Source of the DNA: a virus | Taxonomy: Duplodnaviria; Heunggongvirae; Uroviricota; Caudoviricetes | Virus record (IMG/VR): IMGVR_UViG_2778260992_000001 | DNA length: 64,000 nt | Direction: 5' to 3' (one strand) | Part shown: piece by piece, positions 1-64,000 of the stretch | Position numbering within the stretch: the stretch's first letter is position 1 | How the letters are laid out: every line of letters starts with the position of its first letter | Made by a program: the position numbers and the translations under genes | Notes under the pieces: model-generated | What the model saw: the letters and a program-made list of their open reading frames with translations, nothing else | Databases searched by the model: none | Told to the model about the DNA's origin: nothing

Positions 1-23
1 TCGATCGTACACCTGCTGATGTT

Positions 24-413
24 ATGGCCTACACGTTGGATTTGGTCGGCCATACAAATGAAGAGCGGTGTATTGAGTTAGCCCTCGATATCGAAAAGTT
101 TTGCCACAAAACTGCCATTTCAAACTTTAACGCCATTGCTGGCTTACGCCCGGGAGTCGCTCTCTCAGAGCGAGATTACTTGCGATCACAACGAGCATCA
201 TTAGACCGTCTGTATGTTGCTCGTATTGATGCGTTGATGTGCGGGGAACTGACAAAAATTCACCTGCATCCGCAAAGGGGAGATCTGCAAACCTTCGTCG
301 TTTCCAACCGATATCGCACGGTTGAAGCAAGAGCCAGATCAGTGATGAGAATGCTAGATAACGCTGTAGAAAAGATAGAAAACCGGTTCTGTGGCCGAGT
401 GACCGTTCATTAG
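24..413 (+). CDS. hypothetical protein (frame is open to window start; may be 5' truncated)
   Basis: 129-aa ORF; no stop between position 3 and the ATG at 24; no recognisable motif. Confidence 0.4.
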   Translation: MAYTLDLVGHTNEERCIELALDIEKFCHKTAISNFNAIAGLRPGVALSERDYLRSQRASLDRLYVARIDALMCGELTKIHLHPQRGDLQTFVVSNRYRTVEARARSVMRMLDNAVEKIENRFCGRVTVH

Positions 414-474
414 AAATTGTTCGCCTCTTCTACATTGCGACAATAAAACTCTCAAAATGGGTTAAGGATAAAAA

Positions 475-894
475 ATGTTTAGTGAAATGTTGCTTGAAGA
501 TGAACTGGATCGGAAAACAACAGAGGCTTTGATTCGTGTGGCGGACGAACATTCTCGGTCGTTTATGAGCGATCGAGAGGCTCGTCTGGCTATTCGTGCC
601 ATATTCGAAACTGCGCAAGGGCTTGTTGGCGCACAAGTAGGTGAAGCCATTAACATCGCCATGTCTCAGTTCAGTGAAGGCAGTAAAAAGCCTCTGTTTC
701 CTATGCATTTGATGCTGGCTGGTGGCACGGTGCTTTATATCTCTGTTTGTCTGGATAGCAACCAAATCAATATTCTCAACACTGCGTCAGGTAAGTGGAA
801 AGATCCGATTGTCTGTGAAACCAGTGAAGAAACTTTGAAAAAAGCGGCTCAATTTGTACGTAGCGCACTACTTAAGGGCGCTAAGAAGTTGTAA
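475..894 (+). CDS. hypothetical protein
   Basis: 139-aa ORF with AAGGA-type RBS upstream; same strand as neighbours. Confidence 0.5.
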   Translation: MFSEMLLEDELDRKTTEALIRVADEHSRSFMSDREARLAIRAIFETAQGLVGAQVGEAINIAMSQFSEGSKKPLFPMHLMLAGGTVLYISVCLDSNQINILNTASGKWKDPIVCETSEETLKKAAQFVRSALLKGAKKL

Positions 895-903
895 GGAGTT
901 CTG

Positions 904-1461
904 ATGACAACGATTGTTGCAGGCATCGATATCGAGTCTACGGGACTGGATTTCCTTGCTGGTCATAAAATTATTGAAATCGCAATTACCCGCTATGAAC
1001 TGGAGACACAGAGACATATTGATAGTCTGGAGATGCGTTTTAACCCTCGCAGAAACATAGATCCGAAAGCTCAAGCCGTTCATGGCATTTCATTGGAACA
1101 GCTCGCAGCTGAACCTTTGTTGTCAAATCATGCCAGCGAAATTGGCGCTTATATGGGGGCATGTAGTGCGTGGATTGCTCATAACGGCGAAGCGTTTGAT
1201 ATACCATTTATTCGGCACGAGTTTTCAGGGTATGGAGTAAGACTGCCAGACGTTCCTGTTATAGATACTATGTTATCGGGATTGTGGGCCACAGAAGACG
1301 GTAAACGTCCCCGCCTTGAAGAGTTGGCCTTCTCTCTTGGCTTTATATACGATCATGCCAAAGCACATAGTGCCTTATATGACACAAACTTAATGATGCA
1401 ATGCTTCTTTAAGGCACGTAATAAGTACGGATTTTTTAAATTACCCTCTGAAATTGTGTAA
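904..1461 (+). CDS. DnaQ-like (DEDDh) 3'-5' exonuclease
   Basis: Exo I motif IDIESTGLD, Exo II HNGEAFDIPF, Exo III HSALYDT in translation. Confidence 0.65.
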   Translation: MTTIVAGIDIESTGLDFLAGHKIIEIAITRYELETQRHIDSLEMRFNPRRNIDPKAQAVHGISLEQLAAEPLLSNHASEIGAYMGACSAWIAHNGEAFDIPFIRHEFSGYGVRLPDVPVIDTMLSGLWATEDGKRPRLEELAFSLGFIYDHAKAHSALYDTNLMMQCFFKARNKYGFFKLPSEIV

Positions 1462-1465
1462 AGCA

Positions 1466-1505
1466 AAAGCCTACTTTAAAGAGAGTTTAAAGTAGGCTTT
1501 CTTTT
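1466..1505 (+). terminator. rho-independent terminator-like hairpin
   Basis: inverted repeat aaagcctactttaaa / tttaaagtaggcttt followed by cttttaaa. Confidence 0.5.
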
Positions 1506-1621
1506 AAAGAACAGTCGCCTTTCAATCATTTCCTGCCTGTATTTAATACTTTTCCGCCTGATAGGTTTAGTCAAAATATAGCCATCGAAACGCAAATGTA
1601 ACCAAACAGAAGGAGACTTAC

Positions 1622-2431
1622 ATGAGTTCGGTTGAAAATGTAATGACAAATGATGATCTGGACGAACTGACAGCTATGTTGCAATCACTTGATGAACCGG
1701 TAAAAAAAGCTGCACAGGTTGAGAATACTGATGATATTGACGATCTGCTTCTAGGCCTCGATGCTGGCGTAGCCATGAGTTCTGATGATGTTGCCGAAGA
1801 ACTGTTCAATGAAGAAAAAGCAGGTGATTTTAGCTCCGCTTTAAATGAGTTGGAGTTAGCGCATGAGCCTATAAACGTAATTAACGCTGAAAGTGGTGAA
1901 GCTGCCGAAAATGAGCCAGAACAGTTGGGGATCATTGAGGTTGAAGAGTGTGTTGAGGTTAATGATGAATTAAAAGTTCAACAGTCAAATGATAGCAATA
2001 CAAATAAAAAAGCTCGTGCTGCAAGAGGTCCTCGTTTTACTTTAAGTGATAAAGATGATTCGTTTTTCAATAAAGCAGGCTTAGAAAAAGATATTTTCTT
2101 AGACGCTTATGAAAACGCGCCTGTCAAAGCGAAGGATAAGATATTAAACCTTCTTAATTGGTTTAGCGGAGGTCCAGATATTAGTGTTTACACGGTAATT
2201 TCCATGAGACACCTTCTCACAGAAAAGAAGGCTACAAGTAATAGTATTAAGATTGCTTTAATGAGCAATCCAGAAAAACCGTATCCGCTTAACACTGCGT
2301 CAACTCAGGCTGGGCAAATGATGGCTGTATTTCCAGCTACAGGAATTGCCGTTAGAGACGGTGGAAATCTAACATTGAACGAAGAATCACCGATCGTTAA
2401 GAAGTTTGTCGCGGAGTACACTATTGGATGA
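1622..2431 (+). CDS. hypothetical protein with strongly acidic N-terminal half
   Basis: 269-aa ORF, RBS aggagac; N-terminal ~130 aa very D/E rich. Confidence 0.5.
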   Translation: MSSVENVMTNDDLDELTAMLQSLDEPVKKAAQVENTDDIDDLLLGLDAGVAMSSDDVAEELFNEEKAGDFSSALNELELAHEPINVINAESGEAAENEPEQLGIIEVEECVEVNDELKVQQSNDSNTNKKARAARGPRFTLSDKDDSFFNKAGLEKDIFLDAYENAPVKAKDKILNLLNWFSGGPDISVYTVISMRHLLTEKKATSNSIKIALMSNPEKPYPLNTASTQAGQMMAVFPATGIAVRDGGNLTLNEESPIVKKFVAEYTIG

Positions 2432-2507
2432 CGTTCCCCTACTGAAAATAAAGCCCATAGAGAGCTTTATAGTGCTGGGTAAGCTAACCCATACCCAGCA
2501 CCACAAA

Positions 2508-2554
2508 AACGCGCCAGAGAGCTTCTTGTTCGCATTTCTGGCGCGTTTTATTTG
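2508..2554 (+). terminator. rho-independent terminator-like hairpin
   Basis: acgcgccaga...tctggcgcgt stem followed by tttatttg. Confidence 0.5.
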
Positions 2555-2613
2555 ATTGCCATACATAAAATCAAATGCAAAAATAGGTAATCACTTACCT
2601 ATTGAGAAAGAAG

Positions 2614-3207
2614 ATGATTGCAGCCGAAAAAATCAAACAGCGAAAGCGCGACAACTCTCTTCGTGACCTCTGGAGAACACCTGATTGGCTGTTTTCTGCC
2701 ATTCAACGTTATCTTGGGGTGACATTTGATGTTGACGTTGCCTGCAACAAGGACAATGCAAAGCTGCCTAATTTCATAGGCGTTGAGCGTGATGCTTTGA
2801 AATCTGAATGGGGACAGCCAGGTACAATTGCCTTCCTCAATCCACCCTACTCCAAAATCTCCCCCTGGATTGATGCTGCTATACGTGAGCAGGCTCGCGG
2901 AGTTACAACAGTGATGCTAATTCCTCAATCCCTCGATACAAAGTGGTATGAGCGTGCAACAGAGTATGCGAATGAGACGATTATTCTGTCTGGTGGCCGC
3001 GTAGCGTTTGTCGAGCCTGACGTCAATTTGGGTCAGGTAGAAGTAAACATCAACCCCGGTGGCAGTATGCTCGTTGTTTTTCGAGGATTCTGTCAGGACG
3101 CTGGGCACTCTATAAGCAAGATCCCTTTGGACGTAATGAAAAGTCTGGGAGGGTATGATCCTGCGAATGTGGTCAGGAAAAAAAGACCATCAAAGAAGGC
3201 TGCTTAG
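2614..3207 (+). CDS. phage-type DNA N6-adenine methyltransferase (Dam family)
   Basis: translation contains WRTPDWLF, FDVDVAC, FLNPPYS motifs typical of small phage Dam MTases; ATG 2614 preferred over upstream TTG 2602. Confidence 0.7.
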   Translation: MIAAEKIKQRKRDNSLRDLWRTPDWLFSAIQRYLGVTFDVDVACNKDNAKLPNFIGVERDALKSEWGQPGTIAFLNPPYSKISPWIDAAIREQARGVTTVMLIPQSLDTKWYERATEYANETIILSGGRVAFVEPDVNLGQVEVNINPGGSMLVVFRGFCQDAGHSISKIPLDVMKSLGGYDPANVVRKKRPSKKAA

Positions 3208-3392
3208 TTTGTTCTGGCGAGTGTAATTAACCTGCTTCTGTATATAAATAACTACATATTAATTATTAATATACGGAAGCAGGCTGTTTTGTATCAGAGA
3301 CTCCCAGACCTGAACACCACTACAGAATCCACTAGAACCCCTTCTCAGACGCTTTAAAATCGATTTTATGAACCACTTTAAGGAAAACTAAC

Positions 3393-3623
3393 ATGTCATA
3401 CCCGACCAATGTTGTTGCGCTCGTAGAGAGCGATTTTCTGGCTAAGGCTCGTGAAATGATGAAAGATCGCGAGCAGGCTTTCAACTTGTACGAATGGGCA
3501 ATTAAGTGCTTGCATCTTGGGGAGCATCGCGAACTTGTTGAACAGCTTTTAGGTGAGTTGATCAACGAGGTGTTTGCCTTGAATGTTCAACTACATGGTC
3601 GAGAAAATAACCAATCGAAATGA
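3393..3623 (+). CDS. hypothetical small protein
   Basis: 76-aa ORF with RBS aaggaaa upstream. Confidence 0.4.
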   Translation: MSYPTNVVALVESDFLAKAREMMKDREQAFNLYEWAIKCLHLGEHRELVEQLLGELINEVFALNVQLHGRENNQSK

Positions 3624-4120
3624 TAGATAAGTACAAACTATTCATAAGATGGATTGTAAGTGCTAAGATCTGATAGTTTCCAGTCGTAGACTGGAGACTC
3701 GACCTGATGGGTGGGGGTAAGCGTCACTGGCGTCAGGTTTAAAAAAGCTCACTACCAGCGTAGAACCGGTGCCGTTTAGGTGTCGGGGAAGGGGGAACCA
3801 AAGTGAGCGGAGACAAGGGTCACTTTATGATTGTCGAGTCTGGGATGTTTCGAGAGGTTGAATCCAGTACTCCCCTTCATAAAGTGTGGGAAGATCTCGG
3901 TTCTGGGGTGCTGTCATCCATAACTTCCCAAGTCTAAGCTGGCAGTAGACTTAGACCATAGCTTTTCAGGTTATGAAACGACCAGGTTGGTGAGGAATTT
4001 TATACTCACCTCCCTGGGAGAGTATTACCTGAAAAGACAACCTCTCACTTCGTTCGAGGTGAACTTCACTCACTTCGTTCGTTCAGTTCAGGTTTATAAA
4101 AACCTGTACTGGGAAGTAAT
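3624..4120. other. ~500-bp ORF-free region; candidate structured non-coding RNA or regulatory region
   Basis: no ORF of 60 aa or more on any frame; several G-rich tracts and short direct repeats (cacttcgttcg x2). Confidence 0.3.
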
Positions 4121-4204
4121 TTGTTTATTTTAATAATTATTACACGCACGCGTGTGCGCACGCGCGAGGAAAAAATCGGCGCGGCGCTTGATTCAGGAGT
4201 TTAT

Positions 4205-4795
4205 ATGACGTCGAAGACACCAGCCCGGTCGCAAGCAAAAACTCGCAAAAAAGACAAAAACAAAAATTCTCCCCGCACCAATCCCACAACGCCTGTCGTA
4301 GAGTTCAATCCCCAGCTTAAAACCGTGAAAATCTTCAGTGATGGCTCTTGCCTTAAAAATCCGGGTGGCCCGGGCGGTTACGGTATAGTTCTCCAGTATC
4401 GTGGTGAGGAACGCGAGTTCTCAGATGGTTTTCATAGCACCACCAATAACCGCATGGAGATGATGGGGGCACTTATCGGGCTGGAGCGTTTGAAATATCC
4501 ATGCAACGTTATTTTGCACTCTGATAGCCAGTATCTGAAAAACGGCATGACACAGTGGATGAAATGGTGGAAACGCAATGGATGGATGACTTCTGACAAA
4601 AAACCGGTAAAGAATGTTGATCTGTGGAAGCGTCTGGATGAGGCCGCAAGTCGACATAATGTTCGCTGGAAGTGGGTTAAAGGTCACGCCGGGCATCGTG
4701 AAAATGAAATATGTGATCGACTCGCGAAGATCGCAGCTTTTTCCGCAGCAGATATGCCTCACAAGAAAGATATTGGTTTTGTTTATAACAAGTAG
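4205..4795 (+). CDS. rnhA: ribonuclease HI with basic N-terminal extension
   Basis: translation matches RNase HI along its length ([51 protein letters not shown]); RBS caggag before ATG 4205. Confidence 0.8.
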
Positions 4796-4943
4796 TAAGT
4801 AAGTGTTTACCTATCATTTTAAATCATGTATCTTATCGGCGTCAGGATGACAATGTGTCGGTAAGACACAGTTCCAGGATGGAACGAGAAAGGCGGCTGG
4901 CAATCGCCAGCCGCAACTCTTTCTGACACTGGATGGAGTCCAC

Positions 4944-5438
4944 ATGGCACGTCAAACCTATTTCACTTCTGCAACTAAACGTCCTCGTTCTTTACGTCAA
5001 ATTTTGGCCGAATTATTTAGCGGTCGTGTTATGTCACGTCTTGATGAACTAGAGACTACCGTTCGGTTGCTGAATGAACGTTTAGATAATCAAGCGTCAG
5101 TTGTTGCGAACGTGGGGGCGATTGTTGCCTCTGGTTCTTCACGCGAAGCGAAAAGTACACGGCCTTTAGTGAAGGAGAAAAACAACAAGGACAGTTCGAA
5201 TGGAAAATTTTCAAAGAAAGAGGCTGAAACCAATGGCCTACGTTCTCATTATAGTTTCACTGGCGACGGTAGCCGTTCCAGCCGGCCAGAGCCTTTTGAT
5301 GCCGGATTCATCCATCACCACACCTTCGTCGACGACAATTACCACCACTCCAGTGGAGCGTCCTGTCACTCTGGATGGGATGGCGGTGGATGCGATACCT
5401 CAAGTTCATCCAGTTACTCAGGATCATGCTGTGACTAA
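4944..5438 (+). CDS. hypothetical protein (C-terminal part low-complexity; overlaps alternative frame 5200..5451)
   Basis: 164-aa ORF; ambiguous overlap with another frame encoding a signal-peptide-like T/P-rich product. Confidence 0.3.
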   Translation: MARQTYFTSATKRPRSLRQILAELFSGRVMSRLDELETTVRLLNERLDNQASVVANVGAIVASGSSREAKSTRPLVKEKNNKDSSNGKFSKKEAETNGLRSHYSFTGDGSRSSRPEPFDAGFIHHHTFVDDNYHHSSGASCHSGWDGGGCDTSSSSSYSGSCCD

Positions 5439-5447
5439 GGCGGTTGT

Positions 5448-5636
5448 ATGAACTGGTTTTCAAATCACTTTGGAAAAATTTGGCTGGCAATTCTTGCCCT
5501 CATGGCCGCCGGTTGGGTATCGAACATTATAAAACTTGTTTGCTCTGGCGATCTCCAGTTTCAGGCTGGCATGACCTTGGCTCGTGTAGTTGGGATTTTT
5601 GTTTTTCCAGTTGGTTCGGTACTTGGTTATTTCTGA
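5448..5636 (+). CDS. hypothetical small membrane protein
   Basis: 62-aa ORF with two hydrophobic segments. Confidence 0.3.
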   Translation: MNWFSNHFGKIWLAILALMAAGWVSNIIKLVCSGDLQFQAGMTLARVVGIFVFPVGSVLGYF

Positions 5637-5690
5637 CGGCTGTTAGTGCATATGCATTGACCATCTCTGCGTAAGCAATTTATGTAATTA

Positions 5691-5708
5691 GAAAACAACT
5701 TGTTTTGA
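5691..5708. promoter_or_regulatory. palindromic operator-like site, class 1 (AAGAAAACAAnTTGTTTT)
   Basis: gaaaacaacttgttttg located ~25 bp upstream of ATG 5730. Confidence 0.5.
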
Positions 5709-5729
5709 CAAATAATAAAAGGAAAACAC

Positions 5730-6155
5730 ATGTTAGGTTTCTTCAAAAAGAAAACTCGTAAAGCTGTTATCGAAGTCAAAAAAATGGAGAACCGTGATGC
5801 GGTTGAGGCCACCGTGTGGGGCGCGTACATGATCTCCTATGCCGACGGCACATGTGACGCAAAAGAAATTGCCATTCTTGAGAAGACAATTGCAGCTCTG
5901 CCTGCGTTTTCTCCGTTTGCTGGTGAAATTGCCCAAATGAGCGCCAATATCCGTGCTCGTTACGAAGCGTCCCCTCGTTCTGCTAATGCACAGGCTATTC
6001 GTGAGCTGTCTGATATTGCGGGTACTCCAGAGGCGGTCGATGTTCTGTGTCTGTGCCTTGATATTGCCGATCAGGACGGCATTGGTGAACAAGAAGAGCA
6101 GGCACTGAAAAAGATCGCCCAGGCGCTTCAGTTGTCACTGGATGCTTATCTCTAA
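5730..6155 (+). CDS. hypothetical protein (possible TerB-like fold)
   Basis: 141-aa ORF; weak resemblance to TerB/DjlA-N helical domains only. Confidence 0.4.
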   Translation: MLGFFKKKTRKAVIEVKKMENRDAVEATVWGAYMISYADGTCDAKEIAILEKTIAALPAFSPFAGEIAQMSANIRARYEASPRSANAQAIRELSDIAGTPEAVDVLCLCLDIADQDGIGEQEEQALKKIAQALQLSLDAYL

Positions 6156-6313
6156 TGCTTGAGAGATTCCGGCTTGTGATCGTCATTGCTCTTCTGGTGA
6201 TGGCGGTGTTGGTGGATTTTACGGGAAAGATGATGTCTGTCATTTCTGATGGCGTCCTCATTGGTTTGGCGATCTACTTCGCTTATCCGTTAGTTCGTAA
6301 AGCAAAGTGCTAA
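6155..6313 (+). CDS. hypothetical small hydrophobic protein
   Basis: 52-aa ORF overlapping upstream stop (TAATG), largely hydrophobic; below the 60-aa track cutoff. Confidence 0.3.
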   Translation: MLERFRLVIVIALLVMAVLVDFTGKMMSVISDGVLIGLAIYFAYPLVRKAKC

Positions 6314-6315
6314 TG

Positions 6316-6342
6316 ACAAGGGCCAAATGGCCCTTGTGTTTC
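6316..6342 (+). terminator. terminator-like hairpin
   Basis: acaagggccaaatggcccttgt followed by gtttcg. Confidence 0.45.
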
Positions 6343-6417
6343 GTTGACCGAAATAGAGAGTTTGCACCTTTACGTTTAGCTTGCTCCCCTTTTATGCCAC
6401 ATCACAATAAAGCCAAT

Positions 6418-6435
6418 AAGAAAACAACTTGTTTA
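6418..6435. promoter_or_regulatory. palindromic operator-like site, class 1
   Basis: aagaaaacaacttgttta ~20 bp upstream of ATG 6453. Confidence 0.5.
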
Positions 6436-6452
6436 AGCATTAGGAAAAACAC

Positions 6453-7022
6453 ATGTGCAAGAAATGCAAAGCGATAGCTGATGAACAAAACGCCTTATTC
6501 GAAGAAATGGATGCTAATGAACTGGTCAAAATGTTAGCCATTCTTCGAGGAATAGAAGACGTTTCCATATTTGAGAGAGTGGTTACAGCACTTAATTTTG
6601 AGTCCACCTTTGAAGAGCCAACTCAGGTTGTAGCTTTAGCACATCATTTCGGTGTTCATTATCTTGCTGAAAAAGAGCGCGCTGATAAGTTGCAGGCGAC
6701 TTTGGATATGGTGAGCGAGACTCAACGAACTGATGACACTAACAAGAGTGAGGCGATTATTGCCAGCAAAGATCGTGAAATTGCTGGGCTTAAATCCTCT
6801 CTAACGATGTTGATGTCTGCGTTCAATCTTATGTCTTCTCAGGCGGGTTATAAAATGCCATCACTAAACAGCGATGATCCGATGGCCGTTCGTCAGCTTT
6901 TGGGAGCAATGGCCGACCAACTCGACGACACAAAGAGTCGGCTTGAAGACATGATGCGTGAGTTAAGCCATCGACATAACCTCGCAACACAGCCACACAA
7001 AGCCTTTCAAAGCTCTAATTGA
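6453..7022 (+). CDS. hypothetical protein
   Basis: 189-aa ORF downstream of class-1 palindrome. Confidence 0.5.
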   Translation: MCKKCKAIADEQNALFEEMDANELVKMLAILRGIEDVSIFERVVTALNFESTFEEPTQVVALAHHFGVHYLAEKERADKLQATLDMVSETQRTDDTNKSEAIIASKDREIAGLKSSLTMLMSAFNLMSSQAGYKMPSLNSDDPMAVRQLLGAMADQLDDTKSRLEDMMRELSHRHNLATQPHKAFQSSN

Positions 7023-7077
7023 TCTGATATGGCCGCATGATCGGCCATATTGTGTTGATAAAAAACAAGGATGAAAA

Positions 7078-7359
7078 ATGGCATACGGTACAGGGATTTA
7101 CAACAATAAAGGAATTAACGTTACTGGCTTCCTTACTCCTATTTTTTTTCTTGATCGATTTACTGCGTCATCAGGCTCTAAGACGTACTCCAATCCGCCA
7201 CCGGGTAAATCGCTACATGCCGTGTGGTCATTGATGCCTCTTAACAACGACAACTACATTAATTTACCTGTTCCAACAGTTACTATTAATGGAAATACGG
7301 TTAGTTGGTCAAATTTATATACGGGGCTTGGTTCTTACATATACACATACTGGGGATAA
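7078..7359 (+). CDS. hypothetical protein (N/Y/G/T-rich)
   Basis: 93-aa ORF in AT-rich segment. Confidence 0.35.
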   Translation: MAYGTGIYNNKGINVTGFLTPIFFLDRFTASSGSKTYSNPPPGKSLHAVWSLMPLNNDNYINLPVPTVTINGNTVSWSNLYTGLGSYIYTYWG

Positions 7360-7361
7360 TT

Positions 7362-7976
7362 ATGTTCGGGATGTCAATTACTCAATCAGATGGAAGTTTG
7401 TGGATGAGTCCAGAATTTACTCCGCAAAATCTGATTAATAAAGGGACAATGTCTACATCTAAAGGTTCTGTTTTTCAAACATCAATCCCATCAAACAAAT
7501 CATGCTTTTTCTTCATAAAAAGCAGTAATAAGGCGAACATGATGTTTATTCATGAGCATAGTAACGGATACAATGCTCTCAGATTGCATCAGGTAAATGG
7601 TAGCCCCGGAACAATAACAGTTTATGCTTTTTCTGATATGGTGTTACCACATTCTGGCTATGGCATTGCCATGTATAACAGCGCAGGCGCAATGGTGTAT
7701 CACGGTGAGATGATGCCCCTTGATGCGAAACTTATCACTATTTCGGACCCTCAATTTACCATAGATGTGGGGTATCCGTGTGCGGTAATGCCTGCTATGG
7801 TTGGGGTTTATAACTATAGACGAACCGATTACGACAGACCTGTCTATGTAACTATGACCGGTGCAACTGGAAACCAAGTATATAACGGTCAATGGTATTC
7901 CGGTAATGTCACATGGGATATTAAGAAGATTTATACAAACAAAATCCTGGTTATAAATACCTCAAAGTATGATTAG
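7362..7976 (+). CDS. hypothetical protein (N/Y/G/T-rich, probably beta-rich)
   Basis: ATG 7362 directly after upstream stop; 204 aa. Confidence 0.4.
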   Translation: MFGMSITQSDGSLWMSPEFTPQNLINKGTMSTSKGSVFQTSIPSNKSCFFFIKSSNKANMMFIHEHSNGYNALRLHQVNGSPGTITVYAFSDMVLPHSGYGIAMYNSAGAMVYHGEMMPLDAKLITISDPQFTIDVGYPCAVMPAMVGVYNYRRTDYDRPVYVTMTGATGNQVYNGQWYSGNVTWDIKKIYTNKILVINTSKYD

Positions 7977-8079
7977 CAAATACCTTTATTTAAAGGATTG
8001 CCTGTTAATTTCTATTTAGCACCTTTTCATTTTTGAAATAATTGCACCATTAAACAAATCTTTTCTTAATGGTGCAATT

Positions 8080-9765
8080 ATGAATACAGCCCTTTCCATC
8101 ATCGACGATGCCAACTCAAACACTGCTATCGATTATCGTCAGGAAATGAACGTCATCCACGAAATTGTGGCCGAGTGCGAGAAGGAGATCGCCTTCATGT
8201 ATCAGGTTCACGACTTCGTTTATGGAGACGAACGCCACAACATGATTAATCGCCTGCTGCAACTGAACCACCGACCAGATGAAGAACGCTCACGTTTGAA
8301 TCGAGCTTGGCTGGATAAAGTCGATCTGGAATGGGTGAAACAGAATATTTGGGCCGAGTACTGGAGGAAGGTCACGGATATGACTAACGTTCTGCTGATC
8401 ATGCCAGCTTCCCGTCGCGACGAGTGGCGTGAGCAGTTTATCGAGGGTAAGCAGGAAGTCATCAAAACTGACAGAACCGGCTATCAGATGAAGGTAAAAG
8501 AGTTCGTTGGTGTACCGGAGTTCAAAGCAGAAACGGTCATACCCACGATGCTTAATTTGCTGAATGACAGGCACAAATATCTCTCTGAGCGCGTGTATGG
8601 CTTGTTTAAGGCGCTGAGTCCTGCGCACAAGACAAATAAGACAAACGGTTTCAGCGAACGTCTGATAATCGCTGACTGCATTTCTGATTTCTGGCGGGAC
8701 AGCGTTAGCGTGAACTATCGCAAAGAGGACTACATCGACGATCTGCGTGTCTTGCTTCATTTCTTCGCGCACAAAGAATTTATTACCATCAACCGCACTG
8801 CTGAGGTGCTATCAGCTGCGTATAGGGCAAACGACTGCCAGACCGGTGACTGGATGAACGTCGATGGAAATCTGATGCGCGTGAAGATGTTCAAGAACGG
8901 CAACGTTCACTTTGAAATACATCCTGACGTGGCCTGGAAGTTGAATGAGGTGCTGGCTTACAGTATGCCTGCTGCAATCCCCGCGCCATGCCGAACTGCG
9001 CCAAAAACACGGGCACCAAAGCAGTTCGGTTTAATCCAGAAGACGATCTCCGTGCCGGTTCGCACTGCGCTTCGTGACGGGCGATTGAGCAAAGACAAAG
9101 GCGTATGGTACTTCTCTGATTCAGCTCTCCAGAAGTCGCAGGTGGAAGAGCTTGAGCGCACACTGAGCTTCATTGGCGGCGTGCAGGAGAAAAAGCACTG
9201 GCAGTTCCCGTATGAGATCGGCCATACGCTAAATACGATTGTGGCTACCGGATTAATACCGGATACAAAATCACACCAGTTCTACCCTACCCCACGCTTG
9301 ATTGCTGAGTACGTTGCCAGAGCCACTGAATTGAAGCCTGGTGAGAAGCTGCTGGAGCCTCAAGCCGGACGTGGGGATCTTCTGGCCTATATTAACGCCG
9401 ATCTGGAAGATGTTACCTGCATAGAAATCGCACCTCTCTTCGCTGATATCCTGCGTGGAAAAGGGTATACGAACACGATTTGCTGCGACTTCATAAAGTG
9501 GTCTGAGGACAACGCAGGTTATCAGTTCGACAAAATCGTTATGAACCCGCCGTACTCGCTTGGTCGTCATAGAGAGCACACGATGGCTGCGCTGGGGCAT
9601 CTGAAAGTCGGCGGGCGTCTTGTAGCAGTATTGCCGGGCACTGCGCCAATACTGGACTGGATGACGATGGATAATTACGTTTATGCCAGAGGGAAGTCGT
9701 TTACCAACGAGTTTGAAGATACCGGGATCACAGTCAGCGTATACGTTTTCAAACGCGTTAAATGA
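8080..9765 (+). CDS. putative DNA N6-adenine methyltransferase with large N-terminal domain of unknown function
   Basis: C-terminal region has SAM-binding-like EPQAGRGDL and catalytic NPPY (MNPPYS); N-terminal ~380 aa unassigned; perfect hairpin immediately upstream of ATG. Confidence 0.65.
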   Translation: MNTALSIIDDANSNTAIDYRQEMNVIHEIVAECEKEIAFMYQVHDFVYGDERHNMINRLLQLNHRPDEERSRLNRAWLDKVDLEWVKQNIWAEYWRKVTDMTNVLLIMPASRRDEWREQFIEGKQEVIKTDRTGYQMKVKEFVGVPEFKAETVIPTMLNLLNDRHKYLSERVYGLFKALSPAHKTNKTNGFSERLIIADCISDFWRDSVSVNYRKEDYIDDLRVLLHFFAHKEFITINRTAEVLSAAYRANDCQTGDWMNVDGNLMRVKMFKNGNVHFEIHPDVAWKLNEVLAYSMPAAIPAPCRTAPKTRAPKQFGLIQKTISVPVRTALRDGRLSKDKGVWYFSDSALQKSQVEELERTLSFIGGVQEKKHWQFPYEIGHTLNTIVATGLIPDTKSHQFYPTPRLIAEYVARATELKPGEKLLEPQAGRGDLLAYINADLEDVTCIEIAPLFADILRGKGYTNTICCDFIKWSEDNAGYQFDKIVMNPPYSLGRHREHTMAALGHLKVGGRLVAVLPGTAPILDWMTMDNYVYARGKSFTNEFEDTGITVSVYVFKRVK

Positions 9766-9766
9766 T

Positions 9767-9785
9767 AGGTAAATACTTACTTAAT
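9767..9785. promoter_or_regulatory. palindromic site, class 2 (TAGGTAAGTA..TACTTACCTA)
   Basis: taggtaaatacttacttaa between 8080..9765 and 9827..10531. Confidence 0.45.
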
Positions 9786-9826
9786 TTGTGTAAGAATGTA
9801 GTAACTAAACGAGAAGAGAAAAACAC

Positions 9827-10531
9827 ATGAGCAACCTCCAGTTAGAGCATTTTAACGTCACAGGCCGTTCTGATTTTCCTTTCAAGTTTACATTGAAAGG
9901 TTATGCAGAGGATGCGGTAGGCCAGATCATTATTGATAAAGGCATCGTTAAGTTTGAGGGGGATTTTGATGAATCCGCGAAAACATTCATAGACTTCGTT
10001 GCCAAACGTTGGAGCGAGCAATGGAAAAACCTGGAAAAGCGCGCCAATGAGTTTGATCGGTTCATGGATGCAATGGATACAGCAAAAGAGGCTCTTGATG
10101 CCGGGACTCCGTTAGATCTGGAGTCACTTTTCAACGGCGAAGTGGCCTCTGCGATGTTTGCCACCATGTTCGCGGGTGAGTTCGTCCGCAGCGGTGCCAA
10201 AAACTACCTTGAGCTGGATTACAACGTCCCTGCAATTGGCGATTTCGTCGTTACCATCCAACGCAAAGAAGGTAAGACGCCAGGTGAACGCGTCGCAGAG
10301 CTTGAGGCCGTTGTGGATCAGCGTAACGGAGAGTGTGACCGTTTGATCAACGAGCTTCATGCACTTCGGGAAGAAAGAATATGTGCGGGTAGCAAGACAC
10401 GTAATGCAGCGGATATCTACTTCCAGTTAGTTGAGGAATGCCAGATTCCACCAGGTGGCTCTCTTGTCGATTACGTCAGACATTTAATGGCGGAAGTTAA
10501 CTCCAGCCATAAAGATGGTGAGGTGCGCTGA
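9827..10531 (+). CDS. hypothetical protein
   Basis: 234-aa ORF, RBS gagaag. Confidence 0.5.
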   Translation: MSNLQLEHFNVTGRSDFPFKFTLKGYAEDAVGQIIIDKGIVKFEGDFDESAKTFIDFVAKRWSEQWKNLEKRANEFDRFMDAMDTAKEALDAGTPLDLESLFNGEVASAMFATMFAGEFVRSGAKNYLELDYNVPAIGDFVVTIQRKEGKTPGERVAELEAVVDQRNGECDRLINELHALREERICAGSKTRNAADIYFQLVEECQIPPGGSLVDYVRHLMAEVNSSHKDGEVR

Positions 10532-10911
10532 TGTTTGGCATTGACGCACAGCGTATAGCCGCTTTTGCAAAAAGCCCTCTTGATAATCCCTTGTCTCGTA
10601 GTGAGCAAATGGAGCTGGCAAGGCTTTTTCTTCACATTCAAAAACAGGCAGACATTTTCAATAACATGCCTAATCAACCTATTCTGGATGGTCACATCCA
10701 GATGGTCATTAACAGTCATGAGAAAGGCTGGGCTGCAATCGTCCCCTGCACAATTACATACAAGTTGGCGAAAGAGGTTCAAGAGTTTCGAAAAGCCAGT
10801 GTCGAATCGGAGTCTACCAAAGCCGCAATAAACACTCTTATTCGCATGGGGTTCACATGGACCGGTGGAGCCTACTGGCAAGCACCTCACCCCATTTTAT
10901 CCGGCAATTAG
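10531..10911 (+). CDS. hypothetical protein
   Basis: 126-aa ORF overlapping upstream stop (ATGA coupling). Confidence 0.45.
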   Translation: MFGIDAQRIAAFAKSPLDNPLSRSEQMELARLFLHIQKQADIFNNMPNQPILDGHIQMVINSHEKGWAAIVPCTITYKLAKEVQEFRKASVESESTKAAINTLIRMGFTWTGGAYWQAPHPILSGN

Positions 10912-10941
10912 ACGCTACAAATCCTTCGGCATGAATAAATA

Positions 10942-10962
10942 AAGGCCATAAGTTGTGGCCTT
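10942..10962 (+). terminator. terminator-like hairpin
   Basis: aaggccataagttgtggcctt followed by A/T-rich run. Confidence 0.45.
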
Positions 10963-11030
10963 AAATAAATTGTTTTCTACATTTTCTTATTTGTGAAAAT
11001 AACCACAACTAGAAAACAACGGAGTTAAGA

Positions 11031-11672
11031 ATGTCTAGTATTTCCGAAGCTCATATGTTCGCCGCTGGCGCTCATGGTGGCGTTGGTCAGAAAAGAAAAT
11101 ATACCGGCGAAGACTACATCAACCACCCGGTTGCTGTCCGAGAGATTGTTGCATTGCATGACGGAACCGTGGAGATGCAAATCGCGGCGCTTCTGCATGA
11201 TGTGGTCGAAGACACCCATGTAACCATAGAGATGGTTCGTGATCACTTCGGTGAGCGCGTAGCTGAAATGGTTCAGGCTCTGACCAACATTGCAAGGCCA
11301 GAAGACGGCAATCGAATACAGCGTTTCATCATCAATGTCCGGGAGCTGGAGCAAAATCTCGACATGCAGACGCGCATGATCAAGCTGGCTGACCTGCTCG
11401 ACAATACCTCTTCTATCGTGAGTCGCGATCCCGAGTTTTCAGCTGTCTACCTCGCAGAGAAAGAACTGATGCTGGACGTACTCTTTCACGGCAAAGAGAT
11501 TGGTGCCAATGCTGATGTTGTCGAGTACATGGAGAGGATAGGTATAGAACACCCGTTGCTATTAAGCGCAATGGCGAAAGTCACTGAAGGTATTGCGCTT
11601 CTGAAACCGGTACACATCAAACGTTATGAAAAACACAAATCGCTGATCTGGAGCGCGTGGGAGGCTGCATGA
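11031..11672 (+). CDS. HD-domain phosphohydrolase, RelA/SpoT-type (putative small alarmone (p)ppGpp hydrolase)
   Basis: HD signature LLHDVVEDT plus upstream H..H metal-binding context; 213 aa, no synthetase domain. Confidence 0.6.
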   Translation: MSSISEAHMFAAGAHGGVGQKRKYTGEDYINHPVAVREIVALHDGTVEMQIAALLHDVVEDTHVTIEMVRDHFGERVAEMVQALTNIARPEDGNRIQRFIINVRELEQNLDMQTRMIKLADLLDNTSSIVSRDPEFSAVYLAEKELMLDVLFHGKEIGANADVVEYMERIGIEHPLLLSAMAKVTEGIALLKPVHIKRYEKHKSLIWSAWEAA

Positions 11673-12211
11673 AGGTCGAAAAAATAGATGTTCTTTCCTT
11701 TGTGCTGACGGATCTGGAACGCCTCGATCCGGTTCGAGTGATGATTGAAAACTACGAACCTGGTAAGGGAAGAATCACCATCACCTGCTACGGAAAAGCG
11801 TGGACTGCGGCTTGGTTTGCTATGGGCGGTGATGATGTGCAGACGTTCATTAAGCGAGTTAGCAACGATTATCTAATCGACAATTTCGACCCTCAACTGC
11901 TAAGCACGGTCGACGATGACAACGATGCAAATCTGCTTTTCGTAAAGTCAGAAATCATAAAGTTACGAAGAGAGAGAGAAATAGACGCCGTACTGGCTCG
12001 CGAAATGTGGGACGAGGCGGAAAACGCCGATGACGTAAAAGAAAGCTGCTGTTGTTTCGGCGTCGGTAACAAACTGCTGAATCTCTTTGGTGATGATCCG
12101 TGGTATGCCGACTGGCCAACGGTACCAAACCCGAAATACCAGTATCTGGAACGCATTGTGAACGCGGTACGTGAAGGGCTGAAAGAGTTAGATAAGTTAG
12201 AGGCATCGTAA
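11669..12211 (+). CDS. hypothetical protein
   Basis: ATGA overlap with upstream gene, RBS ggaggctg. Confidence 0.5.
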   Translation: MKVEKIDVLSFVLTDLERLDPVRVMIENYEPGKGRITITCYGKAWTAAWFAMGGDDVQTFIKRVSNDYLIDNFDPQLLSTVDDDNDANLLFVKSEIIKLRREREIDAVLAREMWDEAENADDVKESCCCFGVGNKLLNLFGDDPWYADWPTVPNPKYQYLERIVNAVREGLKELDKLEAS

Positions 12212-12624
12212 TGAGAGAGAAAATCAAGAACCCGGTCGTCGTATTGTATAAACGGGAAACCAGCGATTCTTATGCGGTATCCATCACTGATGGAAGCCAG
12301 AACATGCACGATGGTCTGCTAATGGCCTCCGTATCTCCTGATGATTCTGACTACCCTTTCGCCACTTTCGCTATGGTTGGTTACTACATGGCTGCCGAAA
12401 TTGAGAAGTTGCGTGTTGAGCTGGAGACCGTTAAACAGCGGGAAAAGGATCTGTTTATGGAAAATGTTCGACTTAAGTCAGGTATAGCAGGTCTGATACA
12501 CCTCGGTATTCGATATGCGGATGTCGAAGTCATGAAAATAGCTGGAGATGCCCAGCTTTCTACTCCCTGTACTGACAGCATCATAAACAGTATTGCATCA
12601 GGCGTTTTCACCAAAGAGGGTTAG
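12211..12624 (+). CDS. hypothetical protein
   Basis: 137-aa ORF, translationally coupled. Confidence 0.45.
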   Translation: MREKIKNPVVVLYKRETSDSYAVSITDGSQNMHDGLLMASVSPDDSDYPFATFAMVGYYMAAEIEKLRVELETVKQREKDLFMENVRLKSGIAGLIHLGIRYADVEVMKIAGDAQLSTPCTDSIINSIASGVFTKEG

Positions 12625-12625
12625 C

Positions 12626-12814
12626 ATGATGAGAACAGTAGAAGTTCGCGCTGAAGATGTAATCCCAGGTGATGTGGTCATAACATCTAAAGGCAAACGA
12701 TGTGCGGTTAAATCTTTCTGGATGGAAGGTGACAAAGTGACTCTGTTCGGTACGGATGGTTCCGAAACGGATTATGACTACGACGAATTGCTTGTTGTTG
12801 AGAGAGCTGCCTAA
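12626..12814 (+). CDS. hypothetical small protein
   Basis: 62-aa ORF in operon context. Confidence 0.35.
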   Translation: MMRTVEVRAEDVIPGDVVITSKGKRCAVKSFWMEGDKVTLFGTDGSETDYDYDELLVVERAA

Positions 12815-13518
12815 TGACCACCTTTACCAAAGAACAGTTAATCTCCCATGCACGCGAAAGCGTTAGTTATCTGGAAAACTTGAAAGGACGTGTTAGCAAA
12901 GAAGGTGCGGACTGCAAAGTTGTTCTTGAGATGGTTGAACGAGATCTAGAACTGGCACGAATTGCACTGGCCTCGCTTGAGGCAAAACCAATAGGTGCAT
13001 TCCACATTGCAGAACAGCAAGTTGACGGCACAAGTGACTACCTCAAGGATGGAGAATGGCCTATTGATAATGGAATTATTGAGGTCTACGCCGCCCCACC
13101 CATTCCAGTAGTACCTGAAGAAAAACCAATGCCTAACCCTCTTAAAATGTACGCGGTCGATGCTGTTGCCGCTATTGCAGAGGTGAGAGGCTGGAACGCC
13201 TGTCGTGCCGCCATGCTTCAGAGTCAAGATAGTGGCATTAAGGATAGCTGGATAAGCTGTAGTGAGCGAATGCCTGTAATCGGCGAGCTAAATTGGAGAA
13301 CTGGTTTTCCTTTGCTGATTACGTGTGAGATCGGCGTTATACCAGCTTATTACGGCTTTGTGAGCGTTAATGGGGGTAAGCATTATGGTTTTATGGAAAG
13401 TTTTAAATACGGAGACGATCGCGGCGGCCATCCTCAAACTAATGAATATGGACTGATTAGCAACGTAACCCATTGGATGCCGCTACCAGAACCTCCGCAG
13501 GAGTCGCAGAGTGAATAA
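12814..13518 (+). CDS. hypothetical protein
   Basis: 234-aa ORF, ATGA-coupled. Confidence 0.5.
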   Translation: MTTFTKEQLISHARESVSYLENLKGRVSKEGADCKVVLEMVERDLELARIALASLEAKPIGAFHIAEQQVDGTSDYLKDGEWPIDNGIIEVYAAPPIPVVPEEKPMPNPLKMYAVDAVAAIAEVRGWNACRAAMLQSQDSGIKDSWISCSERMPVIGELNWRTGFPLLITCEIGVIPAYYGFVSVNGGKHYGFMESFKYGDDRGGHPQTNEYGLISNVTHWMPLPEPPQESQSE

Positions 13519-13717
13519 AGCAGAGTTATTTCAGAAAATATCGGCTCTCGCGACTGAATGTCACGCTATAGCATCTGAGCTTGATGTTGGCGGTGAACGA
13601 ACCGAGATGTTCGAAATATACAGTGTGCTGCGCAATCTCTGTCGGCGTGGCTACGCTACTCAGGTAGGGCGAATGACTAACCCACTACTTTCATTCTGTG
13701 ATGAGGATGACGAATGA
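13511..13717 (+). CDS. hypothetical small protein
   Basis: 68-aa ORF overlapping neighbours. Confidence 0.35.
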   Translation: MNKAELFQKISALATECHAIASELDVGGERTEMFEIYSVLRNLCRRGYATQVGRMTNPLLSFCDEDDE

Positions 13718-14097
13718 TGCATAAATCAGTAGCCGGTGAGCTTCAGAAGGAAGTCGATAATACCACTGATCTATTGGACGATATTTTAAGCATTCTCGCG
13801 CTGCTTGAGGCTGGCGATTGGTCAGAACATTGCACTAAAACAGAGCTAGGCGGTCGGCTTGAAAGAGAGATTACACGACTGATTAGCGATGCCCAAAATG
13901 ATTTGTCACCTGAGCATCTCCCCTGCGATGTAGTTCTTGTGCCAGGGATGAGGATACACGAAGGCGTCAGAACGAAAACATTATTAACCGCATTACAGAG
14001 AAGAGCCGAACTAAGCTCGCGGATAAAGTTGATGCCATCCAAAATATTTGATGTCGTCAAATTTACGCCATCGCAACATACTGAGAGAGATAAATGA
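13714..14097 (+). CDS. hypothetical protein
   Basis: 127-aa ORF, coupled. Confidence 0.45.
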   Translation: MMHKSVAGELQKEVDNTTDLLDDILSILALLEAGDWSEHCTKTELGGRLEREITRLISDAQNDLSPEHLPCDVVLVPGMRIHEGVRTKTLLTALQRRAELSSRIKLMPSKIFDVVKFTPSQHTERDK

Positions 14098-14720
14098 GCA
14101 CGGTAGCGAAAGATCTCACAGAAGATATTCTCAATGAAATTATTGCTGGTGCAAATACCTCGCTTGAGCAACTTCTTGCGTTAGCACTGAGAGCCGAACG
14201 TCGAGACAGAAATCGTTTTTATGAGCGATTACCAGGGAAGCGACCAGATAGATCGGATGAAGAAGGTTGCGATATAGACTACATGGAGCCTTCAGAGATT
14301 TATCAACTTGGTAAAGATGACGGCTGGAACGCTTATCACGATGCTGTGATGAAGTTGGATGAAAAAGTTAAACCTCTTTCTCGACCGGTAGATCACGGTT
14401 TCCGCGATAACTGCGAATGCTCTAGTTGCCAGACCACGGCCCGTATTTGTTCCGAATTGACAGATAAGTCCAGCCTAATCTACGAAGTTAATGTAGGCGG
14501 TAATACATGGGTCGAATGCACAAGAGCTGCATACGTAAGAGCAAAAGACAAGGGTGAATTAACCAGAGTTGTTACCCATCACCCAAATAATGAGCTTAAA
14601 GATCACCAGATTAGAGAACTGGTGAACGAGTTGCGGGATATTGCGGTTCAGTACCACGGAGCGCAGCAATTGCGGGAGAAAATTGCCAGAGCAGTGAACA
14701 ACTCAGTCCGTAAAAAATAA
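14094..14720 (+). CDS. hypothetical protein
   Basis: 208-aa ORF, last gene of operon before hairpin. Confidence 0.5.
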   Translation: MSTVAKDLTEDILNEIIAGANTSLEQLLALALRAERRDRNRFYERLPGKRPDRSDEEGCDIDYMEPSEIYQLGKDDGWNAYHDAVMKLDEKVKPLSRPVDHGFRDNCECSSCQTTARICSELTDKSSLIYEVNVGGNTWVECTRAAYVRAKDKGELTRVVTHHPNNELKDHQIRELVNELRDIAVQYHGAQQLREKIARAVNNSVRKK

Positions 14721-14737
14721 GCAATAGTACGATAAAG

Positions 14738-14762
14738 AGGCCCCATGCTCTTGATGGGGCCT
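14738..14762 (+). terminator. terminator-like hairpin
   Basis: aggccccatgctcttgatggggcct. Confidence 0.4.
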
Positions 14763-15160
14763 GTAGCAACTAGCGTTATGGACGCTGGTTTACGTACTCA
14801 ATGATCGCTTTGATAATCGCGAACATCGGCGGCACGATTTTGAACAGTAAGTTAACCATAACAGGCCTCACTTAGTTTTATCGCGCCTAGCTGCAAATAC
14901 CTTTGGGCTTGCCTTTGCAGTTGCAATATCTGTAGTCGCCAGATACTTACGGCACGATTTCGAGTTAAGGTAAGGTTTTAGAGTCACCAAAAACCTGGAC
15001 TTAAATCTTCTTTGAGAACAACGATGTTTGGTAAATGGTCATTATTACCTAGCATGACGGCTCAACGTTTCTTGATGAATCCAGTACATTCGGTTAATCT
15101 TAGCTCAGTCGCCAGATACTTATGGCTCAGGAACAGAGGCGCAAACTCTGTTTCCTTTTA
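14763..15160. repeat. ORF-poor region with duplicated ~20-bp modules
   Basis: agtcgccagatactta at ~14934 and ~15105; ggcacgattt at ~14826 and ~14952. Confidence 0.35.
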
Positions 15161-15162
15161 AA

Positions 15163-15190
15163 AAGCCCAGCCTAGTCAACTGGGCTTTTT
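15163..15190. terminator. bidirectional rho-independent terminator
   Basis: aaaaagcccagcctagtcaactgggcttttt (A-run, GC stem, T-run). Confidence 0.55.
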
Positions 15191-15485
15191 AATGTCCGTT
15201 TTTAACCAAATGTACCCACAATACCGCAACATCAGTGTCTTGCGAATTAAGATAGGATTTATAGAGACTATGTGCAAGTGCATAACTTTGTGGATAACTC
15301 GTAAAGGAAAAAGTGGTTTCCGCGGACATTAGTTCAGACAAGGAGTCTGGGAAAGTCAATGGGAAGTAAAAATTTGTTAAAAATAACGTTTGTTGGAATT
15401 GTATATATTTATGCCTTTCAATAGTTAGCATCTTATTAACATCTTTTTTAAGAGATAGAGTTCAAAAATATATAGCTTCAACATA

Positions 15486-15505
15486 TACTGTATGCATATA
15501 CAGTA
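15486..15505. promoter_or_regulatory. LexA (SOS) box
   Basis: tactgtatgcatatacagta fits CTGT-N8-ACAG, ~17 bp upstream of the UmuD'-like ATG. Confidence 0.7.
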
Positions 15506-15521
15506 TTAAGAGGCGAGTATT

Positions 15522-15911
15522 ATGGGCTTCCCTTCTCCTGCGGCGGATTATGCTGAGAGCCGTATTTCTCTTGATCAGCAGATAATTAGACATCCTTCAG
15601 CGACCTACTTCATGAGGGCAGCTGATAGTCATCATCGTGAGGGAATATTACAGGGTGCATTGCTGGTGGTCGATTCCTCACTTACCCCGGTTGATGGTTC
15701 TCTGCTTGTATGCGCTCTGGATGGGGAATATCGCGTAAAAAGATACCGGAAGTATCCACGTCAGCATCTGGAGGATTTAAGAACCGGTAAGAAGGAAGCA
15801 TTGCCAAAGGATGACGATGGATGCACGGGCAGCAATGCCGTGTTTGGTGTGATCACTCACATTATCAACGACGCAAGAAGTGGCGAGTTTGATGATTGTC
15901 CCGTGATGTAG
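15522..15911 (+). CDS. UmuD'-like (HumD-like) S24 peptidase-fold protein, pre-processed form
   Basis: begins MGFPSPAADY, i.e. at the position equivalent to the UmuD Cys-Gly cleavage site; contains conserved Ser (ADSHH) and a candidate Lys (RVKRYRK); no umuC downstream. Confidence 0.65.
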   Translation: MGFPSPAADYAESRISLDQQIIRHPSATYFMRAADSHHREGILQGALLVVDSSLTPVDGSLLVCALDGEYRVKRYRKYPRQHLEDLRTGKKEALPKDDDGCTGSNAVFGVITHIINDARSGEFDDCPVM

Positions 15912-15922
15912 GAGAACTGATT

Positions 15923-15948
15923 AGGCGGTGCAATGCACCGCCTTTTTA
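15923..15948. terminator. bidirectional terminator between UmuD'-like gene and apbC
   Basis: aggcggtgcaatgcaccgcct followed by ttttt. Confidence 0.5.
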
Positions 15949-17049
15949 TCACACTGCGCGGAATGCGATTTCGCCAGGTATTACTTCACCTTGCCAATAC
16001 ATTTGGGCAGCAACGCGATCTGCGAGGTCACGATAAATAGCCGTAAATTCGCTATCTGGACGACTAATAACGGTTGGTGTTCCGTTATCCAGATCTTCAC
16101 GAAGAGAGATATGAAGTGGCATTTGGCCTAACAACTGCGTGTTGTATTTCTCGGCCAGTTTCTGTGCGCCACCGGTGCCAAAAATTGGCTCGTGATGACC
16201 GCAGTTACTGCAAATATGCACACTCATGTTTTCAACGATACCCAGTACCGGCACTTCGACTTTTTCGAACATCACAATGCCTTTCTTCGCATCGATCAGC
16301 GCGATGTCTTGCGGCGTAGTTACCACAACCGCACCAGTTACAGGAATGTTCTGCGCCAGCGTCAACTGAATATCACCAGTGCCCGGCGGCATATCGAGAA
16401 CGAGATAGTCCAGATCAGGCCACAGTGTTTCCTGCAACATCTGCATCAGCGCCTTGCTGGCCATCGGTCCACGCCACACCATTGCATTGTCGTCGGTGAC
16501 CAGATAACCAATAGAGTTGGTTGCCAGGCCATGAGACATGATAGGTGCCATGTGAGTACCGTCAGGTGAGGTTGGACGTTGGTTTTCCGAGCCCAGCATG
16601 GTTGGAATTGATGGACCATAGATATCGGCATCCAAAATACCAACTTTCGCACCTTCAGCAGCCAACGCCAGTGCCAGGTTTACCGCCGTGGAGGATTTAC
16701 CCACGCCGCCCTTGCCTGAGCTGACGGCGATAATGTTCTTCACGCCATTAATGCCTGGTTGGTTTTTGACGCGCTTAAGCGTGGCAATGTTGTACGACAG
16801 CTTCCAGTCAATAGCCTTTGCGCCAGTGATACGGAGCAGATCACCACTACATTGCTCTTTCAGGTCTTCAAAAGGCTTATTCCACACGAAAGGCATGATT
16901 AGTTCGACATGCAGTGTGTCATCCATCAACGCAACATGGTGTAACGCTTTAAGCGTAGTCAGGTTGTGTTTCAGGGTTGGGTGCTGAAAATTAGCCAGCG
17001 TACCGGCTACCATTGCTCTCAGGGCATCCGGCGATTTGGACTCGCTCAT
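15949..17049 (-). CDS. apbC: iron-sulfur cluster carrier ATPase ApbC/Mrp
   Basis: 366-aa translation with Mrp/NBP35 P-loop SSGKGGVGKS and CxxC (CSNCGHH); recognised as enterobacterial Mrp from recall. Confidence 0.9.
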   Translation of the reverse strand: MSESKSPDALRAMVAGTLANFQHPTLKHNLTTLKALHHVALMDDTLHVELIMPFVWNKPFEDLKEQCSGDLLRITGAKAIDWKLSYNIATLKRVKNQPGINGVKNIIAVSSGKGGVGKSSTAVNLALALAAEGAKVGILDADIYGPSIPTMLGSENQRPTSPDGTHMAPIMSHGLATNSIGYLVTDDNAMVWRGPMASKALMQMLQETLWPDLDYLVLDMPPGTGDIQLTLAQNIPVTGAVVVTTPQDIALIDAKKGIVMFEKVEVPVLGIVENMSVHICSNCGHHEPIFGTGGAQKLAEKYNTQLLGQMPLHISLREDLDNGTPTVISRPDSEFTAIYRDLADRVAAQMYWQGEVIPGEIAFRAV

Positions 17050-17206
17050 CCCGTCTCCTTTATTTTAATTTGCGCAATTGTCGCCTTGTAGTGTACTCCA
17101 GCTACGACATTTAATCATTTATGAGAAATGCTGTTATCACATGGCAGACATAAGGCCATTTTGTTACTATCAAGCCCCTTTTCACTACAAAGAAGTAATG
17201 CCTACT

Positions 17207-19240
17207 ATGACCCAAGTCGCGAAGAAAATTCTGGTGACGTGCGCGCTGCCGTACGCTAACGGCTCAATCCACCTCGGCCATATGCTGGAGCACATCCAGG
17301 CTGATGTCTGGGTTCGTTACCAGCGAATGCGCGGCCACGAGGTTAATTTCATCTGTGCCGACGATGCCCACGGTACGCCGATCATGCTGAAAGCACAGCA
17401 GCTTGGTATCACACCGGAACAGATGATTGGCGAAATGAGTCAGGAACACCAGACTGATTTTGCAGGCTTTAACATCAGCTATGACAACTATCACTCGACG
17501 CACAGCGAAGAGAACCGTCAGTTGTCCGAGCTTATCTATACTCGCCTGAAAGAGAACGGTTTTATTAAAAACCGCACCATCTCTCAGCTGTACGATCCGG
17601 AAAAAGGCATGTTCCTGCCGGACCGTTTTGTGAAAGGCACCTGCCCGAAATGTAAAGCACCGGATCAATACGGCGATAACTGTGAAGTCTGCGGCGCTAC
17701 TTACAGCCCGACTGAACTGATCGAGCCGAAATCGGTAGTTTCTGGTGCTACGCCGGTAATGCGTGATTCCGAACACTTCTTCTTTGATCTGCCTTCTTTC
17801 AGCGAAATGTTGCAGGCATGGACCCGCAGCGGTGCGTTGCAGGAGCAGGTGGCAAACAAAATGCAGGAGTGGTTTGAATCTGGCCTGCAACAGTGGGATA
17901 TCTCCCGCGATGCGCCGTACTTCGGTTTTGAAATTCCGAACGCACCGGGCAAATATTTCTACGTCTGGCTGGACGCGCCGATTGGCTACATGGGTTCCTT
18001 CAAGAATCTGTGCGACAAACGCGGCGACACTACCAGCTTCGACGAATACTGGAAGAAAGACTCCACCGCCGAGCTGTACCACTTCATCGGTAAAGATATC
18101 GTTTACTTCCACAGCCTGTTCTGGCCTGCCATGCTGGAAGGCAGCAATTTCCGCAAGCCGACCAACCTGTTTGTTCATGGCTATGTGACGGTGAACGGTG
18201 CGAAGATGTCCAAGTCTCGCGGCACCTTTATTAAAGCCAGCACCTGGCTGAATCATTTTGACGCTGACAGCCTGCGTTACTACTACACTGCGAAACTCTC
18301 TTCGCGCATTGATGATATCGATCTCAACCTGGAGGATTTCGTTCAGCGCGTGAATGCCGATATCGTGAACAAAGTGGTTAACCTGGCCTCCCGTAATGCA
18401 GGCTTTATCAACAAGCGTTTTGACGGCGTGCTGGCAAGCGAACTGGCTGACCCGCAACTGTACAAAACCTTTACTGATGCTGCTGAAGTGATTGGTGAAG
18501 CATGGGAAAGCCGCGAATTTGGTAAAGCGATTCGTGAAATCATGGCGCTGGCTGATCTGGCTAACCGCTATGTCGATGAACAGGCTCCGTGGGTGGTGGC
18601 GAAGCAGGAAGGGCGCGATGCCGATCTGCAGGCGATTTGCTCTATGGGCATTAACCTGTTCCGCGTGCTGATGACGTACCTGAAACCGGTACTGCCGAAA
18701 CTGACTGAACGTGCAGAAGCATTCCTGAATACAGAACTGACCTGGGATGGTATCCAGCAACCGCTGCTGGGCCATAAAGTGAATCCGTTCAAGGCACTGT
18801 ATAACCGCATCGACATGAAGCAGGTTGAAGCACTGGTGGAAGCATCCAAAGAGGAAGTAAAAGCCGCTGCCGCGCCAGTAACTGGCCCACTGGCAGATGA
18901 TCCGATTCAGGAAACCATCACCTTTGACGACTTCGCCAAAGTTGACCTGCGCGTGGCTCTGATTGAAAACGCGGAGTTTGTCGAAGGTTCTGACAAACTG
19001 CTTCGCCTGACGCTGGATCTCGGTGGCGAAAAACGTAATGTCTTCTCCGGCATTCGTTCCGCTTATCCAGATCCACAGGCACTGATTGGTCGTCACACCA
19101 TTATGGTGGCCAACCTGGCTCCGCGTAAAATGCGCTTCGGTATCTCCGAAGGCATGGTGATGGCTGCTGGCCCCGGCGGGAAAGATATCTTCCTGTTAAG
19201 CCCGGATGCTGGTGCTAAACCAGGCCACCAGGTTAAGTAA
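17207..19240 (+). CDS. metG: methionyl-tRNA synthetase
   Basis: translation from [29 protein letters not shown] (HIGH) through KMSKS and C-terminal tRNA-binding domain; appears near-identical to E. coli MetG as recalled; divergent from apbC as in the host chromosome. Confidence 0.95.
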
Positions 19241-19323
19241 TTAAGCAACCATTCTTCACAATGCCCGGCAATACGCTGGGCATTTTCATTTAGACACAAT
19301 CCCTTCTGATTTACACATACCCT

Positions 19324-19338
19324 AAAACAATTTGTTTT
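19324..19338. promoter_or_regulatory. palindromic operator-like site, class 1
   Basis: aaaacaatttgtttt. Confidence 0.5.
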
Positions 19339-19371
19339 CTGCCTTTTGTTGATTGAGATAATAAACCACAT

Positions 19372-19390
19372 AAGAAAACAACTTGTTTTG
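19372..19390. promoter_or_regulatory. palindromic operator-like site, class 1
   Basis: aagaaaacaacttgttttg, 12 bp upstream of ATG 19402. Confidence 0.5.
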
Positions 19391-19401
19391 GAGTGGTTTA
19401 A

Positions 19402-19701
19402 ATGTTGAACATTACCCAAGCCTACCAGGTGGCATTGATCAGCTCATCTCATACATCAGAGGAAGATGCTCGCCGATTCATGATCGCAAGCAATGAGCTG
19501 GATTGGGTTTCACAAATTGAGTACGGTTGCATTGTCCACGCCGGGTTACAGGATGATGTCTGGAAAGACAACTTGCGTCGATATGGTATATCCGAGGGCG
19601 CGATTTCGAACATTCAGAAGGTACTTGATGTAGGCTTCGACTCTGTACATTTCGATTGTGGCGCACCGGTCGTTGAAGGGCTTGAGTGCTGGCAATGGTA
19701 A
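19402..19701 (+). CDS. hypothetical protein
   Basis: 99-aa ORF following class-1 palindromes. Confidence 0.45.
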   Translation: MLNITQAYQVALISSSHTSEEDARRFMIASNELDWVSQIEYGCIVHAGLQDDVWKDNLRRYGISEGAISNIQKVLDVGFDSVHFDCGAPVVEGLECWQW

Positions 19702-19737
19702 TCCGGCAATCGCTTCATACTAGATAACGGAGAATTT

Positions 19738-19923
19738 ATGCTTAAAGAAGACTCATATCTACTAAAGGCGCTTGAAATGCGTGGCGTTGAACCTACAGTG
19801 AAAAACGCCCACGATATCTACCTTCAGTTTTCACCGGAGCTGAAACGGCTCATAAATCAATACGGGGTTAATGACTCAAGTGTTAAAGCGATGATAGATG
19901 ATGAATTAGACCATCTCATCTAA
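19738..19923 (+). CDS. hypothetical small protein
   Basis: 61-aa ORF with RBS acggaga. Confidence 0.35.
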   Translation: MLKEDSYLLKALEMRGVEPTVKNAHDIYLQFSPELKRLINQYGVNDSSVKAMIDDELDHLI

Positions 19924-20075
19924 TCGTTATCCTATGATAATGGTTTCACTTTGAGATTGTCATTTTTCATAGCCAAAGCTGATGTTTGTGGAAGGTGGAT
20001 TGATAAACGGATGCGTATTTAGGTTATACAAGTGAGAAAATTGATAATATATAAAAGCGATTTTTATGTGATGGA

Positions 20076-20645
20076 ATGGATGTGATGGAAACCCAGAACC
20101 AACAAACAAAACCTCTGAATAACATTTATGCGTGGATTCTAGCGTTCATGCCTTTCTTCTTTGGAGTATTGCCGGAAGAGTATACCAATTACGCTATTAT
20201 AATTGGGGGTGTAACTACCATCGGTTTGTTAGTAGCTGACAGAATGGCTCTATCGGAGTCTGGCTGTGAACCACCTTCAATTCTATGGGGGGTATTCCTC
20301 CTGCCTGTCTATCTCTGGAAGCGCGCGACTATTACAAAAGGCAGCAGAGTGCCATTTATCATAATCGTTGCGTCGCTGGCTTGGATTATCTTCATCGGCA
20401 TCCCACACAAGGACGAGGTTGCTCTTGAAGAAGCAGCCTGCCCTCTCGTGACAACTATTCTGAAAGAGAATAACGGTTCGACTGCACCAAAATGTATGAA
20501 GGTGACAATAGAGGACAAGGTGACGGATAAGTTCTATAGAGCAACGGCTACACTAGACAATGGTAATGACATTAACATTACTCTGGAACTTACCGGTGAC
20601 AGGAACTTCTACGTCCGTGTTCCAAATGTTTATCTGAACAACTAA
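20076..20645 (+). CDS. hypothetical integral membrane protein
   Basis: 189 aa with 3-4 hydrophobic helices. Confidence 0.5.
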   Translation: MDVMETQNQQTKPLNNIYAWILAFMPFFFGVLPEEYTNYAIIIGGVTTIGLLVADRMALSESGCEPPSILWGVFLLPVYLWKRATITKGSRVPFIIIVASLAWIIFIGIPHKDEVALEEAACPLVTTILKENNGSTAPKCMKVTIEDKVTDKFYRATATLDNGNDINITLELTGDRNFYVRVPNVYLNN

Positions 20646-20759
20646 CGGTTGCAACTTATTGATAATGGCGGTCACAATTTGATTCTTTTCTATAAGAATC
20701 CGTTGATCGCCACTACTCCCCTTCCATACCTGCAATCATACCCTTAAATATCAATAGGT

Positions 20760-22170
20760 TATGGTTGTTTATACAAATAAGAAAACAACTAAATAACAGA
20801 TCAACGAAACGTCAACGCTTTCACCCGATTTGGTCTAAAAAATTGACGTTTTCACACATCACTTCTTATACCCGTAACTCTACGCAGCAGACAGCGCCAC
20901 AGCGTCCAATTTTCACCACAGACGACCCAACACACTACCAACAAAAACACACGCTCAAAATCGCTCCCGTTGCGTTACGCAACCATATAAACAACTTATT
21001 TTCAGGCATAACAAAACAACTAAATAACACACATGCCATTCCCAAAAACAACCAACCTCTTTATGGCAGGCTACCGAAAAGACCCACCTCTTCTCCCCAG
21101 GCTACCGGACAACCAACCTAACTTTCACAGGCAATCCGAAAACATTCATACGCGCGATACCCACGACACGCCATTACCCAAACAGCGAAGAAATACCAGA
21201 CTCACTGAAACCCCAACGAAGCCTGTTACCGCAAGGATTCTCTCAATCCCAAAAGACACGAAACAGAACAATCACGGGAAACGCCATTACCCAATACACG
21301 AATAACTACAAAAGCCTTTCAGGCACTCCAGACAAACAACTCAAACACAATAACGAAAGCAATCGCCCACCTGCCATTACTCCATACACGGAGAAGAACA
21401 ATCACCAAAACGACGAGAACACCCCATAGAAGAACCACCGCAAAACGAACGAAACCACATACACCGACAGAGAAAACAACACACCCAATTCACCAACAGA
21501 AATAGTCGCCGTATAGGACATTCTGGAAGGAGTGAGCATTAACGCCTATAGAGAGGTTGAGACAGATAAAACACAACATGTATAGCGAAGAAGCCAGGTA
21601 TGTATAAGTGGGGATGGAAGGAGGGGTGTCGCCTCCTTTTTCGTATTTATTCAACTCCTGATTTTATCCCCCGTAACACCCCTACGGTCAGCCTTCGGTC
21701 CATACAGGGGAAAGGCTGCATCCCGCTACAGAAACGGCTGGGTTGCCTTTGGGAACGGCTGGAGGTTTTCAGGGAAACGGTCGAGTTGCCTGTGTGGATT
21801 TCGGGAAAAGGCTCGATGCCGGTTCAGGAACGGTGGCGTACCGGTATAGCGAGAGGGAGAGTTGCGGCTACCCACCTGTAATGTGCGGGAAGAAGAGAGG
21901 CGCTCACGTAGGCGGACTTGCTTACCGCTGGATTCCCTCTGAATGCCCAGCTACAGCGTAATTGTGCCAGACAGCCAACGGGTCACAATCGATTTCAGTA
22001 GGTTTTTGGGGAGAGGATTACTCTGCCACCAGCCACTTTCGGCCACTAAATCAGAATAATGTAAAAAGTGTACTCGGTACTGAACCTGAAAACTCACTGC
22101 CAAAACCACATTCACCGGAACAAAATCCTTTTTCGCCTGTGCGTTATTGCGATAATAACACCATCAAGAA
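20760..22170. repeat. ORF-poor region: A+C-skewed tract with ~19-bp repeats followed by GGRAACGGC-type iterons
   Basis: top strand nearly G-free 20800-21560; repeats gccattacccaaacagcgaag / gccattacccaatacacgaat / gccattactccatacacggag; then gggaaaggctg, gaaacggctg, ggaacggctg, gggaaacggtcg, gggaaaaggctcg. Confidence 0.45.
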
Positions 22171-22185
22171 AACATGTTGTTTAAG
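22166..22185. promoter_or_regulatory. palindromic operator-like site, class 1 (variant spacing)
   Basis: aagaaaacatgttgtttaag. Confidence 0.45.
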
Positions 22186-22194
22186 GATTGCTTT

Positions 22195-22524
22195 ATGTTT
22201 ACAAATATCGACATCAACCAAATCAAGAAATTAACTCAAAAAGAGTTTGATCAGTTTTATGAGTTAGAAGGTTGGTCTTCCACTCTGATCAATTCAAGAT
22301 GGGTGCTGGAACTGATGACTCGTGATGACGCACCTGCTTTGATGATCAGCGACCTGGGTGAAGATGCTGACTTTATGGATATGAGCGAATTTTGTGTGGA
22401 CACATACAACCGCAGCCAGAAGTACTACTTCACATGCGATAGCGAAAATGACGTGATTTCTAAGGTCTATCTTCACCTCGTCCAGCATTGGGACGTTCAG
22501 GAGTTTCTTGAAGTATTCGAGTAA
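22195..22524 (+). CDS. hypothetical protein
   Basis: ATG 22195 preceded by RBS taaggat; 109 aa. Confidence 0.45.
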   Translation: MFTNIDINQIKKLTQKEFDQFYELEGWSSTLINSRWVLELMTRDDAPALMISDLGEDADFMDMSEFCVDTYNRSQKYYFTCDSENDVISKVYLHLVQHWDVQEFLEVFE

Positions 22525-22650
22525 CCCCAACCAAAGCCAGCATTGCTGGCTTAATTTCTCTATAGCCGCAGGGAAGAACCTGCATATAGCTCATGCACCT
22601 GATCAATATGCTTTGTAGCCGTTTTCTTACTGGTATTATTTACGCCATTG

Positions 22651-22667
22651 AGAAAACAAGTTGTTTA
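22651..22667. promoter_or_regulatory. palindromic operator-like site, class 1
   Basis: agaaaacaagttgttta. Confidence 0.5.
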
Positions 22668-22677
22668 CGGAGTTGTG

Positions 22678-22989
22678 ATGAAAAAATCATTGGTTCTTGG
22701 TCTGGACAAAGACCAGAAGAGAAAAGAGAAGCCTGCGCTGGTTGCTCAATTAACTTTGCTGGACATCGTTGCCAATGGAACCTCTATTCGTCTGTTCCGT
22801 GAAACAGCGGTGTCTTTCGATAAAAACACCTTTACTCGTTATGTAATGAATGTTCGTCGCCAGCGTGGAAAAGGCTGGGTGGCATTTCAAAGAATGTGGC
22901 CGGAACATCAGCTCGAACTGGCTTTGATGGAAGTTAACCGCGTGGCCCAGCAAGAGATTCAGAGAGCATCAGTGATGGCAATAGCCTGA
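22678..22989 (+). CDS. hypothetical protein
   Basis: ATG 22678 with RBS acggag; 103 aa. Confidence 0.45.
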   Translation: MKKSLVLGLDKDQKRKEKPALVAQLTLLDIVANGTSIRLFRETAVSFDKNTFTRYVMNVRRQRGKGWVAFQRMWPEHQLELALMEVNRVAQQEIQRASVMAIA

Positions 22990-23023
22990 TAATGTGCAAG
23001 TGGTAATTAGTCGACCGTACGAC

Positions 23024-23052
23024 AGCCCCGCCATCCTTACGGGGCTTTTTTG
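23024..23052 (+). terminator. rho-independent terminator
   Basis: agccccgccatccttacggggct + tttttt. Confidence 0.6.
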
Positions 23053-23115
23053 TATTGTAAGTACATACTTACGATCATAGAATATAAAAATAACCAAAAC
23101 ACTACGGAGAGTGAA

Positions 23116-23511
23116 ATGACCGTTAAACGCGAAAAACTGACAGTTGATGTTTACTATGCCTCTGAAACCGCCGAAGGTAAGAATGTGGCAAAAATCACCG
23201 TTGTTACGTACAACACCGAAACTGGTGCCGAAGTCCAGGCCAGTACGATCGTGCGTAAAGGTGATGCCTCCGGCGGCGAGTACGCGACTCAATACCAGTC
23301 CATTCTCGATGCAACTGACCCGCTGCTGCTGAAAATCGAGAACTACTTCCGCCAGGTTAATGAAGAGGTGTTTGAAACCATGATGAATATGGTTAACACC
23401 GTATTCGCCTCCAGCCTGAATACCAACACTACCTGGATTGGTCAGTACGGCCTGCGCATTACCTCTGGCATTCCTGCCGACACCTTAATCCCTGAAAGCG
23501 TATTCGCTTAA
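23116..23511 (+). CDS. hypothetical protein
   Basis: ATG 23116 with RBS ggagagtg; 131 aa. Confidence 0.5.
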   Translation: MTVKREKLTVDVYYASETAEGKNVAKITVVTYNTETGAEVQASTIVRKGDASGGEYATQYQSILDATDPLLLKIENYFRQVNEEVFETMMNMVNTVFASSLNTNTTWIGQYGLRITSGIPADTLIPESVFA

Positions 23512-23520
23512 TCCTCTTTA

Positions 23521-23547
23521 AATGGCGCGTAAACCGCGCCATTTTAT
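23521..23547 (+). terminator. rho-independent terminator
   Basis: aatggcgcgtaaaccgcgccatttt. Confidence 0.55.
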
Positions 23548-23555
23548 TATGCCCG

Positions 23556-23573
23556 ATAACAATTTGTTTTCTG
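23556..23573. promoter_or_regulatory. palindromic operator-like site, class 1
   Basis: ataacaatttgttttctg (flanks match the 19324 copy). Confidence 0.5.
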
Positions 23574-23628
23574 CCTTATCTGATTTGTGAAAATGATTTC
23601 ACTGAAGCAACTTAATAAGGAAACCATC

Positions 23629-24003
23629 ATGGGACTTGATATCTATATCGAGACGCAGCCTAAAAACGATCTGAATAACGAGGCATCCAGAAAGCAGGTT
23701 GCTTACTTCCGTAAGTTCAATGCGCTCGTTGGGTGGATGGAGCGCAACGTAGGTGAAGTCGAAAATTGTGAGCTTTTAGAATTAACGATGAATGACATTT
23801 GTTTTCTGAAGGCTCATTTGATGCACATAAACGAAAGTAATTGCGAAGAGTACTTGCCTACCCGGGAAGGTTTTTTCTTCGGCAGTCAGGAGTACGATGA
23901 AGGTTACTGGCATGATGTGGGGCAGTTGAAAGAGCTTGTGGAAGATCTGATTAAGAACCACGACTTTCACAATAACAGACTGACCTTCTGCGCCTGGTGG
24001 TAA
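23629..24003 (+). CDS. hypothetical protein
   Basis: ATG 23629 with RBS aaggaaacc; 124 aa. Confidence 0.45.
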   Translation: MGLDIYIETQPKNDLNNEASRKQVAYFRKFNALVGWMERNVGEVENCELLELTMNDICFLKAHLMHINESNCEEYLPTREGFFFGSQEYDEGYWHDVGQLKELVEDLIKNHDFHNNRLTFCAWW

Positions 24004-24005
24004 AT

Positions 24006-24149
24006 ATGGGCGATTTCAAGAAACGCCTGAAGGAAAGAGCCGAGATGGTCAGAAAGCAAAACGCCTCTTCTGTCATCAGATACGCAAGGCAGTTTAGTCG
24101 CAACAACAAATCAGTTGAGGAAAAGATCCTTAGCGTAATCGGGCGATAA
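24006..24149 (+). CDS. hypothetical small basic protein (47 aa)
   Basis: ATG 2 nt after upstream stop, followed by hairpin; below the track length cutoff. Confidence 0.25.
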   Translation: MGDFKKRLKERAEMVRKQNASSVIRYARQFSRNNKSVEEKILSVIGR

Positions 24150-24154
24150 TTATT

Positions 24155-24178
24155 AAGGCCACCAGCATTGGTGGTCTT
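24155..24178 (+). terminator. terminator-like hairpin (repeat copy 1)
   Basis: aaggccaccagcattggtggtctt; near-identical copy at 24626. Confidence 0.45.
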
Positions 24179-24302
24179 AAATGACTTTTAATAACCGAAG
24201 GTTAGTTTGAAACCTGGCTATCAACTTCCATAACCTTTCTTGTGTATTCAGCCTGTATTAACTTCTTTTATGCCTTATCTACACTGCGATAATTACACCA
24301 AC

Positions 24303-24320
24303 AAGAAAACAACATGTTTA
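24303..24320. promoter_or_regulatory. palindromic operator-like site, class 1
   Basis: aagaaaacaacatgttta with conserved upstream flank gataattacaccaac. Confidence 0.5.
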
Positions 24321-24332
24321 CGCAGTTAGGAT

Positions 24333-24620
24333 ATGCTCATGACTGATTTCACCATTACCCCTAAAGCACAAAATGTATTTCTTGAATCATGGCTGGACTT
24401 GCCGGAAACAGAACAGCAAGAAATGGATCATGTGGATTATGACGAGCAGGTAAGCACGCGATTCTTCCACTTTGAGGGATGCGTTTACGACATTGTCGAC
24501 TTCATGCGAGATGACCGCTTCCCTGAATGGCACGCAAGCTATCCACTAAACGCCTTTGCCATGCTGATGATCCGTGTGGATGATTCAGGGGATACCATCG
24601 ACATCGGTCTGCTCCACTAA
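24333..24620 (+). CDS. hypothetical protein
   Basis: 95-aa ORF, RBS aggat. Confidence 0.45.
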   Translation: MLMTDFTITPKAQNVFLESWLDLPETEQQEMDHVDYDEQVSTRFFHFEGCVYDIVDFMRDDRFPEWHASYPLNAFAMLMIRVDDSGDTIDIGLLH

Positions 24621-24625
24621 AGGCT

Positions 24626-24649
24626 AAGGCCACCAGCATTGGTGGCCTT
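24626..24649 (+). terminator. terminator-like hairpin (repeat copy 2)
   Basis: aaggccaccagcattggtggcctt. Confidence 0.45.
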
Positions 24650-24787
24650 AAATGACTATCTTGTTTCCCGCAGGCTAAAAACACCAACCTCTTACCTCCA
24701 GGCAACCGACAAACCCACCTGTTCCCGTCCGGCTACCGTAACTTTCCACTTTGACGCCTTATTCGTACAACGATAATTAACACCAAC

Positions 24788-24807
24788 AAGAAAACAATTT
24801 GTTATTT
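24788..24807. promoter_or_regulatory. palindromic operator-like site, class 1
   Basis: aagaaaacaatttgttattt with same upstream flank as the 24303 copy. Confidence 0.5.
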
Positions 24808-24824
24808 ACGATAAGGAATTAATC

Positions 24825-25307
24825 ATGAATTTTATCGCTACTGTAAACGCACCCGCACATGGCAATATCGCTGTAACGTTCTCTGACATTGAAAAACGAG
24901 TACTTGGTGCATGGCGCGACAATGAGACGGTAGAACTGTCAGCACAAGAAAAATGCATTATTGCACGCGACATCATTGGCAATCGTCGTTACTCGCGGGT
25001 ATTTGAAAAAGCGTATGTGGTAAATTCTGGATTCGGAACGTTCGTCTTTCCGGTGCGCTCCGGGCGATTCTGCCAGTCCAAGCTGATTGAGTTCGCTACG
25101 CAGATTTCTGTCTGGATTAAAACTCAATCGTCGTTCAAATTTTCCGACGATGAAGCAGTATCGCAGGGGATGCGGATCGCCAACAATGCAATTAAATGCA
25201 AAAACATTACGTATACCGCTGGCGTTGATACATGGAAACTGTTTTGCGCTAACTTTATGCTGAATGTATACGCAAGCAACCGCATCCACATCCTTGATGG
25301 CGTGTAA
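24825..25307 (+). CDS. hypothetical protein
   Basis: 160-aa ORF, RBS aaggaat. Confidence 0.5.
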   Translation: MNFIATVNAPAHGNIAVTFSDIEKRVLGAWRDNETVELSAQEKCIIARDIIGNRRYSRVFEKAYVVNSGFGTFVFPVRSGRFCQSKLIEFATQISVWIKTQSSFKFSDDEAVSQGMRIANNAIKCKNITYTAGVDTWKLFCANFMLNVYASNRIHILDGV

Positions 25308-25923
25308 CTGAGAAGAGGGCCAGAAACGGCCCTTTCTCTATAGCCACCAGCTGCCGCAGGGAAATTTTCAGAAACGGCGAGGAACGTATTCATGAGCCGA
25401 CGGGAAACGGCCAGGATTTTTTCGGGAAACGGCTGCATTCGCCTTTATGTAGAAAAAACATCGGGAAGCTGGTGGAATCCAACCAGCGGTTGTCGGACAG
25501 GTGAGCGGGGAAAATTATGATGACTTTCGTCACCTGAGACATCCAGATTTCTTTCGTAGCATAATCACATACGTGATTAAGTGGTGTGATTATGTGAAAA
25601 ATCACGCGCACATAATACGCGAGCGGATACAGAACAAAACAAAATGCCGATCCGCACCGACAAATAAACGCGGATCACATAGCAAGACTAAAAGCCAATG
25701 ATTAACCATACTCTATAGCGCAATATAACGCGTTTTAAGCGCGTTAATGTGTTAAGTAATGGGTATGTACTGGCAAGGATATAAAAGCGCGTCTATGGCG
25801 TTATTTTGGTGCTTATTTTTATGTTGTTGGAGTGAGTTAAAGACAATAAAAAACGCGCCATTGATGGCGCGTTATTGTGGAAGTATTGGAAACGAAAAAA
25901 GCGCCCATAGTGGGCGCTCGATT

Positions 25924-26154
25924 TTATTTATGTAAACTGATTTCAAATCCCATTTCTACAAACGCTTTCAGCATTAAAAATATATCAGCGTCGTTCACGT
26001 CTGCTTTTTTTCGCTCCTGGTCGCTCAATAAGTCAATTTTGCGCGTCGTTTCATCTATAAGCTCGACTGCGCGCCCAGCGTAACCAGCGATCCCAGCGAT
26101 GCGATTAACATAATATTCGTTATGGACGTTAACGCCAGCGATAAGAACAAACAT
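25924..26154 (-). CDS. hypothetical small protein
   Basis: 76-aa ORF in AT-rich minus-strand cassette; preceded and followed by gcgcccatagtgggcgc hairpins. Confidence 0.4.
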   Translation of the reverse strand: MFVLIAGVNVHNEYYVNRIAGIAGYAGRAVELIDETTRKIDLLSDQERKKADVNDADIFLMLKAFVEMGFEISLHK

Positions 26155-26174
26155 GATTAAGCTCCTTAAAAAAA

Positions 26175-26423
26175 TTAAATAGAATTTTGAAGTTTTCCAA
26201 TTAATGCGCTTAAACGTAAGTATTCACGTTTGCGCTTGCAATCTCGCTTGCTGTTAAGCAAATCAGAAAACGTAAAATTTAATTGGTCGCGTTGCGCGAT
26301 TAAATCATCGATTAATTCTAGTTTATAAGCGCGATACTTTGCGCGATATTCCGCGCGGATCTTGTCATAGCTGACCATTTTCAAAGCTCCTTTAAAGCGC
26401 CCATAGTGGGCGCTTGATTCCAT
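26175..26423 (-). CDS. hypothetical small basic protein
   Basis: 82-aa ORF, K/R-rich. Confidence 0.4.
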   Translation of the reverse strand: MESSAHYGRFKGALKMVSYDKIRAEYRAKYRAYKLELIDDLIAQRDQLNFTFSDLLNSKRDCKRKREYLRLSALIGKLQNSI

Positions 26424-26426
26424 TAA

Positions 26427-27077
26427 TTACGCTTTGAAAGCATCAGCTAAATAATTGTAGAAATCATTTTTAATGAAGCGATATTGCTGAGTACCAGCTT
26501 TCGCGCTCCCAGCTCCTTTGACTTTTTCAACAAGTCCAAGACGTTCGCAAAGATTGATCAACTGGTTGGCTTGAGTATAACCAGCGTCCAATTTAATTTC
26601 ACACGCTTTTTTAGCTTCATTCATTAAATCGAAAACAGCGCCATTAGTGAACGTGTCGATCTCGTCGTTAATCATATCGATTAAAGCGAATACACGAGAT
26701 CCAGACATATCAGCGATGGAATAAACGCATTTACCAGATTTAATTGATTTAACCAGATAAACCAGTTTTTCCAGAGAATAACTATTAGTCATTGCATCAC
26801 GGAAAAATACTTCTGGCGCTTGTTTGCTTGCTTTAATCGCATAGTAGAAAACAGAGCATAATTTTTCGTCTTCTACTGCGTTTACGACGTTGTTGATGAA
26901 GTAAGCAAGTTTAGTGGTCGCAGCTTGCATATTTGCTTTGTCTGCTTTAGTGTGCGTACCATTTTTATAATGTTCGTTATATGTTTGAGTTGCCAGATCT
27001 GCTTTTTCGCGCAGTTCATCGGATACAATGGAAGCAGCTTCAATGATGGATTTTTTAGAAATGATAATGTTAGCCAT
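26427..27077 (-). CDS. hypothetical protein
   Basis: 216-aa ORF, RBS aaggaaaaatt on minus strand. Confidence 0.5.
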   Translation of the reverse strand: MANIIISKKSIIEAASIVSDELREKADLATQTYNEHYKNGTHTKADKANMQAATTKLAYFINNVVNAVEDEKLCSVFYYAIKASKQAPEVFFRDAMTNSYSLEKLVYLVKSIKSGKCVYSIADMSGSRVFALIDMINDEIDTFTNGAVFDLMNEAKKACEIKLDAGYTQANQLINLCERLGLVEKVKGAGSAKAGTQQYRFIKNDFYNYLADAFKA

Positions 27078-27360
27078 GATAATTTTTCCTTATGTAAATT
27101 TAAAATTTATTGTCGTTAGCGTCTTCGCTTTCGACGAGTTCAATTATCGATATGCGAAAAAAGATTGCAAGTGTTTTTTTTAAATTTTTTGCAGGGATGA
27201 AAGTCCTAGAAATAAAAGCGAGATCGTCGAAGGTGTTCCCTAAATAAATAATCGATTGCGGCTTTAGACCTTATATATATTTAGGTTATTTGATTTGTAG
27301 ATATAAAGAAGTGATGTGAAAAATAATAACCGGACTTAGCCGGTTATTAACCTTATAGAT

Positions 27361-27669
27361 TTATTGAACAGAATCTACAGCCTTACGATTGGTGTCAAAT
27401 AGCGCATCAACGAACTGTGCCGATGACTCGCTAGATTCGCAATCCAACATTGCCCGTTCTTCATTTGCCACTTTCTTACACAGTTCTACATTCTCACCTA
27501 TCGCTTTTCCTGCTTTTACGGCTGCCGAAAATTGATACATGCAAACTGATACATTCTGAGACGTTGAGCACACGTCATTCATCAGCGACTGAATGACAGG
27601 CTTATAGTCCATTGCATTTGCCGCAACTGAGCAAAGTAAAAATAATGGTGGTAACAATATCGATTTCAT
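27361..27669 (-). CDS. hypothetical secreted Cys-containing protein
   Basis: N-terminal signal-peptide-like MKSILLPPLFLLCSVAANA; 102 aa with 5 further Cys. Confidence 0.5.
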   Translation of the reverse strand: MKSILLPPLFLLCSVAANAMDYKPVIQSLMNDVCSTSQNVSVCMYQFSAAVKAGKAIGENVELCKKVANEERAMLDCESSESSAQFVDALFDTNRKAVDSVQ

Positions 27670-27672
27670 AAC

Positions 27673-28197
27673 TCAAAAAGGCAAAATTCGTTCAACCCAA
27701 TCGAACAAAACAACTATTTTTCTACCGTTCTCGACACGTAGTGTAACCTGACAAGCATCTGCGCCTGCTGACACCCCCTCAATTTCACGGCCATCCGCCA
27801 TGTACACCCTTATAGATTTGTTTGCTTTGTAGGCTTGGTTGCAAATTGCAAAAAAATCGCGGCGTGATGGCCGATTATCGACATAATCAGGGTGAACTGT
27901 TAGTCGACCTTTGAAATCGTGAGCGATACTGTCAACCACACCTGATTCAATTGTACTAATGCGTTCAAGTGGGAGCCTTATACGATTTTCTTTGTCAAAA
28001 GGGGCTGGGCAAAGGTCAACTTTGTTACGAGATGGCATGAGGCCATAAACGTACATGCAAAACGCCTGGCCATCTTCGAGAGTGACCCTTACAGGAATTT
28101 GTTCTCTGCGCCAGAACATCAGTAGTTTTTCAACGTTAGTGTAATCTCGCGGCCAGAGTTCAGCTTGGATACCGTAGGTAATATCTTTGGTTGTCAT
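27673..28197 (-). CDS. hypothetical protein
   Basis: start placed at internal Met (MTTKDITYG) so as not to overlap upstream lipoprotein gene; 174 aa. Confidence 0.4.
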   Translation of the reverse strand: MTTKDITYGIQAELWPRDYTNVEKLLMFWRREQIPVRVTLEDGQAFCMYVYGLMPSRNKVDLCPAPFDKENRIRLPLERISTIESGVVDSIAHDFKGRLTVHPDYVDNRPSRRDFFAICNQAYKANKSIRVYMADGREIEGVSAGADACQVTLRVENGRKIVVLFDWVERILPF

Positions 28198-28201
28198 GTC
28201 A

Positions 28202-28624
28202 TCACAGAGTTGTTGGCAGAATGTCGATGTCACCAGAATTGCTGGTGAACACCCTGAACGCTTTTGTGTCTCCATTCTTCAGAGTCGTTTCTCGCTCTTG
28301 ACGAGCGGGGTTTAGAGCACATAAACCTGCACCTTCAAGAGATGCACCCACAATTAATTCTCCGGCATTTAAATGAAAAGTCGCTTTTTCGCCTGTAGCC
28401 AGTTTTGCGACAGTTTCGCCATTGATGAAAATGGAAGCATCACATCCAGCTCCTACAAAACCTGTGTCTCTCATTACCACCAACGTAGCTGGCGCTGCGC
28501 TTTGATACTTGAACACTTTGGCCTGCGGTGCTGGTTTGGCGTCATGGATTGATATTGGACGTGATTGGCACGCGGTAAGCATCAACACTGGTAACGTTAG
28601 TAGAGGGAGAAGCGAGTATTTCAT
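28202..28624 (-). CDS. putative lipoprotein
   Basis: MKYSLLPLLTLPVLMLTAC: signal peptide with lipobox L-T-A-C. Confidence 0.55.
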   Translation of the reverse strand: MKYSLLPLLTLPVLMLTACQSRPISIHDAKPAPQAKVFKYQSAAPATLVVMRDTGFVGAGCDASIFINGETVAKLATGEKATFHLNAGELIVGASLEGAGLCALNPARQERETTLKNGDTKAFRVFTSNSGDIDILPTTL

Positions 28625-28692
28625 GTTAGTTTTAGAACAGAAAGTGAACAGTATGGGAGACTTCATCTTTGTCTCCCTAATTGATAGCGTGA

Positions 28693-28971
28693 TTATTTTA
28701 ATCTGCTTAATAGCGTTTCAAGATCTTCCTTTGTCATATTAGAGTTCTCATAGATACGCATGATTTTCTCACGAGTCTTAGCGGAAGCCCCGACAGAAGA
28801 TATAACCTTGTCAAAGTCGGCCATTGTCAATTGTTCCAGAATGGTATTTATGACTTCAGCCTTAGACATTTTGATATTTTTTTCTTTTAGTTTCACTTGA
28901 AACTTTCCAAGTTTGTCATTGGCCTTATCAGACAATGCTACCTGACAGTAAGTTGTTTTCTTTTCACTCAT
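28693..28971 (-). CDS. hypothetical protein
   Basis: 92-aa ORF directly downstream of helicase gene on minus strand. Confidence 0.45.
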   Translation of the reverse strand: MSEKKTTYCQVALSDKANDKLGKFQVKLKEKNIKMSKAEVINTILEQLTMADFDKVISSVGASAKTREKIMRIYENSNMTKEDLETLLSRLK

Positions 28972-28973
28972 AA

Positions 28974-30533
28974 CTAATCTCGTTTCAGAACTCCAAAATC
29001 GAATGCTCCATCAATAGGCAATACACCTTCTGCAAAGCCAGGTGTGGTGTCGATGATGTGTTTTCGCTCATAAGAGTGAGACAACAGGTATTTGTTGCTA
29101 ATGTCAATGAAATCAGTGATAAAACACACGTTTGCCTGATTTTTTTTGGCTCGTAAGCCACGACCGACACGCTGTCTCATTTCAACTTCTGCTTTCCCAC
29201 CACCAGCAAGAATGACCGCACCAACGCTTGGCACATCAACACCAACATCCAGAATAGTCGAGCCTATTAAAACATCTATTTCACCAGACGCTAAACTATT
29301 CAGCTTTGCTTGCCTTGTCGTCTGGTTAGATTCCCCATAGATGAAATCAACTTTAAGACCTGACTCCTTCATCATCTCCATCAGGATTTGCCCGTGGCGT
29401 TTAAGACGAACCAGAGTCATGCAGTTGAGTGAATGTTGCTTATAAAGCAATGCCTCGCGCACTATGGCCTCGTTACGTCCCAAATTATACACGATCCCCA
29501 ACTGATAAGCCTTTTGGTAGGCGGTGCTCATACCAACTCTAAAATTAAGGTGTTTGTTGGCAAGTTCCGCCTTGATTCTGACCTCGTCTGGCTTGTAAGC
29601 AACTTTATGATAAAGGAAGTACGGTTTTGCCAGAATGCCTCGATCAATCAGGTACTTTTCTGTGACTTTAATTTCAATTCGACCGGCCACAGCCATCAGA
29701 CGCATGTTGGCTTCTGTAGAATCCTTCATGAACGGCGTGGCCGTAAGCGCCAGACGATAGTCTGCGTTCACACATAATCTGGCAATGTCATAGAAATTAG
29801 AGCCTGAAGACTCATGCGCTTCTTCCAGAATAAGCAGAGACACACTTGAAAGGAAGCGTTTCACTAGCTCCCGACGTTTGAGGTGGTAGCTCTTTTTATC
29901 TGGTGTTGCATCGCGTGGTGGTTCTTCAAGGAAACTTGCCAGAGTTTGAACTGTAGCGACGTTGATATGTCGTGATACCTGGAACTCACCCGAGCCAATG
30001 ACTCCAACCTTTTGGTCTTTTAACCACGGTTCGCCATTTTCGGCGCGGTAGTCGATGGATCTCTGGAAGTTTTCGGCCATTTGAAACATCAGAACAGAGC
30101 GGGTTGTTAAAAATAATGTCATTCGACCGATACGTGCAGCTGCTTTGCAGGCAACGTTAGATTTCCCGCCACCAGTAGCGATCTGCGCAATCATCATTCC
30201 CTCTCGAACCAGTGTTTCCACAGTCTGATCCTGATATGCATAATCAGGATTGTATGGGAATGGGTTAACCGCCGGATTTGGTTTACCAAGCGCCGGGGCT
30301 TTGTCTTTGCGGATATGAACACATTTGATGCCCGCCTTGTTCAAGTTCGCCGCTACAGGCTTGGCAAAGCCAGCAGGGAACGAGTTTTTACTCCAGTTGA
30401 ACATCGTGCTTGTGCCCTTCCAGTCGCCAGTCTCGACTTCGTAGCTCAACATTTGCTGCACCAGTTGCTTTACCTTGTCATCTGCGCCAGAAATAAGCGC
30501 ATTTACTGCGTTAGATACAATCCGAACAGTCAT
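28974..30533 (-). CDS. superfamily-2 DExH-type helicase
   Basis: motif I ATGGGKS, motif II LILEEAHE, motif III LTATP, C-terminal RecA-like domain with QRVGRGLR (motif VI). Confidence 0.7.
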   Translation of the reverse strand: MTVRIVSNAVNALISGADDKVKQLVQQMLSYEVETGDWKGTSTMFNWSKNSFPAGFAKPVAANLNKAGIKCVHIRKDKAPALGKPNPAVNPFPYNPDYAYQDQTVETLVREGMMIAQIATGGGKSNVACKAAARIGRMTLFLTTRSVLMFQMAENFQRSIDYRAENGEPWLKDQKVGVIGSGEFQVSRHINVATVQTLASFLEEPPRDATPDKKSYHLKRRELVKRFLSSVSLLILEEAHESSGSNFYDIARLCVNADYRLALTATPFMKDSTEANMRLMAVAGRIEIKVTEKYLIDRGILAKPYFLYHKVAYKPDEVRIKAELANKHLNFRVGMSTAYQKAYQLGIVYNLGRNEAIVREALLYKQHSLNCMTLVRLKRHGQILMEMMKESGLKVDFIYGESNQTTRQAKLNSLASGEIDVLIGSTILDVGVDVPSVGAVILAGGGKAEVEMRQRVGRGLRAKKNQANVCFITDFIDISNKYLLSHSYERKHIIDTTPGFAEGVLPIDGAFDFGVLKRD

Positions 30534-30579
30534 AAACCTCTTTCCTTAGTGCCTTTTGTATGTTATTTGGCTATTATAA

Positions 30580-30598
30580 TAAGTAAGTGATTACTTAG
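30580..30598. promoter_or_regulatory. palindromic site, class 2
   Basis: taagtaagtgattacttag immediately upstream of first ParB-like gene. Confidence 0.45.
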
Positions 30599-30615
30599 TG
30601 GATTGTAGCAATAAA

Positions 30616-31296
30616 ATGGATGTAAAAATCACGATTTTGCAGGTTGATGTTGCCAACCTTCGCCCGAATACCTGGAACACCAATTCGGTTGGTGCGCAGA
30701 ATTTTGAAAAACTGAAAGGTTCTATCGAAAAATTGGGCTTTTTTAAGCCAATTTTGGCTCGTGAACTTGAAGATGGATTTTTTGAAATCCTCGGCGGTGA
30801 ACATCGCTGGCGTGCTGCTATTGAGCAAGGAATTTCAACGGTTCCGGTGCTTTCTGTGGGCAAAATTAGCGATGTCGTAGCTAAACAGATGTCACTGGTG
30901 GACAACGAGCGATACGGTGAAGACGACCAAATCGCATTGCAACGCTTCATTGAAGAAATTCAGTCAGAACTTGACTATCAACTGTTTGAAATCGCTCCGT
31001 ATGACGACGAAATCTCGATGGTTTTAGCAAAAGAGGCGGCAATCGACCTTGAAGCACTGGAGGCGTTGTCTCGTGGTAGTGATGAGCCTGTCGATACCGA
31101 CAAACGAGAGAAAACCGAACGTGTGGGTGCGGAACATCAGACCATGCGCTTCAAAGTAACTTTCGATGCGTCAGATCGTGTTGCAGAAACCATAAAAAAC
31201 ATCATCAAAGAGCAGGCTATTAACACCGGTAATGAAATGGAGAACGCTGGTGAGGCTCTGGTGTGGCTGGTCGACTACTACAAGGAGCGTATGTAA
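30616..31296 (+). CDS. ParB N-terminal-domain (ParB/Srx nuclease-like) protein 1
   Basis: LGGEHRWRAAIEQGISTVPV ParB-N signature; start ATG 30616 (alternative GTG 30598). Confidence 0.6.
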   Translation: MDVKITILQVDVANLRPNTWNTNSVGAQNFEKLKGSIEKLGFFKPILARELEDGFFEILGGEHRWRAAIEQGISTVPVLSVGKISDVVAKQMSLVDNERYGEDDQIALQRFIEEIQSELDYQLFEIAPYDDEISMVLAKEAAIDLEALEALSRGSDEPVDTDKREKTERVGAEHQTMRFKVTFDASDRVAETIKNIIKEQAINTGNEMENAGEALVWLVDYYKERM

Positions 31297-31964
31297 TGAC
31301 CAAAAAGTTTGAAATCGTATATCGCGACCCGGCAGATCTTATTCCCTATGAGATGAATGCCAAAAAGCATGATGAACAGCAGATCAGAGATCTGGCCGCA
31401 GCCATTAAAAAGCGCGGATTTGACCAGCCAATTACGGTCGATAAGAACGACGTAATTATTACTGGCCACGGCCGCCGTGAGGCTGCAATTTTTGCTGGAC
31501 TTGAGCGCGTACCGGTTATTGTTCGCGATGATCTCAGTGATGACGAGGTTCGTGCGAAGCGCCTTGAAGATAACCGACTTGCCAGCATTGATTACGATGC
31601 AATTAAGCTACAGAAAGAGCTTGAGTCGCTTGTTCTGGACGATATCGAGGTTTTCGGCTTTGAAGAGCGTGAGTTGAATGTTCTCGTTGGCAGTATGACA
31701 GAAGAAATGGACACCGACTCGCTAGTTATCGATCTTGGCGAAGAAACTAAACGACAGAAGGATGAACACACCGAGATCAGTCGTGAAGTTGCAGCGGAAG
31801 AAGTACGTGTTGTCGACGTATTGGGCTTTAAAACGCTCCCTGCTGGCTCTGCCATTGTTGTTGGTGATTTGCTTGCCCATATGGAAGAAATGACGGGAGA
31901 AAGCGGGGTAGACGCATTTGTGGCATATGCGGAGAAGATCTCTTCCGGGGAGATGGCTGCATGA
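31296..31964 (+). CDS. ParB N-terminal-domain (ParB/Srx nuclease-like) protein 2
   Basis: ITGHGRREAAIFAGLERVPVIV ParB-N signature; TAATG coupling, RBS aaggag. Confidence 0.6.
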   Translation: MTKKFEIVYRDPADLIPYEMNAKKHDEQQIRDLAAAIKKRGFDQPITVDKNDVIITGHGRREAAIFAGLERVPVIVRDDLSDDEVRAKRLEDNRLASIDYDAIKLQKELESLVLDDIEVFGFEERELNVLVGSMTEEMDTDSLVIDLGEETKRQKDEHTEISREVAAEEVRVVDVLGFKTLPAGSAIVVGDLLAHMEEMTGESGVDAFVAYAEKISSGEMAA

Positions 31965-32626
31965 GCAAATACATCATCAACGTATCGTTTCAGACACGCG
32001 TAAATAAAACCACGCGCACGTTGGAAATCGCTGAGTCGTTCGGGCTTGGCCTGGACGAAAAAGAGTGGACGCTTTACGACAATCTGGAGCTGGAAGTGAA
32101 GCAGGGCGATGTGGTGTACATCACCGGCCAATCCGGTTCCGGCAAATCCGTTGTGCTGCGCGAGTTGCAACGACAGATGAAGGATGAAGGGCTGTCTGTA
32201 GCCTCCATCGATGATTTTACCTTCGATAATGAGGTTAACGTCATCGATCAGTTGGGCAAAACGACCAGTGATGCGCTTGGGTTGTTATCTATGGCTGGTC
32301 TGAACGATGCATATCTGTTTGTTCGCAAGCCTTCTGAAATGTCAGACGGCCAGAAATATCGTCTCAAGATTGCCAAACTGATTGAGTCAGGCGCTAAAGT
32401 ATGGGCTGCTGACGAGTTCGGCGCTGTTCTCGACCGTGTAACCGCTCAGGTTGTGGCGTCTAACCTCCAGCGTGCCGCTCGAAAGGTTGGTGCGACGGTA
32501 ATGGTGGCGACGACTCACGAAGACCTGAAGAACGCGCTGCGCCCTGATATGCAGATCACCAAGCACTACAAAGAACGCGTGAAGGTGGAATATCACAATG
32601 GTAGTCATGATGAGGTCCATTCATGA
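31961..32626 (+). CDS. stand-alone ABC-type ATPase (nucleotide-binding-domain only)
   Basis: Walker A GQSGSGKS, ABC signature-like MSDGQKYRL, Walker B VWAADEF, H-loop TTHED; 221 aa, no membrane domain. Confidence 0.6.
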   Translation: MSKYIINVSFQTRVNKTTRTLEIAESFGLGLDEKEWTLYDNLELEVKQGDVVYITGQSGSGKSVVLRELQRQMKDEGLSVASIDDFTFDNEVNVIDQLGKTTSDALGLLSMAGLNDAYLFVRKPSEMSDGQKYRLKIAKLIESGAKVWAADEFGAVLDRVTAQVVASNLQRAARKVGATVMVATTHEDLKNALRPDMQITKHYKERVKVEYHNGSHDEVHS

Positions 32627-33513
32627 CGGACATCATCATTAAACGCTACCGCCCTGAAGAGTTTCCGCGTCATCTGGACTTTCTGGAGCGAATGACTGTT
32701 ACAAAGGGAACTGTAGAGGACTGGCACGCTCTTAAGTCGCTTCACTACAAAACAGACGGCAAACCTTTCGCGCCAACTTACTATCGCTGCGAACTTGATG
32801 ACCGTCTGGTGGGCGTCGTGGTTATGGCTTACCCGAAACTACTGTTGGCACCTCGCCACCGCATGTTTCCTAAGTTGAAACCAACCACTAATACCACCGT
32901 GGCTAACCAGTACTGGGGTCGGTACGTGAATAACAACTTTGCGGTGATCAGTCGCTCAGTTGTGGATACTCAGTATCGTGGCGTAGGCGTCTCTTATAGA
33001 ATGATTAACCTGGTTAGCAGGATGCATGACCGGCCAATCATTGAGATCCAGTCCTCGATGAGCAAATACAATCCCTTCGCCATGAAAGCAGGGTTTAAGT
33101 TCATCCGCCCTGAGCGACCGAAGAGCTATGAAAGTGCACTGCGTGTGTTCCAGCGCCATTTCCGCTCCGACCCGGGTGATAACGAGGCGATCGTCAAAGA
33201 GTTGTTCGCTATGAGCGAGTCTCGTCGTCGCCGTGCGCTGCGCGATTTGGTGGCGGACTACCATAAGAACAGTTCCCTGGCAAAAGCTGGGCGGAATCGT
33301 GGCACGACGATTCAGGACATTGCCGACAGTCTGGTGGACGAGGCCAGCATTGTGAAGCTGCTCAAGGACATTCACAACCTGAGCTTTACGTCTCCGTTGT
33401 ATGGTGTGTACCGAAACCCTGACTTTGGCCGTCGACTGCCTGACACGCTGCCACTGCTGGCATTCGACAAACAACCTTTGGATAAACCGTTAGAAATTGC
33501 TTTACCGGCATAA
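32623..33513 (+). CDS. hypothetical protein (possible GNAT acetyltransferase-like fold)
   Basis: ATGA-coupled; YRGVGVSYRMI resembles GNAT motif A; otherwise unassigned. Confidence 0.4.
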   Translation: MTDIIIKRYRPEEFPRHLDFLERMTVTKGTVEDWHALKSLHYKTDGKPFAPTYYRCELDDRLVGVVVMAYPKLLLAPRHRMFPKLKPTTNTTVANQYWGRYVNNNFAVISRSVVDTQYRGVGVSYRMINLVSRMHDRPIIEIQSSMSKYNPFAMKAGFKFIRPERPKSYESALRVFQRHFRSDPGDNEAIVKELFAMSESRRRRALRDLVADYHKNSSLAKAGRNRGTTIQDIADSLVDEASIVKLLKDIHNLSFTSPLYGVYRNPDFGRRLPDTLPLLAFDKQPLDKPLEIALPA

Positions 33514-33522
33514 GGATTTGCC

Positions 33523-33789
33523 ATGACGTTAACCGATAAACAAAAGGACATCATCAAAACGCTCAATCTCGGTTATGAGCGAGGTCATCTACTTGACCTG
33601 GACGAATTGCTTGAAGTTTTGCCGTACAAGACAACCAAGCAAAGTATCCAGTTCTCAATTCGCGCTCTGATAAAAAAGGGGCTGGTGGAGAAAGGGCATA
33701 CGCGCCAACGCAGTGACAATCGCTATCACCGCCGGACTCTTGGGTTAACCACTTTAGGTCGAGCCAAAGCGAAGTTACTGGTGATGTAA
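33523..33789 (+). CDS. hypothetical small DNA-binding (winged-helix-like) protein
   Basis: 88 aa, basic C-terminus. Confidence 0.4.
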   Translation: MTLTDKQKDIIKTLNLGYERGHLLDLDELLEVLPYKTTKQSIQFSIRALIKKGLVEKGHTRQRSDNRYHRRTLGLTTLGRAKAKLLVM

Positions 33790-33903
33790 TCGGTCTGGGA
33801 GCTTATTTAAAGACCTGCATCTGTATATATAAATAATAAGTAACTTATTAAATATATACGGAAGCAGGCTTCGTAAGACATGCCAGACCTAATTAAACAC
33901 CCC

Positions 33904-33947
33904 AGAAAACAAGTTGGTTAGCAGATGCAGTAAACAAGTTGTTTTAG
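33904..33947. promoter_or_regulatory. two class-1 palindromic sites in tandem upstream of small terminase gene
   Basis: gaaaacaagttggtt and taaacaagttgtttta. Confidence 0.5.
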
Positions 33948-33984
33948 AGCGCATGGACGCGCTCTGTGTGTTTTAGAGGGATCT

Positions 33985-34617
33985 ATGACGGTCGAAAAAG
34001 ACGAGGTAAAAACTCGCCTGACACCAGCGGAGTGGGCCGAAGCTGAAGCCAAATGGACGTCAGGCGAATATACACTCTCAAAGCTGGAGGAAGAGTACGG
34101 CATTCGTCGTGAAACACTCTCCAGACATTTCAAAAAGCGAGGATTAGAGAAAGGCGCGGACTCTGTTGGGAAGATGGTTCGTGAGTCTCTTAAATCTGAC
34201 GCAGAGCTTCGCGCTAAAGCCCGTGCGGAAAAGATAGAAGAACGTCGTACACGTTATGACGGCTGGGCGTATGCGTTGGGGCAGATGGTGATGGTCGAAG
34301 TCACTACGGCCAAACGTGAGGGTAAGCCTTTAGGGGCGATTGAGGATTCTCTCAAGAGCTTACAGAGAGCCAGTAATACCCTTGCAAAATGCTTTGAAGT
34401 TTCGTCCAAAGCATTGGGCATGGATCATGCGGAAAATGACGAGGAAGAAATTCCGAACCTGGTATTTGGTGAGCTTACGCCTTCCCAGGTGGCGAAATTA
34501 CGTCAGGAAGACGACGAGCCTGAAATCATCGATGACGAATTGCTTGAGACGTTGGAAGAAGAAGCTCTAAGCGAATTTGATGCGACAGATGATGGAAGTG
34601 AAGGGGAGGACGAATAA
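33985..34617 (+). CDS. putative terminase small subunit
   Basis: position immediately upstream of and coupled to large terminase; N-terminal HTH-like region, acidic C-terminus. Confidence 0.55.
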   Translation: MTVEKDEVKTRLTPAEWAEAEAKWTSGEYTLSKLEEEYGIRRETLSRHFKKRGLEKGADSVGKMVRESLKSDAELRAKARAEKIEERRTRYDGWAYALGQMVMVEVTTAKREGKPLGAIEDSLKSLQRASNTLAKCFEVSSKALGMDHAENDEEEIPNLVFGELTPSQVAKLRQEDDEPEIIDDELLETLEEEALSEFDATDDGSEGEDE

Positions 34618-35873
34618 TGGCAATCCCGTCCTCGCTCAGTCTTGTGCAACTGCATTCTGGACAGATGAAAGTCTTCCAGTCTCCGCATCGATTTAAAGTT
34701 GTTTGTGCTGGTCGACGCTGGGGAAAATCCCGGTTGTCGATCTCCACTATTATTCGTGCGGCGGCAAAGGAAAAAAAGCAAAGGGTCTGGTATGTCGCTC
34801 CTACATACCAGATGGCTCGCCAGATTTTGTGGGACGATCTACAGGAAGTTCTGCCTCGTAAGTGGGTTAGGAAAAAGAACGACACCACGATGACAATCGT
34901 GTTGAAGAACGGTTCGGAGATCGCCCTCAAAGGTGCTGATAAGCCTGACACTCTGCGCGGCGTAGCGTTGCATTTTGTAGTGCTTGATGAATTTCAGGAT
35001 ATGAAGGCTGACACCTGGTACAAGGTGTTACGACCTACTCTTTCATCGACACGCGGCGGTGCACTGATCATTGGTACGCCAAAAGGCTTCTCGGAATTTC
35101 ACAAACTGTGGACTATAGGCCAGAACGTAGAGCTGCAAAGAAAGGGACAGTGGAAGAGCTGGCAGTTTGTAACTGCCGATTCTCCGTTTGTACCTACGGC
35201 GGAAATTGAAGCTGCTAAGAACGATATGGACCCGAAATCGTTCGCTCAGGAGTACCTGGCGAGCTTTGAGAACATGTCCGGGCGCGTTTACTACCCGTTC
35301 GATCGTAACGTGCATGTAAAACCGCTTCAGTTCAACCCTCGGTTGCCTATATGGGTAGGGCAGGACTTCAACATTGACCCGATGTCTTCAGTAATTTTGC
35401 AACCTCAGCCAAATGGTGAGCTATGGGCAATTGATGAATTGGTGCTCTTTTCCTCTAACACGGCAGAGGTTTGTGATGAGCTTGAGAGACGCTTCTGGCG
35501 CTGGAAATCACAGATAACGGTATTTCCAGATCCGGCAGGTGCTTATCGCCAACATGCTCGCGGGGAGTCTGACGTCGACATATTCAAAGAGAAGGGATTC
35601 TTACGTGTCGATTATTCGAAAAAGCACCCGCCAATTGCGGATCGTGTTAATGCTGTTAACCGAATGCTGATGACCGCATCTGGAGATATCCGGCTGTATA
35701 TCGATCCGAAGTGCAAGCATTTGATTGATTCACTGGAAAAAGTCATCTACAAGCCTGGAACACGAGATATGGATAAGACAGGTGGCATTGAGCATAGTGC
35801 AGACGCATTGGGCTATCCAGTACATCGTAGGTATCCAGTCAAAAACCGTGTTATTCTTGGTGGTTCTCGATAG
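34617..35873 (+). CDS. terminase large subunit
   Basis: Walker A CAGRRWGKS, Walker B HFVVLDEF, followed by nuclease-like C-terminal half. Confidence 0.8.
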   Translation: MAIPSSLSLVQLHSGQMKVFQSPHRFKVVCAGRRWGKSRLSISTIIRAAAKEKKQRVWYVAPTYQMARQILWDDLQEVLPRKWVRKKNDTTMTIVLKNGSEIALKGADKPDTLRGVALHFVVLDEFQDMKADTWYKVLRPTLSSTRGGALIIGTPKGFSEFHKLWTIGQNVELQRKGQWKSWQFVTADSPFVPTAEIEAAKNDMDPKSFAQEYLASFENMSGRVYYPFDRNVHVKPLQFNPRLPIWVGQDFNIDPMSSVILQPQPNGELWAIDELVLFSSNTAEVCDELERRFWRWKSQITVFPDPAGAYRQHARGESDVDIFKEKGFLRVDYSKKHPPIADRVNAVNRMLMTASGDIRLYIDPKCKHLIDSLEKVIYKPGTRDMDKTGGIEHSADALGYPVHRRYPVKNRVILGGSR

Positions 35874-35890
35874 GTAAGTAATTATCTAAG
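35871..35890. promoter_or_regulatory. palindromic site, class 2
   Basis: taggtaagtaattatctaag between terminase and portal genes. Confidence 0.4.
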
Positions 35891-35899
35891 GTTATTCAA

Positions 35900-37474
35900 A
35901 TGGAATTGAACGACAAACAAATTAAGGATCTGGTGGCGCGACGCCACCCGGAATACGAAAAGAAAAAAGAACATTGGGACTTCCTCGCCAGCACTTACGC
36001 TGGCGGGCGTGGTTGGTTTACAGACAATATCTTTCGTTACTTTAAAGAGGGAGATCAGGAGTTTAAGGAGCGAGTTGAGCGTGCTTATCGCTTCAACCAC
36101 ACTCGTGAGGTGGTAAACCTCATCAACAAATATCTCTTTAAAGAAGACATTCATAGAAATATCGAAGAGGCACCAGAGCAGATCCGCAATTTCTGGAAAC
36201 GTGCGACCCGCCAGAATGCCTCTATTGACTCATTTATGGCCGCTATTGATTTGCAGTCGTCTATTTACGGTCGCATATGGGTTGTTGTCGATAGCACGAT
36301 GAGTGGTGATGTTGAGTCAGTAGCTGACGAGAAAAAGAAAGATGCTCGCGCCTACGCCTACTGGATTTCACCTCAGCAAATGCTGGATGTGGCATGGGAC
36401 GACGACGGGAATATGTTGTGGGCGTTAATTGTGGAAGTCGCTCGTGATGACGCAGATCCTTTTACTTCTACAGGTCAGGAATACCAACGTTATCGTCTGT
36501 GGACACAAAACGAGTGGTATCTGTTCCGTGAGGAAGTGAAGAAGGGCGCTGGTGGAGCAGGTCGCCGTCAGGCAAAAGTTATTTTAGAGGATAGCGGTGC
36601 GCATAATCTCGGCGTAGTTCCTGTGTTTCCTGTTGATTGTATTGGAGAAAGTGAATCACCGTATTTCAGCCCATCGTTGATCGATGATATCGCTTATCTT
36701 GATCGTGCGGTTGCAAACTATCTGTCAAACCTTGATGCCATTATTCAGGATCAGACATTTAGCCAGTTGGCTATACCGGTACAGTCGCTTTTACCTGGTG
36801 ATGAAAACCACACTAAAGTGCTTGAAATGGGCACAAAGCGAGTCTTCACCTACGATTCTGAAGGTGGAAACCAGCCGTTTTATCTGTCACCAGACCCGAA
36901 ACAAGCTCAGATGATCATCACTACGATTAAGACGGTGATTAACGAAATCTACCATTCAGTTGGTGTAGCTGGTGAGCGAACGAAGCAGGACAACGCACAG
37001 GGAATCGATAACTCATCTGGTGCCGCAAAAATGTATGACTTCCAGCGTGTAAATAGCTTGCTTGTCACAAAAGCAGAGCGTCTGGAAAGGGCTGAACGCC
37101 AAATCATGCTACTGGTTGCGAAATGGATGGGGGTAGATCTGGACGAAGACCACTCTTTAATTGCGTATCCAGAAAGTTTCGATATTCGTGGCCTTACTGA
37201 TGAATTTTCTGTTGCCGAGAAACTGTCGTTACTTCAGGCACCGGACTCTGTACGTCGTCACCAGATGGAAATGCTGATTGAGAAGATTTTCCCGAACATC
37301 ACTGAGGCGATGAAGAAGGAATTTGATAAAGATCTCTTGAATTTTCCGCCAAAAAATGATCTAAATACCCTTGAAAATAAGTCAGTACTTACTTATGATC
37401 AAGGCACAGCCCAAGAAAGCGGGCAAGATCAACCCCGAGGGAATGGGGACTCATCTACTCAAGAGAACGAGTGA
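35900..37474 (+). CDS. portal protein
   Basis: 524 aa; position after large terminase, size and composition consistent with portal. Confidence 0.65.
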   Translation: MELNDKQIKDLVARRHPEYEKKKEHWDFLASTYAGGRGWFTDNIFRYFKEGDQEFKERVERAYRFNHTREVVNLINKYLFKEDIHRNIEEAPEQIRNFWKRATRQNASIDSFMAAIDLQSSIYGRIWVVVDSTMSGDVESVADEKKKDARAYAYWISPQQMLDVAWDDDGNMLWALIVEVARDDADPFTSTGQEYQRYRLWTQNEWYLFREEVKKGAGGAGRRQAKVILEDSGAHNLGVVPVFPVDCIGESESPYFSPSLIDDIAYLDRAVANYLSNLDAIIQDQTFSQLAIPVQSLLPGDENHTKVLEMGTKRVFTYDSEGGNQPFYLSPDPKQAQMIITTIKTVINEIYHSVGVAGERTKQDNAQGIDNSSGAAKMYDFQRVNSLLVTKAERLERAERQIMLLVAKWMGVDLDEDHSLIAYPESFDIRGLTDEFSVAEKLSLLQAPDSVRRHQMEMLIEKIFPNITEAMKKEFDKDLLNFPPKNDLNTLENKSVLTYDQGTAQESGQDQPRGNGDSSTQENE

Positions 37475-37495
37475 TAAGTAACAAAGGGAATTTTT

Positions 37496-38383
37496 ATGAA
37501 ACTGTGGCAAATGCTTTTGGCCCGTCGTGGTCTGATGGATGTTGCTGAAGCGCATGAGCGTGGAGGCGCTGGCGGTGTAGCTGCTGATAATGAGCAGAGT
37601 ACACAAAATCCTGACAAACAGGGTGAACAAAAAGAGCAGCCGAAGGGTGATGACGAATACGCTGGCATGACTCATGAAGAGTTACTGGCCGAACTTCGTA
37701 AAACCAAGAAAGCTGGTGCTGAACTGCTGAAAGAGAACATGAAGCGCAAAGAGAAAGAGCGCACATTGGCCGATCAGCTTGCTCAGTACGGTGATATCGA
37801 CCCGGCGCGTGCTCGCCAGCTTTTAGAAGCTGAACAGGCCGCAGAAAATGCACGTCGTGAGGCGGAGCAAGCTGAACTGGAGCGTCGTGGTGAGTTCGAT
37901 GCTGTTAAAAAACAGATGATCGAAGCACACCAGGCAGAGCTGGCACAGCGTGACGAACGTTATGCAGCACTGGAAAGTGAAAACGCATCACTGAAATCTC
38001 AATTAGTCGAGATGACCGTGGGCGCTTCCTTCAGTAACTCTCTCTTCCTACGTGACAAAGTTCTGATGACTCCGGCAAAAGCCCGCGTGATCTACGGTTC
38101 TCATTTTGAAGTGGGTGAAGACGGTAGCGTAGTGGGTTATGACAAACCGGCAGGTCATAAAGAACGAGCTGTTCTGGTTGACGGTGAAGGTAAGCCGTTG
38201 CCGTTTGAATCCGCGATTGAACGCATTGTGCGGGCAGATCCGGAAGCTGACGCATTGATGCGTAGCGAAGCCAAGCAGGGTGTAGGCTCACATTCCAAAT
38301 CGACCTACACAATATCCCAACCGAAGAACAAGTCGACTATGGATAAGTTGGCCTCCGGTCTGGGGAAAATTGGACTTAAGTAA
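37496..38383 (+). CDS. putative scaffolding protein
   Basis: 295 aa, charged coiled-coil-rich, between portal and major capsid genes. Confidence 0.55.
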   Translation: MKLWQMLLARRGLMDVAEAHERGGAGGVAADNEQSTQNPDKQGEQKEQPKGDDEYAGMTHEELLAELRKTKKAGAELLKENMKRKEKERTLADQLAQYGDIDPARARQLLEAEQAAENARREAEQAELERRGEFDAVKKQMIEAHQAELAQRDERYAALESENASLKSQLVEMTVGASFSNSLFLRDKVLMTPAKARVIYGSHFEVGEDGSVVGYDKPAGHKERAVLVDGEGKPLPFESAIERIVRADPEADALMRSEAKQGVGSHSKSTYTISQPKNKSTMDKLASGLGKIGLK

Positions 38384-38408
38384 CATCTAAATCAAAGGGA
38401 ATTGATAG

Positions 38409-39284
38409 ATGCCATTACTGCGTGAAGAAGCTGAAAAGCTGTCTAACAACGAACTTGAACAGGGTGTGATCGAAACTATCATCGATCGCGATGACCTGTT
38501 TGCCATCTTGCCTTTTATGAAAATTAATTCAAAGGCATATCTGTACAACCGTGAAAAAACGCTGAGTGAAGCTACCTTCATCGACGTTAACGACACCATC
38601 CCTGAAGGTGCAGCAACCTTCGAAGAATGCGTTGCGAAACTGCGTATTCTGGCTGGTGACGTAGACGTTGATAAATTCCTGGCAACCACTATGGCCGACA
38701 CCAATAACCAGTTGGCTATTCAGGTTCGTCAGAAAGTTAAAGGTCTGGCTCGTGCGTTCCGCCGCAACCTGATTTTGGGTGACTCCAGCTCCAACAACAA
38801 AGCGTTCGACGGTATTCCACGCCTGATGCATGAAGATCAGAAGATCGACATCGCAGGTGCATCTATGACTTTCTCCATGTTCGACGAACTGGTCGATGCG
38901 GTGAAAGATCTTGGTGCTGACTGCATCATGATGCGTTCAGAGCACCTGCGTGCTTACCGTGCGCTGCTGCGTACAGTAAACGTAGGCCCGTCTGAAATCA
39001 TGATGGAGAACTTCGGTCGTCCGATGCTGTGTCATAACGGCGTTCCGTTCATTATCAACGACTTCATCCCGACCGATTCTGGCAAAGCAAGCATCTACTG
39101 CCTGCATCTGTCAGAAGAGAACGGCGTTACTGGTCTGTATGGCGGCGACAACGCAGGTATCGTTGTTGAAAACATTGGTACTGTACAGAACAAAGACGCA
39201 GTACGTACCCGTGTGAAGTGGTACTGCTCTCTGGCGAATAAGCACGATAAGGCTATCGCTGCACTGACCAATGTAAAAATTTAA
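38409..39284 (+). CDS. major capsid protein
   Basis: 291 aa, position, strong RBS and codon usage, strong terminator downstream. Confidence 0.65.
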   Translation: MPLLREEAEKLSNNELEQGVIETIIDRDDLFAILPFMKINSKAYLYNREKTLSEATFIDVNDTIPEGAATFEECVAKLRILAGDVDVDKFLATTMADTNNQLAIQVRQKVKGLARAFRRNLILGDSSSNNKAFDGIPRLMHEDQKIDIAGASMTFSMFDELVDAVKDLGADCIMMRSEHLRAYRALLRTVNVGPSEIMMENFGRPMLCHNGVPFIINDFIPTDSGKASIYCLHLSEENGVTGLYGGDNAGIVVENIGTVQNKDAVRTRVKWYCSLANKHDKAIAALTNVKI

Positions 39285-39317
39285 TCAGTGTAGTAGATAA
39301 GCAGTTATCTATGTTAA

Positions 39318-39345
39318 AGGGTGGGCTATACGCCCACCCTTTTTG
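39318..39345 (+). terminator. rho-independent terminator after major capsid gene
   Basis: agggtgggctatacgcccaccct + tttt. Confidence 0.6.
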
Positions 39346-39357
39346 TAGGAGCGAGAA

Positions 39358-40278
39358 ATGCCAGAACAAAAGATGAAGATTACGGAAGAGGCATTTTCGG
39401 ATTTTACGGGGCATATGTGCCGTGCCGGATTTACCAATTCTATCTCCGATGAACCTTTAACCGAGCGGCAACAAAGTCAGCTATCTGCTTGTTTGCAGGC
39501 GGTTCCCTTCTCCCAATCCGTAAACATAACTCCGGCTTCACCATCAGTTTTGGTTGGGAAAACTGTTCAACTTAGTGCAGGTATTAGTATGGGTAAGAGT
39601 GCCAGTTCATTCACCTGGAAGTCAGCCAATGATCAAATTGCAACCGTTAACGGCACTGGATTAGTAACTGGCGTAGCCCCAGGCAAAGTAAAAATTACTG
39701 CAACTGATCAGGAAACCCAGCTTTCCGCTTCAGTGGAAGTCACCGTAAATCCGGTAGCCGTTCAATCCGTAACGGTAACGCCAGACTCAACCTCTGTTGA
39801 GAAAGGAAAATCAGTCAGTCTGAAAGCGAATGTTCAGCCGTCAAATGCGACGAATAAGGCTGTTACCTGGTCTTCCAAAAATGAAGATAAGGCAACGGTA
39901 GACCAGAGCGGGAACGTAACTGGTGTAGAAGTTGGCACTGCGACGATTGAGATCGTTTCCCAAGATGGCAGCAAAAAGGCAACTGCAACGGTGGAAGTAA
40001 CTGCGCCTGTTGTGGCTGTTACTGGTGTCGAAATCGACCCAAATAGCACAACCGTTGAGGCAAACAAAACTGTTCAGCTGATCGCAAATGTCGAGCCGGT
40101 AGGAGCCACAAATAAAACCGTTACTTGGGAATCCAAAAATACCGAGTTTGCAACGGTGGACAGCGAAACCGGTGTTGTAACTGGTGTTGCGGCTGGCACT
40201 GCCACAATCGAGGTTACTACACAAGATGGTAGCCACAAAGCGACAGCGACCGTAGAGGTCACTGCCGCACAGGAATAA
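39358..40278 (+). CDS. Ig-like (Big_2-type) domain protein, probable head decoration/accessory protein
   Basis: three tandem Ig-like repeats each ending ATVDQ/ATVDS..GxVTGVxxGTATIE. Confidence 0.6.
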   Translation: MPEQKMKITEEAFSDFTGHMCRAGFTNSISDEPLTERQQSQLSACLQAVPFSQSVNITPASPSVLVGKTVQLSAGISMGKSASSFTWKSANDQIATVNGTGLVTGVAPGKVKITATDQETQLSASVEVTVNPVAVQSVTVTPDSTSVEKGKSVSLKANVQPSNATNKAVTWSSKNEDKATVDQSGNVTGVEVGTATIEIVSQDGSKKATATVEVTAPVVAVTGVEIDPNSTTVEANKTVQLIANVEPVGATNKTVTWESKNTEFATVDSETGVVTGVAAGTATIEVTTQDGSHKATATVEVTAAQE

Positions 40279-40285
40279 CCGATAT

Positions 40286-40307
40286 TGGGCGGCGAAAGCC
40301 GCCCAAG
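40286..40307 (+). terminator. hairpin (possible terminator/attenuator)
   Basis: ttgggcggcgaaagccgcccaa, no clear T-run. Confidence 0.35.
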
Positions 40308-40322
40308 TGGAGAGAAAGCGTT

Positions 40323-40757
40323 ATGAAACCAGCAAAAATTGTTTTATTAGAACCGCAATTTTCCGGTTATTCGGGAATGCTGTGCGGCGTTCAGTTCGAG
40401 AACGGGGTATCCGTAGCGGAGTTGCCTTTTATCGATCAGCAGAGAATTTGTGCATCAATGCGAGCGTCAACAGTAGAGGGAAAAAATGTTTCCCCATCTG
40501 CCGCATACAGTGATCGTGGTGAATTGGCCGCAGACCTGATTACAGAGCCAGTAGCGCCTGACATTGTGCCAATGAAACGTGGGACACCAGATGAACCGGC
40601 CAAACAGATCCAGACTTTCACACGAGAAGAGCTGGAGTCCATTGCAGACAACGAAGGTATTGCCGGTCTACGAGTTATTGGTAATCAGGTTGGTGTTAAA
40701 GCGAAAGGAATTGTCGAGATGATTGAAGGCATCCTGAAAGCACAAGGCGGTGAGTAA
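40323..40757 (+). CDS. hypothetical protein (head-tail region)
   Basis: 144-aa ORF. Confidence 0.4.
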   Translation: MKPAKIVLLEPQFSGYSGMLCGVQFENGVSVAELPFIDQQRICASMRASTVEGKNVSPSAAYSDRGELAADLITEPVAPDIVPMKRGTPDEPAKQIQTFTREELESIADNEGIAGLRVIGNQVGVKAKGIVEMIEGILKAQGGE

Positions 40758-41590
40758 TGGCGCAGATCGACTCGTATCGTAGCGGTGAAGCTGTTTCTCT
40801 TTCATTTGCCTTCAACGTGCTGGATATCGAATCTGCCACCTACACAGTAAAGGACAGCACCGGGGCTATTCTCGTTGATGGCGAGCCGCTAGAAATTACC
40901 AGCGGGCAAATGTCGATTCCGGTTGTCGTGTCGGCTGAATATAACCTGCTCTCTGAGAAAGAACGCGATCTGCGGTACGTCATTGTGAAGGCTGTTGCAT
41001 CGGGTCTGACGCATGAAGGGCGGCAAATGTATGTTCTGCTGAATAGTTTTGAACTGTCGATACCAGAACAGTCGTTTGCAACTGTCGCTGATGCTCAAAT
41101 GCAGGCGATCGATATGCTGAATGGGGACACTTTGCTGTCGGATGGTGAAGGCTTAATGCGCAAGCGTCTCATTGAGGCTACCAGACGAATTAAAACTTTA
41201 CCGTTCTCAATCCGCAAAATTCTACGTATCGACTTTGACCGATACGATCGCCCTCAAAATATGCTGAATGTGTATGACATTCCGTGGGGAGCAGACGGAG
41301 CGTACCGGCATGATTTAGTCGATTGGGAAAAGATGACGCAGGAGAAGTTTGAAGAGTTCCCTGACTACTTCAAAGAAGCGTTGATGCTTGCCGTTGTCAA
41401 CGAAGCGTGTGAGATCGCAAATGGCAATGATGTTGCCGCAGCACGAGAAGATGGCATTTTGTCAGAGTCCATCGGTGAAACAACCAACATGTACCGTACC
41501 GGTAAAGCTGCAAACGTGCATGTGGCTCGCAGTACCTGGCGCTTGCTGGTCAGTTACATTAACAACCGTATGATTGTTCGCCGTGCGTAA
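40757..41590 (+). CDS. hypothetical protein (head-tail region)
   Basis: 277-aa ORF, ATGA-coupled. Confidence 0.45.
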   Translation: MAQIDSYRSGEAVSLSFAFNVLDIESATYTVKDSTGAILVDGEPLEITSGQMSIPVVVSAEYNLLSEKERDLRYVIVKAVASGLTHEGRQMYVLLNSFELSIPEQSFATVADAQMQAIDMLNGDTLLSDGEGLMRKRLIEATRRIKTLPFSIRKILRIDFDRYDRPQNMLNVYDIPWGADGAYRHDLVDWEKMTQEKFEEFPDYFKEALMLAVVNEACEIANGNDVAAAREDGILSESIGETTNMYRTGKAANVHVARSTWRLLVSYINNRMIVRRA

Positions 41591-41669
41591 CGCTAGTCGC
41601 ATTATTTACTTTTGGTCGAAATGGTTTTTGGCCAGTAATGAGAGCGACCGACAACAACAGGGAGAGAGC

Positions 41670-42014
41670 ATGAATATTTCATGGCAAACAGAAATTGCGA
41701 TCTACCGCTTTGGCGCAAAGAACGTTTACGGCGAGGCGCAATTGCAATTCGTCAGGAAGACGAATGTCGGCGTGGTTAAGTTCGAACAGAGTAATGAGAA
41801 ATCGTCAGTTCGTGCTGATAGCTCTGGTAGCCGTGGTAAGGCGAGTCTGGAGTTGTTTGATGCTGTGTTAGTTGTCCCTTTAGAAGCGGCTGTACAACTT
41901 GATGATGTGCTGATCCTTGAAGGTCAAAAATTAAAGGTGTCCAGTGTTCATCGCCGCTGGGGGCTACGAGGAAGACCTGGGCATCTTGAAGTGGGGGCGA
42001 ATATATGGGTCTGA
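41670..42014 (+). CDS. hypothetical protein (possible head-tail adaptor)
   Basis: ATG 41670 after RBS ggagagag; 114 aa. Confidence 0.4.
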   Translation: MNISWQTEIAIYRFGAKNVYGEAQLQFVRKTNVGVVKFEQSNEKSSVRADSSGSRGKASLELFDAVLVVPLEAAVQLDDVLILEGQKLKVSSVHRRWGLRGRPGHLEVGANIWV

Positions 42015-42478
42015 AATACGATGCGCATCAGTTCAAACGTGCGGGGAATAGACTCAACAACAGCCAGAAAGCATTTAAGCGATATCTTATTCGGGACATG
42101 GAAAAGCTGGCGCGTTTGGTTGAGCGTCTCAGCCGTGCAATGGCTCCGCTGGAAACCGGATCTCTGGAGACAGCTATCTTTGCCAGGGTGATTAAAGAAG
42201 GTTATTCAGGGCTGCGCATTGAGCTTTCTGTGTCTGGAGCAAAACCACGTCAGGGGCATCCGGGCGTAGAAGTCGGTGACTATGCTAAGTACATGGAGCT
42301 GGGTAAATATCGACTCGGTTATCTTTCTCGAATGAAGAACGTGACAAACCCACCAATTGCCGGTGTTAAACCTCGTGTTGGGCCACACTTTCTGGAAAGA
42401 GCGGTGGAAATTAGCGAGAAGCAGTTCTCAGAAGCGATTCTTGAGGCTGCCAGAAAAGCCGGTTTTACGAGAGGTTAA
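42005..42478 (+). CDS. hypothetical protein (possible head closure/neck protein)
   Basis: 157-aa ORF overlapping upstream gene. Confidence 0.4.
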   Translation: MGLKYDAHQFKRAGNRLNNSQKAFKRYLIRDMEKLARLVERLSRAMAPLETGSLETAIFARVIKEGYSGLRIELSVSGAKPRQGHPGVEVGDYAKYMELGKYRLGYLSRMKNVTNPPIAGVKPRVGPHFLERAVEISEKQFSEAILEAARKAGFTRG

Positions 42479-42479
42479 T

Positions 42480-42863
42480 GTGTTTATCGAAGCGTTTGCA
42501 AGTTTGATGCAGAAGGCAAAGATTGGCACGGTCGGGACTGACATTTTCTGTCACTACTTGCCTGCCAATGTGAAATCTGGCGTCCTGCTTATTAACCCAA
42601 ATACCGGCATCAGCATCGATCATGAGCTACAGGGCTTTTATCACGAATCATTCACAATCATTGTGCGTGGTTCGTCAATTACTACGACGGTTGAGAAAGC
42701 CAATAAAATCATTGAGATGTTTCCAGTAGAGGAAACGGAATCTGGTGGTGTTTATTTTCGACTTGTACGACCGATGGCGATGCCAATCATTTATCCCAAA
42801 AATGATGGGGCATTAATAGAAGCAGGCATTCCTGTTGAATTTGCTGGCTATTTATTGAATTAA
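42480..42863 (+). CDS. hypothetical protein (possible tail completion/terminator protein)
   Basis: GTG start after RBS agaggt; position before major tail gene. Confidence 0.35.
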   Translation: MFIEAFASLMQKAKIGTVGTDIFCHYLPANVKSGVLLINPNTGISIDHELQGFYHESFTIIVRGSSITTTVEKANKIIEMFPVEETESGGVYFRLVRPMAMPIIYPKNDGALIEAGIPVEFAGYLLN

Positions 42864-42869
42864 GTTAAT

Positions 42870-42889
42870 TGGTAAGTATATACTTACCA
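42870..42889. promoter_or_regulatory. palindromic site, class 2 (perfect)
   Basis: tggtaagtatatacttacca upstream of major tail gene. Confidence 0.5.
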
Positions 42890-42937
42890 TTAGCGCAATG
42901 AATGCGTAGAATTAACGGAAAAAGGAGTTTTCCATCA

Positions 42938-43684
42938 ATGTCTAATACCCATGTAAAAAACATCAAACTTGGTGCCTGTAAGGTGTCGTTTGGTGGTGTG
43001 GATTTGGGTTACACCAAAGGTGGTGTTCAGGTTGAAGTAGCCACTGAAACGCTGAAAGTCACCGTCGATCAGTTGGGGCAGACCGTAATTTCCGAATTAG
43101 TTCAGGGGCGCAACATTACCATCACCGCGCCTCTGGCTGAGTCTGTACTCCAAAACATGGTTGACCTGATGCCCGGTTCTACTCTGAGCGAAGATGACAA
43201 CTCTGTCACGATCACATCTGCACAGGGCGTCAACCTGATCGATGTGGCGAAGGAGCTGGTTCTGACTCCGCAGGACACCACCGACTATGTGTTGACCATT
43301 CCGAAAGCGGCAACCGCGGGCAACTTCACTATGACCTACCAGTCTGATGATGTTCGTGTGTTCTCTGTTCAGTTCAGCGCATACCCGGATGATGAAGGCG
43401 TTCTGGGCAAAATGAGCGGTCCCAAACCGGTAAAAACTGTGTCGATCACACCGGAATCTCCAACCGTAAAAGCTGGAGAAACTGTGCAACTGACAGCCGA
43501 AATCACTCCAGCTGATGCCGCAGACAAAACCGGTGTTTGGGAATCTGAAGACCAGGAAAAGGCCACGGTAGATCAAACGGGTCTTGTGCGTGGTGTGGCG
43601 CAGGGTACTGCAAACATCTCCTTCACCAGCAATAGCGGTGCTAAGAAGGCAACTAAGTCAGTAACGATTAACTCCGCAGATTAA
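42938..43684 (+). CDS. major tail protein with C-terminal Ig-like domain
   Basis: RBS aaaggag; C-terminal ~80 aa Big_2-like (ATVDQTGLVRGVAQGTANISF); position before chaperone/tape-measure genes. Confidence 0.65.
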   Translation: MSNTHVKNIKLGACKVSFGGVDLGYTKGGVQVEVATETLKVTVDQLGQTVISELVQGRNITITAPLAESVLQNMVDLMPGSTLSEDDNSVTITSAQGVNLIDVAKELVLTPQDTTDYVLTIPKAATAGNFTMTYQSDDVRVFSVQFSAYPDDEGVLGKMSGPKPVKTVSITPESPTVKAGETVQLTAEITPADAADKTGVWESEDQEKATVDQTGLVRGVAQGTANISFTSNSGAKKATKSVTINSAD

Positions 43685-43697
43685 TCAGTAATTAAGC

Positions 43698-43724
43698 AGA
43701 GGCTCAGGATGAGCCTCTCTTTTA
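43698..43724 (+). terminator. terminator/attenuator hairpin after major tail gene
   Basis: agaggctcaggatgagcctct + cttttaaaa. Confidence 0.5.
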
Positions 43725-43739
43725 AAAGGATTTTAACCA

Positions 43740-44057
43740 ATGACCAAATTACTCGATCTCGATTCCATTCTGCCTCCGAAGAAAAGTATCAAATTTGGCG
43801 GTCAGGAATATCCCATCGTTGAAATGACGGTTGGTTTGTTCGTTTCCATCAAGCAGATGGAAGGCAAAGATCTCATGAACATGTCCCCTGTTGAGCAAGT
43901 GACAGCTTATGCAGATCTGGTTCGTAAGGTTATCCCTTCAGTACCTGACGAAGTTCTTGAAAAACTGACTGTTCCGCAACTCCAGCAGATCTTCACCTTC
44001 GCTATGGAAGTGATTGATGAAGAAAACGAAAAAGCGGCTGGCGAAGGGGCAAAGTAA
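43740..44057 (+). CDS. tail assembly chaperone (lambda G-like)
   Basis: 105-aa ORF immediately upstream of tape measure gene. Confidence 0.6.
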   Translation: MTKLLDLDSILPPKKSIKFGGQEYPIVEMTVGLFVSIKQMEGKDLMNMSPVEQVTAYADLVRKVIPSVPDEVLEKLTVPQLQQIFTFAMEVIDEENEKAAGEGAK

Positions 44058-44407
44058 TTTCCCGCGATGAATCCGGGACAAGGACCGTTTCAATAGATCT
44101 CGGATTCTATTTCAGTCGTGTAGTTGCTCACTACGCTGTGTCGCCATTAGAGCTATTGAACATCCCTCTCACGATGTTCTGGATGCTCAGTCGCAATATA
44201 GACCGTCTGCGTGCGGAAGAGGATGTCCGCAACTTACAAGTCGCTCGTGCGTCCCAGGCGGATGGCGAGGCTGTGAAGGCGTTCATGGAGGGTTTGCAAC
44301 TCAGGATTGGAAGACCAGTCGTAACAGATAAAGTCTACGATCCAAGCCAGGATAAGGCAGACCCTGACGCCAAAGAGCAACTGATGCAAATATTTGGCAG
44401 AGGATGA
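43740..44407 (+). CDS. putative tail assembly chaperone -1 frameshift product (lambda GT-like)
   Basis: the -1 frame is open from 44021 to stop at 44405-44407; candidate slippery run gaaaaag at 44028-44034. Confidence 0.4.
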
Positions 44408-44414
44408 CAAGGGA

Positions 44415-47400
44415 ATGTCACAAAACGTAGAGTTTATCCTGTCGCTGGAAGACAAACAGTTTACAGCGTCAATCGATCGTGCGGGGAAACTGCTTACTCG
44501 ATTTGGTGAGCAGGTAACAAAGCCTGCTCAAAAAATCCAAACCTTTGAACGCTCTTTGGGTTCGGTCGCCCGTATCATTGGCGTTCTGGAAAGCAAGCTC
44601 GATTCTACGGCAGATAAACTACAGGATGTAGCTGCCGGTTTTGAGCTTGCTTCAGATGCTACGCGTAAAATGCGTGGCAACATCACCAGCCTCAATTCTG
44701 GTCTTAAAGCCCTGATTGAGCGCGTCGATACGACAACTTCTTCAGTAGATAAACTCACCGCGTCATTACGTAAAGTGCAATCAGAGCTAAATGATTTCTC
44801 TGATTGGGCGACCTATGCAAGCAAAAGCGCAAGCCGCTTTGGTACTGAGGTCAAAGAAGCCTCTGCGTCCGTGAGTGGCATGAATACGCGCCTTAATACC
44901 ACGACGAAGCGACTCAGTAATTGGGGTGTCACAACGAGTCAGGCTGCCGAGGGACTGAAAAAGGTTCGTGAGCAGATGGACGAAGTTATTGGACGTCAGC
45001 AACTGATTAGCAAGCCGGTACGCGTTCGTACATCTGGAAGTGGCGATGGTGGTAGCGGGCAGCGTAGCGGCGCTTCTGGTCACAGCGGTAAAAATAACGA
45101 AGGAGGTATGTTCTCTGGCCTTCGTGGCAACATTTTCCTGCTTGGCGAGATCGGAGATGCTGCCAGAACGGTTACTGACATCATGTTTGGGTGGCAGAAG
45201 CCTATTGTTGAAGCTGCGGCCGAAATGGAACGTATGCGGGTGATGCTTCGAGGGTTGAATAAGGAGAAGTCCAACCCTGGCCAGGCTGCCGCTGATGATA
45301 TGAAGTACATCGTAGACATGGCTCAAAATGCGCCGTTCGCGATGCAGGCGTTAACAGATTCCTTCGTGAAGTTTCGTTCTGCTGGCTTAGATCCAACCGA
45401 TGGTTCTCTGAAGGCGCTGGTGGACTCCGTTGCTCGTTTTGGTGGTGATAGTGAGCTGTTGAAACGTGCGGCTGTGGCCGTTCAGCAGATGTCCGGTAAG
45501 GGCGTCGTGTCAATGGAAGAGCTACGTCAGCAATTAGGTGAAGCCGTTCCTAACGCGATGCAGGCAATGGCAGACGCCGCAGGCATCACTATGGGGGAAC
45601 TGACTAAAGCCGTTGCCAGCGGTACGGTTGAGGCAAAGCAGGCGTTGTCTCTGATGTTTGTTGGTCTGCGTGCGGAGAACGAGAACGCAGCGAAAGACAT
45701 GATGCAAACCTACACAGGTGCGCTGGCGCAACTTCAGACGTCATTCACGTTATTTGCTGATCGAGTTGGTCAGGCTGGATATCTGGATTCTCTATCAAAG
45801 GGGATGAAAGAACTGGCTTCAATCATGAATAGCGCCGAAGGGATTTCGTTTGCCAATTCTTTAGGTTCGGGGTTAACGACGGCAATCGATGGGTTGCGTC
45901 AGCTTGCTCAATGGTTAGCAAAGAACCAAGAGCTGGTAATTAATCTCGGTAAGGTCGTGGCCGCGATGGTTGCGTTCAAACTGATGCGAGCAGGGATCAT
46001 GGGAGTAGTTGGCGCAGGCAGCCAGATGGTTAGCACCTTTGCCACGATGGCGACCGCCATACAGACTCCATTTAACCTCGGCGCTACAGCAGTAACTCGA
46101 TTCAATCGTGCGGCACGTATGGGGTTGGCTCCGATCCCCTCTCTTATTTTCGCCATTCGTGGGGCGATTACGGGGCTTAAAGGTGCTTTTGCAGGATTAA
46201 CGGCGTTCATTGCAGCAAACCCTATAGGGGCAGCATTTACAGTTGCCACTGTAGCTGTTGCTGGCCTAATCACGTACATGACCATGCTCCGCAGCGAAAC
46301 TTCAAAGGTCGTTGACGAGATTAGGAAAATACCAGAAGCGATGACAGCGGCCAAACGTGCACAAATGGCCGACCGCGCAGAAAAGCTCGAAAAGCAGATT
46401 CTTGCTGATCAACGAGCATTAAAAACTGGTGAGGGTGTTAATTACGTATCTAACTCTGCCGGTGTTATTACTCACAAAGAGTCGAAGGCTGACATTGAAG
46501 CACGCCTGAAAAAAAATCAGGAAGAGTATCAAAAGATAACCGGCACGATAGCTCTTGGTGACGGCGCTGTAGCAAAGCGTTTGGCTAAAGAGGCTGCCGA
46601 ATCTCAGATTGAGAAAATTCGAGCGGAAAACCAGATTTTCGCGGCAACATTCGTGAAAGCCCGGCAGGAGGCTCTGGAGAAGATCCAGAAAATCAATGAT
46701 GACAGTTCACTTTCAGATGATGAAAAGAACAAGCTATTGGCACCGTTACGTGAAACGGTAAACAAAAGCTATCTGGAGCCTGCGCAAAAACTGGTTGATT
46801 CACTTTCTTCTCGTAAGAATGCGACCGAGAAGCAAATCGCGACTCTTAATGATCAGCTTGAAAAAGCCAAAAAGGATGGAAATACCGAGCAGATCCAGAA
46901 ACTTCAAGGCAGTATTCGTGGTTATCAGGAGCATTTGGAAACCGTTGCTCAGGAACTGACTCAGGCAGAGTTCGAGAGAGATAACGCGGCCAAAACTGGT
47001 AAGGGCGTGATGTCAAACCAGGGGACTGTTCTTGGGTTAGGTACAACTGATAAAGCTGCTCAGAAGGCGCTGGCGCAATATATGCGAAACCAGATGGATT
47101 CTGCGACTTATCAGCGTACTTTGCCTGACGGCACTCCGATGATGGACTTCGAAGGTAAGCCTATTATTGGGCCTAAACAACTCAAGACGCAGCTTAATTT
47201 GCAGAAAGCATCCAGTGCCAGCTCTCTGGAGAAAATGAGCGATGAAGAGCGTGCCGCAGCCATTGCTGCACTGACTAAAGCTCGTGAACAGGATGCCGCA
47301 GCTGCCGAGAAAGCCGCCCAACGATCAGCTAACGCCTCGCAGCGTGCGGCCAAGAAGGAGCAGGCAGCGCAACAGAAACTGGCAGCCGGATACCAGAAGG

Positions 47401-48986
47401 CTCTGGATAAAGCCGATCAGCTTATGGGGCAAATGGGTGAAAGCTCTAAGGCTACGGTATCGTTTGATCAGTCTCTTCGCGATACAACGAAATCGCTGAC
47501 AGATTTGGCTAATGCGGTTCCTAACGAGTTCATCACTCAAGAGATGATCGACAAGGCGAAAAAACGTCTTGAAGACCTCAAAAATGCGACACCTGAATAT
47601 CGCGAGATGTTTAATCGCCGCAATGTTGAGCAGATGATCTCCACTTGGGCACCGGAGGCGGATTCCATTATTAGTGCTGGCTATACGCCGTCTCGCGAAG
47701 AGAAAGTTGCTGATTTCGAAGACACCTACAACCGCAATCTCAAAGCGTTGATAGAACTTCGTGATAAGGCGTCTGATCCTAAAGTTGTGGCGCTTTATAC
47801 AAAGAAAATCAATCAACTGATTGCTGCTGGCAATACCGCGCTTATTAAAGAGACGGGGACTGCGACGCAGAAGTTGGCACTGGAATACGAAAACTTGGCA
47901 GAGCAGATCGAAAGCACCTGGACTGATTTGTTTAGTGGCTTAACTGATGTCCTGACTGATTTCGTTATTAACGGGAAGATGAGCTTCTCCAGCCTATCTC
48001 AGTCCATTTTGAAAGATATCACCAATATGGTCGTGAAGTCGCAAATCACGCTGCCTCTAATGAACATGTTGGGGATGGGAACCACCGCAGCTGGTAGTTC
48101 ACAGAGTGGCAATTTGCTCACTGGAGTTGCTTCTGCCGTTGCCAATCAAGGTGTACGAATGGGCAACACTGTTAATGGCGACAAGTCGGTAGGAGAAGCC
48201 ACGAAGGAGACGTCCAGTTCGGTAACTGGATTGGGGCAAACAACACAGCAGACCACCAGCGCAATTGGCACAGCAACAAATGCGATTGGTAGCTGGGTAT
48301 CGGGGCTATTTGATAGCACCGAAGCCAAAGATGCTGAGACAAAAGCAGTGAAGGACTCCATCTTCTCGATGCAGAACCTCAGCTCTGTTACCGGCGCTCT
48401 GTCTGCCGCGTTTGCAATGCTTGGAGCTAATGCTTCCGGCTCTGGTAATAAGTGGTTGAATTTCGGCGCGACAGTTGCATCTGGTTTGGTTTCAGTATGG
48501 GCTGGTGGTGGATTTGATGGATTGATGTCCGGTTCTTCTGGCTCAACTTCCGGGTTCAACAATCTGACCAGTTCTGCTGCCGATGGCACGAATGGTATTC
48601 CTGCAATTCCGAAGTTTGCAAATGGTGGCATATTCGGAAAAGACGGCGTGATCCCGCTCCGGGCATACCAGAAAGGCGGTATCGCCAACTCACCTCAATT
48701 GGCGTTGTTTGGGGAAGGCGATATGAATGAGGCGTATGTTCCATTGCCTGATGGTCGAACAATCCCTGTAACGCTCAGTACCGATGGTATGAGTGGAGGA
48801 GGAAATGTTCTTTCTCCGGTATCAATTGAGATCAACGTCCATAGTGACGGTAGCACAACTGAATCCGGCGATACAGAAAGCATATGGAACAATGCCGCTC
48901 AACGGATGAAAGCAATCGCGCTTGAGACTATCGCTCAAGAGAAACGCCCTGGCGGATCACTCAACCCAAACACTCAACGTAACTAA
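44415..48986 (+). CDS. tail tape measure protein
   Basis: ~1520 aa, coiled-coil-rich with Gly-rich hydrophobic segment; ATG 44415 preferred over TTG 44394. Confidence 0.85.
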   Translation: MSQNVEFILSLEDKQFTASIDRAGKLLTRFGEQVTKPAQKIQTFERSLGSVARIIGVLESKLDSTADKLQDVAAGFELASDATRKMRGNITSLNSGLKALIERVDTTTSSVDKLTASLRKVQSELNDFSDWATYASKSASRFGTEVKEASASVSGMNTRLNTTTKRLSNWGVTTSQAAEGLKKVREQMDEVIGRQQLISKPVRVRTSGSGDGGSGQRSGASGHSGKNNEGGMFSGLRGNIFLLGEIGDAARTVTDIMFGWQKPIVEAAAEMERMRVMLRGLNKEKSNPGQAAADDMKYIVDMAQNAPFAMQALTDSFVKFRSAGLDPTDGSLKALVDSVARFGGDSELLKRAAVAVQQMSGKGVVSMEELRQQLGEAVPNAMQAMADAAGITMGELTKAVASGTVEAKQALSLMFVGLRAENENAAKDMMQTYTGALAQLQTSFTLFADRVGQAGYLDSLSKGMKELASIMNSAEGISFANSLGSGLTTAIDGLRQLAQWLAKNQELVINLGKVVAAMVAFKLMRAGIMGVVGAGSQMVSTFATMATAIQTPFNLGATAVTRFNRAARMGLAPIPSLIFAIRGAITGLKGAFAGLTAFIAANPIGAAFTVATVAVAGLITYMTMLRSETSKVVDEIRKIPEAMTAAKRAQMADRAEKLEKQILADQRALKTGEGVNYVSNSAGVITHKESKADIEARLKKNQEEYQKITGTIALGDGAVAKRLAKEAAESQIEKIRAENQIFAATFVKARQEALEKIQKINDDSSLSDDEKNKLLAPLRETVNKSYLEPAQKLVDSLSSRKNATEKQIATLNDQLEKAKKDGNTEQIQKLQGSIRGYQEHLETVAQELTQAEFERDNAAKTGKGVMSNQGTVLGLGTTDKAAQKALAQYMRNQMDSATYQRTLPDGTPMMDFEGKPIIGPKQLKTQLNLQKASSASSLEKMSDEERAAAIAALTKAREQDAAAAEKAAQRSANASQRAAKKEQAAQQKLAAGYQKALDKADQLMGQMGESSKATVSFDQSLRDTTKSLTDLANAVPNEFITQEMIDKAKKRLEDLKNATPEYREMFNRRNVEQMISTWAPEADSIISAGYTPSREEKVADFEDTYNRNLKALIELRDKASDPKVVALYTKKINQLIAAGNTALIKETGTATQKLALEYENLAEQIESTWTDLFSGLTDVLTDFVINGKMSFSSLSQSILKDITNMVVKSQITLPLMNMLGMGTTAAGSSQSGNLLTGVASAVANQGVRMGNTVNGDKSVGEATKETSSSVTGLGQTTQQTTSAIGTATNAIGSWVSGLFDSTEAKDAETKAVKDSIFSMQNLSSVTGALSAAFAMLGANASGSGNKWLNFGATVASGLVSVWAGGGFDGLMSGSSGSTSGFNNLTSSAADGTNGIPAIPKFANGGIFGKDGVIPLRAYQKGGIANSPQLALFGEGDMNEAYVPLPDGRTIPVTLSTDGMSGGGNVLSPVSIEINVHSDGSTTESGDTESIWNNAAQRMKAIALETIAQEKRPGGSLNPNTQRN

Positions 48987-49028
48987 CTATCGACTGCCCC
49001 GACGGGGGCAGTCTCACAAGGATGTGAG

Positions 49029-49364
49029 ATGGAAAGACAAACGTTTAATTGGTATCCAGATTACGAATCTGAAAAAAGCGTAAAACCGAATGTAACGGTA
49101 CTTAATTTTGGTGATGACTACGAGCAGCGACAGGCTCAAGGTCTTAATCGTATTAAAGAAGAATGGTCGTTAACCTTTACAAGATCATACAACGAAATTA
49201 ATGCAATCGATGACTTCCTGACTGAGCGATCAGGCGTTGAATCGTTCTATTGGGTTAATCCAAGAGGCAAGCAGATTGTAGTTGTATGTGACAGTCATAC
49301 GGTCAAGCGATATCAGGGGTACTGTGTCTTAACTGCTACATTCAGACAAGTATTTGAGGCTTAA
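49029..49364 (+). CDS. minor tail protein (lambda M-like)
   Basis: 111 aa immediately after tape measure, before L/K/I/J homologues. Confidence 0.65.
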   Translation: MERQTFNWYPDYESEKSVKPNVTVLNFGDDYEQRQAQGLNRIKEEWSLTFTRSYNEINAIDDFLTERSGVESFYWVNPRGKQIVVVCDSHTVKRYQGYCVLTATFRQVFEA

Positions 49365-49446
49365 GTATCTGGATAAGTAAGTACTAATTTACTATCATTG
49401 TGGCGCTGACAGGATGTTAGCGCCTACTTATTTCAAGGATGAAACA

Positions 49447-50145
49447 ATGGGAATTAAAGCTGATATTCAGAGCTTATCTCCCTCTGCACTCATTGAGTTG
49501 TTCGTACTGGATATGTCGAACACAACTTCAGGGGGGAAGCTATTCTTCCACGCCGGAACAAACGAACTGATGCAACCGGTCGTCTGGCAAGGAGTGACAT
49601 ACGAGCCGTGGCCAATCAAAGCATCAGGTTTTGACAAAACGGGCCAGGGAACGTTGCCACGTCCAAAAATTCAGGTATCGAACTTTGCCGGAACCGTCTC
49701 TGCGGAAGTTCAGGCGAACGACGATCTTGTTGGCTGCCGCATTATTCGCAAGATGACGCTGGCTCGCTTCCTCGATGCCGTTAATTTTAAAGACGGCAAC
49801 CCAACAGCAGATCCAAACCAACATTTCCCGGATGAAATGTGGTTTATCGAACAGAAAACTCTCGAAACTCATCAGGTTGTCGAGTTTGAATTGTCCAGTG
49901 TGTTCGATTTGATGGGGGTGCAACTGCCGTATCGTCAGATCATTAAAAACACCTGCCCGTGGAAATACCGAGGGCCAGAATGCGGCTATACCGGTCCATA
50001 TTTCGACAAAAATAACCAGCAGACGTCTATGTCTGGTGCTGATTACTGCACAAAACGTTATGACGCCTGTAATGCGCGTCGGAATTATTTTGCCAACGGA
50101 GTGATCCATTTTGGCGGGTTTATTGGAGCTACGCGATATGGGTAA
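49447..50145 (+). CDS. minor tail protein L
   Basis: clear similarity to lambda gpL as recalled (WQGVTYEPWPIKASGFD, ARFLDAVNF, C-terminal Cys cluster). Confidence 0.85.
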   Translation: MGIKADIQSLSPSALIELFVLDMSNTTSGGKLFFHAGTNELMQPVVWQGVTYEPWPIKASGFDKTGQGTLPRPKIQVSNFAGTVSAEVQANDDLVGCRIIRKMTLARFLDAVNFKDGNPTADPNQHFPDEMWFIEQKTLETHQVVEFELSSVFDLMGVQLPYRQIIKNTCPWKYRGPECGYTGPYFDKNNQQTSMSGADYCTKRYDACNARRNYFANGVIHFGGFIGATRYG

Positions 50146-50935
50146 TAAAGCAATCCCTGAGCTTGGCTCTGATGTTATGCAGCAAATCTATCTCTGCGCC
50201 ATAAATCGCTACCCTAATGAAGCGTGTGGCTTTCTGGTGAGAACTAATGGCGACAAATATCGCTTTATGGAAGCGCGAAATGTTTCGGAGAACCCGCAGA
50301 ACACTTTTGTAATGCACGTTGACGACATTATGGCGGCAGAGGATGCAGGTGACGTAATCGCAATCTGGCATTCACATACTGATGAATCAGCAGAAGCATC
50401 TGATGCCGATCGTGCAGGCTGTGAAGCGACGGAAGTTCCGTGGATGATTCTGGCTATTCGCAAGAATGTTGAGGGAGATGCCCCTTTCCATTTTAGCGAG
50501 ATGAATGTGATCACACCTGATGGTTTCGAAATGCCATACCTGGGTAGACCGTATGTATTTGGCGTATTCGATTGCTGGATGTTGTGTCGGGACTATTTGA
50601 AGCGTGAGTTTAACGTCGAGCTTAACCCGAACGCACACCTGCATATTCCATCGTGGTACACCGGCGATAACGACATTCTCGACCAGAACTACCGAAACGA
50701 GGGATTGGTACGGCTTGCGCCTGGAACAGAGCCTCAACGTGGGGACGTCTTCTTTATTCAATACGGGAAAATGCCAGATCACTGCGCGGTTTATATCGGC
50801 GATGGAATGATTCTTCATCACCAGATCGACCGTCTTAGTTGTCGTGCTTATTACGGCGGAATGTATCAGAAACATACGACGCATCACTTGCGTCACAGAG
50901 ACTTGCTCAAGGGAGATGAGACGTGTCTGAGTTAG
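50138..50935 (+). CDS. tail assembly protein K (MPN/JAB + NlpC/P60-like domains)
   Basis: EACGF, HSH metal motif and C-terminal DC...H as in lambda gpK. Confidence 0.85.
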   Translation: MGNKAIPELGSDVMQQIYLCAINRYPNEACGFLVRTNGDKYRFMEARNVSENPQNTFVMHVDDIMAAEDAGDVIAIWHSHTDESAEASDADRAGCEATEVPWMILAIRKNVEGDAPFHFSEMNVITPDGFEMPYLGRPYVFGVFDCWMLCRDYLKREFNVELNPNAHLHIPSWYTGDNDILDQNYRNEGLVRLAPGTEPQRGDVFFIQYGKMPDHCAVYIGDGMILHHQIDRLSCRAYYGGMYQKHTTHHLRHRDLLKGDETCLS

Positions 50936-51516
50936 TTCATGTGCAGCTTGGCGGCCCTATGGCCAAACATTTTGGCCGCCACTGGCATCTAAAGGTGCGC
51001 AATGCAAAACAGGCTCTGGATTTAATTGAGGCCAACAAGCCTGGGTTTAAAGCATGGATGAAGCGCAATATCAAAACCTATGACCGTTACCACATCCAGA
51101 TCACCAATAAACAGGGCCACAAGTGGTCTGTTGACGAAAGTGAATATCAGATGATGGGGCAGTCTGACAACATTGCCAAAATCCGCATTACACCTGTTCC
51201 GCGAGGAAGCGGTGGATCTGCTTTTGGGTGGTTTCAGACGGTAGTAGGGGCCGCTTTGTTGGTTGTATCGGCGGTAGTGATGCCTGCTTTAGCACCTCTC
51301 GGTTTGTCACTGATGATGGGCGGCATATCACAAATCATATCGCCGCAAGCCACTAACGAAAGTGTGAGACAGGCAGATAACTCGAACTCTTATTATTTCG
51401 ACGGCCCTCAAAATACAGAAAACCAGGGCAACCCAGTACAACTTATCTATGGCGAGGAAATTCTGGTTGGCTCACAGGTTGTGAGTTCTTCAATCACGAT
51501 TGACCAGCTAATGTAA
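50923..51516 (+). CDS. tail assembly protein I
   Basis: hydrophobic Gly/Ala segment and C-terminal LIYGEEILVGSQVVS as in lambda gpI; GTG start. Confidence 0.7.
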   Translation: MSELVHVQLGGPMAKHFGRHWHLKVRNAKQALDLIEANKPGFKAWMKRNIKTYDRYHIQITNKQGHKWSVDESEYQMMGQSDNIAKIRITPVPRGSGGSAFGWFQTVVGAALLVVSAVVMPALAPLGLSLMMGGISQIISPQATNESVRQADNSNSYYFDGPQNTENQGNPVQLIYGEEILVGSQVVSSSITIDQLM

Positions 51517-51533
51517 ACAAGGATTTTTTGAAC

Positions 51534-54500
51534 ATGGAACAGTTCAAGAAGAAAAAGCTACCGCTGTTTATTGCCGGTGCGGGTGGTAAAAAAAGCAGCA
51601 AAAGCTCCAGCCGTACACCGGTTGAAGCCGACGATACCGTAAATTCTCGTGCAATGGCCGCTATCCTCGATCTTCTTGGGGAAGGGGTAATTGGCGGCTT
51701 AGTAAATGGCGCAAGATCTATTTTTATCGACGATCTGCCGATTGTAAATGAAGACGGTTCCTCCAACTTCAGCGGAATCACATGGGATTTTCGCGACGGT
51801 TCACAAGACCAGACTCCAATGTCTGGCTTTGATTTCGTTGAAACGCCTAAATCCGTCAATATCCAGTTAAAAAAAACACATTATGTAACGGTTTCAATCG
51901 ATAACGATGAAGCTGATCGGGTTCGTGTCATCATGAAGTTTCCTTCTTTGCGAAGCATAGATAAAAAAACTGGTGACACGAACGGTACGACTGTTGAGTA
52001 CAAGTTCCAGATAGCAAATGGCGACTCAACATTTGTAGATGTGGTCGCTGAAGGTGAAAAAAGCGTTGGCATTAAGCTAACAGCAAAGAAGACCGGCGTT
52101 TATTACCGTAGCTATGAGCTGAAGCTGCCTAAGCCTGGACGAGCATACAAGGTTCGTGTGGTCCGTATTACCGATGATAACAGTAGCCAGTATCTCTATA
52201 ACGATACATGGGTGGATTCAATCGGGGAAATTGTCGATACACCGATGAACTATCCAAACTCTGTTTTGGTTGGATTGAAGGTAAACTCTGAGCAATTCGG
52301 CAGCACCATGCCATCTCGCTCTTATCTGGTGCGTGGCCTAAAAATTCGAGTACCTTCAAACTATAACGAGTCCAGTAACACTTACGCTGGGGTATGGGAT
52401 GGCACTTTTAAGCTGTTGTCTTCTTCGAACCCCGCGTGGATTCTCTTTGATTTGCTGACCAATGCTCGATATGGCCTTGGTCAGTATGTGTCGGAATCTA
52501 TGATTGACCTTGGCCAGTTGTACCAGATTGGTCGATATTGTGACGAAGAGGTCGATGATGGCTTTGGTGGCAAAGAGAAACGCTTTGCAATCAATACGCA
52601 GATCACCAGTCGACAGGACGCATACCGGCTAATTCAGGATATTGCCGGAGCATTCCGCGGCATGGTGTTTTGGGCTGGTGGGATGGTTAACATCATGCAG
52701 GATAGCCCATCAGATCCGGTAATGATGTTTACCAACTCTAACGTCAAAGATGGATTGTTTACCTATAAAGGTTCTGCGCGTAAAGATCGCCCATCCGTTG
52801 CGCTCGTAACCTACAACAACAAGGAGGACGGTTATAAGCAAAACATCGAGTACGTCGAAGATCAGGACGCAATGCGCCGTTATGGTGAGCGTAAAACAGA
52901 AGTCGTAGCATTTGGCTGTACAAGCCGAGGGCAGGCTCACCGAGTTGGTTTGTGGCTTTTATATACCTCCAGAATGGAGTCGGATGTAATTACATTTACT
53001 GCCGGCTTAGACGCGTCATTTCTGATGCCTGGTGAAACCGTTCTGATTCAGAACAAATATCGCGCAGGCAAACGTAACTCAGGTCGAATTGTGGCGTTTA
53101 CCAAAAACAGCGTCACACTCGATGCGCCTGTGTCGTTAGCCAAAGGCGGCTGCTTTATTCGAATACTGAATCAGGAAGGCAAAATCGTTGAACGCGATGT
53201 TCTTGAAACTGGCGAAAATATAACAAAAGTTACGTTTTCAAAAGCCCTGTCTTCGGCTGAAACGCCTGTTTTGAACGGCGTCTGGACTATTACAGAACCA
53301 GACCTCGAACCTATGCGCGTTCGCATCGTTAACATCGCGCAGGGGGAAACGCCGGGTAGCTTTGACATCACCGCTGTTGAGAACAATCCGTCTAAATATG
53401 AGGCAATCGACAATGGTGCAACGCTGATCCCGCAGAATACGACGGTATTGGACCCAACTTACTCCAAGCCATCTAATCTGCAAATCACTGAAGGGACTTA
53501 TCTCTCAAGCCCGGGCAACCTGTCAGTAAAACTGACTGCAACATGGGAAGGGAAATCTCCAGAGTATTGGATCAGTTGGCGACGTTCTGATGAAAACAAT
53601 GTATCGAACTGGCAATCGGCGCGTGTAACCGAAGAGCAATACGAAATCGTTAATGTCGCGGAGAATGGACGCTACGACTTCCAGCTGTATGCGGTTTCAT
53701 TCAACGGTAAAAAAACAGAGATTATCAGTACCGTTTATCAGGTGTTGGGCACAATGACACCGCCGGATTCCCCAACGTCATTAACGGCCGTTGGAGACTA
53801 TCGTAATGTGATACTGAATTGGGTTAATCCAGATTCGGTAGACCTTGATCACATTAATGTTTACGCATCCCAGACCAACAATCTGGATACGGCGAAACTG
53901 ATCGCAGAGTCTGCAAGCACCACCTTTACACATGCTGGTCTTGGGGATAGCGAAACGTGGTATTACTGGGTTCGAGCATCGAACAAGCGAGGTATGTTAA
54001 GTCCTCCGAACTCAAACTTGGGTACAGAGGCGACAACTCGCGATGTACTGTCGTTCCTGACTGGCAAAATTACATCTTCCGAGCTTGGTCAGGCTCTGCT
54101 TGAGGACATCAACAGCAAAGCCTCTCAAGAAGCAGTTGACGAGTTAAATGAGCATATCAACCAGAGCGTCGAATCTTTGGAGGGGGCGGTAAACGACGTT
54201 AAGGAAGATATAGCTGAATTAGATAAGCAGTTCAGCGATAACCTCGCGGATTTTGAAATAAAATTCAACGAGCGTAGCGATGCTTTGGAGAACGCACAAA
54301 CCGAGCTTAAAGGTGAGGTTTCGGCAACGATCGACAAGGTCAATGAAGCGTTTGAAAAAATTGATGCTACTGATGCTGCAATTGTTGAAATCGAAAACAC
54401 CGTATCTGAACACGATAAAGCTCTCGCTAATACAGTCGAGGCAATAAAGGCTGCAAGAGATGAAGCGGCGGCTCTTATTGCTAAGGAAAGCGAGGCTCGT

Positions 54501-56261
54501 GTTGAAGGCGATGCTGCAAACGCTAAACAACTGGAAGTGTTGCAGTCAACGGTAGAGGAAAGCTCCGCTGCCGTTGAAGAAATGAAAAAGACGGTTGCAG
54601 AGGTCGATCGTGCCAGTGCAGAACTGACTACGAACATTGAGGCGTTAGCCAAAACAAATATTGACCTGGCTCTTCGTCAAGATGAAGACCAGCACAAGCA
54701 GATGGTCAATAACGCGAAGATCGCAACAACACAGAAAACCTTTGCTGATGATATGTCTGCAATGGCCACGAAGGTTGAGGAAATTCGCGTAGAAATTGGC
54801 GAAGACATTAAGGCCAGTATTCTGGAAGAGTCCACCGCTCGTGCCGATGGCGATGAAGCGTTGGCAAAGCGTGTCACTCAGCTGCAATCTAAGTTTGAAG
54901 GAGATATCAGCGCGGCGATTAGTACAGAGCAGGAGGCTCGTACATCTGCCGATGAAGCTCTGACGACACAGATCACTCAGCTTGAGTCGAAAGTAAGCAA
55001 CGATATCGTCGCAGCTATTAAGGAAGAGCAAGAAGCCCGAGCAACGGAAGATTCGGCTCTGGCAAGCCAGATCACCCAACTTCAGGCAAAGGTTGATGAT
55101 GATATTTCTGCTGCAATACGTAGTGAGCAGGAGGCCCGAGCAAGCGGGGACTCTGCGTTAGCCAAACAAATAAACCAGCTTCAGTCAAAGGTTGACGGTG
55201 ATATATCCGCTGCCATCACTCAGGAGCAGGAGGCCAGAGCAAGTGCTGACCAGGCGCTCTCACGAGAAATTAACAGCCTGCGAGCACAAACCGGAACTGA
55301 TATTGCCGCAGCGGTTGCTGTAGAGACAAAAGCAAGGACTGATGCCGATAGTGCATTGTCTACCCAGATTACGTCTCTTACAGCAAAAGCTAATGATCTC
55401 GAGGCGTCTCTTGCCAGAGAAACAACGGCTCGTGCAGATGGTGATACCGCTTTAACAAAAGAGGTTTCAAGTTTAAAAGCACAGACAGCGAAAGATATTA
55501 GTGCGGCCGTTGCAGTTGAAACGCAGGCTCGAACTGATGCTGACTCGGCGTTGTCGTCTCAGATCACCAAGCTGACCTCTCAATACAAAGAGGATATTAA
55601 AGCGGCTGTAGCAACCGAAACGAAAACGCGTACAGAGCAAGATGCGGCATTGGCGACTCAAATCACAAACTTAGAGTCTCAAACAGCAGCCAACATTTCT
55701 GCGGCGGTCACAACTGAAACGACAGCGAGAACGCAGGCAGATAATGCTCTGAGTGGGCGAATCGATACTCTGAAAGCAGAGGTGGATGGAAATACCGCGA
55801 CAATTCAACAGCAGGCAACAGCTATTGCTGATACCAACAAAAAAGTGTCAACCGCGTGGACGTTGAAAATGGAGACTTCAACGAGCGGAGGGCAGAAGTA
55901 TGTTGCCGGTATTGCGCTTGGTATTGACACCACTGGGCTATCTCAGTTTTTGGTTCAGGCGGACAGGTTTGGTTTGGTCAACTCTGTCAACGGGAAGATC
56001 ACCACGCCATTTGTTATCGAAAACAGTATTGCCTATATGAATGGTGCTTATATCAAGGATGGCACAATCACCAATGCAAAGGTAGGCGATCTGCAATCTA
56101 CCAATTTTGTTAGCGGTAGATCTGGATGGCGATTCGGTAAAAATGGAACGCTTGAAATAAACGGTAATAGCGGCGGCAATGGGCGATTGGTCATTAATGG
56201 TCAGCGGATTGACGTTTATGACGATAACAACGTCCTACGAGTAAGAATTGGCCGTCTGTGA
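51534..56261 (+). CDS. host specificity protein J (central tail fibre/tip protein) with internal coiled-coil tandem repeats
   Basis: N-terminal two-thirds collinear with lambda J as recalled (NSEQFGS, YCDEEVDDGFGG, FGCTSRGQAHRVGLWLL); ~30-aa repeats in the C-terminal part. Confidence 0.9.
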   Translation: MEQFKKKKLPLFIAGAGGKKSSKSSSRTPVEADDTVNSRAMAAILDLLGEGVIGGLVNGARSIFIDDLPIVNEDGSSNFSGITWDFRDGSQDQTPMSGFDFVETPKSVNIQLKKTHYVTVSIDNDEADRVRVIMKFPSLRSIDKKTGDTNGTTVEYKFQIANGDSTFVDVVAEGEKSVGIKLTAKKTGVYYRSYELKLPKPGRAYKVRVVRITDDNSSQYLYNDTWVDSIGEIVDTPMNYPNSVLVGLKVNSEQFGSTMPSRSYLVRGLKIRVPSNYNESSNTYAGVWDGTFKLLSSSNPAWILFDLLTNARYGLGQYVSESMIDLGQLYQIGRYCDEEVDDGFGGKEKRFAINTQITSRQDAYRLIQDIAGAFRGMVFWAGGMVNIMQDSPSDPVMMFTNSNVKDGLFTYKGSARKDRPSVALVTYNNKEDGYKQNIEYVEDQDAMRRYGERKTEVVAFGCTSRGQAHRVGLWLLYTSRMESDVITFTAGLDASFLMPGETVLIQNKYRAGKRNSGRIVAFTKNSVTLDAPVSLAKGGCFIRILNQEGKIVERDVLETGENITKVTFSKALSSAETPVLNGVWTITEPDLEPMRVRIVNIAQGETPGSFDITAVENNPSKYEAIDNGATLIPQNTTVLDPTYSKPSNLQITEGTYLSSPGNLSVKLTATWEGKSPEYWISWRRSDENNVSNWQSARVTEEQYEIVNVAENGRYDFQLYAVSFNGKKTEIISTVYQVLGTMTPPDSPTSLTAVGDYRNVILNWVNPDSVDLDHINVYASQTNNLDTAKLIAESASTTFTHAGLGDSETWYYWVRASNKRGMLSPPNSNLGTEATTRDVLSFLTGKITSSELGQALLEDINSKASQEAVDELNEHINQSVESLEGAVNDVKEDIAELDKQFSDNLADFEIKFNERSDALENAQTELKGEVSATIDKVNEAFEKIDATDAAIVEIENTVSEHDKALANTVEAIKAARDEAAALIAKESEARVEGDAANAKQLEVLQSTVEESSAAVEEMKKTVAEVDRASAELTTNIEALAKTNIDLALRQDEDQHKQMVNNAKIATTQKTFADDMSAMATKVEEIRVEIGEDIKASILEESTARADGDEALAKRVTQLQSKFEGDISAAISTEQEARTSADEALTTQITQLESKVSNDIVAAIKEEQEARATEDSALASQITQLQAKVDDDISAAIRSEQEARASGDSALAKQINQLQSKVDGDISAAITQEQEARASADQALSREINSLRAQTGTDIAAAVAVETKARTDADSALSTQITSLTAKANDLEASLARETTARADGDTALTKEVSSLKAQTAKDISAAVAVETQARTDADSALSSQITKLTSQYKEDIKAAVATETKTRTEQDAALATQITNLESQTAANISAAVTTETTARTQADNALSGRIDTLKAEVDGNTATIQQQATAIADTNKKVSTAWTLKMETSTSGGQKYVAGIALGIDTTGLSQFLVQADRFGLVNSVNGKITTPFVIENSIAYMNGAYIKDGTITNAKVGDLQSTNFVSGRSGWRFGKNGTLEINGNSGGNGRLVINGQRIDVYDDNNVLRVRIGRL

Positions 56262-56292
56262 TGGTGGAAAAAAAATTTTATATCGGTAAGAA

Positions 56293-56310
56293 TAGGTAAG
56301 TACTTACTTA
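56293..56310. promoter_or_regulatory. palindromic site, class 2
   Basis: taggtaagtacttactta between J and tail fibre genes. Confidence 0.45.
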
Positions 56311-56354
56311 ATGGCGGGCAAGGATAGCCCGCCAAATCAAGGAGCATATTCAAC

Positions 56355-59300
56355 ATGTGGTACAGGGAAGGTACTATCACATTTACACAGGGTAGCAATA
56401 CTCTGGTTGGGGCAGGGACAGCCTGGAACGTAACAGCTAATGGTGTGTTGCCTGGGATGATCGTCATTGGCCCCGACAACAAGCTGTATGAGATCAAGCG
56501 CGTAACCAGTGATACGAACATTGTTCTCTCAGAACCTTATACCGGCGAAACTCAGTCTGAAGTTCCGTGCCGAATCATTACGACCTATGAAGGCGACTTA
56601 ACACAGTTTAGCGCGCGCTTTACTGCACTAATGTCGCGTATGTCGGCTGATTCAAAGTCCATGCGCAGTTGGTTGACTGCTCTGGATGAGGTGACAATCG
56701 AGCGTGAAGACGGTACAGAAGTGACCGTTAAGCCGCTAATGCAGATCGTCAACGAGCACAACGAAAACGTTGAGTGGTATAAAAATAACACTGACGCGAT
56801 TGATGCTGCTGGCGACAAAGCTCGTGAGGCGGCGGCCAGTGCTGCCGCAGCAGCAGAAAGCGCCAATACCGCTGGAGAAAAAGCCTCTCAAGCGTCTCAA
56901 AGTGCATCCGCTGCGGCATCCTCACAAAGTGCTGCAAGTGCGAGCGCAACTGCTGCGAAAAAATCTGAAACGAACGCACAAGCCGCAAAAGAAGCGGCAG
57001 CAGAATCAGCATCTGTAGCGTCGGCCAAAGCATCGGAGGCAGCAACATCTGCGTCCAGTGCCTCTGCATCTAAGGATGCAGCCAAAGCATCAGAGACTAA
57101 CGCTTCATCGAGCGCAAACGCGGCAGCATCATCGGCAACAGAAGCTGCAAATTCGTCTAAGGCAGCAAAAACGTCAGAGGCAAACGCAAAAGCATCTGAA
57201 ACGGCAGCCGAACAGAGTGCATCGTCTGCAAACAGTTCGAAATCTGCGGCAGAAGCGTCAGCAAGCGCAGCCTCAGCAAGTGCGGATAGTGCTTCATCAA
57301 GTGCAACAGCGGCAGGAAAATCTGCGGATAGCGCATTGTCATCAGCGACAACAGCTACCACAAAAGCGACAGAGGCGACGAGTCAGGCTACAGCTGCTAA
57401 AAATTCAGCATCTGCAGCAAAAACCTCTGAAACAAATGCAAAGACTTCAGAAGACAATGCTGCTTCCTCTAAGGCGGCAGCTGCTGAATCTGCAAGTTCT
57501 GCGTCTGCATCAGCCTCCTCAGCATCCGCTTCAAAAGATGAGGCTACCAAGCAGGCATCAGAAGCGAAGGGCAGTGCTTCAACGGCATCCACGAAAGCAA
57601 CAGAGGCGGCAGGCAGTGCGACGGCTGCATCTCAGAGCAAAACTGCTGCTGAATCCGCTGCGACCCGTGCGGAAGCTGCTGCTGATCGTGCTGAAGAGAT
57701 TGCCGGTGCGGTTGCGATGGAAGACGCAAGCCTTACAACTAAAGGTGTTGTGAAACTTAGCAGTGCTGTCGATAGCACCAGTGAATCGCTGGCCGCAACG
57801 CCAAAAGCAGTTAAAGCAGCCAATGACAATGCGAATAGCAGGGTGCCATCTAACCGAAAAATTAACGGAAAAGCACTGACTGCGGATATAACATTAACGC
57901 CGAAAGATATTGGTACTTTAAATTCAGTAACGATGTCTTTCTCTGGCGGGGCTGGGTGGTTCAAACTGGCTACGGTTACCATGCCACAAGCGAGTTCCAT
58001 CGTTTACATCACATTGATTGGTGGTGCTGGATATAATGTTAACTCCCCTATGCAGGCTGGTATATCTGAACTTGTTCTTCGTGCGGGAAATGGAAATCCA
58101 AAAGGTCTTACTGGTGCGTTATGGCGAAGGACATCGGTTGGATTTACTAATTTTGCATGGGTGAATACATCCGGCGATACATATGATATTTATGTTGAGA
58201 TTGGCAATTATGCGACGAGTGTAAATGTCCACTGGGATTGTACTGCAAATGCGTCAGTTTCTATTTATACATCGCCAACATATTCAGCGAGTAAGCCTGC
58301 CAGCGTTACCGATGGTGTTGTTTATACGATGTATAGCTCACATCAGAAACCTACGCCATCAGATATTGGAGCACTGCCAACAACCGGAGGAACAGTTTCT
58401 GGTCCGTTGTCTGTTACAGGCGGATTAACTGGTTCATTGAATGGTAATGCAAGTACAGCAACGAAATTACAGACGACAAGAACTATCGGTGGAGTTGGTT
58501 TCGACGGTTCTGCCAATATTAATCTTCCAGGTGTAAACACTACGGGTAATCAGAACACCACTGGTAATGCCGCAACTGCTACAAAACTACAGACGGCAAG
58601 AACTATCGGCGGCGTGAGCTTTGATGGTACTGCAAATATTAATTTGCCAGGTGTTAATACGACTGGTAATCAGAATACAACAGGTAATGCGGCTACTGCT
58701 ACGAAGTTGCAGACTGCGCGTACTATTAATGGGGTGTCGTTTGACGGTTCGGCAAATATTTCCTTGTCACCAGCAAATATAGGTTGCCCGGCATCTCCTA
58801 CTGGTTGGTTAACTACAGGAAGTAATGGCGGAGCAATAACAACAGCCCAGTTAGTGACGTTATTGCAAAATAATGGAGCCTTTAACACAAAGGCATGGAT
58901 TGCTCGATGTGCGTGGGCCTATGCCAATAGCGCAACCATACCAAATAGTGAAACTGGTTGTGGCGTTATTCCATTGGCAGGAGCTGTTATAGAAGTATTT
59001 AATAACGGTAGTAGTTCAAATAATTATACGATCCGCATAACAACGGCCACAACGACAAGTGTTTCCGGTGCTCTCACTAATGCGGAGTTTATCTATGTAT
59101 TTAATGGCACAGATTATTCTCCAGGATGGCGAAGAGTATATAACACGAAAAACAAACCAACTGCATCTGACGTTGGTGCATTACCTCTTACCGGTGGTAC
59201 ATTATCTGGAGGTTTGACATCTTCTGGTGAGATCGTTTCAAAATATGCAAATGGTTTCCGCATTGCTTACGGTAGCTTTGGGTTCTTTATCCGTAATGAC

Positions 59301-60383
59301 GGCGGCAGCACATATTTCATGCTAACAGCATCAGGAGATACGTTAGGTTCATGGAACGGCTTGCGACCGATTACAATTAATAATACTAGCGGTGTTGTGT
59401 CTATTGGTAATGGACTAAATGTTACTGGTGGCGTAAATGGTAGTTTGAACGGTAATGCTTCAACAGCTACGAAGTTGCAAACAGCGAGAAACATCAATGG
59501 TGTTAAGTTTGATGGCTCAGGCGATATCAACATTAATACATTGGTATCTCGTGGCCGAGTTACGGCGTTAAGCGGCTCTACTCAAGGCACTGCTGGCATT
59601 CAAATGTACGAGGCGTACAACAATAGCTATCCGACCACGTATGGCAACGTATTGCACATGAAAGGTGCGAGTGCTGCTGGCGAGGGTGAGTTGCTTATTG
59701 GCTGGAGTGGTACGAGCGGTGCACATGCGCCGGTTTTCATTCGCTCCCGAAGAGATACCACTGATGCAGCATGGTCAGCGTGGGCACAGGTATATACCGC
59801 TAAGGATTCAATCCCTGGTGTGAATACAACCGGTAATCAGAACACTACTGGTAATGCTGCCACCGCCACAAAATTGCAGACAGCAAGGAAAATTGCTGGT
59901 GTGGCGTTTGATGGCTCTGCCGATATTACTTTGACTGCGGCTAACCTTAATGCCTATACGAAAACAGAGGTAACAAACCTTCTAAGTTCCTATGTGAAGA
60001 GCAGTTCTCTTCCAAGCATGACTGTGCGAACTTCCTCTGTTTCAGGTGGGGATATGGGCATGAGTTTGTCCGCATTCATTAGCCACCTTAAATCAAATGG
60101 GGCGTTTAGCAAAAGTTATTGGATTGGCTTTGGCGATGCTATGGGATTCAATGCTGGCAGTATCAACAATATAACGGGATTTGGTGCTGTAGAATTAGCA
60201 GAATCCATAATCGAAGTTTTTAATCTACCTAATGGTGATTATACAATTCGTTTAACGACGTCACACAAAGCTGACTACGGTGGGATTACAAACGCAATCC
60301 TCGTTTATCACTACCGCAGTAATAGAAACCCGGCAGGTCAATGGCTTAAATTTGCCGGTACTCTTGGGGCTACAAACAACTGA
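56355..60383 (+). CDS. side tail fibre protein
   Basis: Ala/Ser-rich SETNAK-type low-complexity region, conserved AATPKAVK fibre motif, repeated GNAATATKLQTARTIGGV modules. Confidence 0.85.
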   Translation: MWYREGTITFTQGSNTLVGAGTAWNVTANGVLPGMIVIGPDNKLYEIKRVTSDTNIVLSEPYTGETQSEVPCRIITTYEGDLTQFSARFTALMSRMSADSKSMRSWLTALDEVTIEREDGTEVTVKPLMQIVNEHNENVEWYKNNTDAIDAAGDKAREAAASAAAAAESANTAGEKASQASQSASAAASSQSAASASATAAKKSETNAQAAKEAAAESASVASAKASEAATSASSASASKDAAKASETNASSSANAAASSATEAANSSKAAKTSEANAKASETAAEQSASSANSSKSAAEASASAASASADSASSSATAAGKSADSALSSATTATTKATEATSQATAAKNSASAAKTSETNAKTSEDNAASSKAAAAESASSASASASSASASKDEATKQASEAKGSASTASTKATEAAGSATAASQSKTAAESAATRAEAAADRAEEIAGAVAMEDASLTTKGVVKLSSAVDSTSESLAATPKAVKAANDNANSRVPSNRKINGKALTADITLTPKDIGTLNSVTMSFSGGAGWFKLATVTMPQASSIVYITLIGGAGYNVNSPMQAGISELVLRAGNGNPKGLTGALWRRTSVGFTNFAWVNTSGDTYDIYVEIGNYATSVNVHWDCTANASVSIYTSPTYSASKPASVTDGVVYTMYSSHQKPTPSDIGALPTTGGTVSGPLSVTGGLTGSLNGNASTATKLQTTRTIGGVGFDGSANINLPGVNTTGNQNTTGNAATATKLQTARTIGGVSFDGTANINLPGVNTTGNQNTTGNAATATKLQTARTINGVSFDGSANISLSPANIGCPASPTGWLTTGSNGGAITTAQLVTLLQNNGAFNTKAWIARCAWAYANSATIPNSETGCGVIPLAGAVIEVFNNGSSSNNYTIRITTATTTSVSGALTNAEFIYVFNGTDYSPGWRRVYNTKNKPTASDVGALPLTGGTLSGGLTSSGEIVSKYANGFRIAYGSFGFFIRNDGGSTYFMLTASGDTLGSWNGLRPITINNTSGVVSIGNGLNVTGGVNGSLNGNASTATKLQTARNINGVKFDGSGDININTLVSRGRVTALSGSTQGTAGIQMYEAYNNSYPTTYGNVLHMKGASAAGEGELLIGWSGTSGAHAPVFIRSRRDTTDAAWSAWAQVYTAKDSIPGVNTTGNQNTTGNAATATKLQTARKIAGVAFDGSADITLTAANLNAYTKTEVTNLLSSYVKSSSLPSMTVRTSSVSGGDMGMSLSAFISHLKSNGAFSKSYWIGFGDAMGFNAGSINNITGFGAVELAESIIEVFNLPNGDYTIRLTTSHKADYGGITNAILVYHYRSNRNPAGQWLKFAGTLGATNN

Positions 60384-60501
60384 TTTAGGGATTATTTATA
60401 TGGCTGTGTGGTTTAAAAATGCGATTTCACAGCCGCAATCATAGGGATATATTAGTGAGTTACTAGATGCGAATATGAACAACCGTTAAACGGTATATGT
60501 A

Positions 60502-60524
60502 TAGGTAGGTAAGTATATACCTAC
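60502..60524. promoter_or_regulatory. palindromic site, class 2
   Basis: taggtaggtaagtatatacctac upstream of lysis cassette. Confidence 0.45.
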
Positions 60525-60586
60525 AATTAAAAGGAGAAGTGTGATATAAATCCGCCATCCCGATTTGACTTTTCACGGAGGAAAAC

Positions 60587-60910
60587 ATGTCGAACGAGAT
60601 GGCGGGCGTTACAACAGAGCAAGTTGAGCGTATTGCCGCGATCGTTGCTCGGGAGGTTGTTGGCAAATTAGGCAAAGAGCTACGTGAAGAAATTGGCCAG
60701 GAGGTCAATGATCAGCTGAAAACCTACTTTGGTGATATGACCCCGGCGCAACATAGTATTCAACACTCCAACCTGGACAAGCTCCTTAACCGGTTAGATT
60801 CCATCTCCAGTGGGTTCTTTGGCGGCATTGTTTCTAAAATAACGTCGTTCATTATTACTGCACTGCTTTTGGGGTTAGCCGCGTATGGCGTAAAAAATGG
60901 ACTGCAATAA
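60587..60910 (+). CDS. hypothetical membrane protein, possible holin
   Basis: 107 aa with one C-terminal hydrophobic helix; first gene of lysis cassette. Confidence 0.35.
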   Translation: MSNEMAGVTTEQVERIAAIVAREVVGKLGKELREEIGQEVNDQLKTYFGDMTPAQHSIQHSNLDKLLNRLDSISSGFFGGIVSKITSFIITALLLGLAAYGVKNGLQ

Positions 60911-60923
60911 CAGGAGATCAAGG

Positions 60924-61616
60924 ATGAAGACTCCGAGAGGCATTCGTAATAATAACCCCGGTAATCTTGATAAAGGATCACCGTGGCAAGGTCTGGTTGC
61001 GAATCCAGATGAACCGCGCTTTTGCACGTTTAAAGACCCTGTTTGGGGGATTCGTGCGTTGGCGGTGACTCTAATTACCTACCACGACAAACGTCGCGCA
61101 AAAGACGGCTCAAGTATCGATACCATTCGTGAAGTTATTGAACGTTGGGCACCGCCGAATGAAAACAACACTGACGCCTACATTAATGAGGTGTCTAAAG
61201 CCGTTGGTGTAACCGCAGACATGATCATCGATCTGCATGATTACGACATTCTTCGACCTTTGGTTGAGGCAATCATTCGCCATGAGAATGGGCGAGGTCC
61301 GCTAAAAACGCTGAACACCTGGTATGCGGCAGAAGTTATTGAGGAAGGTCTGCGTCGAGCTGGCGTCGTTAAGCCGGTGAAAACCGTGAAGGCTGTTCCT
61401 GTAACTAAAGAAACAGCAGGCGCAACTGTCACAGCAGGTATTGGTCTGGCGCAGCTGGCCGATGTTATGCCGCAGGTTTCCGCTGCTATGGATAAAGCAC
61501 AAGGTCATATCTCTAGCGGGGATACAGTACGCATCATCTTCGGTATTGCCACTATTGTTGTGGCTGGATTTATCGCCTGGTCGCAGGTAAGAAGACACCA
61601 GAAAGGGATGGTCTAA
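60924..61616 (+). CDS. putative endolysin (cell-wall hydrolase) with C-terminal membrane anchor
   Basis: position between holin-like gene and spanins; C-terminal hydrophobic segment; catalytic family not assigned. Confidence 0.4.
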   Translation: MKTPRGIRNNNPGNLDKGSPWQGLVANPDEPRFCTFKDPVWGIRALAVTLITYHDKRRAKDGSSIDTIREVIERWAPPNENNTDAYINEVSKAVGVTADMIIDLHDYDILRPLVEAIIRHENGRGPLKTLNTWYAAEVIEEGLRRAGVVKPVKTVKAVPVTKETAGATVTAGIGLAQLADVMPQVSAAMDKAQGHISSGDTVRIIFGIATIVVAGFIAWSQVRRHQKGMV

Positions 61617-61617
61617 T

Positions 61618-61869
61618 ATGCTAGGCAGCCTGATGACAAAGCTAAAAGTTGCTTTGATTACGCTGGCTGCCGTTCTTTTCGTTCTGGTCGGCGCTTACAC
61701 GATGGGCGGAAATGCGGCGCGACGAGCAATGGAAGAGAAGGCAAAACAGGAAGACAGGAAACGACTTCAAAGCACAGTGGACGTCAAAAATGAAACACTT
61801 GATGAGTTACGGAGCAAGGATGCTTCTACTGTTCATCATGAGTTGCACAATAAGTGGTTGCGTGATTAA
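61618..61869 (+). CDS. i-spanin (Rz-like)
   Basis: N-terminal TM helix then charged coiled-coil region; contains overlapping +1 frame lipoprotein gene. Confidence 0.6.
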   Translation: MLGSLMTKLKVALITLAAVLFVLVGAYTMGGNAARRAMEEKAKQEDRKRLQSTVDVKNETLDELRSKDASTVHHELHNKWLRD

Positions 61870-62020
61870 GCCTCAACCCGATGGGGTGCTTTTCTGCGAT
61901 GCGGCTACACCGCTATACATCAGCCGTGATGATCTCATGACCGAAGAGACTGAAAGAGAGGTGCTTTTTCACAATATGATTGGGGAGCGATTGTGTGGAT
62001 GGGGCAGAAAAGTGCCATAA
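61790..62020 (+). CDS. o-spanin (Rz1-like lipoprotein), overlapping Rz in +1 frame
   Basis: signal peptide with lipobox ISGC, Pro-rich mature start; begins inside Rz and extends beyond it. Confidence 0.55.
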   Translation: MKHLMSYGARMLLLFIMSCTISGCVIKPQPDGVLFCDAATPLYISRDDLMTEETEREVLFHNMIGERLCGWGRKVP

Positions 62021-62194
62021 CAAAAGTGGCGTTTTCTAACATAAAATTTGCATATTATTAGAGCACAAGGTAGATTTGATGCATGGATGTCAAGTAAATC
62101 ATACCTTGTTTTAATAAATCGACGCATACTCGTAGCCTCTAAACCGACAAGGTCGCCGCTATGACATAAAGTTATTACCGGCTAAGGTGGAAAC

Positions 62195-62593
62195 ATGCAT
62201 ACTGCACTTAACGCATCTCGTTCTATTCAGACGATAAGAGACTGTACCAAGATGATCGCATCGGTTCCGTTGCGGTATTGGGATGACTCGCTCCAAATTC
62301 GTGAAATGAACAAACCAGGTATGCTTAAGGATCAGCGTTTCATCGTTAACCTTAAAAGTGACGTTGAAGAAGGCAAGTTTACCATCAAATTGTTTGCAGA
62401 AATGATGGTGCTCAACAATCGGTTACGTTTCCTTGTTAAGCCAGAAAAACAGTTTCCCGATGTTGTGCGTTGTGAACCGGATGCTTTCTATGAGATTGAA
62501 AGCAAAATAGCTAAATTTATCAAAGATAAATACCGCGTAGATGTTAAAATAGCGAAACTGGATTCACCTACGGATATGCGGCTAGCGAACTAA
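62195..62593 (+). CDS. hypothetical protein
   Basis: 132-aa ORF, RBS aaggtgga. Confidence 0.45.
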   Translation: MHTALNASRSIQTIRDCTKMIASVPLRYWDDSLQIREMNKPGMLKDQRFIVNLKSDVEEGKFTIKLFAEMMVLNNRLRFLVKPEKQFPDVVRCEPDAFYEIESKIAKFIKDKYRVDVKIAKLDSPTDMRLAN

Positions 62594-63370
62594 ATGTCAC
62601 CATCATTCATAGCAGAGTATTCAAAAGTACTGTCTGATTTCCCTGAATGTGAAACAAGAGAAAAAATCAGAGTTGGCTACATGGTTAACTCTGATTTTTC
62701 TGTTTTACGACTCACAGAATGGTCCTTGACCGGTTCTAATTATGATTACTGTTTGACAGTGTCATTTGTAGGCGACCCTGATGCAGATTGGCTTCAAGAA
62801 CATGCAATGGATCTTGACGAGCAGGGGTATTCAGAAGCAGAGATAGTTCATAGTGTTCGTGAGTTAGTTGGTGATGAGCAAGAAGATGATGACGGCATTC
62901 AGATCGCCAGGTTCGTCTACAAACGATTCCAGTTTCGCTCACAAAAAGGCTCTCATCTTGGGGTCCAGATTAAAGGGGCATTTGTAACCCCTTCAAAGGA
63001 ACAAAAGGGACTTGCTAGAAGAGTTTACAATTTCCTTCTCAATTGGCATGACCATGTGGTATGTGATGACCATCAGACGGTTTACGGTGCCAGAATTTGG
63101 GCGGTCGGTATGCTTCTGGTCGGGCGTGTCCAAATCTATGACAATTTAAACAAAGAATTTATAGATGTCCTTGTTGAAGGTGGTATTGGGCAGAATGGCG
63201 TCAAACCGTGGGACGCGCTGCTATTGAGCAGCGAGGCCCAGTTACGTCACTGGAACCCTATGGCCGTCAGCATAGACCCATCTAGTCAGATTCTCGCCAT
63301 CATCTCCAAAGAAGACCGTCACATTGAAGTGGGCGTTACAACTTTTGACGCCAGGTCTACCAACCATTAA
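62594..63370 (+). CDS. hypothetical protein
   Basis: 258-aa ORF; terminator downstream. Confidence 0.5.
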   Translation: MSPSFIAEYSKVLSDFPECETREKIRVGYMVNSDFSVLRLTEWSLTGSNYDYCLTVSFVGDPDADWLQEHAMDLDEQGYSEAEIVHSVRELVGDEQEDDDGIQIARFVYKRFQFRSQKGSHLGVQIKGAFVTPSKEQKGLARRVYNFLLNWHDHVVCDDHQTVYGARIWAVGMLLVGRVQIYDNLNKEFIDVLVEGGIGQNGVKPWDALLLSSEAQLRHWNPMAVSIDPSSQILAIISKEDRHIEVGVTTFDARSTNH

Positions 63371-63375
63371 TTCCT

Positions 63376-63398
63376 AAACCCGCTTCGGCGGGTTTTTG
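63376..63398 (+). terminator. rho-independent terminator
   Basis: aaacccgcttcggcgggttt + ttg. Confidence 0.6.
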
Positions 63399-63473
63399 AT
63401 GTTTCAGTTTCTTTATCAACCTACTAATTAACCTTTACACCGCAGCCGTAGGCATTTAGGCTATATCACATAT

Positions 63474-64000: not shown

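Follow-up and report, generated by a model that had tools for sequence, protein, structure and literature searches.

We have found that a phage-plasmid of Escherichia coli carries, embedded among its own genes, an intact divergent apbC (mrp) and metG pair together with the control region that separates them. We lean towards a reading in which an ancestor of the phage-plasmid lineage captured this pair and in which it is now selected cargo, with metG serving as an auxiliary or stand-by translation gene and apbC as a lysogen moron. The DNA analysed, referred to here as the window, is a 64,000-nucleotide stretch of a viral sequence (IMGVR_UViG_2778260992_000001). A first-pass annotation of the window had taken the pair, arranged as on the host chromosome, for captured cargo rather than a prophage boundary, and had considered such cargo unusual for a mobile element. 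The arrangement and the capture are both borne out by equivalog matches, layout and junctions, but the cargo turns out to be lineage-wide and its genes are already annotated in many public records, for example that of phage Cyrano. In the literature on phage-plasmids, on LF82 and Cyrano and on dfrA51 we came across no treatment of metG or apbC as part of these elements, although an earlier mention is possible, and the mosaic structure of the segment described below appears to be a new result.

The carrier of the pair is a phage-plasmid of the SSU5/pHCM2 type and of the Cyrano (pLF82) lineage, an E. coli virus of about 110 kb that lives as a plasmid. The whole window is 96–99.5% identical to the circular 109,926-bp plasmid p1 of E. 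coli C6, and between 15400 and 19900 the identity is 100%. Genes for terminase, portal, capsid, tape measure and tail fibre lie in the window along with ParB, and RepB was found on the closest complete relative; structural module and replication/partition genes sit together on a single circular extrachromosomal replicon. When placed in complete genomes, the terminase and portal genes fell on plasmids 245 times and on none of 5,426 chromosomes, and chromosomal integration of the element was rejected on this count. Cyrano, which is the pLF82 of AIEC LF82 (OV696614 / NC_011917), has terminase and portal genes 99.4% identical to those of the window; it forms siphovirus virions (qPCR and electron microscopy), responds to ciprofloxacin with 39-fold induction and is present at a copy number of 5.5 (PMC9928086), and the present element is known by its sequence. 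The closest complete relative of the element also carries genes for tRNA-Ser, -Thr, -Tyr and -Asn, as well as nrdAB, thyA, dfrA51, dnaE and recA; no tRNA genes were found in the window, the four of the relative falling outside it. The dfrA51 product is a trimethoprim-resistant DHFR encoded by the same element (PMC12217456).

The first gene of the pair, apbC (15949..17049, minus strand), encodes an intact Fe-S cluster carrier P-loop ATPase of 366 amino acids. It matches the NCBIfam equivalog NF008669 with 758 bits (cut-off 348), has a deviant Walker A motif, GKGGVGKS, at residue 112 and the CxxC cluster-binding motif CSNC at 280, and finds its closest solved structure in 8ZKC, an iron-sulfur cluster carrier protein. 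The label of septum protein MinD given to it in the Cyrano record (where MetRS is annotated as such) and in the published moron table is unsupported, MinD models scoring 57 bits against a cut-off of 212.9. The second gene, metG (17207..19240, plus strand), encodes a full-length dimeric-type methionyl-tRNA synthetase (MetRS) of 677 amino acids and canonical sequence; a 720-residue reading frame opening with TTG at 17078 was judged to be an over-extension of it. The protein matches NF001100 over residues 4–677 (1019.9 bits, cut-off 587), contains the Pfam domains tRNA-synt_1g, Anticodon_3 (416–540) and tRNA_bind (581–674), matches TIGR00399 metG_C_term with 162.9 bits, and its catalytic core aligns end to end with the E. 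coli MetRS structures 1F4L, 1QQT and 1P7P. It differs from the K-12 enzyme (99% identity) at seven positions, all conservatively, and six of the seven are Citrobacter or Salmonella states. The HLGH and KMSKS motifs and the four-Cys zinc knuckle CPKC...CEVC are kept at their K-12 positions, the sole nearby change being S151A inside the knuckle, which is also the sole phage-specific one. Given this degree of identity to a characterised enzyme, the plasmid MetRS would be expected to methionylate tRNA-Met.

The two genes diverge from a 157-bp spacer and reproduce the order, divergence and domain architecture of mrp(apbC)-metG (b2113-b2114) in K-12. The K-12 locus differs in that its spacer is 131 bp long and mostly non-homologous, in that its flanking terminators are unrelated, and in that it is chromosomal, whereas the plasmid copy resides on an element present at about 5.5 copies per cell (PMC9928086). 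Homology to the K-12 chromosome is confined to 15953–19241, that is, to the two coding sequences and the spacer (88.7% identity), and is cut at both stop codons; comparison with 81 chromosomal loci of other Enterobacterales gave the same ends, and the flanks are thus not host chromosome. The GC content of the pair is 51.2%, against 46.2% for the remaining window. Alignments with Citrobacter and Escherichia resolve the shared divergent control region (17050..17206) into a left part of about 105 bp that is Citrobacter-like (77–78% across about 130 bp) and a last 47 bp, the core upstream of metG, that is conserved with Escherichia including K-12 and holds a TGnTACTAT extended -10-like element and the ribosome-binding site, with a mosaic breakpoint near 17150–17160. 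A simple sigma-70 scan of the plasmid and K-12 spacers detected a consensus promoter in neither and therefore provides no explanation for the low abundance of metG RNA described below, and a search of 14000–21500 against Rfam for a structured RNA or leader gave no match.

To the left of the pair lies humD (15522..15911, plus strand), a P1-type gene for a UmuD'-like S24 peptidase (NCBIfam NF051876, 219.8 bits) that is 85–86% identical at the nucleotide level to humD of P1, D6, RCS47 and SJ46 and that marks the left edge of an accessory-gene slot. The LexA-box-like pattern CTGT-N8-ACAG upstream of it (15488..15503, plus strand) belongs to this left neighbour of the cargo slot and lies outside the captured segment; in macrophages, expression of the Cyrano humD homologue CYRAN_98 goes up from a log2 value near 7 to one near 12 (PMC9928086 S1 Table). 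A hairpin search identified, in the gap where humD and apbC converge, a terminator-like GC-rich hairpin with a trailing T-run (15923..15943, no strand assigned), the sequence of which is kept in 23 phage-plasmid loci, and a second terminator-like hairpin with a T-run 20 bp past the metG stop codon (19260..19284, plus strand), where the K-12 terminator at the equivalent position is non-homologous. Both hairpins were sought in the chromosomal loci and were absent from all of them. A moron is expected to bring its own promoter and terminator; what flanks the pair here are terminator-like hairpins. The phage-plasmid backbone resumes at two element-specific palindromes (19324–19338 and 19375–19389) upstream of an annotated DUF5983 gene (19480–19701), which is the next gene on the plus strand. 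The palindrome, AAAACAANNTGTTTT, occurs at 11 sites that include 5692, 6421, 19324 and 19375 (20 matches counted on both strands), where 0.23 matches would be expected by chance; the first-pass annotation was right about these palindromes, although two of the positions it gave, 6418 and 19372, are each 3 bp off.

The pair is a near-universal, near-fixed trait of the Cyrano/pLF82 lineage and not a one-off. Terminase and portal genes with at least 95% identity are present in 216 of 5,426 complete E. coli genomes (about 4%), both junctions of the pair were found in 209 complete E. coli genomes and in 180 PLSDB plasmids, and 213 plasmid records contain the pair, which places it in about 97–99% of the lineage when the totals of carriers and of lineage members are compared, as opposed to a comparison record by record. 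A single chromosomal apbC-metG is present in each of the 5,426 genomes, and in carriers the plasmid copy comes on top of it, which answers the first-pass annotation's question about a second chromosomal metG in the same genome. The hosts are E. coli, Shigella and E. albertii, with pathotypes that include AIEC LF82, ETEC and Shigella sonnei, and close MetRS matches located on plasmids come nearly all from Escherichia and Shigella. Cyrano, CMS-2020a, PhiR41_1 and pECOH89 share the humD-apbC-metG-DUF5983 order at 96–97.6% nucleotide identity, Cyrano differing from the window by alleles only (metG 96.9% and apbC 98.4% identical). Relatives whose structural genes are at most 83% identical occur in Salmonella, Yersinia, Klebsiella and Enterobacter; SSU5, S. 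Typhi pHCM2, Y. pestis pMT1 and the SSU5-like elements of Klebsiella and Enterobacter share the backbone (terminase and portal 79–83%) and the nrdAB-thyA-dfrA51 block, and no sign of apbC-metG came up in them. In the one such relative inspected, the SSU5-like Salmonella pCFSAN000614, apbC-metG is absent and the equivalent slot holds host-derived ydfZ and ISKox3. The accessory slot beside humD is variable, with other cargo in variants, and in a rare variant the pair itself has been lost to IS elements.

The description of the pair as host-like in the first-pass annotation holds for metG, which is Escherichia-like, but not for apbC and the spacer, which are not those of E. coli, and metG is itself a recombining mosaic. 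As judged from the alignments, the segment is a composite in which the distance of apbC, and of most of the spacer, from E. coli matches that of Citrobacter. The plasmid apbC is 93.8% identical to that of K-12 in amino acids and 82% in nucleotides, is three codons shorter at the N-terminus, and gives dS 1.5, dN 0.036 and omega 0.024 (1.2 and 0.022 for K-12 against Citrobacter); metG is 94.5% identical in nucleotides, with dS 0.27 and omega 0.02. Among the species listed the best match to the spacer is Citrobacter, and these comparisons, together with the six Citrobacter/Salmonella states in MetRS, show the donor to have been an enterobacterium other than E. coli. Among the 80 species listed, which do not include E. 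fergusonii or E. albertii, there was no chromosomal donor closer than E. coli or Citrobacter, and in a search with the ApbC protein about 94.5% was the highest identity reached by any chromosomal cluster. Even the metG allele reconstructed to be "most plasmid-type" remains Escherichia-like (92.2%) and points to no donor.

Because about 95% identity persists between the plasmid and resident copies, metG repeatedly recombines with the resident gene, which results in a mosaic, hyper-diverse metG beside an unconverted, divergent apbC. Nucleotide diversity among plasmid copies is about twofold higher in metG (3.1–3.2%) than in apbC (1.4–1.5%), and the minimum number of recombination events (Hudson-Kaplan Rm) is 24–59 against 5–9; on chromosomes the trend is the opposite, apbC being the faster-evolving of the two. 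Strings of diagnostic sites reveal E. coli-type tracts among plasmid-type tracts in plasmid metG, and in a complete 108,107-bp plasmid nt 390–850 are 99.1% identical to a chromosomal allele against 95.4% to the best plasmid copy.

An ancestor of the Cyrano/pLF82 lineage took a 3.29-kb chromosomal segment, made up of exactly the divergent apbC-metG and its control region, from a non-E. coli enterobacterium into the variable slot beside humD, and the segment has since been inherited as a near-fixed part of the element. Both genes are canonical and, with omega of about 0.01–0.03, are under strong purifying selection on the plasmid. Our best guess is that metG may act as a phage auxiliary translation gene, in the context of the four tRNA genes of the relative and of its own nucleotide and replication machinery. 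The MetRS it supplies would charge the initiator and elongator tRNA-Met chiefly at times other than quiet lysogeny, such as lytic growth after induction, or would stand by for when charging becomes limiting; apbC, a putative moron expressed in lysogens, may add Fe-S carrier capacity. Any benefit of metG must be one of dosage or timing, because the enzyme is essentially identical to that of the host, and a lytic-phase need for it is not obvious, because MetRS is a stable protein. By the moron criterion the data from Cyrano, which is a relative and not the present element, separate the two genes, the apbC homologue CYRAN_99 being transcribed in LF82 at 9-fold above background (PMC9928086 Table 1) and metG at about 1.6-fold (PMC9928086). 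In LF82 lysogens, none of the five conditions lifts CYRAN_100 (metG) far above the detection floor, log2(FPKM+5) going from 4.2 down to 2.7–3.1 (PMC9928086 S1 Table). This low signal is not due to mapping ambiguity, since chromosomal alleles share no more than 15% of the gene's 50-mers. Against this background, the effect on host translation or stress biology that the first-pass annotation raised would be no more than a possibility.

It is possible, though unlikely, that the pair is instead a neutral passenger that was picked up once and has hitchhiked on a successful element, metG being constrained only through chromosomal sequence that is re-imported. The near silence of metG in LF82 lysogens would be in keeping with this, as would the conversion tracts and high recombination in metG, with which part of its low dN/dS could come in, the lack of any phage-specific change in MetRS besides S151A, and the loss of the pair to IS elements in the rare variant with no obvious harm. 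apbC, however, is too divergent for conversion to have rescued its low omega, yet omega among plasmid copies is 0.011–0.017 and the gene is intact in 30 of 30 plasmid-type copies. Nor was a metG pseudogene found, all 23 full plasmid copies of the gene being intact; the pair persists although the contents of the slot change among relatives; and 3.3 kb of useless DNA should be penalised by packaging limits.

A narrower version of the selected-cargo reading, which we think distinctly unlikely, holds that plasmid metG is a regulated stand-by, silent in lysogeny and turned on at induction or when charging of Met-tRNA collapses. Two reports describe metG as a recurrent target of mutations that confer tolerance or persistence (PMC11004401, PMC11634777), and a wild-type metG on a plasmid could mask chromosomal tolerance mutations or alter their evolution. 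If the stand-by reading were true, about 4% of strains would hold a wild-type back-up that masks recessive metG tolerance or persistence mutations, and gene conversion would keep moving alleles of non-E. coli type between this back-up and the essential gene on the chromosome, in both directions.

Less probable again is that metG is kept as a homology bridge, offering 2 kb of near-identity for RecA-driven integration or for transfer of alleles or adjacent host DNA between plasmid and chromosome. The pervasive recombination in metG is what such a bridge would leave, the closest relative has a recA of its own, and in two draft contigs (L086 and L098) the plasmid left flank is joined to the chromosomal right flank within metG. 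The IMG/VR contigs with junctions in question are 2740892421_000017, 2671181056_000013 and 2671180456_000009. These mixed junctions come from draft assemblies, however, and are probably assembly chimeras, one such contig containing an implausible triple tandem; no complete chromosome has the terminase or portal or more than its one apbC-metG, and a bridge leaves the conservation of apbC unexplained.

Plasmid-borne second synthetases are classically resistance genes, and the element also carries dfrA51, so that an inhibitor- or toxin-insensitive MetRS comparable to MupA, MetRS2 or AgnB2 has to be weighed. We regard this as very improbable. The MupA and MupB IleRS and MetRS2 are likewise second synthetases on mobile elements but are divergent paralogues with altered inhibitor pockets, whereas the plasmid MetRS is canonical and almost identical to the sensitive host enzyme: its catalytic motifs, zinc knuckle and seven other compared positions are those of K-12, its differences are with one exception ordinary Citrobacter/Salmonella states, and MupA and MupB models score about 33 bits on it against cut-offs of 1900. 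It is, moreover, barely expressed in lysogens. An artefact, whether an assembly chimera, a prophage/chromosome boundary or the relocation of an essential gene to the plasmid as an addiction mechanism, has nothing in its favour beyond how odd a housekeeping gene in a phage seems at first sight and can be set aside, as both junctions recur in about 210 independent complete circular plasmids, the flanks have no chromosomal homology, and every chromosome retains its own copy.

Complete synthetases together with tRNA genes are also found in the genomes of jumbo phages and giant viruses, with metG present for example in Microcystis phage MaAM05 and in uncultured phages of more than 600 kb; such genes are usually read as translation support (10.1101/572362). 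The MetRS of those viruses is distant (24–29% identity) and belongs to very large lytic genomes and old viral lineages, whereas the present element is a temperate 110-kb plasmid-phage whose MetRS is all but that of its host. Unlike the jumbo-phage genes, its metG came with a chromosomal neighbour and control region and is still exchanging with the host copy. Temperate enterobacterial phages with a complete synthetase are rare, and this is one of them; through its lineage a sizeable part of E. coli carries an essential translation gene in several additional copies. The mosaic shows that an essential core gene can have its alleles stored on, and exchanged with, a mobile element, which bears on metG-based typing and phylogeny. 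The system is experimentally tractable, Cyrano being inducible in LF82 and the PhiR41_1 record giving K-12 MG1655 as host.

The element supplies extra, intact, canonical copies of both apbC (mrp) and metG. The first (15949-17049, minus strand) encodes 366 amino acids and the second (17207-19240, plus strand) 677; both genes are intact and divergent, with the same layout as the mrp-metG locus of K-12, and the GC content of the pair is 51.2%, and elsewhere in the window it is 46.2%. A 720-amino-acid ORF starting from a TTG at 17078 was discarded as an over-extension of metG. ApbC scores 758 bits against the NCBIfam equivalog NF008669 (curated cut-off 348), has the expected NUBPL-type ParA domain in Pfam, and is 93.8% identical to K-12 Mrp with its Walker A and CxxC motifs kept. 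MetRS scores 1019.9 bits against NF001100 (curated cut-off 587), has the expected Pfam domains (tRNA-synt_1g, Anticodon_3 and tRNA_bind), and has 7 substitutions in 677 residues relative to K-12, every one conservative; HLGH, KMSKS and the zinc knuckle are unbroken, and crystal structures of E. coli MetRS align with the catalytic core over its whole length. We note that CYRAN_99, the counterpart of window 15949-17049 in phage Cyrano (8550-9650 of its record, L002), is called 'Septum site-determining protein MinD' in the GenBank record and in the published moron table. It is ApbC/Mrp; we rejected the MinD label, the ApbC model scoring 758 bits and MinD 57, far under the MinD cut-off.

The carrier is an SSU5/pHCM2-type phage-plasmid whose named relatives are phage Cyrano (= pLF82), CMS-2020a, PhiR41_1 and pECOH89. 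In E. coli C6, a circular plasmid of 109,926 bp (p1) matches window 15400-19900 at 100% identity and the whole window at 96-99.5%, except for three stretches without a megablast match (24185-24625, 27363-28718 and 61905-63375), which are further variable regions. The window or its closest relative encodes terminase, portal, capsid, tape-measure and tail-fibre proteins, together with ParB, RepB, nrdAB, thyA and dfrA51 (these last three annotated in the closest complete relative, L001). The recA, dnaE, DnaB-like helicase, primase, ligase and grxA genes, and four tRNA genes (Ser, Thr, Tyr and Asn), lie outside the window in the closest relative, NZ_CP195946.1 (L121, L122). Ciprofloxacin induces Cyrano 39-fold; the phage makes siphovirus particles and is present at ~5.5 copies per cell (PMC9928086). 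An rnhA (RNase HI) gene at ~4150-4798 (L001 8751-9399) is a PGAP pseudogene in the closest relative, frameshifted and N-terminally truncated; therefore, unlike apbC and metG, not all host-like metabolic cargo of the element is kept intact.

The first-pass annotation proposed that the pair is captured cargo rather than a prophage boundary or an assembly chimera, and our searches bear this out. Of 5,426 complete E. coli genomes, 209 contain both junctions, as do 180 plasmids in PLSDB, and the terminase and portal DNA of the element occurs in 237 genomes, on plasmids every time and on none of the chromosomes of the 5,426. Homology to K-12 covers 15953-19241, stopping at both stop codons, and in 81 loci of other Enterobacterales it ends within ~10 bases of the two stop codons or within the genes. 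The junctions are thus recurrent, the element is never chromosomal, and chromosomal homology is limited to the pair. With the K-12 pair as query, each of the 5,426 genomes has exactly one chromosomal copy, and a further 213 plasmid records are matched; in carriers the pair is therefore present in extra copies, and relocation of an essential gene to the plasmid is ruled out. A few draft contigs, L086, L098 with L111 (IMGVR_UViG_2740892421_000017) and L104 with L113 (IMGVR_UViG_2671181056_000013), show mixed arrangements, with the plasmid left flank joined to the chromosomal right flank inside metG or both copy types adjacent, and in one contig three copies, partial or complete, lie in tandem. 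Chimeric assembly across a repeat of 95% identity is the likelier origin of such contigs, genuine but rare recombination the less likely one.

Structural genes of the element were matched at ≥95% identity in 216 complete genomes and in 186 plasmids of PLSDB, and the pair in 213 plasmid records, both junctions being present in 209; judged by setting these totals side by side, the pair has become all but fixed in the element's Escherichia lineage. Hosts of this lineage are E. coli, Shigella and E. albertii, and close plasmid MetRS matches are nearly all from Escherichia and Shigella. Other structural-gene matches, at ≤83% identity, are in Salmonella, Yersinia, Klebsiella, Enterobacter and Citrobacter; in the one such relative inspected, Salmonella pCFSAN000614 (L084 4486-6144), the pair is absent and the slot beside humD holds host-derived ydfZ and ISKox3. 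A rare E. coli variant, the a7 plasmid (L085 2422-6888), has DUF4145, IS3, an HTH regulator and IS1 between humD and the DUF5983-side genes, where the pair would be, and a type I restriction-modification system left of humD. The slot is therefore a cargo and recombination hotspot. In a set of 50,697 phage records, further credible MetRS genes are limited to distant ones (24-29% identity) in jumbo phages.

The depths of the two genes are discordant. Plasmid apbC is 82% identical to K-12 (dS 1.5, dN 0.036) and metG 94.5% (dS 0.27, dN 0.0054). For comparison, K-12 and Citrobacter differ by dS ~1.2 and dN 0.022 in apbC and by dS ~0.73 and dN ~0.022-0.025 in metG, and K-12 and Escherichia sp. E1V33 by dS 0.58 and 0.28, respectively. 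Plasmid apbC is thus no closer to E. coli than Citrobacter or Salmonella is, and plasmid metG as near K-12 as a different Escherichia species. The spacer best matches Citrobacter and only its last 47 bp are Escherichia-like, placing a breakpoint near 17150-17160. At six of the seven positions where MetRS departs from K-12 it has the Citrobacter/Salmonella residue, leaving S151A as the sole plasmid-specific change. Among plasmid copies, nucleotide diversity is 3.1-3.2% in metG versus 1.4-1.5% in apbC, the reverse of the usual rate order, and Hudson-Kaplan minimum recombination events number 24-59 and 5-9. Strings of diagnostic sites contain blocks of E. coli-type alleles at positions that differ between plasmids; in a complete 108,107-bp plasmid, metG nucleotides 390-850 are 99.1% identical to a chromosomal allele versus 95.4% to the best plasmid copy, which is the closer outside this block. 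Plasmid metG demonstrably exchanges sequence with the chromosome. The simplest reading of these alignments would be a single capture from an enterobacterium other than E. coli, after which resident alleles on the chromosome would have converted metG again and again, a process to which the element-encoded RecA could contribute; apbC would have been too divergent to recombine, and its original depth would for that reason still be visible. Our sequence comparisons pinned down no donor species for the pair.

In plasmid copies drawn from IMG/VR and GenBank, all 23 full-length metG and all 30 plasmid-type apbC genes are intact. dN/dS is ~0.02 against chromosomal homologues and, within plasmid copies, 0.011-0.017 for apbC and 0.007-0.019 for metG, the apbC value being the cleaner sign of on-plasmid selection because that gene is too divergent to recombine with the chromosome. 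The idea that the pair is a neutral passenger is weakened by how constrained apbC is and by how nearly fixed the pair remains. That metG serves as a homology bridge for integration is weakened by the zero integrated copies in 5,426 chromosomes, and the residues of the plasmid MetRS do not support its being a resistance synthetase. An artefactual pair is refuted.

Expression data for the Cyrano genes come from its host strain, LF82. CYRAN_99 is expressed 9-fold over prophage background and listed as a moron (PMC9928086). On a log2(FPKM+5) scale with a floor of 2.32, CYRAN_100 (MetRS) stands at ~4 in overnight LB and at 2.7-3.6 across DMEM and macrophages, and humD rises ~30-fold in macrophages without read-through into metG (PMC9928086 S1 Table). 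Mapping ambiguity does not explain the low metG RNA, since ≤15% of Cyrano metG 50-mers are common to E. coli chromosomal alleles. Conservation with Escherichia extends over the 47 bp 5' of plasmid metG, which hold a TGnTACTAT element as well as the ribosome-binding site. On our leading interpretation, apbC would be a moron expressed in lysogeny and metG an auxiliary translation gene, comparable to the element's tRNAs, that serves during lytic growth or, as a stand-by copy, when charging is limiting, in either case outside quiet lysogeny.

The pair is annotated in hundreds of public records, and the Cyrano record names MetRS explicitly; we found no discussion of these phage-plasmid genes in the literature searched, which left one relevant review-type paper outside it. 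The pair falls within known kinds, namely synthetases encoded by viruses and auxiliary genes of host origin. What appears to be new is the fixation of the pair across the lineage, the origin of apbC and the spacer outside E. coli, the continuing conversion of metG by the chromosome, and the expression of apbC versus near-silent metG. The pair would gain in significance if its metG proved to be a regulated stand-by, or to mask tolerance mutations in metG.

Palindromes noted on both sides of the pair in the first-pass annotation are real: the 15-bp AAAACAANNTGTTTT occurs at 11 sites (5692, 6421, 19324, 19375, 22169, 22653, 23556, 24306, 24791, 33931 and 63477) where chance would give 0.23 matches, and four of these sites flank apbC-metG. 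Most of the sites checked precede a plus-strand start codon by ~20-50 bp, and the palindrome probably serves as operator for a regulator that the element encodes, or else as a common promoter element. Between the last early gene and humD is an 800-bp ORF-free stretch with two terminator-like hairpins and two copies, 173 bp apart, of the 20-nt direct repeat AGTCGCCAGATACTTAYGGC (14934-14953 and 15107-15126). A perfect LexA-box-like CTGT-N8-ACAG lies at 15488-15503, upstream of humD (15522-15911), and the rise of humD, a translesion-synthesis gene, in Cyrano in macrophages fits SOS control.

Follow-up and report, generated by a model that had tools for sequence, protein, structure and literature searches.

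A conserved non-coding module of SSU5/pHCM2-type phage-plasmids with a putative Rho-loading RNA tract and iteron-like repeat arrays

The window, the whole 64,000-nt stretch of DNA analysed here, is part of an SSU5/pHCM2-type phage-plasmid, and its 1.5-kb gene-free stretch is most likely a conserved composite non-coding control module of these elements, composed of two functionally different halves. In our preferred explanation, to which we assign a probability of about 0.35, the left half would encode an untranslated Rho-loading RNA unit and the right half would carry protein-binding arrays, the module being no plasmid origin. The module ranks among the best-conserved non-coding DNA of SSU5/pHCM2-type phage-plasmids, elements that are commonly harboured by clinical Enterobacteriaceae and on which resistance genes are found. 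To our knowledge, the control of lysis-lysogeny and of lytic replication in these elements is essentially undescribed.

Conservation and anatomy of the module

The region is 91–99% identical in E. coli plasmids of ~110 kb and in phages Cyrano, CMS-2020a and PhiR41_1, and 68–72% identical in SSU5 and Klebsiella relatives. It is carried by 243 of 5,426 complete E. coli genomes and by 839 plasmid records. The full-length copies (n = 43), which represent 23 lineages with identities down to ~60%, measure either 1,461–1,519 or ~1,730 nt. Most records have no annotation over the module. Its features, together with a second array further downstream, are as follows (positions of the window).

20665–20712, + strand: left boundary block, with GATTCTT/AAGAATC and an invariant TTTCTATAAGA between the arms of an inverted repeat GGCGGTCA...TGATCGCC
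20764–21533, + strand: A+C-rich, G- and T-poor tract, a candidate unstructured non-coding RNA or Rho-loading region
20764–20798, + strand: partial early promoter/operator-like module (GTTGTTTAT...ATAAGAAAACAACTAAATAACA), a conserved block with a degenerate -10
20810–20853, no strand assigned: inverted repeat AAACGTCAA / TTGACGTTT, a small conserved hairpin or dyad site, invariant in the alignment
20843–20877, + strand: bipartite block TTGACGTTTT-N12-CTTATAC, promoter-like but lacking the -7 T
20868–20874 and 21602–21608, + strand: 5' arm CTTATAC and 3' arm GTATAAG of a long-range helix that may close the tract
20965–21003, + strand: internal early-type promoter/operator module matching GAAAACAANTTGTTT with one mismatch, with an operator palindrome at 20987–21003
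21008–21029, + strand: second copy of a 22-nt ATAA(G/C)AAAACAACTAAATAACA repeat, 95% identical to 20777–20798
21035–21401, + strand: four dispersed repeats with consensus GCCATTACYCMATACACGGAGAAGAAC, starting at 21035, 21170, 21283 and 21373
21046–21137, + strand: three tandem 31-nt units (ACCNACCTCTT...CAGGCTACCG), conserved in all lineages
21616–21645, + strand: conserved hairpin, in the E. coli type a stem followed by TTTTT and resembling an intrinsic terminator
21707–21836, + strand: array 1, six co-oriented repeats with a GGGAAACGGC core and 22-bp phasing, iteron-like
22144–22185, + strand: right boundary, an extended -10 promoter (TGcGATAAT) and operator of the downstream gene
25322–25433, + strand: array 2, three to four more copies of the GGGAAACGGC-type repeat, including two perfect copies 22 bp apart

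Both boundaries are marked by invariant sequence. The left block is unchanged in 33 of 34 distinct sequences with zero covariation, and L005 lacks its left arm; being invariant without covariation and missing in one lineage, it was rejected as an RNA hairpin element. The right boundary contains a 20-nt invariant block that belongs to the early promoter/operator family of the element. A scan for tRNA and tmRNA genes returned none.

The 5' end of the module carries variants of an operator, GAAAACAA-N-TTGTTTTC, that accompanies at least 13 early promoters in different parts of the element, that of parA among them. The 20764–20798 module and the early-gene promoter/operator family have ATAAGAAAACAA in common (9 matches versus 0.63 expected). 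At the internal module, SSU5 and Klebsiella lineages have a perfect 20987–21003 palindrome with a -10-like TATATT or TTTAAT 7 nt upstream; both operator modules of the E. coli lineage have a degenerate -10. No canonical sigma-70 promoter was called on the + strand in any lineage, the sigma-70 scanner also passing over the bipartite TTGACGTTTT-N12-CTTATAC block, whose two halves are invariant around a variable spacer, and TATAAG is not enriched as a second promoter class. The arrangement resembles P1-type dispersed operator control in placing one operator at many early promoters, with variants at the 5' end of the region, but differs in that the operator here is palindromic and the region's copies are partial or lie beside a degenerate -10.

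Composition, coding potential and folding of the left half

Between 20900 and 21500, 100-nt bins contain 71–83% A+C, 9–16% G and 5–19% T. The A+C strand skew described in an earlier note on this DNA is real: the top 600 nt (start 20901) reach an A+C fraction of 0.738 versus 0.497 ± 0.025 in the rest of the 64 kb, an excess of ~9.6 SD. Its description of the top strand as almost G-free is overstated, G amounting to ~12–13%. The strand of the left half consists of ~38% A, ~33% C and ~13–17% each of G and U, and the composition of the tract stays constant across eight deep lineages while the sequence drifts. A↔C exchanges form the largest substitution class in the tract, accounting for 28–33% between deeply diverged lineages versus 9–16% in the right half. 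Judged from these alignments, selection appears to act on the strand-specific composition of the left half.

Long open frames occupy all three + frames because stop codons are rare, and some phage records annotate hypothetical proteins here. A protein-coding gene that has decayed or is of low complexity, or filler DNA that evolves neutrally, is nevertheless a very improbable source of the tract. ORF boundaries are not kept between lineages, even among close relatives, indels in the alignment are not multiples of three, and the annotated ORFs vary in position and strand from record to record. PGAP annotates nothing in the region. With no ORF conserved across lineages, the protein-coding reading was rejected, and the earlier dismissal of these ORFs as artefacts is borne out. 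Filler is unlikely because the length of the region, its composition and many sequence blocks are kept down to 60% identity.

The tract is unstructured over most of its length. Its single-sequence minimum free energy is -123 kcal/mol for 762 nt (z = -1.2), and the consensus folding energy remains ~0 throughout. Folding z-scores over the region range from -1.2 to +1.7, the right half showing no excess of RNA structure (z = +1.4 and +0.9). On these z-scores and consensus energies, a globally structured RNA was rejected for both strands. In the consensus folds, no more than three small hairpins are conspicuous. The AAACGTCAA / TTGACGTTT inverted repeat gives the strongest signal of the 5' end, on both strands, and each of the 13 lineages folded has the 3' hairpin, the arms of which vary between lineages; a scanner calls it as a + strand terminator in the E. 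coli type and a Klebsiella copy, not in SSU5. A search for conserved secondary structure with covariation yielded one candidate long-range helix with a single compensatory event. This CTTATAC/GTATAAG pairing contains a C:G pair in 32 sequences that is replaced by U:A in 11 Klebsiella-type sequences, with zero exceptions; since the compensatory change is probably one evolutionary event, the pairing is only suggestive of a closing helix of the tract.

Within this unstructured sequence, conserved repeated motifs are separated by variable spacers. The GCCATTAC(C/T)C-type repeats, of which the earlier note had reported three or more copies, number four and are 66–79% alike over 29 nt; they are not tandem, lying 135, 113 and 90 nt apart, and the fourth copy with its 3' flank is the best-conserved part of the tract. 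The core of the 22-nt ATAA(G/C)AAAACAACTAAATAACA repeat is likewise conserved, and a AGAAGAAC-type motif occurs twice. Hfq (ARN)n, AANAANAA, MazF ACA, CA-rich GcvB-type and GGA motifs do not exceed composition-matched dinucleotide shuffles. Rfam 15 covariance models give no match in the window at gathering thresholds, and matches to the region at E ≤ 10 are at chance level.

A putative Rho-loading RNA and the sponge alternative

The published RhoTermPredict criterion considers 78-nt windows with C/G >1 and regularly spaced C residues, the top score lying above 2. In the tract, all 78-nt windows across 770 continuous nt have C/G of at least 1.5, and 430 nt reach at least 2; the next longest tract at C/G of at least 1.5, on either strand, spans 282 nt. 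C/G of at least 2 together with spaced C residues is found in 178 consecutive windows. In SSU5 and Klebsiella the property is weaker and split into blocks of 200–240 nt. The tract may therefore be read as a candidate rut region, combining C/G with spaced C, a lack of structure and the absence of a conserved ORF.

In the proposed mechanism, the left half (~20764–21645) would be transcribed rightward, as are the early genes on either side, from weak promoters of early type bearing the dispersed operator of the element. This would yield an untranslated RNA of ~0.65–0.85 kb that ends at the conserved hairpin and is kept single-stranded by the selected strand composition. We prefer a Rho-loading function because such an RNA, being untranslated, unstructured, C-rich and G-poor, and long, would be an ideal Rho substrate. 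In cis, Rho loading would halt early transcription ahead of the repeat array and the downstream cassette; in trans, the RNA might, if abundant, occupy Rho or another single-strand RNA binder. The internal conserved repeats may serve as sites for a specific putative partner.

The earlier note had offered an ncRNA locus as an alternative to an origin, and this part of it appears to fit better, in view of the composition, the lack of structure, the 3' hairpin and the operator modules at the 5' end. Rut regions and long untranslated leaders resemble the tract in being untranslated, unstructured, C-rich and G-poor; along its whole length the tract scores at the top level of the 78-nt C/G criterion, and the hairpin that follows it could act as a pause site. 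The tract differs from a rut site in its ~10 times greater length, its A-richness and U-poverty, the conserved repeats and operator-like modules that it contains, and the intrinsic-terminator-like hairpin behind it. A plain Rho terminator could do without 0.7 kb of sequence, conserved repeats and an intrinsic terminator, and Rho leaves the A-richness and U-poverty of the tract unexplained. Should the tract prove to be a Rho-loading RNA or a decoy RNA, it would represent an unusual strategy by which a mobile element controls host termination with RNA alone.

The conserved repeats can also be read as those of a stand-alone trans-acting sponge or decoy RNA, resembling CsrB, RsmZ and CrcZ, that titrates an RNA-binding protein or small RNA through multiple short motifs, its ends guarded by the 5' hairpin, the closing helix and the 3' terminator hairpin. 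Possible targets are the FljA-family regulator of the element, Rho, Hfq or a host sRNA. We hold this reading to be doubtful. It would account for the four GCCATTAC-type, three 31-nt, two AGAAGAAC-type and two 22-nt leader-like copies with their variable spacers, and for a conserved structure-free state between structured ends. The tract also contains copies of AAGAAAACAA, a sequence that early genes carry downstream of the -10 box and ahead of the start codon. Against an RNA site stands the palindromic form of the early-gene motif, which suggests an operator in DNA. Beyond many short repeated motifs, CsrB/RsmZ and CrcZ sponges share with the tract a variable, largely single-stranded RNA and a terminal hairpin; the tract differs in being ~2 times longer, in lacking GGA-in-loop motifs and in its unenriched AANAANAA. 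None of the protein-binding motifs examined rises above shuffles, no Rfam family matches even permissively, and an untranslated C-rich RNA would be prone to being cut short by Rho. A CsrA sponge was rejected separately, the invariant part of the array unit being GAAA-GG, not GGA, with GGA unenriched.

The FljA family acts post-transcriptionally, on a 5' UTR. An FljA-family protein is a core gene in 12 of 12 SSU5-type phages of the collection, and its retention even in phages of non-flagellate Klebsiella suggests that its RNA target is phage-internal. The repeats resemble the fliC leader no more than expected by chance (p ~0.25, with the leader sequence verified), and fliC-leader mimicry for the FljA-like protein was rejected.

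Repeat arrays and the origin question

The right half of the module carries array 1, for which the earlier note had claimed at least five GGRAACGGC-type direct repeats; there are six, on the + strand only. The copies (GGRAAMGGY, 21708–21834) are spaced 22, 21, 22, 31 and 22 bp apart, and those of SSU5 22, 22, 22, 31 and 22 bp. Of 14 GGRAAMGGY matches in the window, ten fall in two clusters. Array 2, ~3.5 kb downstream of array 1, is kept in Cyrano, SSU5 and a Klebsiella relative. The two arrays flank a conserved gene cassette, with genes at 22174–25307, in which two genes are always present, and in a distant relative these two genes alone separate the arrays. The cores are better conserved than the spacers, and the 22-bp phasing and single orientation are kept at both loci in all lineages. 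Array 1 has the make-up expected of an iteron array, for which three or more direct repeats of 17–22 bp at ~21–23 bp phasing are characteristic. We infer that the GGGAAACGGC units at 21707–21836 and 25322–25433 are sites acting at the DNA level, bound by a putative protein and bracketing the cassette.

The region is not the RepA plasmid origin. The plasmid replicon of the element consists of a RepB-family repA flanked by ~18 TATGCTGTCAGCGG iterons with 21-bp phasing, located at 1.1–2.9 kb of the 110-kb reference plasmid, ~35 kb round the circle from the region. A plasmid-type vegetative origin at which RepA and ParA of the element act is thus highly improbable, even though the GGRAACGGC repeats are phased like iterons and a ParA-type ATPase gene does lie at the window end, where the earlier note took it to fit a plasmid-type origin. 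That gene is 42 kb from the region; repA and its iteron are absent from the window, and the array motif is absent from the repA region. The initiator that was to be sought elsewhere in the element does exist, as repA, but its own iterons, which flank its gene, are unrelated to the array. The region contains zero matches to the DnaA box TTWTNCACA and no conserved AT-rich unwinding element, its sole AT-rich stretch (20744–20805) not being conserved in SSU5/Klebsiella. With the true plasmid origin outside the window, the plasmid-type-origin reading fails. The region also shows no genome-wide GC-skew switch, skew tracking gene orientation; T7/T4-type primase sites (GAC, top strand) are depleted rather than enriched, and the two IHF matches lie in a part that is conserved only within the E. 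coli lineage.

Their iteron architecture makes it possible that the arrays are a second, lytic-phase and non-RepA origin or a replication-control site, which is the least supported step of the explanation. As a full alternative, a phage initiator of unrecognised kind would use both GGGAAACGGC arrays as its iterons, comparable to the lambda O sites or to P4 ori with crr, and repressor-controlled transcription through the A+C tract would activate or prime the origin, as at ori-lambda, P1 oriL and T4 R-loop origins. We regard this as unlikely, though its architectural basis is considerable: six plus three to four co-oriented repeats at 22-bp phasing recur in all lineages, operator-bearing modules lie upstream, and the arrays always enclose two genes, recalling iterons-rep-iterons replicons. 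Iteron origins (ori-lambda in the O gene, Rep_3 plasmids, P1 incC/incA) share the co-orientation, the ~22-bp phasing and the conserved cores with variable spacers, and P4 ori/crr and P1 incA have a second array kilobases off.

A lambda-O-like initiator gene contains iterons of identical core and phasing, with an AT-rich stretch, three ACAGATC copies and a DnaA box after them; such iterons also adjoin a Rep_3 initiator. The O-type origins of these unrelated prophages have the same GGAAACGGC core at 22-bp phasing, although the shared 8-mer could be a coincidence, given the size of the collection scanned. Comparison with lambda-O-type origins fails in other respects. In L132 and L074 the iterons lie within the O-like gene and are followed by the AT-rich region, unlike the SSU5-type arrays, which are intergenic, with no conserved ORF and no O-like protein. 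The full O-type iteron is AATGGAAACGGC-N6-GCCGAAT, of which SSU5-type units conserve only the 10-bp core (GGGAAACGGC), without the GCCGAAT half. Unlike iteron origins in general, the SSU5-type arrays lie outside any ORF and have no cognate initiator, DnaA boxes or AT- or GATC-rich unwinding region. A phmmer search of all ORFs in the element for an array-binding protein found no O-like or Rep_3 relative, and the two cassette proteins, of 103 and 160 aa, have no Pfam or PDB sequence match. These proteins were considered as initiators and rejected, their predicted folds showing neither a Rep-like match nor a convincing DNA-binding fold.

Among the T4-like replication and recombination proteins that the element encodes are UvsW and RNase H, whose T4 counterparts work on R-loops at origins; this would suit transcription-primed initiation. 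The + transcript, however, has C >> G, opposite to the GC skew that favours R-loops, and an origin in double-stranded DNA leaves the conserved strand-specific composition over 0.7 kb unexplained. A combination of both alternatives is distinctly unlikely: the left half would be a ~0.8-kb unstructured C/A-rich ncRNA with structured ends, acting as a multivalent decoy for Rho (genome-wide anti-termination without a protein factor) or for the FljA-family repressor (a phage-borne CsrA/CsrB-like pair), and the arrays a separate lytic origin with an initiator of no known family. Should the arrays prove to be a lytic origin, they would reveal where replication switches between the plasmid and phage modes and point to a novel initiator. 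Cyrano, PhiR41_1 and SSU5 are culturable members of the SSU5/pHCM2 type.

A conserved module in SSU5/pHCM2-type phage-plasmids

The region at 20650-22170 comprises an A+C tract (left half) and a repeat array (right half), and a cassette of conserved genes separates this array (array 1) from further copies (array 2).

Features of the region and its surroundings
ends 20645, + strand: membrane-protein gene, left neighbour of the region
20764-20798: partial copy of the promoter/operator module
20987-21003: near-canonical operator
21035, 21170, 21283, 21373: four GCCATTAC-type repeats
21046-21137: three tandem 31-nt units
21708-21834: six co-oriented RGRAAMGGY repeats (array 1), spacings 22, 21, 22, 31 and 22
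starts 22174/22197, + strand: run of small early genes, right neighbour of the region
25322-25433, same orientation as array 1: three to four repeat copies (array 2)
63526-63999: ParA-type gene, 42 kb from the region

The region matches ~110-kb plasmids at 91-99% identity in 243 of 5,426 complete E. coli genomes, always on plasmids and never on chromosomes. Matches extend to 839 plasmid records from Klebsiella, Escherichia, Enterobacter, Salmonella, Citrobacter, and Cronobacter and to phages Cyrano, CMS-2020a, and PhiR41_1, with SSU5 and Klebsiella phage-plasmids at 68-72% identity. These plasmid and phage matches identify the window, by sequence, as an SSU5/pHCM2-type phage-plasmid. Enterobacterial sequence of this type also occurs in a "Bacillota bacterium" MAG (L065, JAEWTL010000044.1) and in a 604-nt Catenulispora yoronensis contig labelled Actinomycetota (L066), most likely through contamination or mis-binning. 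Just upstream of the region, 15949-19240 holds host-like apbC/mrp (- strand) and full-length metG, encoding methionyl-tRNA synthetase (+ strand); Cyrano, PhiR41_1, and the reference plasmid have annotations for both genes too.

Invariant stretches used as probes against public collections retrieved 43 full-length copies in 23 lineages (<97% identity), reaching down to ~60% identity. The module is real and strongly conserved: the order of its parts is the same in four more distant relatives (L090, L102, L103, and L115), and its length is 1,461-1,519 nt, or ~1,730 nt in the SSU5 branch. Conservation is blocky, peaking at 20760-20880 and at the fourth repeat with its 3' flank. The NCBI pipeline places no annotation in the gap, and phage records disagree with one another on the position and strand of their few "hypothetical proteins". 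The boundaries of open frames shift even among close relatives, and indel lengths are not divisible by three. The ORFs are by-products of composition, in line with the earlier note, which took them for low-complexity artefacts, and the module is not a gene. No published description of it was found in the literature searched.

Strand-specific composition and proposed Rho loading

A+C amounts to 71-83% in each 100-nt bin from 20900 to 21500, and the peak 600-nt window (0.738) lies ~9.6 SD above the rest of the 64-kb window. The strand skew claimed in the earlier note is thereby confirmed, although "almost G-free" holds only as G-poor (G ~12-13%); its three or more GCCATTAC-type repeats number four, and its five or more GGRAACGGC-type direct repeats are the six co-oriented units of array 1. 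Eight deep lineages, although 35-40% of their sites differ, share one tract composition (A 36-40%, C 31-34%, G 12-18%, T 14-15%). Among deeply diverged lineages, A<->C changes form the largest substitution class within the tract (28-33%, versus 9-16% in the right half). Since a double-stranded DNA function would impose no strand-specific composition, the pattern points to a role as RNA or single-stranded DNA.

The + strand RNA would fold weakly (-123 kcal/mol over 762 nt, z = -1.2), its complement has no more structure than shuffles, and RNAalifold consensus energies are ~0 along the whole tract. Structure is conserved only in three small hairpins: the 20810-20853 dyad, a second near 20967, and a third at 21616-21642. 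Rho prefers unstructured, ribosome-free, C-rich, G-poor RNA, and a rut site is operationally defined in the literature as 78 nt with C/G > 1, the top score being above 2. In the tract, C/G stays ≥ 1.5 over 770 continuous nt and ≥ 2 over 430 nt, the runner-up on either strand being 282 nt; SSU5 and Klebsiella show this property less strongly and split into blocks. Motifs of other single-strand binders show no enrichment relative to composition-matched shuffles. Given this extreme run and the lack of enrichment for other binders, Rho loading is the most likely biochemical property of the putative RNA.

We infer both the transcribed unit and the action of its RNA on Rho. In cis, the RNA could form a barrier ahead of the array and cassette; in trans, it could serve as a decoy. 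A simple terminator does not explain the conserved repeats, length, A-richness, and separate terminator hairpin, which fit a stand-alone multivalent RNA better. A trans-acting sponge RNA is a rival reading, about as probable as the lytic origin considered below. Our preferred, still tentative reading (roughly 35% probability) is a regulated, untranslated, unstructured C/A-rich RNA unit that would load Rho, followed by iteron-like protein-binding arrays bracketing a cassette. The module stands outside every defined family, as a variant on rut-like RNA plus iteron arrays.

Promoter/operator family and putative transcript ends

Early genes share a promoter/operator composed of a GATAAT -10 (often TGcGATAAT), ~9 nt, and AAGAAAACAA-N-TTGTTT. 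The operator 12-mer occurs nine times against 0.63 expected, and the palindrome GAAAACAA-N-TTGTTTTC has at least 13 sites, including one upstream of parA and one at 22151-22185 that forms the right boundary of the region. Many small early genes, and parA, have a family site 30-50 nt upstream.

Operator-family sites
5687, 6416, 10963, 19325, 19374, 22151-22185, 22652, 23555, 24305, 24790, 33905/33930, 63476

This dispersed family resembles the control of P1, a plasmid prophage governed by one repressor at many operators. In the SSU5 and Klebsiella lineages, the palindrome of the operator at 20987-21003 is perfect, and a -10-like hexamer precedes it by 7 nt. An invariant TTGACGTTTT-N12-CTTATAC block resembles a -35/-10 pair, without the -7 T. 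No canonical sigma-70 promoter was called in the region in any lineage, by a scanner that is also blind to the genuine early promoters, these being of extended -10 type. The 3' hairpin is present in 13 of 13 lineages folded; its E. coli and Klebsiella forms score as terminator-like, the SSU5 form does not. Pairing of CTTATAC (20868) with GTATAAG (21602) could close the tract. Every Klebsiella-type copy (11) has both bases changed, to CTTATAT/ATATAAG, and the original pair is kept in each of the remaining 32; the compensatory change is probably a single event.

The gene at 27673-28272 (- strand), annotated "transcriptional repressor", belongs to the FljA family (PF03614, E = 2e-84), which represses fliC translation, and its product has a weak Hfq/Sm-like C-terminal signal. 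It is core to 12 of 12 SSU5-type phages in the collection, and its retention even in phages of Klebsiella, which lacks flagellin, suggests a phage-internal target and possibly an RNA-level regulatory role. The tract repeats and the verified fliC leader share ACCCAATAC; mimicry of that leader was rejected, the similarity being at chance level.

Iteron-like arrays and possible replication origins

Array 1 is strictly phased in all lineages. The distant relative L102 has just two genes between the arrays, homologues of 22648-22989 and 24825-25307. Models of the two bracketed proteins are confident or fair (pLDDT 88 and 79); no structural neighbour turned up for one, and the matches of the other are only marginal and include beta-sheet DNA-binding domains. 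The right half lacks excess RNA structure and the array cores are better conserved than their spacers, as expected of protein-binding DNA sites. The arrays have the architecture of iterons.

A plasmid-type origin fitting the parA, as the earlier note proposed, was not borne out. The plasmid replicon is outside the window: in the reference plasmid NZ_CP023851.1, a RepB-family repA (1092-2306) lies between ~18 iterons, TATGCTGTCAGCGG, in 21-bp phasing and unlike the repeats of the region. RepA and its iteron are both absent from the window; the region lacks DnaA boxes, and the one AT-rich stretch in it is not kept in other lineages. A RepA origin here is ruled out. The element's replication genes (L007/L008, the reference plasmid) combine plasmid RepA with a T4-like set (DnaB-type helicase, primase, gp32-like SSB, UvsY-like mediator, RecA, UvsW, and RNase H), and there are DnaE, ligase, and four tRNA genes besides. 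In the reference plasmid, dfrA51 is present as well, and nrdA holds an IS3 insertion.

A second, lytic origin at the arrays has perhaps one chance in five by our estimate. A phased-pair scan for GGAAACGG-N14-GGAAACGG recovered the same core and phasing in unrelated viral contigs, among them lambda-O-type and Rep_3-linked arrays. Five of these, prophage-like (L132, L074, L075, L077, and L084), hold 4-5 iterons, TGGAAACGGCACAAACGCCGAA, of textbook ori-lambda type, laid out like lambda-type origin iterons and followed by an AT-rich stretch and three ACAGATC (Dam-site) repeats; three (L074, L077, and L132) have the DnaA box TGTGGATAA. In L132, where gene context was checked, the array lies inside a lambda-O-like initiator gene (phrog_9773, E = 3e-79), at the locus 4369-5358 on the - strand; in another compared sequence, L141, it adjoins a Rep_3 initiator with DnaA boxes. 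Against this origin, its defining parts are missing: no O-like or Rep_3 relative was found in the element, and the SSU5-type unit is missing the O-type iteron's second conserved half. The shared 8-mer could be chance in so large a collection.

The first array 2 unit sits within a strong hairpin (25310-25345; GAGAAGAGGGCC-AGAAAC-GGCCCTTTCTC) directly 3' of the stop codon of gene 24825-25307 and without a T-run. Just past array 2, a large intergenic region carries different dyad sites, TAATCACATACGTGATTA and GTGATTATGTGAAAAATCAC (25540-25610), preceding leftward small genes, and could represent another regulatory or immunity region.

What the first reader, a model, noticed from the sequence alone, without database searches (positions are those of the whole stretch)
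25308..25920. Second GGGAAACGGC iteron cluster plus multiple hairpins at the strand-switch region
The 21.7-kb iteron motif recurs here (gggaaattttcagaaacggcgaggaacg, cgggaaacggccagg, cgggaaacggctgc), alongside gtgatta repeats and three GC-clamped hairpins (cgcgccattgatggcgcg; gcgcccatagtgggcgc at 25895 and again at 26400). The region lies where plus-strand early genes meet the minus-strand cassette. Iterons at two loci ~4 kb apart could bracket a replication or partition control region.
Basis: seen in the sequence. Interest (0 to 1): 0.45.

Follow-up and report, generated by a model that had tools for sequence, protein, structure and literature searches.

The report
Conserved repeat array boxed by terminators
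A gene-free 616-bp spacer of an SSU5/pHCM2/pMT1-type phage-plasmid carries a regularly spaced GGGAAACGG repeat array, conserved across the family and flanked by transcription terminators; it is most likely a docking site for an unidentified DNA-binding protein, and it is not the plasmid's replication iterons.

Summary
Window 25308-25920 is a gene-free spacer between convergent genes of an SSU5/pHCM2/pMT1-type phage-plasmid. It holds four same-strand sites with the core GGRAAMGG(Y). S3 and S4 are exact GGGAAACGGC copies 22 bp apart. A six-site array of the same motif lies at 21709-21837. Clusters like these arose in 1 of 300 simulated windows, and no third cluster exists in about 101 kb of a complete relative. 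Both arrays keep their position, orientation and mostly their spacing in Escherichia, Klebsiella, Enterobacter, Salmonella and Buttiauxella. Yersinia pestis pMT1 keeps only the second array.

The hairpins are intrinsic terminators. One ends the 160-aa gene. Two in tandem end the minus-strand operon. The copy at 26396-26414 lies between two genes.

The plasmid's own RepA iterons (CCACTRTAGAGAG type) are unrelated, so the replication-iteron reading fails. I found no structured RNA, Rfam match, DnaA boxes or adjacent rep or par gene.

My best reading, at moderate-to-low confidence, is a transcription-shielded protein-binding array on DNA, paired with its partner 3.6 kb away. The binding protein and its purpose are unknown. 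The feature is unannotated and uncharacterised, and present in 238 of 5426 complete E. coli genomes.

The parts
25310..25341 (+). Intrinsic terminator of the 160-aa ORF: stem GAGGGCC/GGCCCTT (25315-25334), loop AGAAAC, T-rich tail
   Evidence: The hairpin is kept with changes on both sides: GGGCC/GGCCC in E. coli against GGGGC/GCCCC in Klebsiella, Enterobacter and Yersinia. L137 and L140 have a different stem (GGGAGA/TCTCCC) at the same place.
25359..25380 (+). Sites S1 (GGGAAATTTTC, weak) and S2 (CAGAAACGGCG) of the array
   Evidence: In relatives S2 varies as AGAAAC, AGGAAC or ATAAAC, while AACGG is kept.
25399..25413 (+). Site S3, CGACGGGAAACGGCC (exact GGGAAACGGC at 25402-25411)
   Evidence: 11 of 15 columns are invariant in 15 sequences that are 59-84% identical to the window overall.
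25421..25435 (+). Site S4, TTCGGGAAACGGCTG (exact GGGAAACGGC at 25424-25433), preceded by a T-tract
   Evidence: 12 of 15 columns are invariant. The S3-S4 spacing is 22 bp in every lineage except the two most divergent.
25436..25470 (+). Conserved block after S4 (GCCTTTATGTAGAAAA...GAGCGGGAG in relatives). GCCTTT is an imperfect inverted partner of AAACGGC.
   Evidence: Mean column identity is 0.90. It is homologous to the stretch after site 4 of the 21.7-kb array.
25471..25845 (.). Lineage-variable middle of the spacer. It contains palindromes TAATCAC-ATAC-GTGATTA (25562-25579) and GTGATTA-N7-AATCAC (25586-25605), the conserved 14-mer TGTGATTATGTGAA (25585-25598; extended -10-like), and hairpin GATCCGC/GCGGATC (25649-25676).
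   Evidence: This stretch is replaced or partly deleted in L073, pKPHS1 and V055. The 14-mer is exact in 20 loci. No RNA family matches.
25852..25873 (-). Second of two tandem intrinsic terminators of the minus-strand operon (AACGCGCCATCAATGGCGCGTT + TTTTTAT)
   Evidence: All 9 pairs are kept in 14-15 of 15 sequences.
25899..25919 (-). First terminator, directly after the 76-aa ORF (GAGCGCCCACTATGGGCGCTT + TTTTCGTTT). It is also terminator-like on the + strand.
   Evidence: The stem is invariant and the loop varies.
26396..26414 (-). Second copy of the same hairpin, between the 216-aa gene and the 67-aa gene. It is followed by TTTAAAGGAG (the RBS), so it is an intercistronic hairpin and not a strong terminator.
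   Evidence: (family D10).
21709..21840 (+). Partner array of six sites (21709, 21731, 21752, 21773, 21804, 21827), with spacing 22, 21, 22, 31, 22
   Evidence: The same spacing pattern is seen in a relative about 70% identical (L027: 22, 22, 22, 31, 22). Homologues occur in 711 plasmids, none of them Yersinia.
21617..21642 (+). Intrinsic terminator 67 nt upstream of the partner array (GGAGGggtgtcgCCTCC + TTTTT)
24825..25307 (+). 160-aa ORF (phrog_1641) that ends at the spacer
   Evidence: The model has pLDDT 85 and no fold match.
26427..27077 (-). 216-aa protein (phrog_1513), first gene of the operon that terminates at the spacer. It has a long helical hairpin plus a C-terminal winged helix, and is a candidate binder only.

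Best explanation
The conserved part of the spacer (25359-25470) is an array of sequence-specific protein-binding sites on double-stranded DNA. The core is GGRAAMGG(Y). Sites are about 15 bp long, all in one orientation, mostly 22 bp apart (two helical turns), and preceded by in-phase T-tracts. It is one of two paralogous arrays in the element; the other, with six sites, is at 21709-21837.

Each array sits immediately downstream of an intrinsic terminator. Array 2 is also protected from the other side by two tandem terminators. RNA polymerase should therefore not sweep the bound protein off. I infer that an element-encoded protein coats both arrays, and that the two nucleoprotein complexes may pair and loop out the 3.6-kb block of small early genes between them. 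P4 ori/crr, R6K iterons and P1 oriR/incA pair distant repeat clusters in this way.

Shown: the motif, the clustering, the conservation of sequence, position, orientation and spacing, the terminators, and the lack of relation to the RepA iterons.

Inferred: that the level of action is DNA, that a protein binds, and that the arrays pair. Neither the binder nor the purpose (auxiliary or lytic replication site, regulatory boundary, or packaging or partition accessory) is established.
For: - Clustering is beyond chance.
- There are only two clusters in about 101 kb of the complete relative pGD31-F25.
- S3 and S4 are the most conserved columns of the spacer (0.96-0.97 against about 0.83). This holds across sequences 59-84% identical overall, from six genera.
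- The core RAAACGG survives in both arrays of the most divergent lineages found, L137 and L140.
- The spacing pattern 22, 22, 22, 31, 22 is kept between the window and L027 at about 70% identity, and the 22-bp steps are kept in Klebsiella and Salmonella, although indels are common just outside the arrays.
- All sites are on one strand.
- Terminators flank the arrays.
- There is no evidence for a structured RNA. Folding z-scores are -0.74, -1.77 and +0.46, the RNAalifold covariation term is only -2.46 outside the terminators, and Rfam gives nothing.
- No conserved ORF covers the array.
- Arrays built on the same GGAAACGGC core at 21-22 bp spacing are true origin iterons inside lambdoid-type rep genes in unrelated viral contigs. 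A protein fold that reads this core in such arrays therefore exists.
Against: - No binding protein is identified. ORF160 has no recognisable DNA-binding fold.
- The two ParB_N proteins lack an alignable ParB helix-turn-helix.
- The 216-aa winged-helix protein has no motif copy at its own promoter.
- No homologue of the lambdoid Rep is present.
- Helical phasing is not strict. S2-S3 is 33 or 34 bp, and L137 has spacings of 28, 24 and 34.
- Some sites are closed by short complementary triplets (CCG...CGG), with one possible compensatory change (columns 46 and 71). This would also fit small RNA hairpins.
- There are no expression or binding data.
Confidence: 0.45

Rival explanations
1. The array acts at the RNA level. 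The repeats are binding motifs, in short hairpin loops or single-stranded stretches, on plus-strand read-through or 3'-UTR RNA of the upstream gene. They would recruit or titrate an RNA-binding protein, such as the element's FljA-like/Sm-like protein at 27673-28275 or host CsrA.
For: - All sites are on the strand transcribed from upstream.
- Both arrays follow a terminator whose U-tract is imperfect.
- S2 and S3 can be closed by GCCG/CGGC or CCG/CGG, with one G-C to C-G swap in three sequences.
- An FljA-family protein with a weak Hfq-like C-terminus is encoded 2 kb away.
- GGGAA density peaks at exactly the two arrays.
Against: - Folding energies are no better than shuffles.
- Covariation is negligible.
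- The conserved core is AAMGG, not GGA. S2 is AGAAAC or ATAAAC in most lineages, which does not fit CsrA.
- Plain GGA density is not exceptional.
- The 22-bp spacing and in-phase T-tracts are DNA-like features.
- No sRNA was reported in this spacer in a Y. pestis RNA-seq catalogue (PMC3770706 Table S1). That study used few conditions.
Confidence: 0.2
2. The array is the upstream activator region of a promoter for a non-coding plus-strand transcript. S4 would replace the -35 element, TATGTA (25446-25451) would serve as a -10, and S3-S1 would be upstream helper sites, as with PhoB or OmpR boxes. Alternatively the conserved TGTGATTAT at 25585-25593 is an extended -10. The lineage-variable middle of the spacer would be the RNA, ending at the 25900-25918 terminator.
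For: - The spacer has conserved ends and a variable middle.
- GGGAAA-16 nt-TATGTA is kept in most lineages.
- The 14-mer with an extended -10-like TGnGATTAT is exact in 20 loci.
- The plus strand has a terminator-like site at 25900-25918.
Against: - TATGTA lacks the invariant final T.
- pKPHS1-type lineages have TCATGG there, and they also lack the 14-mer.
- The partner array has its TATAG box 13 nt after the last site, not 15-17 nt.
- The consensus scan does not call either site as a promoter.
- The middle has no Rfam match and no conserved structure.
Confidence: 0.1
3. The arrays are a centromere-like or packaging-recognition site. They would be bound by a partition adaptor (the ParA-like gene starts at 63527) or by the small terminase (33985-34617).
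For: - Centromeres of type Ib and II systems, and some pac/cosB sites, are phased direct repeats shielded from transcription.
- No repeat array lies upstream of the ParA-like gene.
- GGAAACGG x3 at 11-bp spacing precedes a terminase-small-subunit-like gene in an unrelated viral contig (L099).
Against: - The arrays are 38 kb from the ParA-like gene and 8.5 kb from terS.
- pMT1 lacks array 1.
- From my own knowledge, pMT1 uses a P1/P7-type parABS, so the arrays do not track the partition system.
- No motif copy lies near terS.
Confidence: 0.1
4. This is the first reader's version: iterons of the plasmid replication or copy-control system, bound by RepA, bracketing a replication or partition control region.
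For: The geometry is iteron-like, and there are two clusters a few kb apart.
Against: - The RepA iterons of the same plasmid type are CCACTRTAGAGAG-like and lie on both sides of repA. This is about 35 kb from the arrays around the circle and outside the window.
- There are no DnaA boxes.
- Y. pestis pMT1 replicates without array 1.
Confidence: 0.03
5. The arrays have no present function. They would be relics of a duplicated terminator-proximal segment that hitch-hike with neighbouring conserved terminators.
For: - The two loci are paralogous over about 50-130 bp.
- One motif copy lies inside the ORF160 terminator.
Against: - S3 and S4 are more conserved than the adjacent terminator loops and than most of the spacer.
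- The motif is kept in both arrays in lineages where the flanks are unalignable and the terminator sequence has been replaced.
Confidence: 0.07

Closest known systems
Iteron arrays of theta-replicating plasmids and phage-plasmid P1 (oriR plus incA; F incB/incC; R6K gamma/alpha/beta) [own knowledge]
   Same: Direct repeats of about 15-20 bp at 21-22 bp spacing, all in one orientation, in two separated clusters that could pair ('handcuff' or loop).
   Different: - The sequence is unrelated to this element's own RepA iterons.
- No rep gene lies between or next to the arrays.
- There are no DnaA boxes and no clear AT-rich unwinding element.
- One array is dispensable for plasmid maintenance in pMT1.
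Satellite phage P4 ori and crr (cis replication region), both bound by the alpha primase-helicase [own knowledge]
   Same: Two clusters of a short repeated motif about 4 kb apart on one replicon, with the smaller cluster acting at a distance.
   Different: - The P4 motif is TGTTCACC.
- No alpha-like (primase-helicase with origin-binding domain) gene was seen near the arrays.
- A role in replication is untested here.
Origin iterons inside lambdoid-type rep genes found in IMG/VR contigs (TGGAAACGGC-N6-GCCGAAT x5, then a GATC-rich AT stretch and a DnaA box; loci L132, L095, L134)
   Same: The same 9-mer core GGAAACGGC, a GGC-N6-GCC inverted partner at several sites, and 21-22 bp spacing.
   Different: - Those arrays lie inside the initiator's coding sequence and are followed by an AT-rich, GATC and DnaA-box module.
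- Here the arrays are intergenic, lack that module, and no homologue of that Rep exists in the element.
- The shared core was the search pattern, so the resemblance is partly selected for.
ParB/Noc half-sites (parS GTGAAAC-A; NBS ATTTCCCGGGAAAT; PMC7383237)
   Same: GGGAAAC is one step from either half-site. S4 with its T-tract (TTTTTTCGGGAAAC) is an imperfect NBS-like palindrome. The element encodes two ParB_N proteins.
   Different: - The ParB_N proteins align with Spo0J/Noc only over the N-terminal (GxxRxxA) domain, and the helix-turn-helix region does not align.
- The sites are mostly direct half-site repeats, not palindromes.
Rho-independent terminators at convergent gene ends
   Different: There is no difference for the hairpins at 25315-25334, 25852-25873 and 25899-25919. 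The copy at 26396-26414 lacks a full T-run and sits between two genes of one operon.

Membership tests
Rep-bound iterons of the element's plasmid replicon (IncFIB/P1-like RepA) | Repeat sequence matches the iterons that flank repA | tested here: not met
   The iterons around repA of pGD31-F25 are (A/T)CCACT(A/G)TAGAGAG-like. They share no similarity with GGGAAACGG.
Rep-bound iterons of the element's plasmid replicon (IncFIB/P1-like RepA) | Located next to the rep gene, with DnaA box(es) and an AT-rich or GATC-rich unwinding region | tested here: not met
   repA lies outside the window, about 35 kb from the arrays around the circle. The nearest DnaA-box-like hits are about 1 kb or more away and occur at chance frequency.
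Iteron-like protein-binding repeat array (generic) | Three or more same-orientation repeats of about 15-22 bp at spacings of roughly whole helical turns, in excess of chance | tested here: met
   Spacings are 22, 21, 22, 31, 22 and 11, 33, 22. Such a cluster occurred in 1 of 300 simulations.
Iteron-like protein-binding repeat array (generic) | Repeats conserved in relatives more than their surroundings | tested here: met
   S3 and S4 have 11-12 of 15 columns invariant, against about 25% invariant in the variable middle. The core is kept in L137 and L140.
Iteron-like protein-binding repeat array (generic) | A cognate protein binds the repeats | not testable with these tools
   There are only candidates: the 216-aa winged-helix protein, ORF160 and the ParB_N proteins. 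None is linked to the motif.
P4-type bipartite origin (ori + crr) | Both clusters required in cis for replication and bound by one initiator-helicase | not testable with these tools
   Only the two-cluster geometry is shown. No alpha-like gene is adjacent.
Intrinsic (Rho-independent) terminator | GC-rich stem-loop followed by a T-run, just downstream of a stop codon, with the stem kept in relatives | tested here: met
   This holds for 25315-25334 (+), 25852-25873 (-), 25899-25919 (-) and 21617-21642 (+). The first shows compensatory stem changes.
Structured non-coding RNA / Rfam family | Match to a covariance model, or stability and covariation above background | tested here: not met
   Rfam gave 0 hits at the gathering threshold. 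At an E-value limit of 1 it gave only a sub-threshold two-hairpin match, E 0.27. Folding z-scores are -0.74, -1.77 and +0.46. The covariation term is -2.46.
CsrB/RsmZ-type CsrA sponge | Many GGA motifs, GGA being the conserved core, in hairpin loops of a transcribed sRNA | tested here: not met
   The conserved core is AAMGG. S2 lacks GGA in most lineages. GGA density is not unique to these loci. Transcription was not tested.
ParB/Noc-type parS site | Palindromic 14-16 bp site plus a ParB protein with the matching helix-turn-helix | tested here: inconclusive
   The half-site resembles parS and NBS, but the sites are mostly direct repeats. The ParB_N proteins lack an alignable HTH.

The most novel reading that the evidence does not exclude
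The two GGGAAACGG arrays are the cis sites of a so far undescribed maintenance or replication-control module of the SSU5/pHCM2/pMT1 phage-plasmid family. One version is a bipartite lytic origin and enhancer in the manner of P4 ori/crr. Another is a looping boundary that a family-specific protein, such as the 216-aa coiled-coil/winged-helix protein, uses to switch the bracketed early-gene block between the plasmid state and the phage state.
Probability: 0.2. Interest if true: 0.6.

Novelty: new member of a known kind. Interest (0 to 1): 0.4.

Why it matters
SSU5-like phage-plasmids are common in clinical Enterobacteriaceae. This module is on a plasmid in 238 of 5426 complete E. coli genomes and in about 780 PLSDB plasmids, including S. 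enterica plasmids and Y. pestis pMT1. Almost nothing is known about how these elements control the switch between plasmid and phage life or where lytic replication starts. The arrays are among the most conserved non-coding sequences in the region examined, and they are unannotated in every record inspected. They therefore give a concrete, cheap handle for experiments: a 130-bp probe for pull-down, and a clean deletion target. If they turn out to be only a local regulator's sites, the result is routine.

Tried and rejected
- **RepA iterons.** I read the repA flanks of a 98.6%-identical plasmid and found an unrelated motif.
- **Known RNA families and tRNAs.** Rfam at the gathering threshold and at the E-value threshold, and ARAGORN, gave nothing.
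- **Structured RNA.** Single-sequence folds on both strands and RNAalifold on 15 sequences recovered only the terminators.
- **DnaA boxes.** Hits are at chance frequency and none lies near the arrays.
- **ParB_N proteins as binders.** The N-terminal domain is clear, but the HTH does not align.
- **Lambdoid Rep with GGAAACGGC iterons.** tblastn found no homologue in the element.
- **216-aa winged-helix protein.** The fold is supported, but I found no link to the motif. A Serratia remnant carrying the gene has no array beside it.
- **Published sRNAs.** The Y. pestis RNA-seq catalogue lists two intergenic pMT1 sRNAs, both elsewhere.
- **Literature on SSU5, pHCM2 or pMT1 origins and termini.** Nothing relevant was held, and one 2026 preprint on phage-plasmid copy number could not be opened.
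- **Viral-collection scan for the repeat pair.** It returned mostly chance hits or coding repeats, plus more SSU5-like contigs.
- **Type Ib centromere upstream of the ParA-like gene.** There is no repeat array there and no GGGAAACGG.

Full report
**What the element is.** The window is part of an SSU5/pHCM2/pMT1-type phage-plasmid of about 110 kb. Window 24800-26500 is 97-99% identical to Escherichia phages CMS-2020a and PhiR41_1 and to about 200 E. coli plasmids. It has more distant matches in Klebsiella, Enterobacter, Salmonella, Citrobacter, Cronobacter and Y. pestis plasmids. Annotated relatives show plus-strand small genes running into the region from the left. A minus-strand cassette enters from the right, followed by two ParB_N genes, terminase, portal and capsid genes.

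**The observation.** Window 25308-25920 is a 616-bp gene-free spacer between a 160-aa ORF (24825-25307, +) and a 76-aa ORF (25924-26154, -). No record inspected annotates anything in it.

The repeat motif, written G[GA]AAA?[CA]GG[CT], has 24 distinct sites in the 64 kb, against about 19.5 in simulations. Ten of them fall in two same-strand clusters:
- 21709-21837 has six sites, with spacing 22, 21, 22, 31, 22.
- 25323-25433 has four sites. S3 and S4 are exact GGGAAACGGC copies 22 bp apart.

Three or more same-strand sites within 130 bp arose in 1 of 300 simulated windows. In about 101 kb of a complete 98.6%-identical plasmid there is no third cluster.

**Conservation.** The spacer is syntenic and similar in length (about 580-650 bp) in six genera. 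In a 15-sequence alignment that is 59-84% identical to the window, S3 and S4 have 11 and 12 invariant columns out of 15. The middle of the spacer has about a quarter invariant. That middle is replaced or partly deleted in some lineages.

The partner array at 21.7 kb is likewise conserved in 711 plasmids. A tabulation of 37 sites gives the consensus Y-V-G-G-R-A-A-M-G-G-C-Y-R-G. It also shows that the spacing pattern is retained:
- L027, about 70% identical: 22, 22, 22, 31, 22.
- Klebsiella: 42, 22, 22, 22.
- Salmonella: 44, 22, 31, 22.
- Array 2: 33 or 34, then 22, in all lineages tabulated.

The two most divergent lineages I could find are L137 (ORF160 51% identical) and L140 (216-aa protein 53% identical). 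Both keep RAAACGG sites in both arrays, although the flanks no longer align. Their spacings differ, however: L137 has 28, 24 and 34.

**The hairpins.** All are intrinsic terminators or terminator-like elements.
It follows the ORF160 stop codon and has a T-rich tail. Its stem changes on both sides between lineages, and L137 and L140 have a different stem at the same place.
- 25899-25919 and 25852-25873 are two tandem minus-strand terminators after the 76-aa ORF. The first also looks like a terminator on the plus strand.
- The identical hairpin at 26396-26414 lies between the 216-aa gene and a 67-aa gene. It is followed by the next gene's ribosome-binding site and not by a T-run.
- The partner array is also preceded by a plus-strand terminator, at 21617-21642.

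**What the arrays are not.**
- They are not the plasmid's replication iterons. repA lies outside the window, and its flanking iterons are CCACTRTAGAGAG-like.
- No DnaA boxes are nearby.
- The bracketed genes are six small family-specific ORFs without recognisable domains.
- All 55 Y. pestis pMT1 records have array 2 but none has array 1, and these plasmids are stably maintained.
- They are not a known RNA. Rfam gave nothing at the gathering threshold and only a sub-threshold two-hairpin match (E 0.27) at an E-value limit of 1. ARAGORN found no tRNA genes. Folding energies are no better than shuffles on either strand, and RNAalifold adds almost no covariation beyond the terminators.
- They are unlikely to be a CsrA sponge. 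The conserved core is AAMGG rather than GGA.
- They are not the element's general operator. A different motif, AGAAAACAnnnTGTT, occurs 13 times against 0.7 expected, in front of many operons. GGGAAACGG occurs only at these two promoter-less places.

**What they most likely are.** The features point to DNA-level binding sites for a sequence-specific protein: sites of about 15 bp, one orientation, mostly two-turn spacing, in-phase T-tracts, strong conservation, no structured RNA, and terminators shielding them from transcription on every side from which transcription arrives. Two such complexes 3.6 kb apart could pair. This is inference.

The closest working analogies, from my own knowledge, are P4 ori/crr, R6K alpha/beta/gamma and P1 oriR/incA. 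In unrelated viral contigs I found genuine origin iterons built on the same GGAAACGGC core at the same spacing, inside lambdoid-type rep genes. No homologue of that Rep is present here, and the core was my search pattern.

**Candidate binders, all unlinked to the motif.**
- ORF160: the model is confident but has no fold match.
- The two ParB_N proteins: the motif resembles a ParB/Noc half-site (PMC7383237), but their helix-turn-helix region does not align.
- The 216-aa product of the first gene of the operon that terminates at the spacer: it has a long helical hairpin plus a C-terminal winged helix. It is over 80% identical across genera, with an invariant recognition-helix segment.

**Rivals kept open.** These are an RNA-level protein platform on read-through transcripts, an activator-dependent promoter for a variable non-coding RNA, a centromere or packaging accessory, and relic duplication. 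No published sRNA maps here, and I found no literature on this region.

**Verdict.** The replication-iteron interpretation is not supported in its specific form, although the 'paired protein-binding arrays' idea survives. The hairpins are ordinary terminators. The feature is an uncharacterised member of a familiar class of cis elements in a clinically widespread element family, so interest is moderate.

Noticed in passing
window 20650-21550: A gene-free stretch of about 0.9 kb with extreme strand asymmetry (GC skew down to -0.50, AT skew up to +0.58). The plus strand is C/A-rich and nearly free of G and T. A good promoter-like TTGACG-17-TATACC lies at 20843-20872, and the stretch ends at the 21617-21642 terminator. 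It is syntenic in Klebsiella, Salmonella, L137 and L140. It could be a long CA-rich non-coding RNA or a very large Rho-loading region.
   Followed up: partly
window 5690, 6419, 10964(-), 19326(-), 19373, 22167, 22651, 23558(-), 24304, 24789, 33904, 33929, 63475: The motif AGAAAACAnnnTGTT (near-palindrome AAACAA-n-TTGTTT) occurs 13 times against 0.73 expected. It usually lies within a roughly 55-nt promoter/5'-leader module (TGCGATAAT extended -10 followed by AACACCAnCAAGAAAACA..TGTTTAAGGA). The module sits in front of the small early ORFs, the putative small terminase and the ParA-like gene. This looks like the operator of a global regulator of the element. From memory it also resembles the Salmonella fliC leader bound by FljA, which I did not verify.
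   Followed up: partly
window 21045-21141 and 24677-24742: A second shared repeat family with a 30-31-nt period, ACC(A/C)ACCT..CAGGCTACCG. There are three copies in the CA-rich region and two copies just upstream of the ORF160 promoter. Each set lies about 660-680 bp upstream of a GGGAAACGG array, and L140 has similar repeats.
   Followed up: no
window 27673-28275 (-): A 200-aa homologue of FljA, the repressor of phase-1 flagellin (PF03614, E 2.5e-84), with a weak Hfq/Sm-like C-terminal match. It is conserved in all relatives inspected, including pMT1, where it is annotated 'transcriptional regulator'.
   Followed up: partly
[not shown]
   Followed up: partly
window 30598-33513: Two tandem ParB_N-domain genes (one with a GEHRWRAA box), followed by an ABC-type ATPase without a membrane domain and a 296-aa partner. 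They sit at the head of the terminase/portal operon and are conserved throughout the family.
   Followed up: partly
window 24154-24180 and 24625-24651: Near-identical hairpins, TAAGGCCACCAGCATTGGTGGCCTTAA, act as terminators between the small-ORF cassettes. Each cassette therefore has its own promoter module and terminator, and the cassette content differs between relatives.
   Followed up: no
window 63527-64000: A ParA-like gene (MTKIFVVGGTKGGPGKST, deviant Walker A) starts here and runs off the window. Upstream it has a single copy of the global operator motif and no repeat array.
   Followed up: partly
loci L132 7070-7330, L095 885-1100, L134, L047, L118: Unrelated viral contigs carry 364-366-aa rep genes with five internal iterons, TGGAAACGGC-N6-GCCGAAT. 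These are followed by a GATC-rich AT stretch and a DnaA box (TGTGGATAA). The proteins have no Pfam match.
   Followed up: partly
Y. pestis pMT (L014) compared with window 20650-24300: In pMT1 the CA-rich region, array 1 and most small cassettes are missing, and an IS1541 copy sits at the junction. Array 2, ORF160 and the minus-strand cassette are intact.
   Followed up: partly
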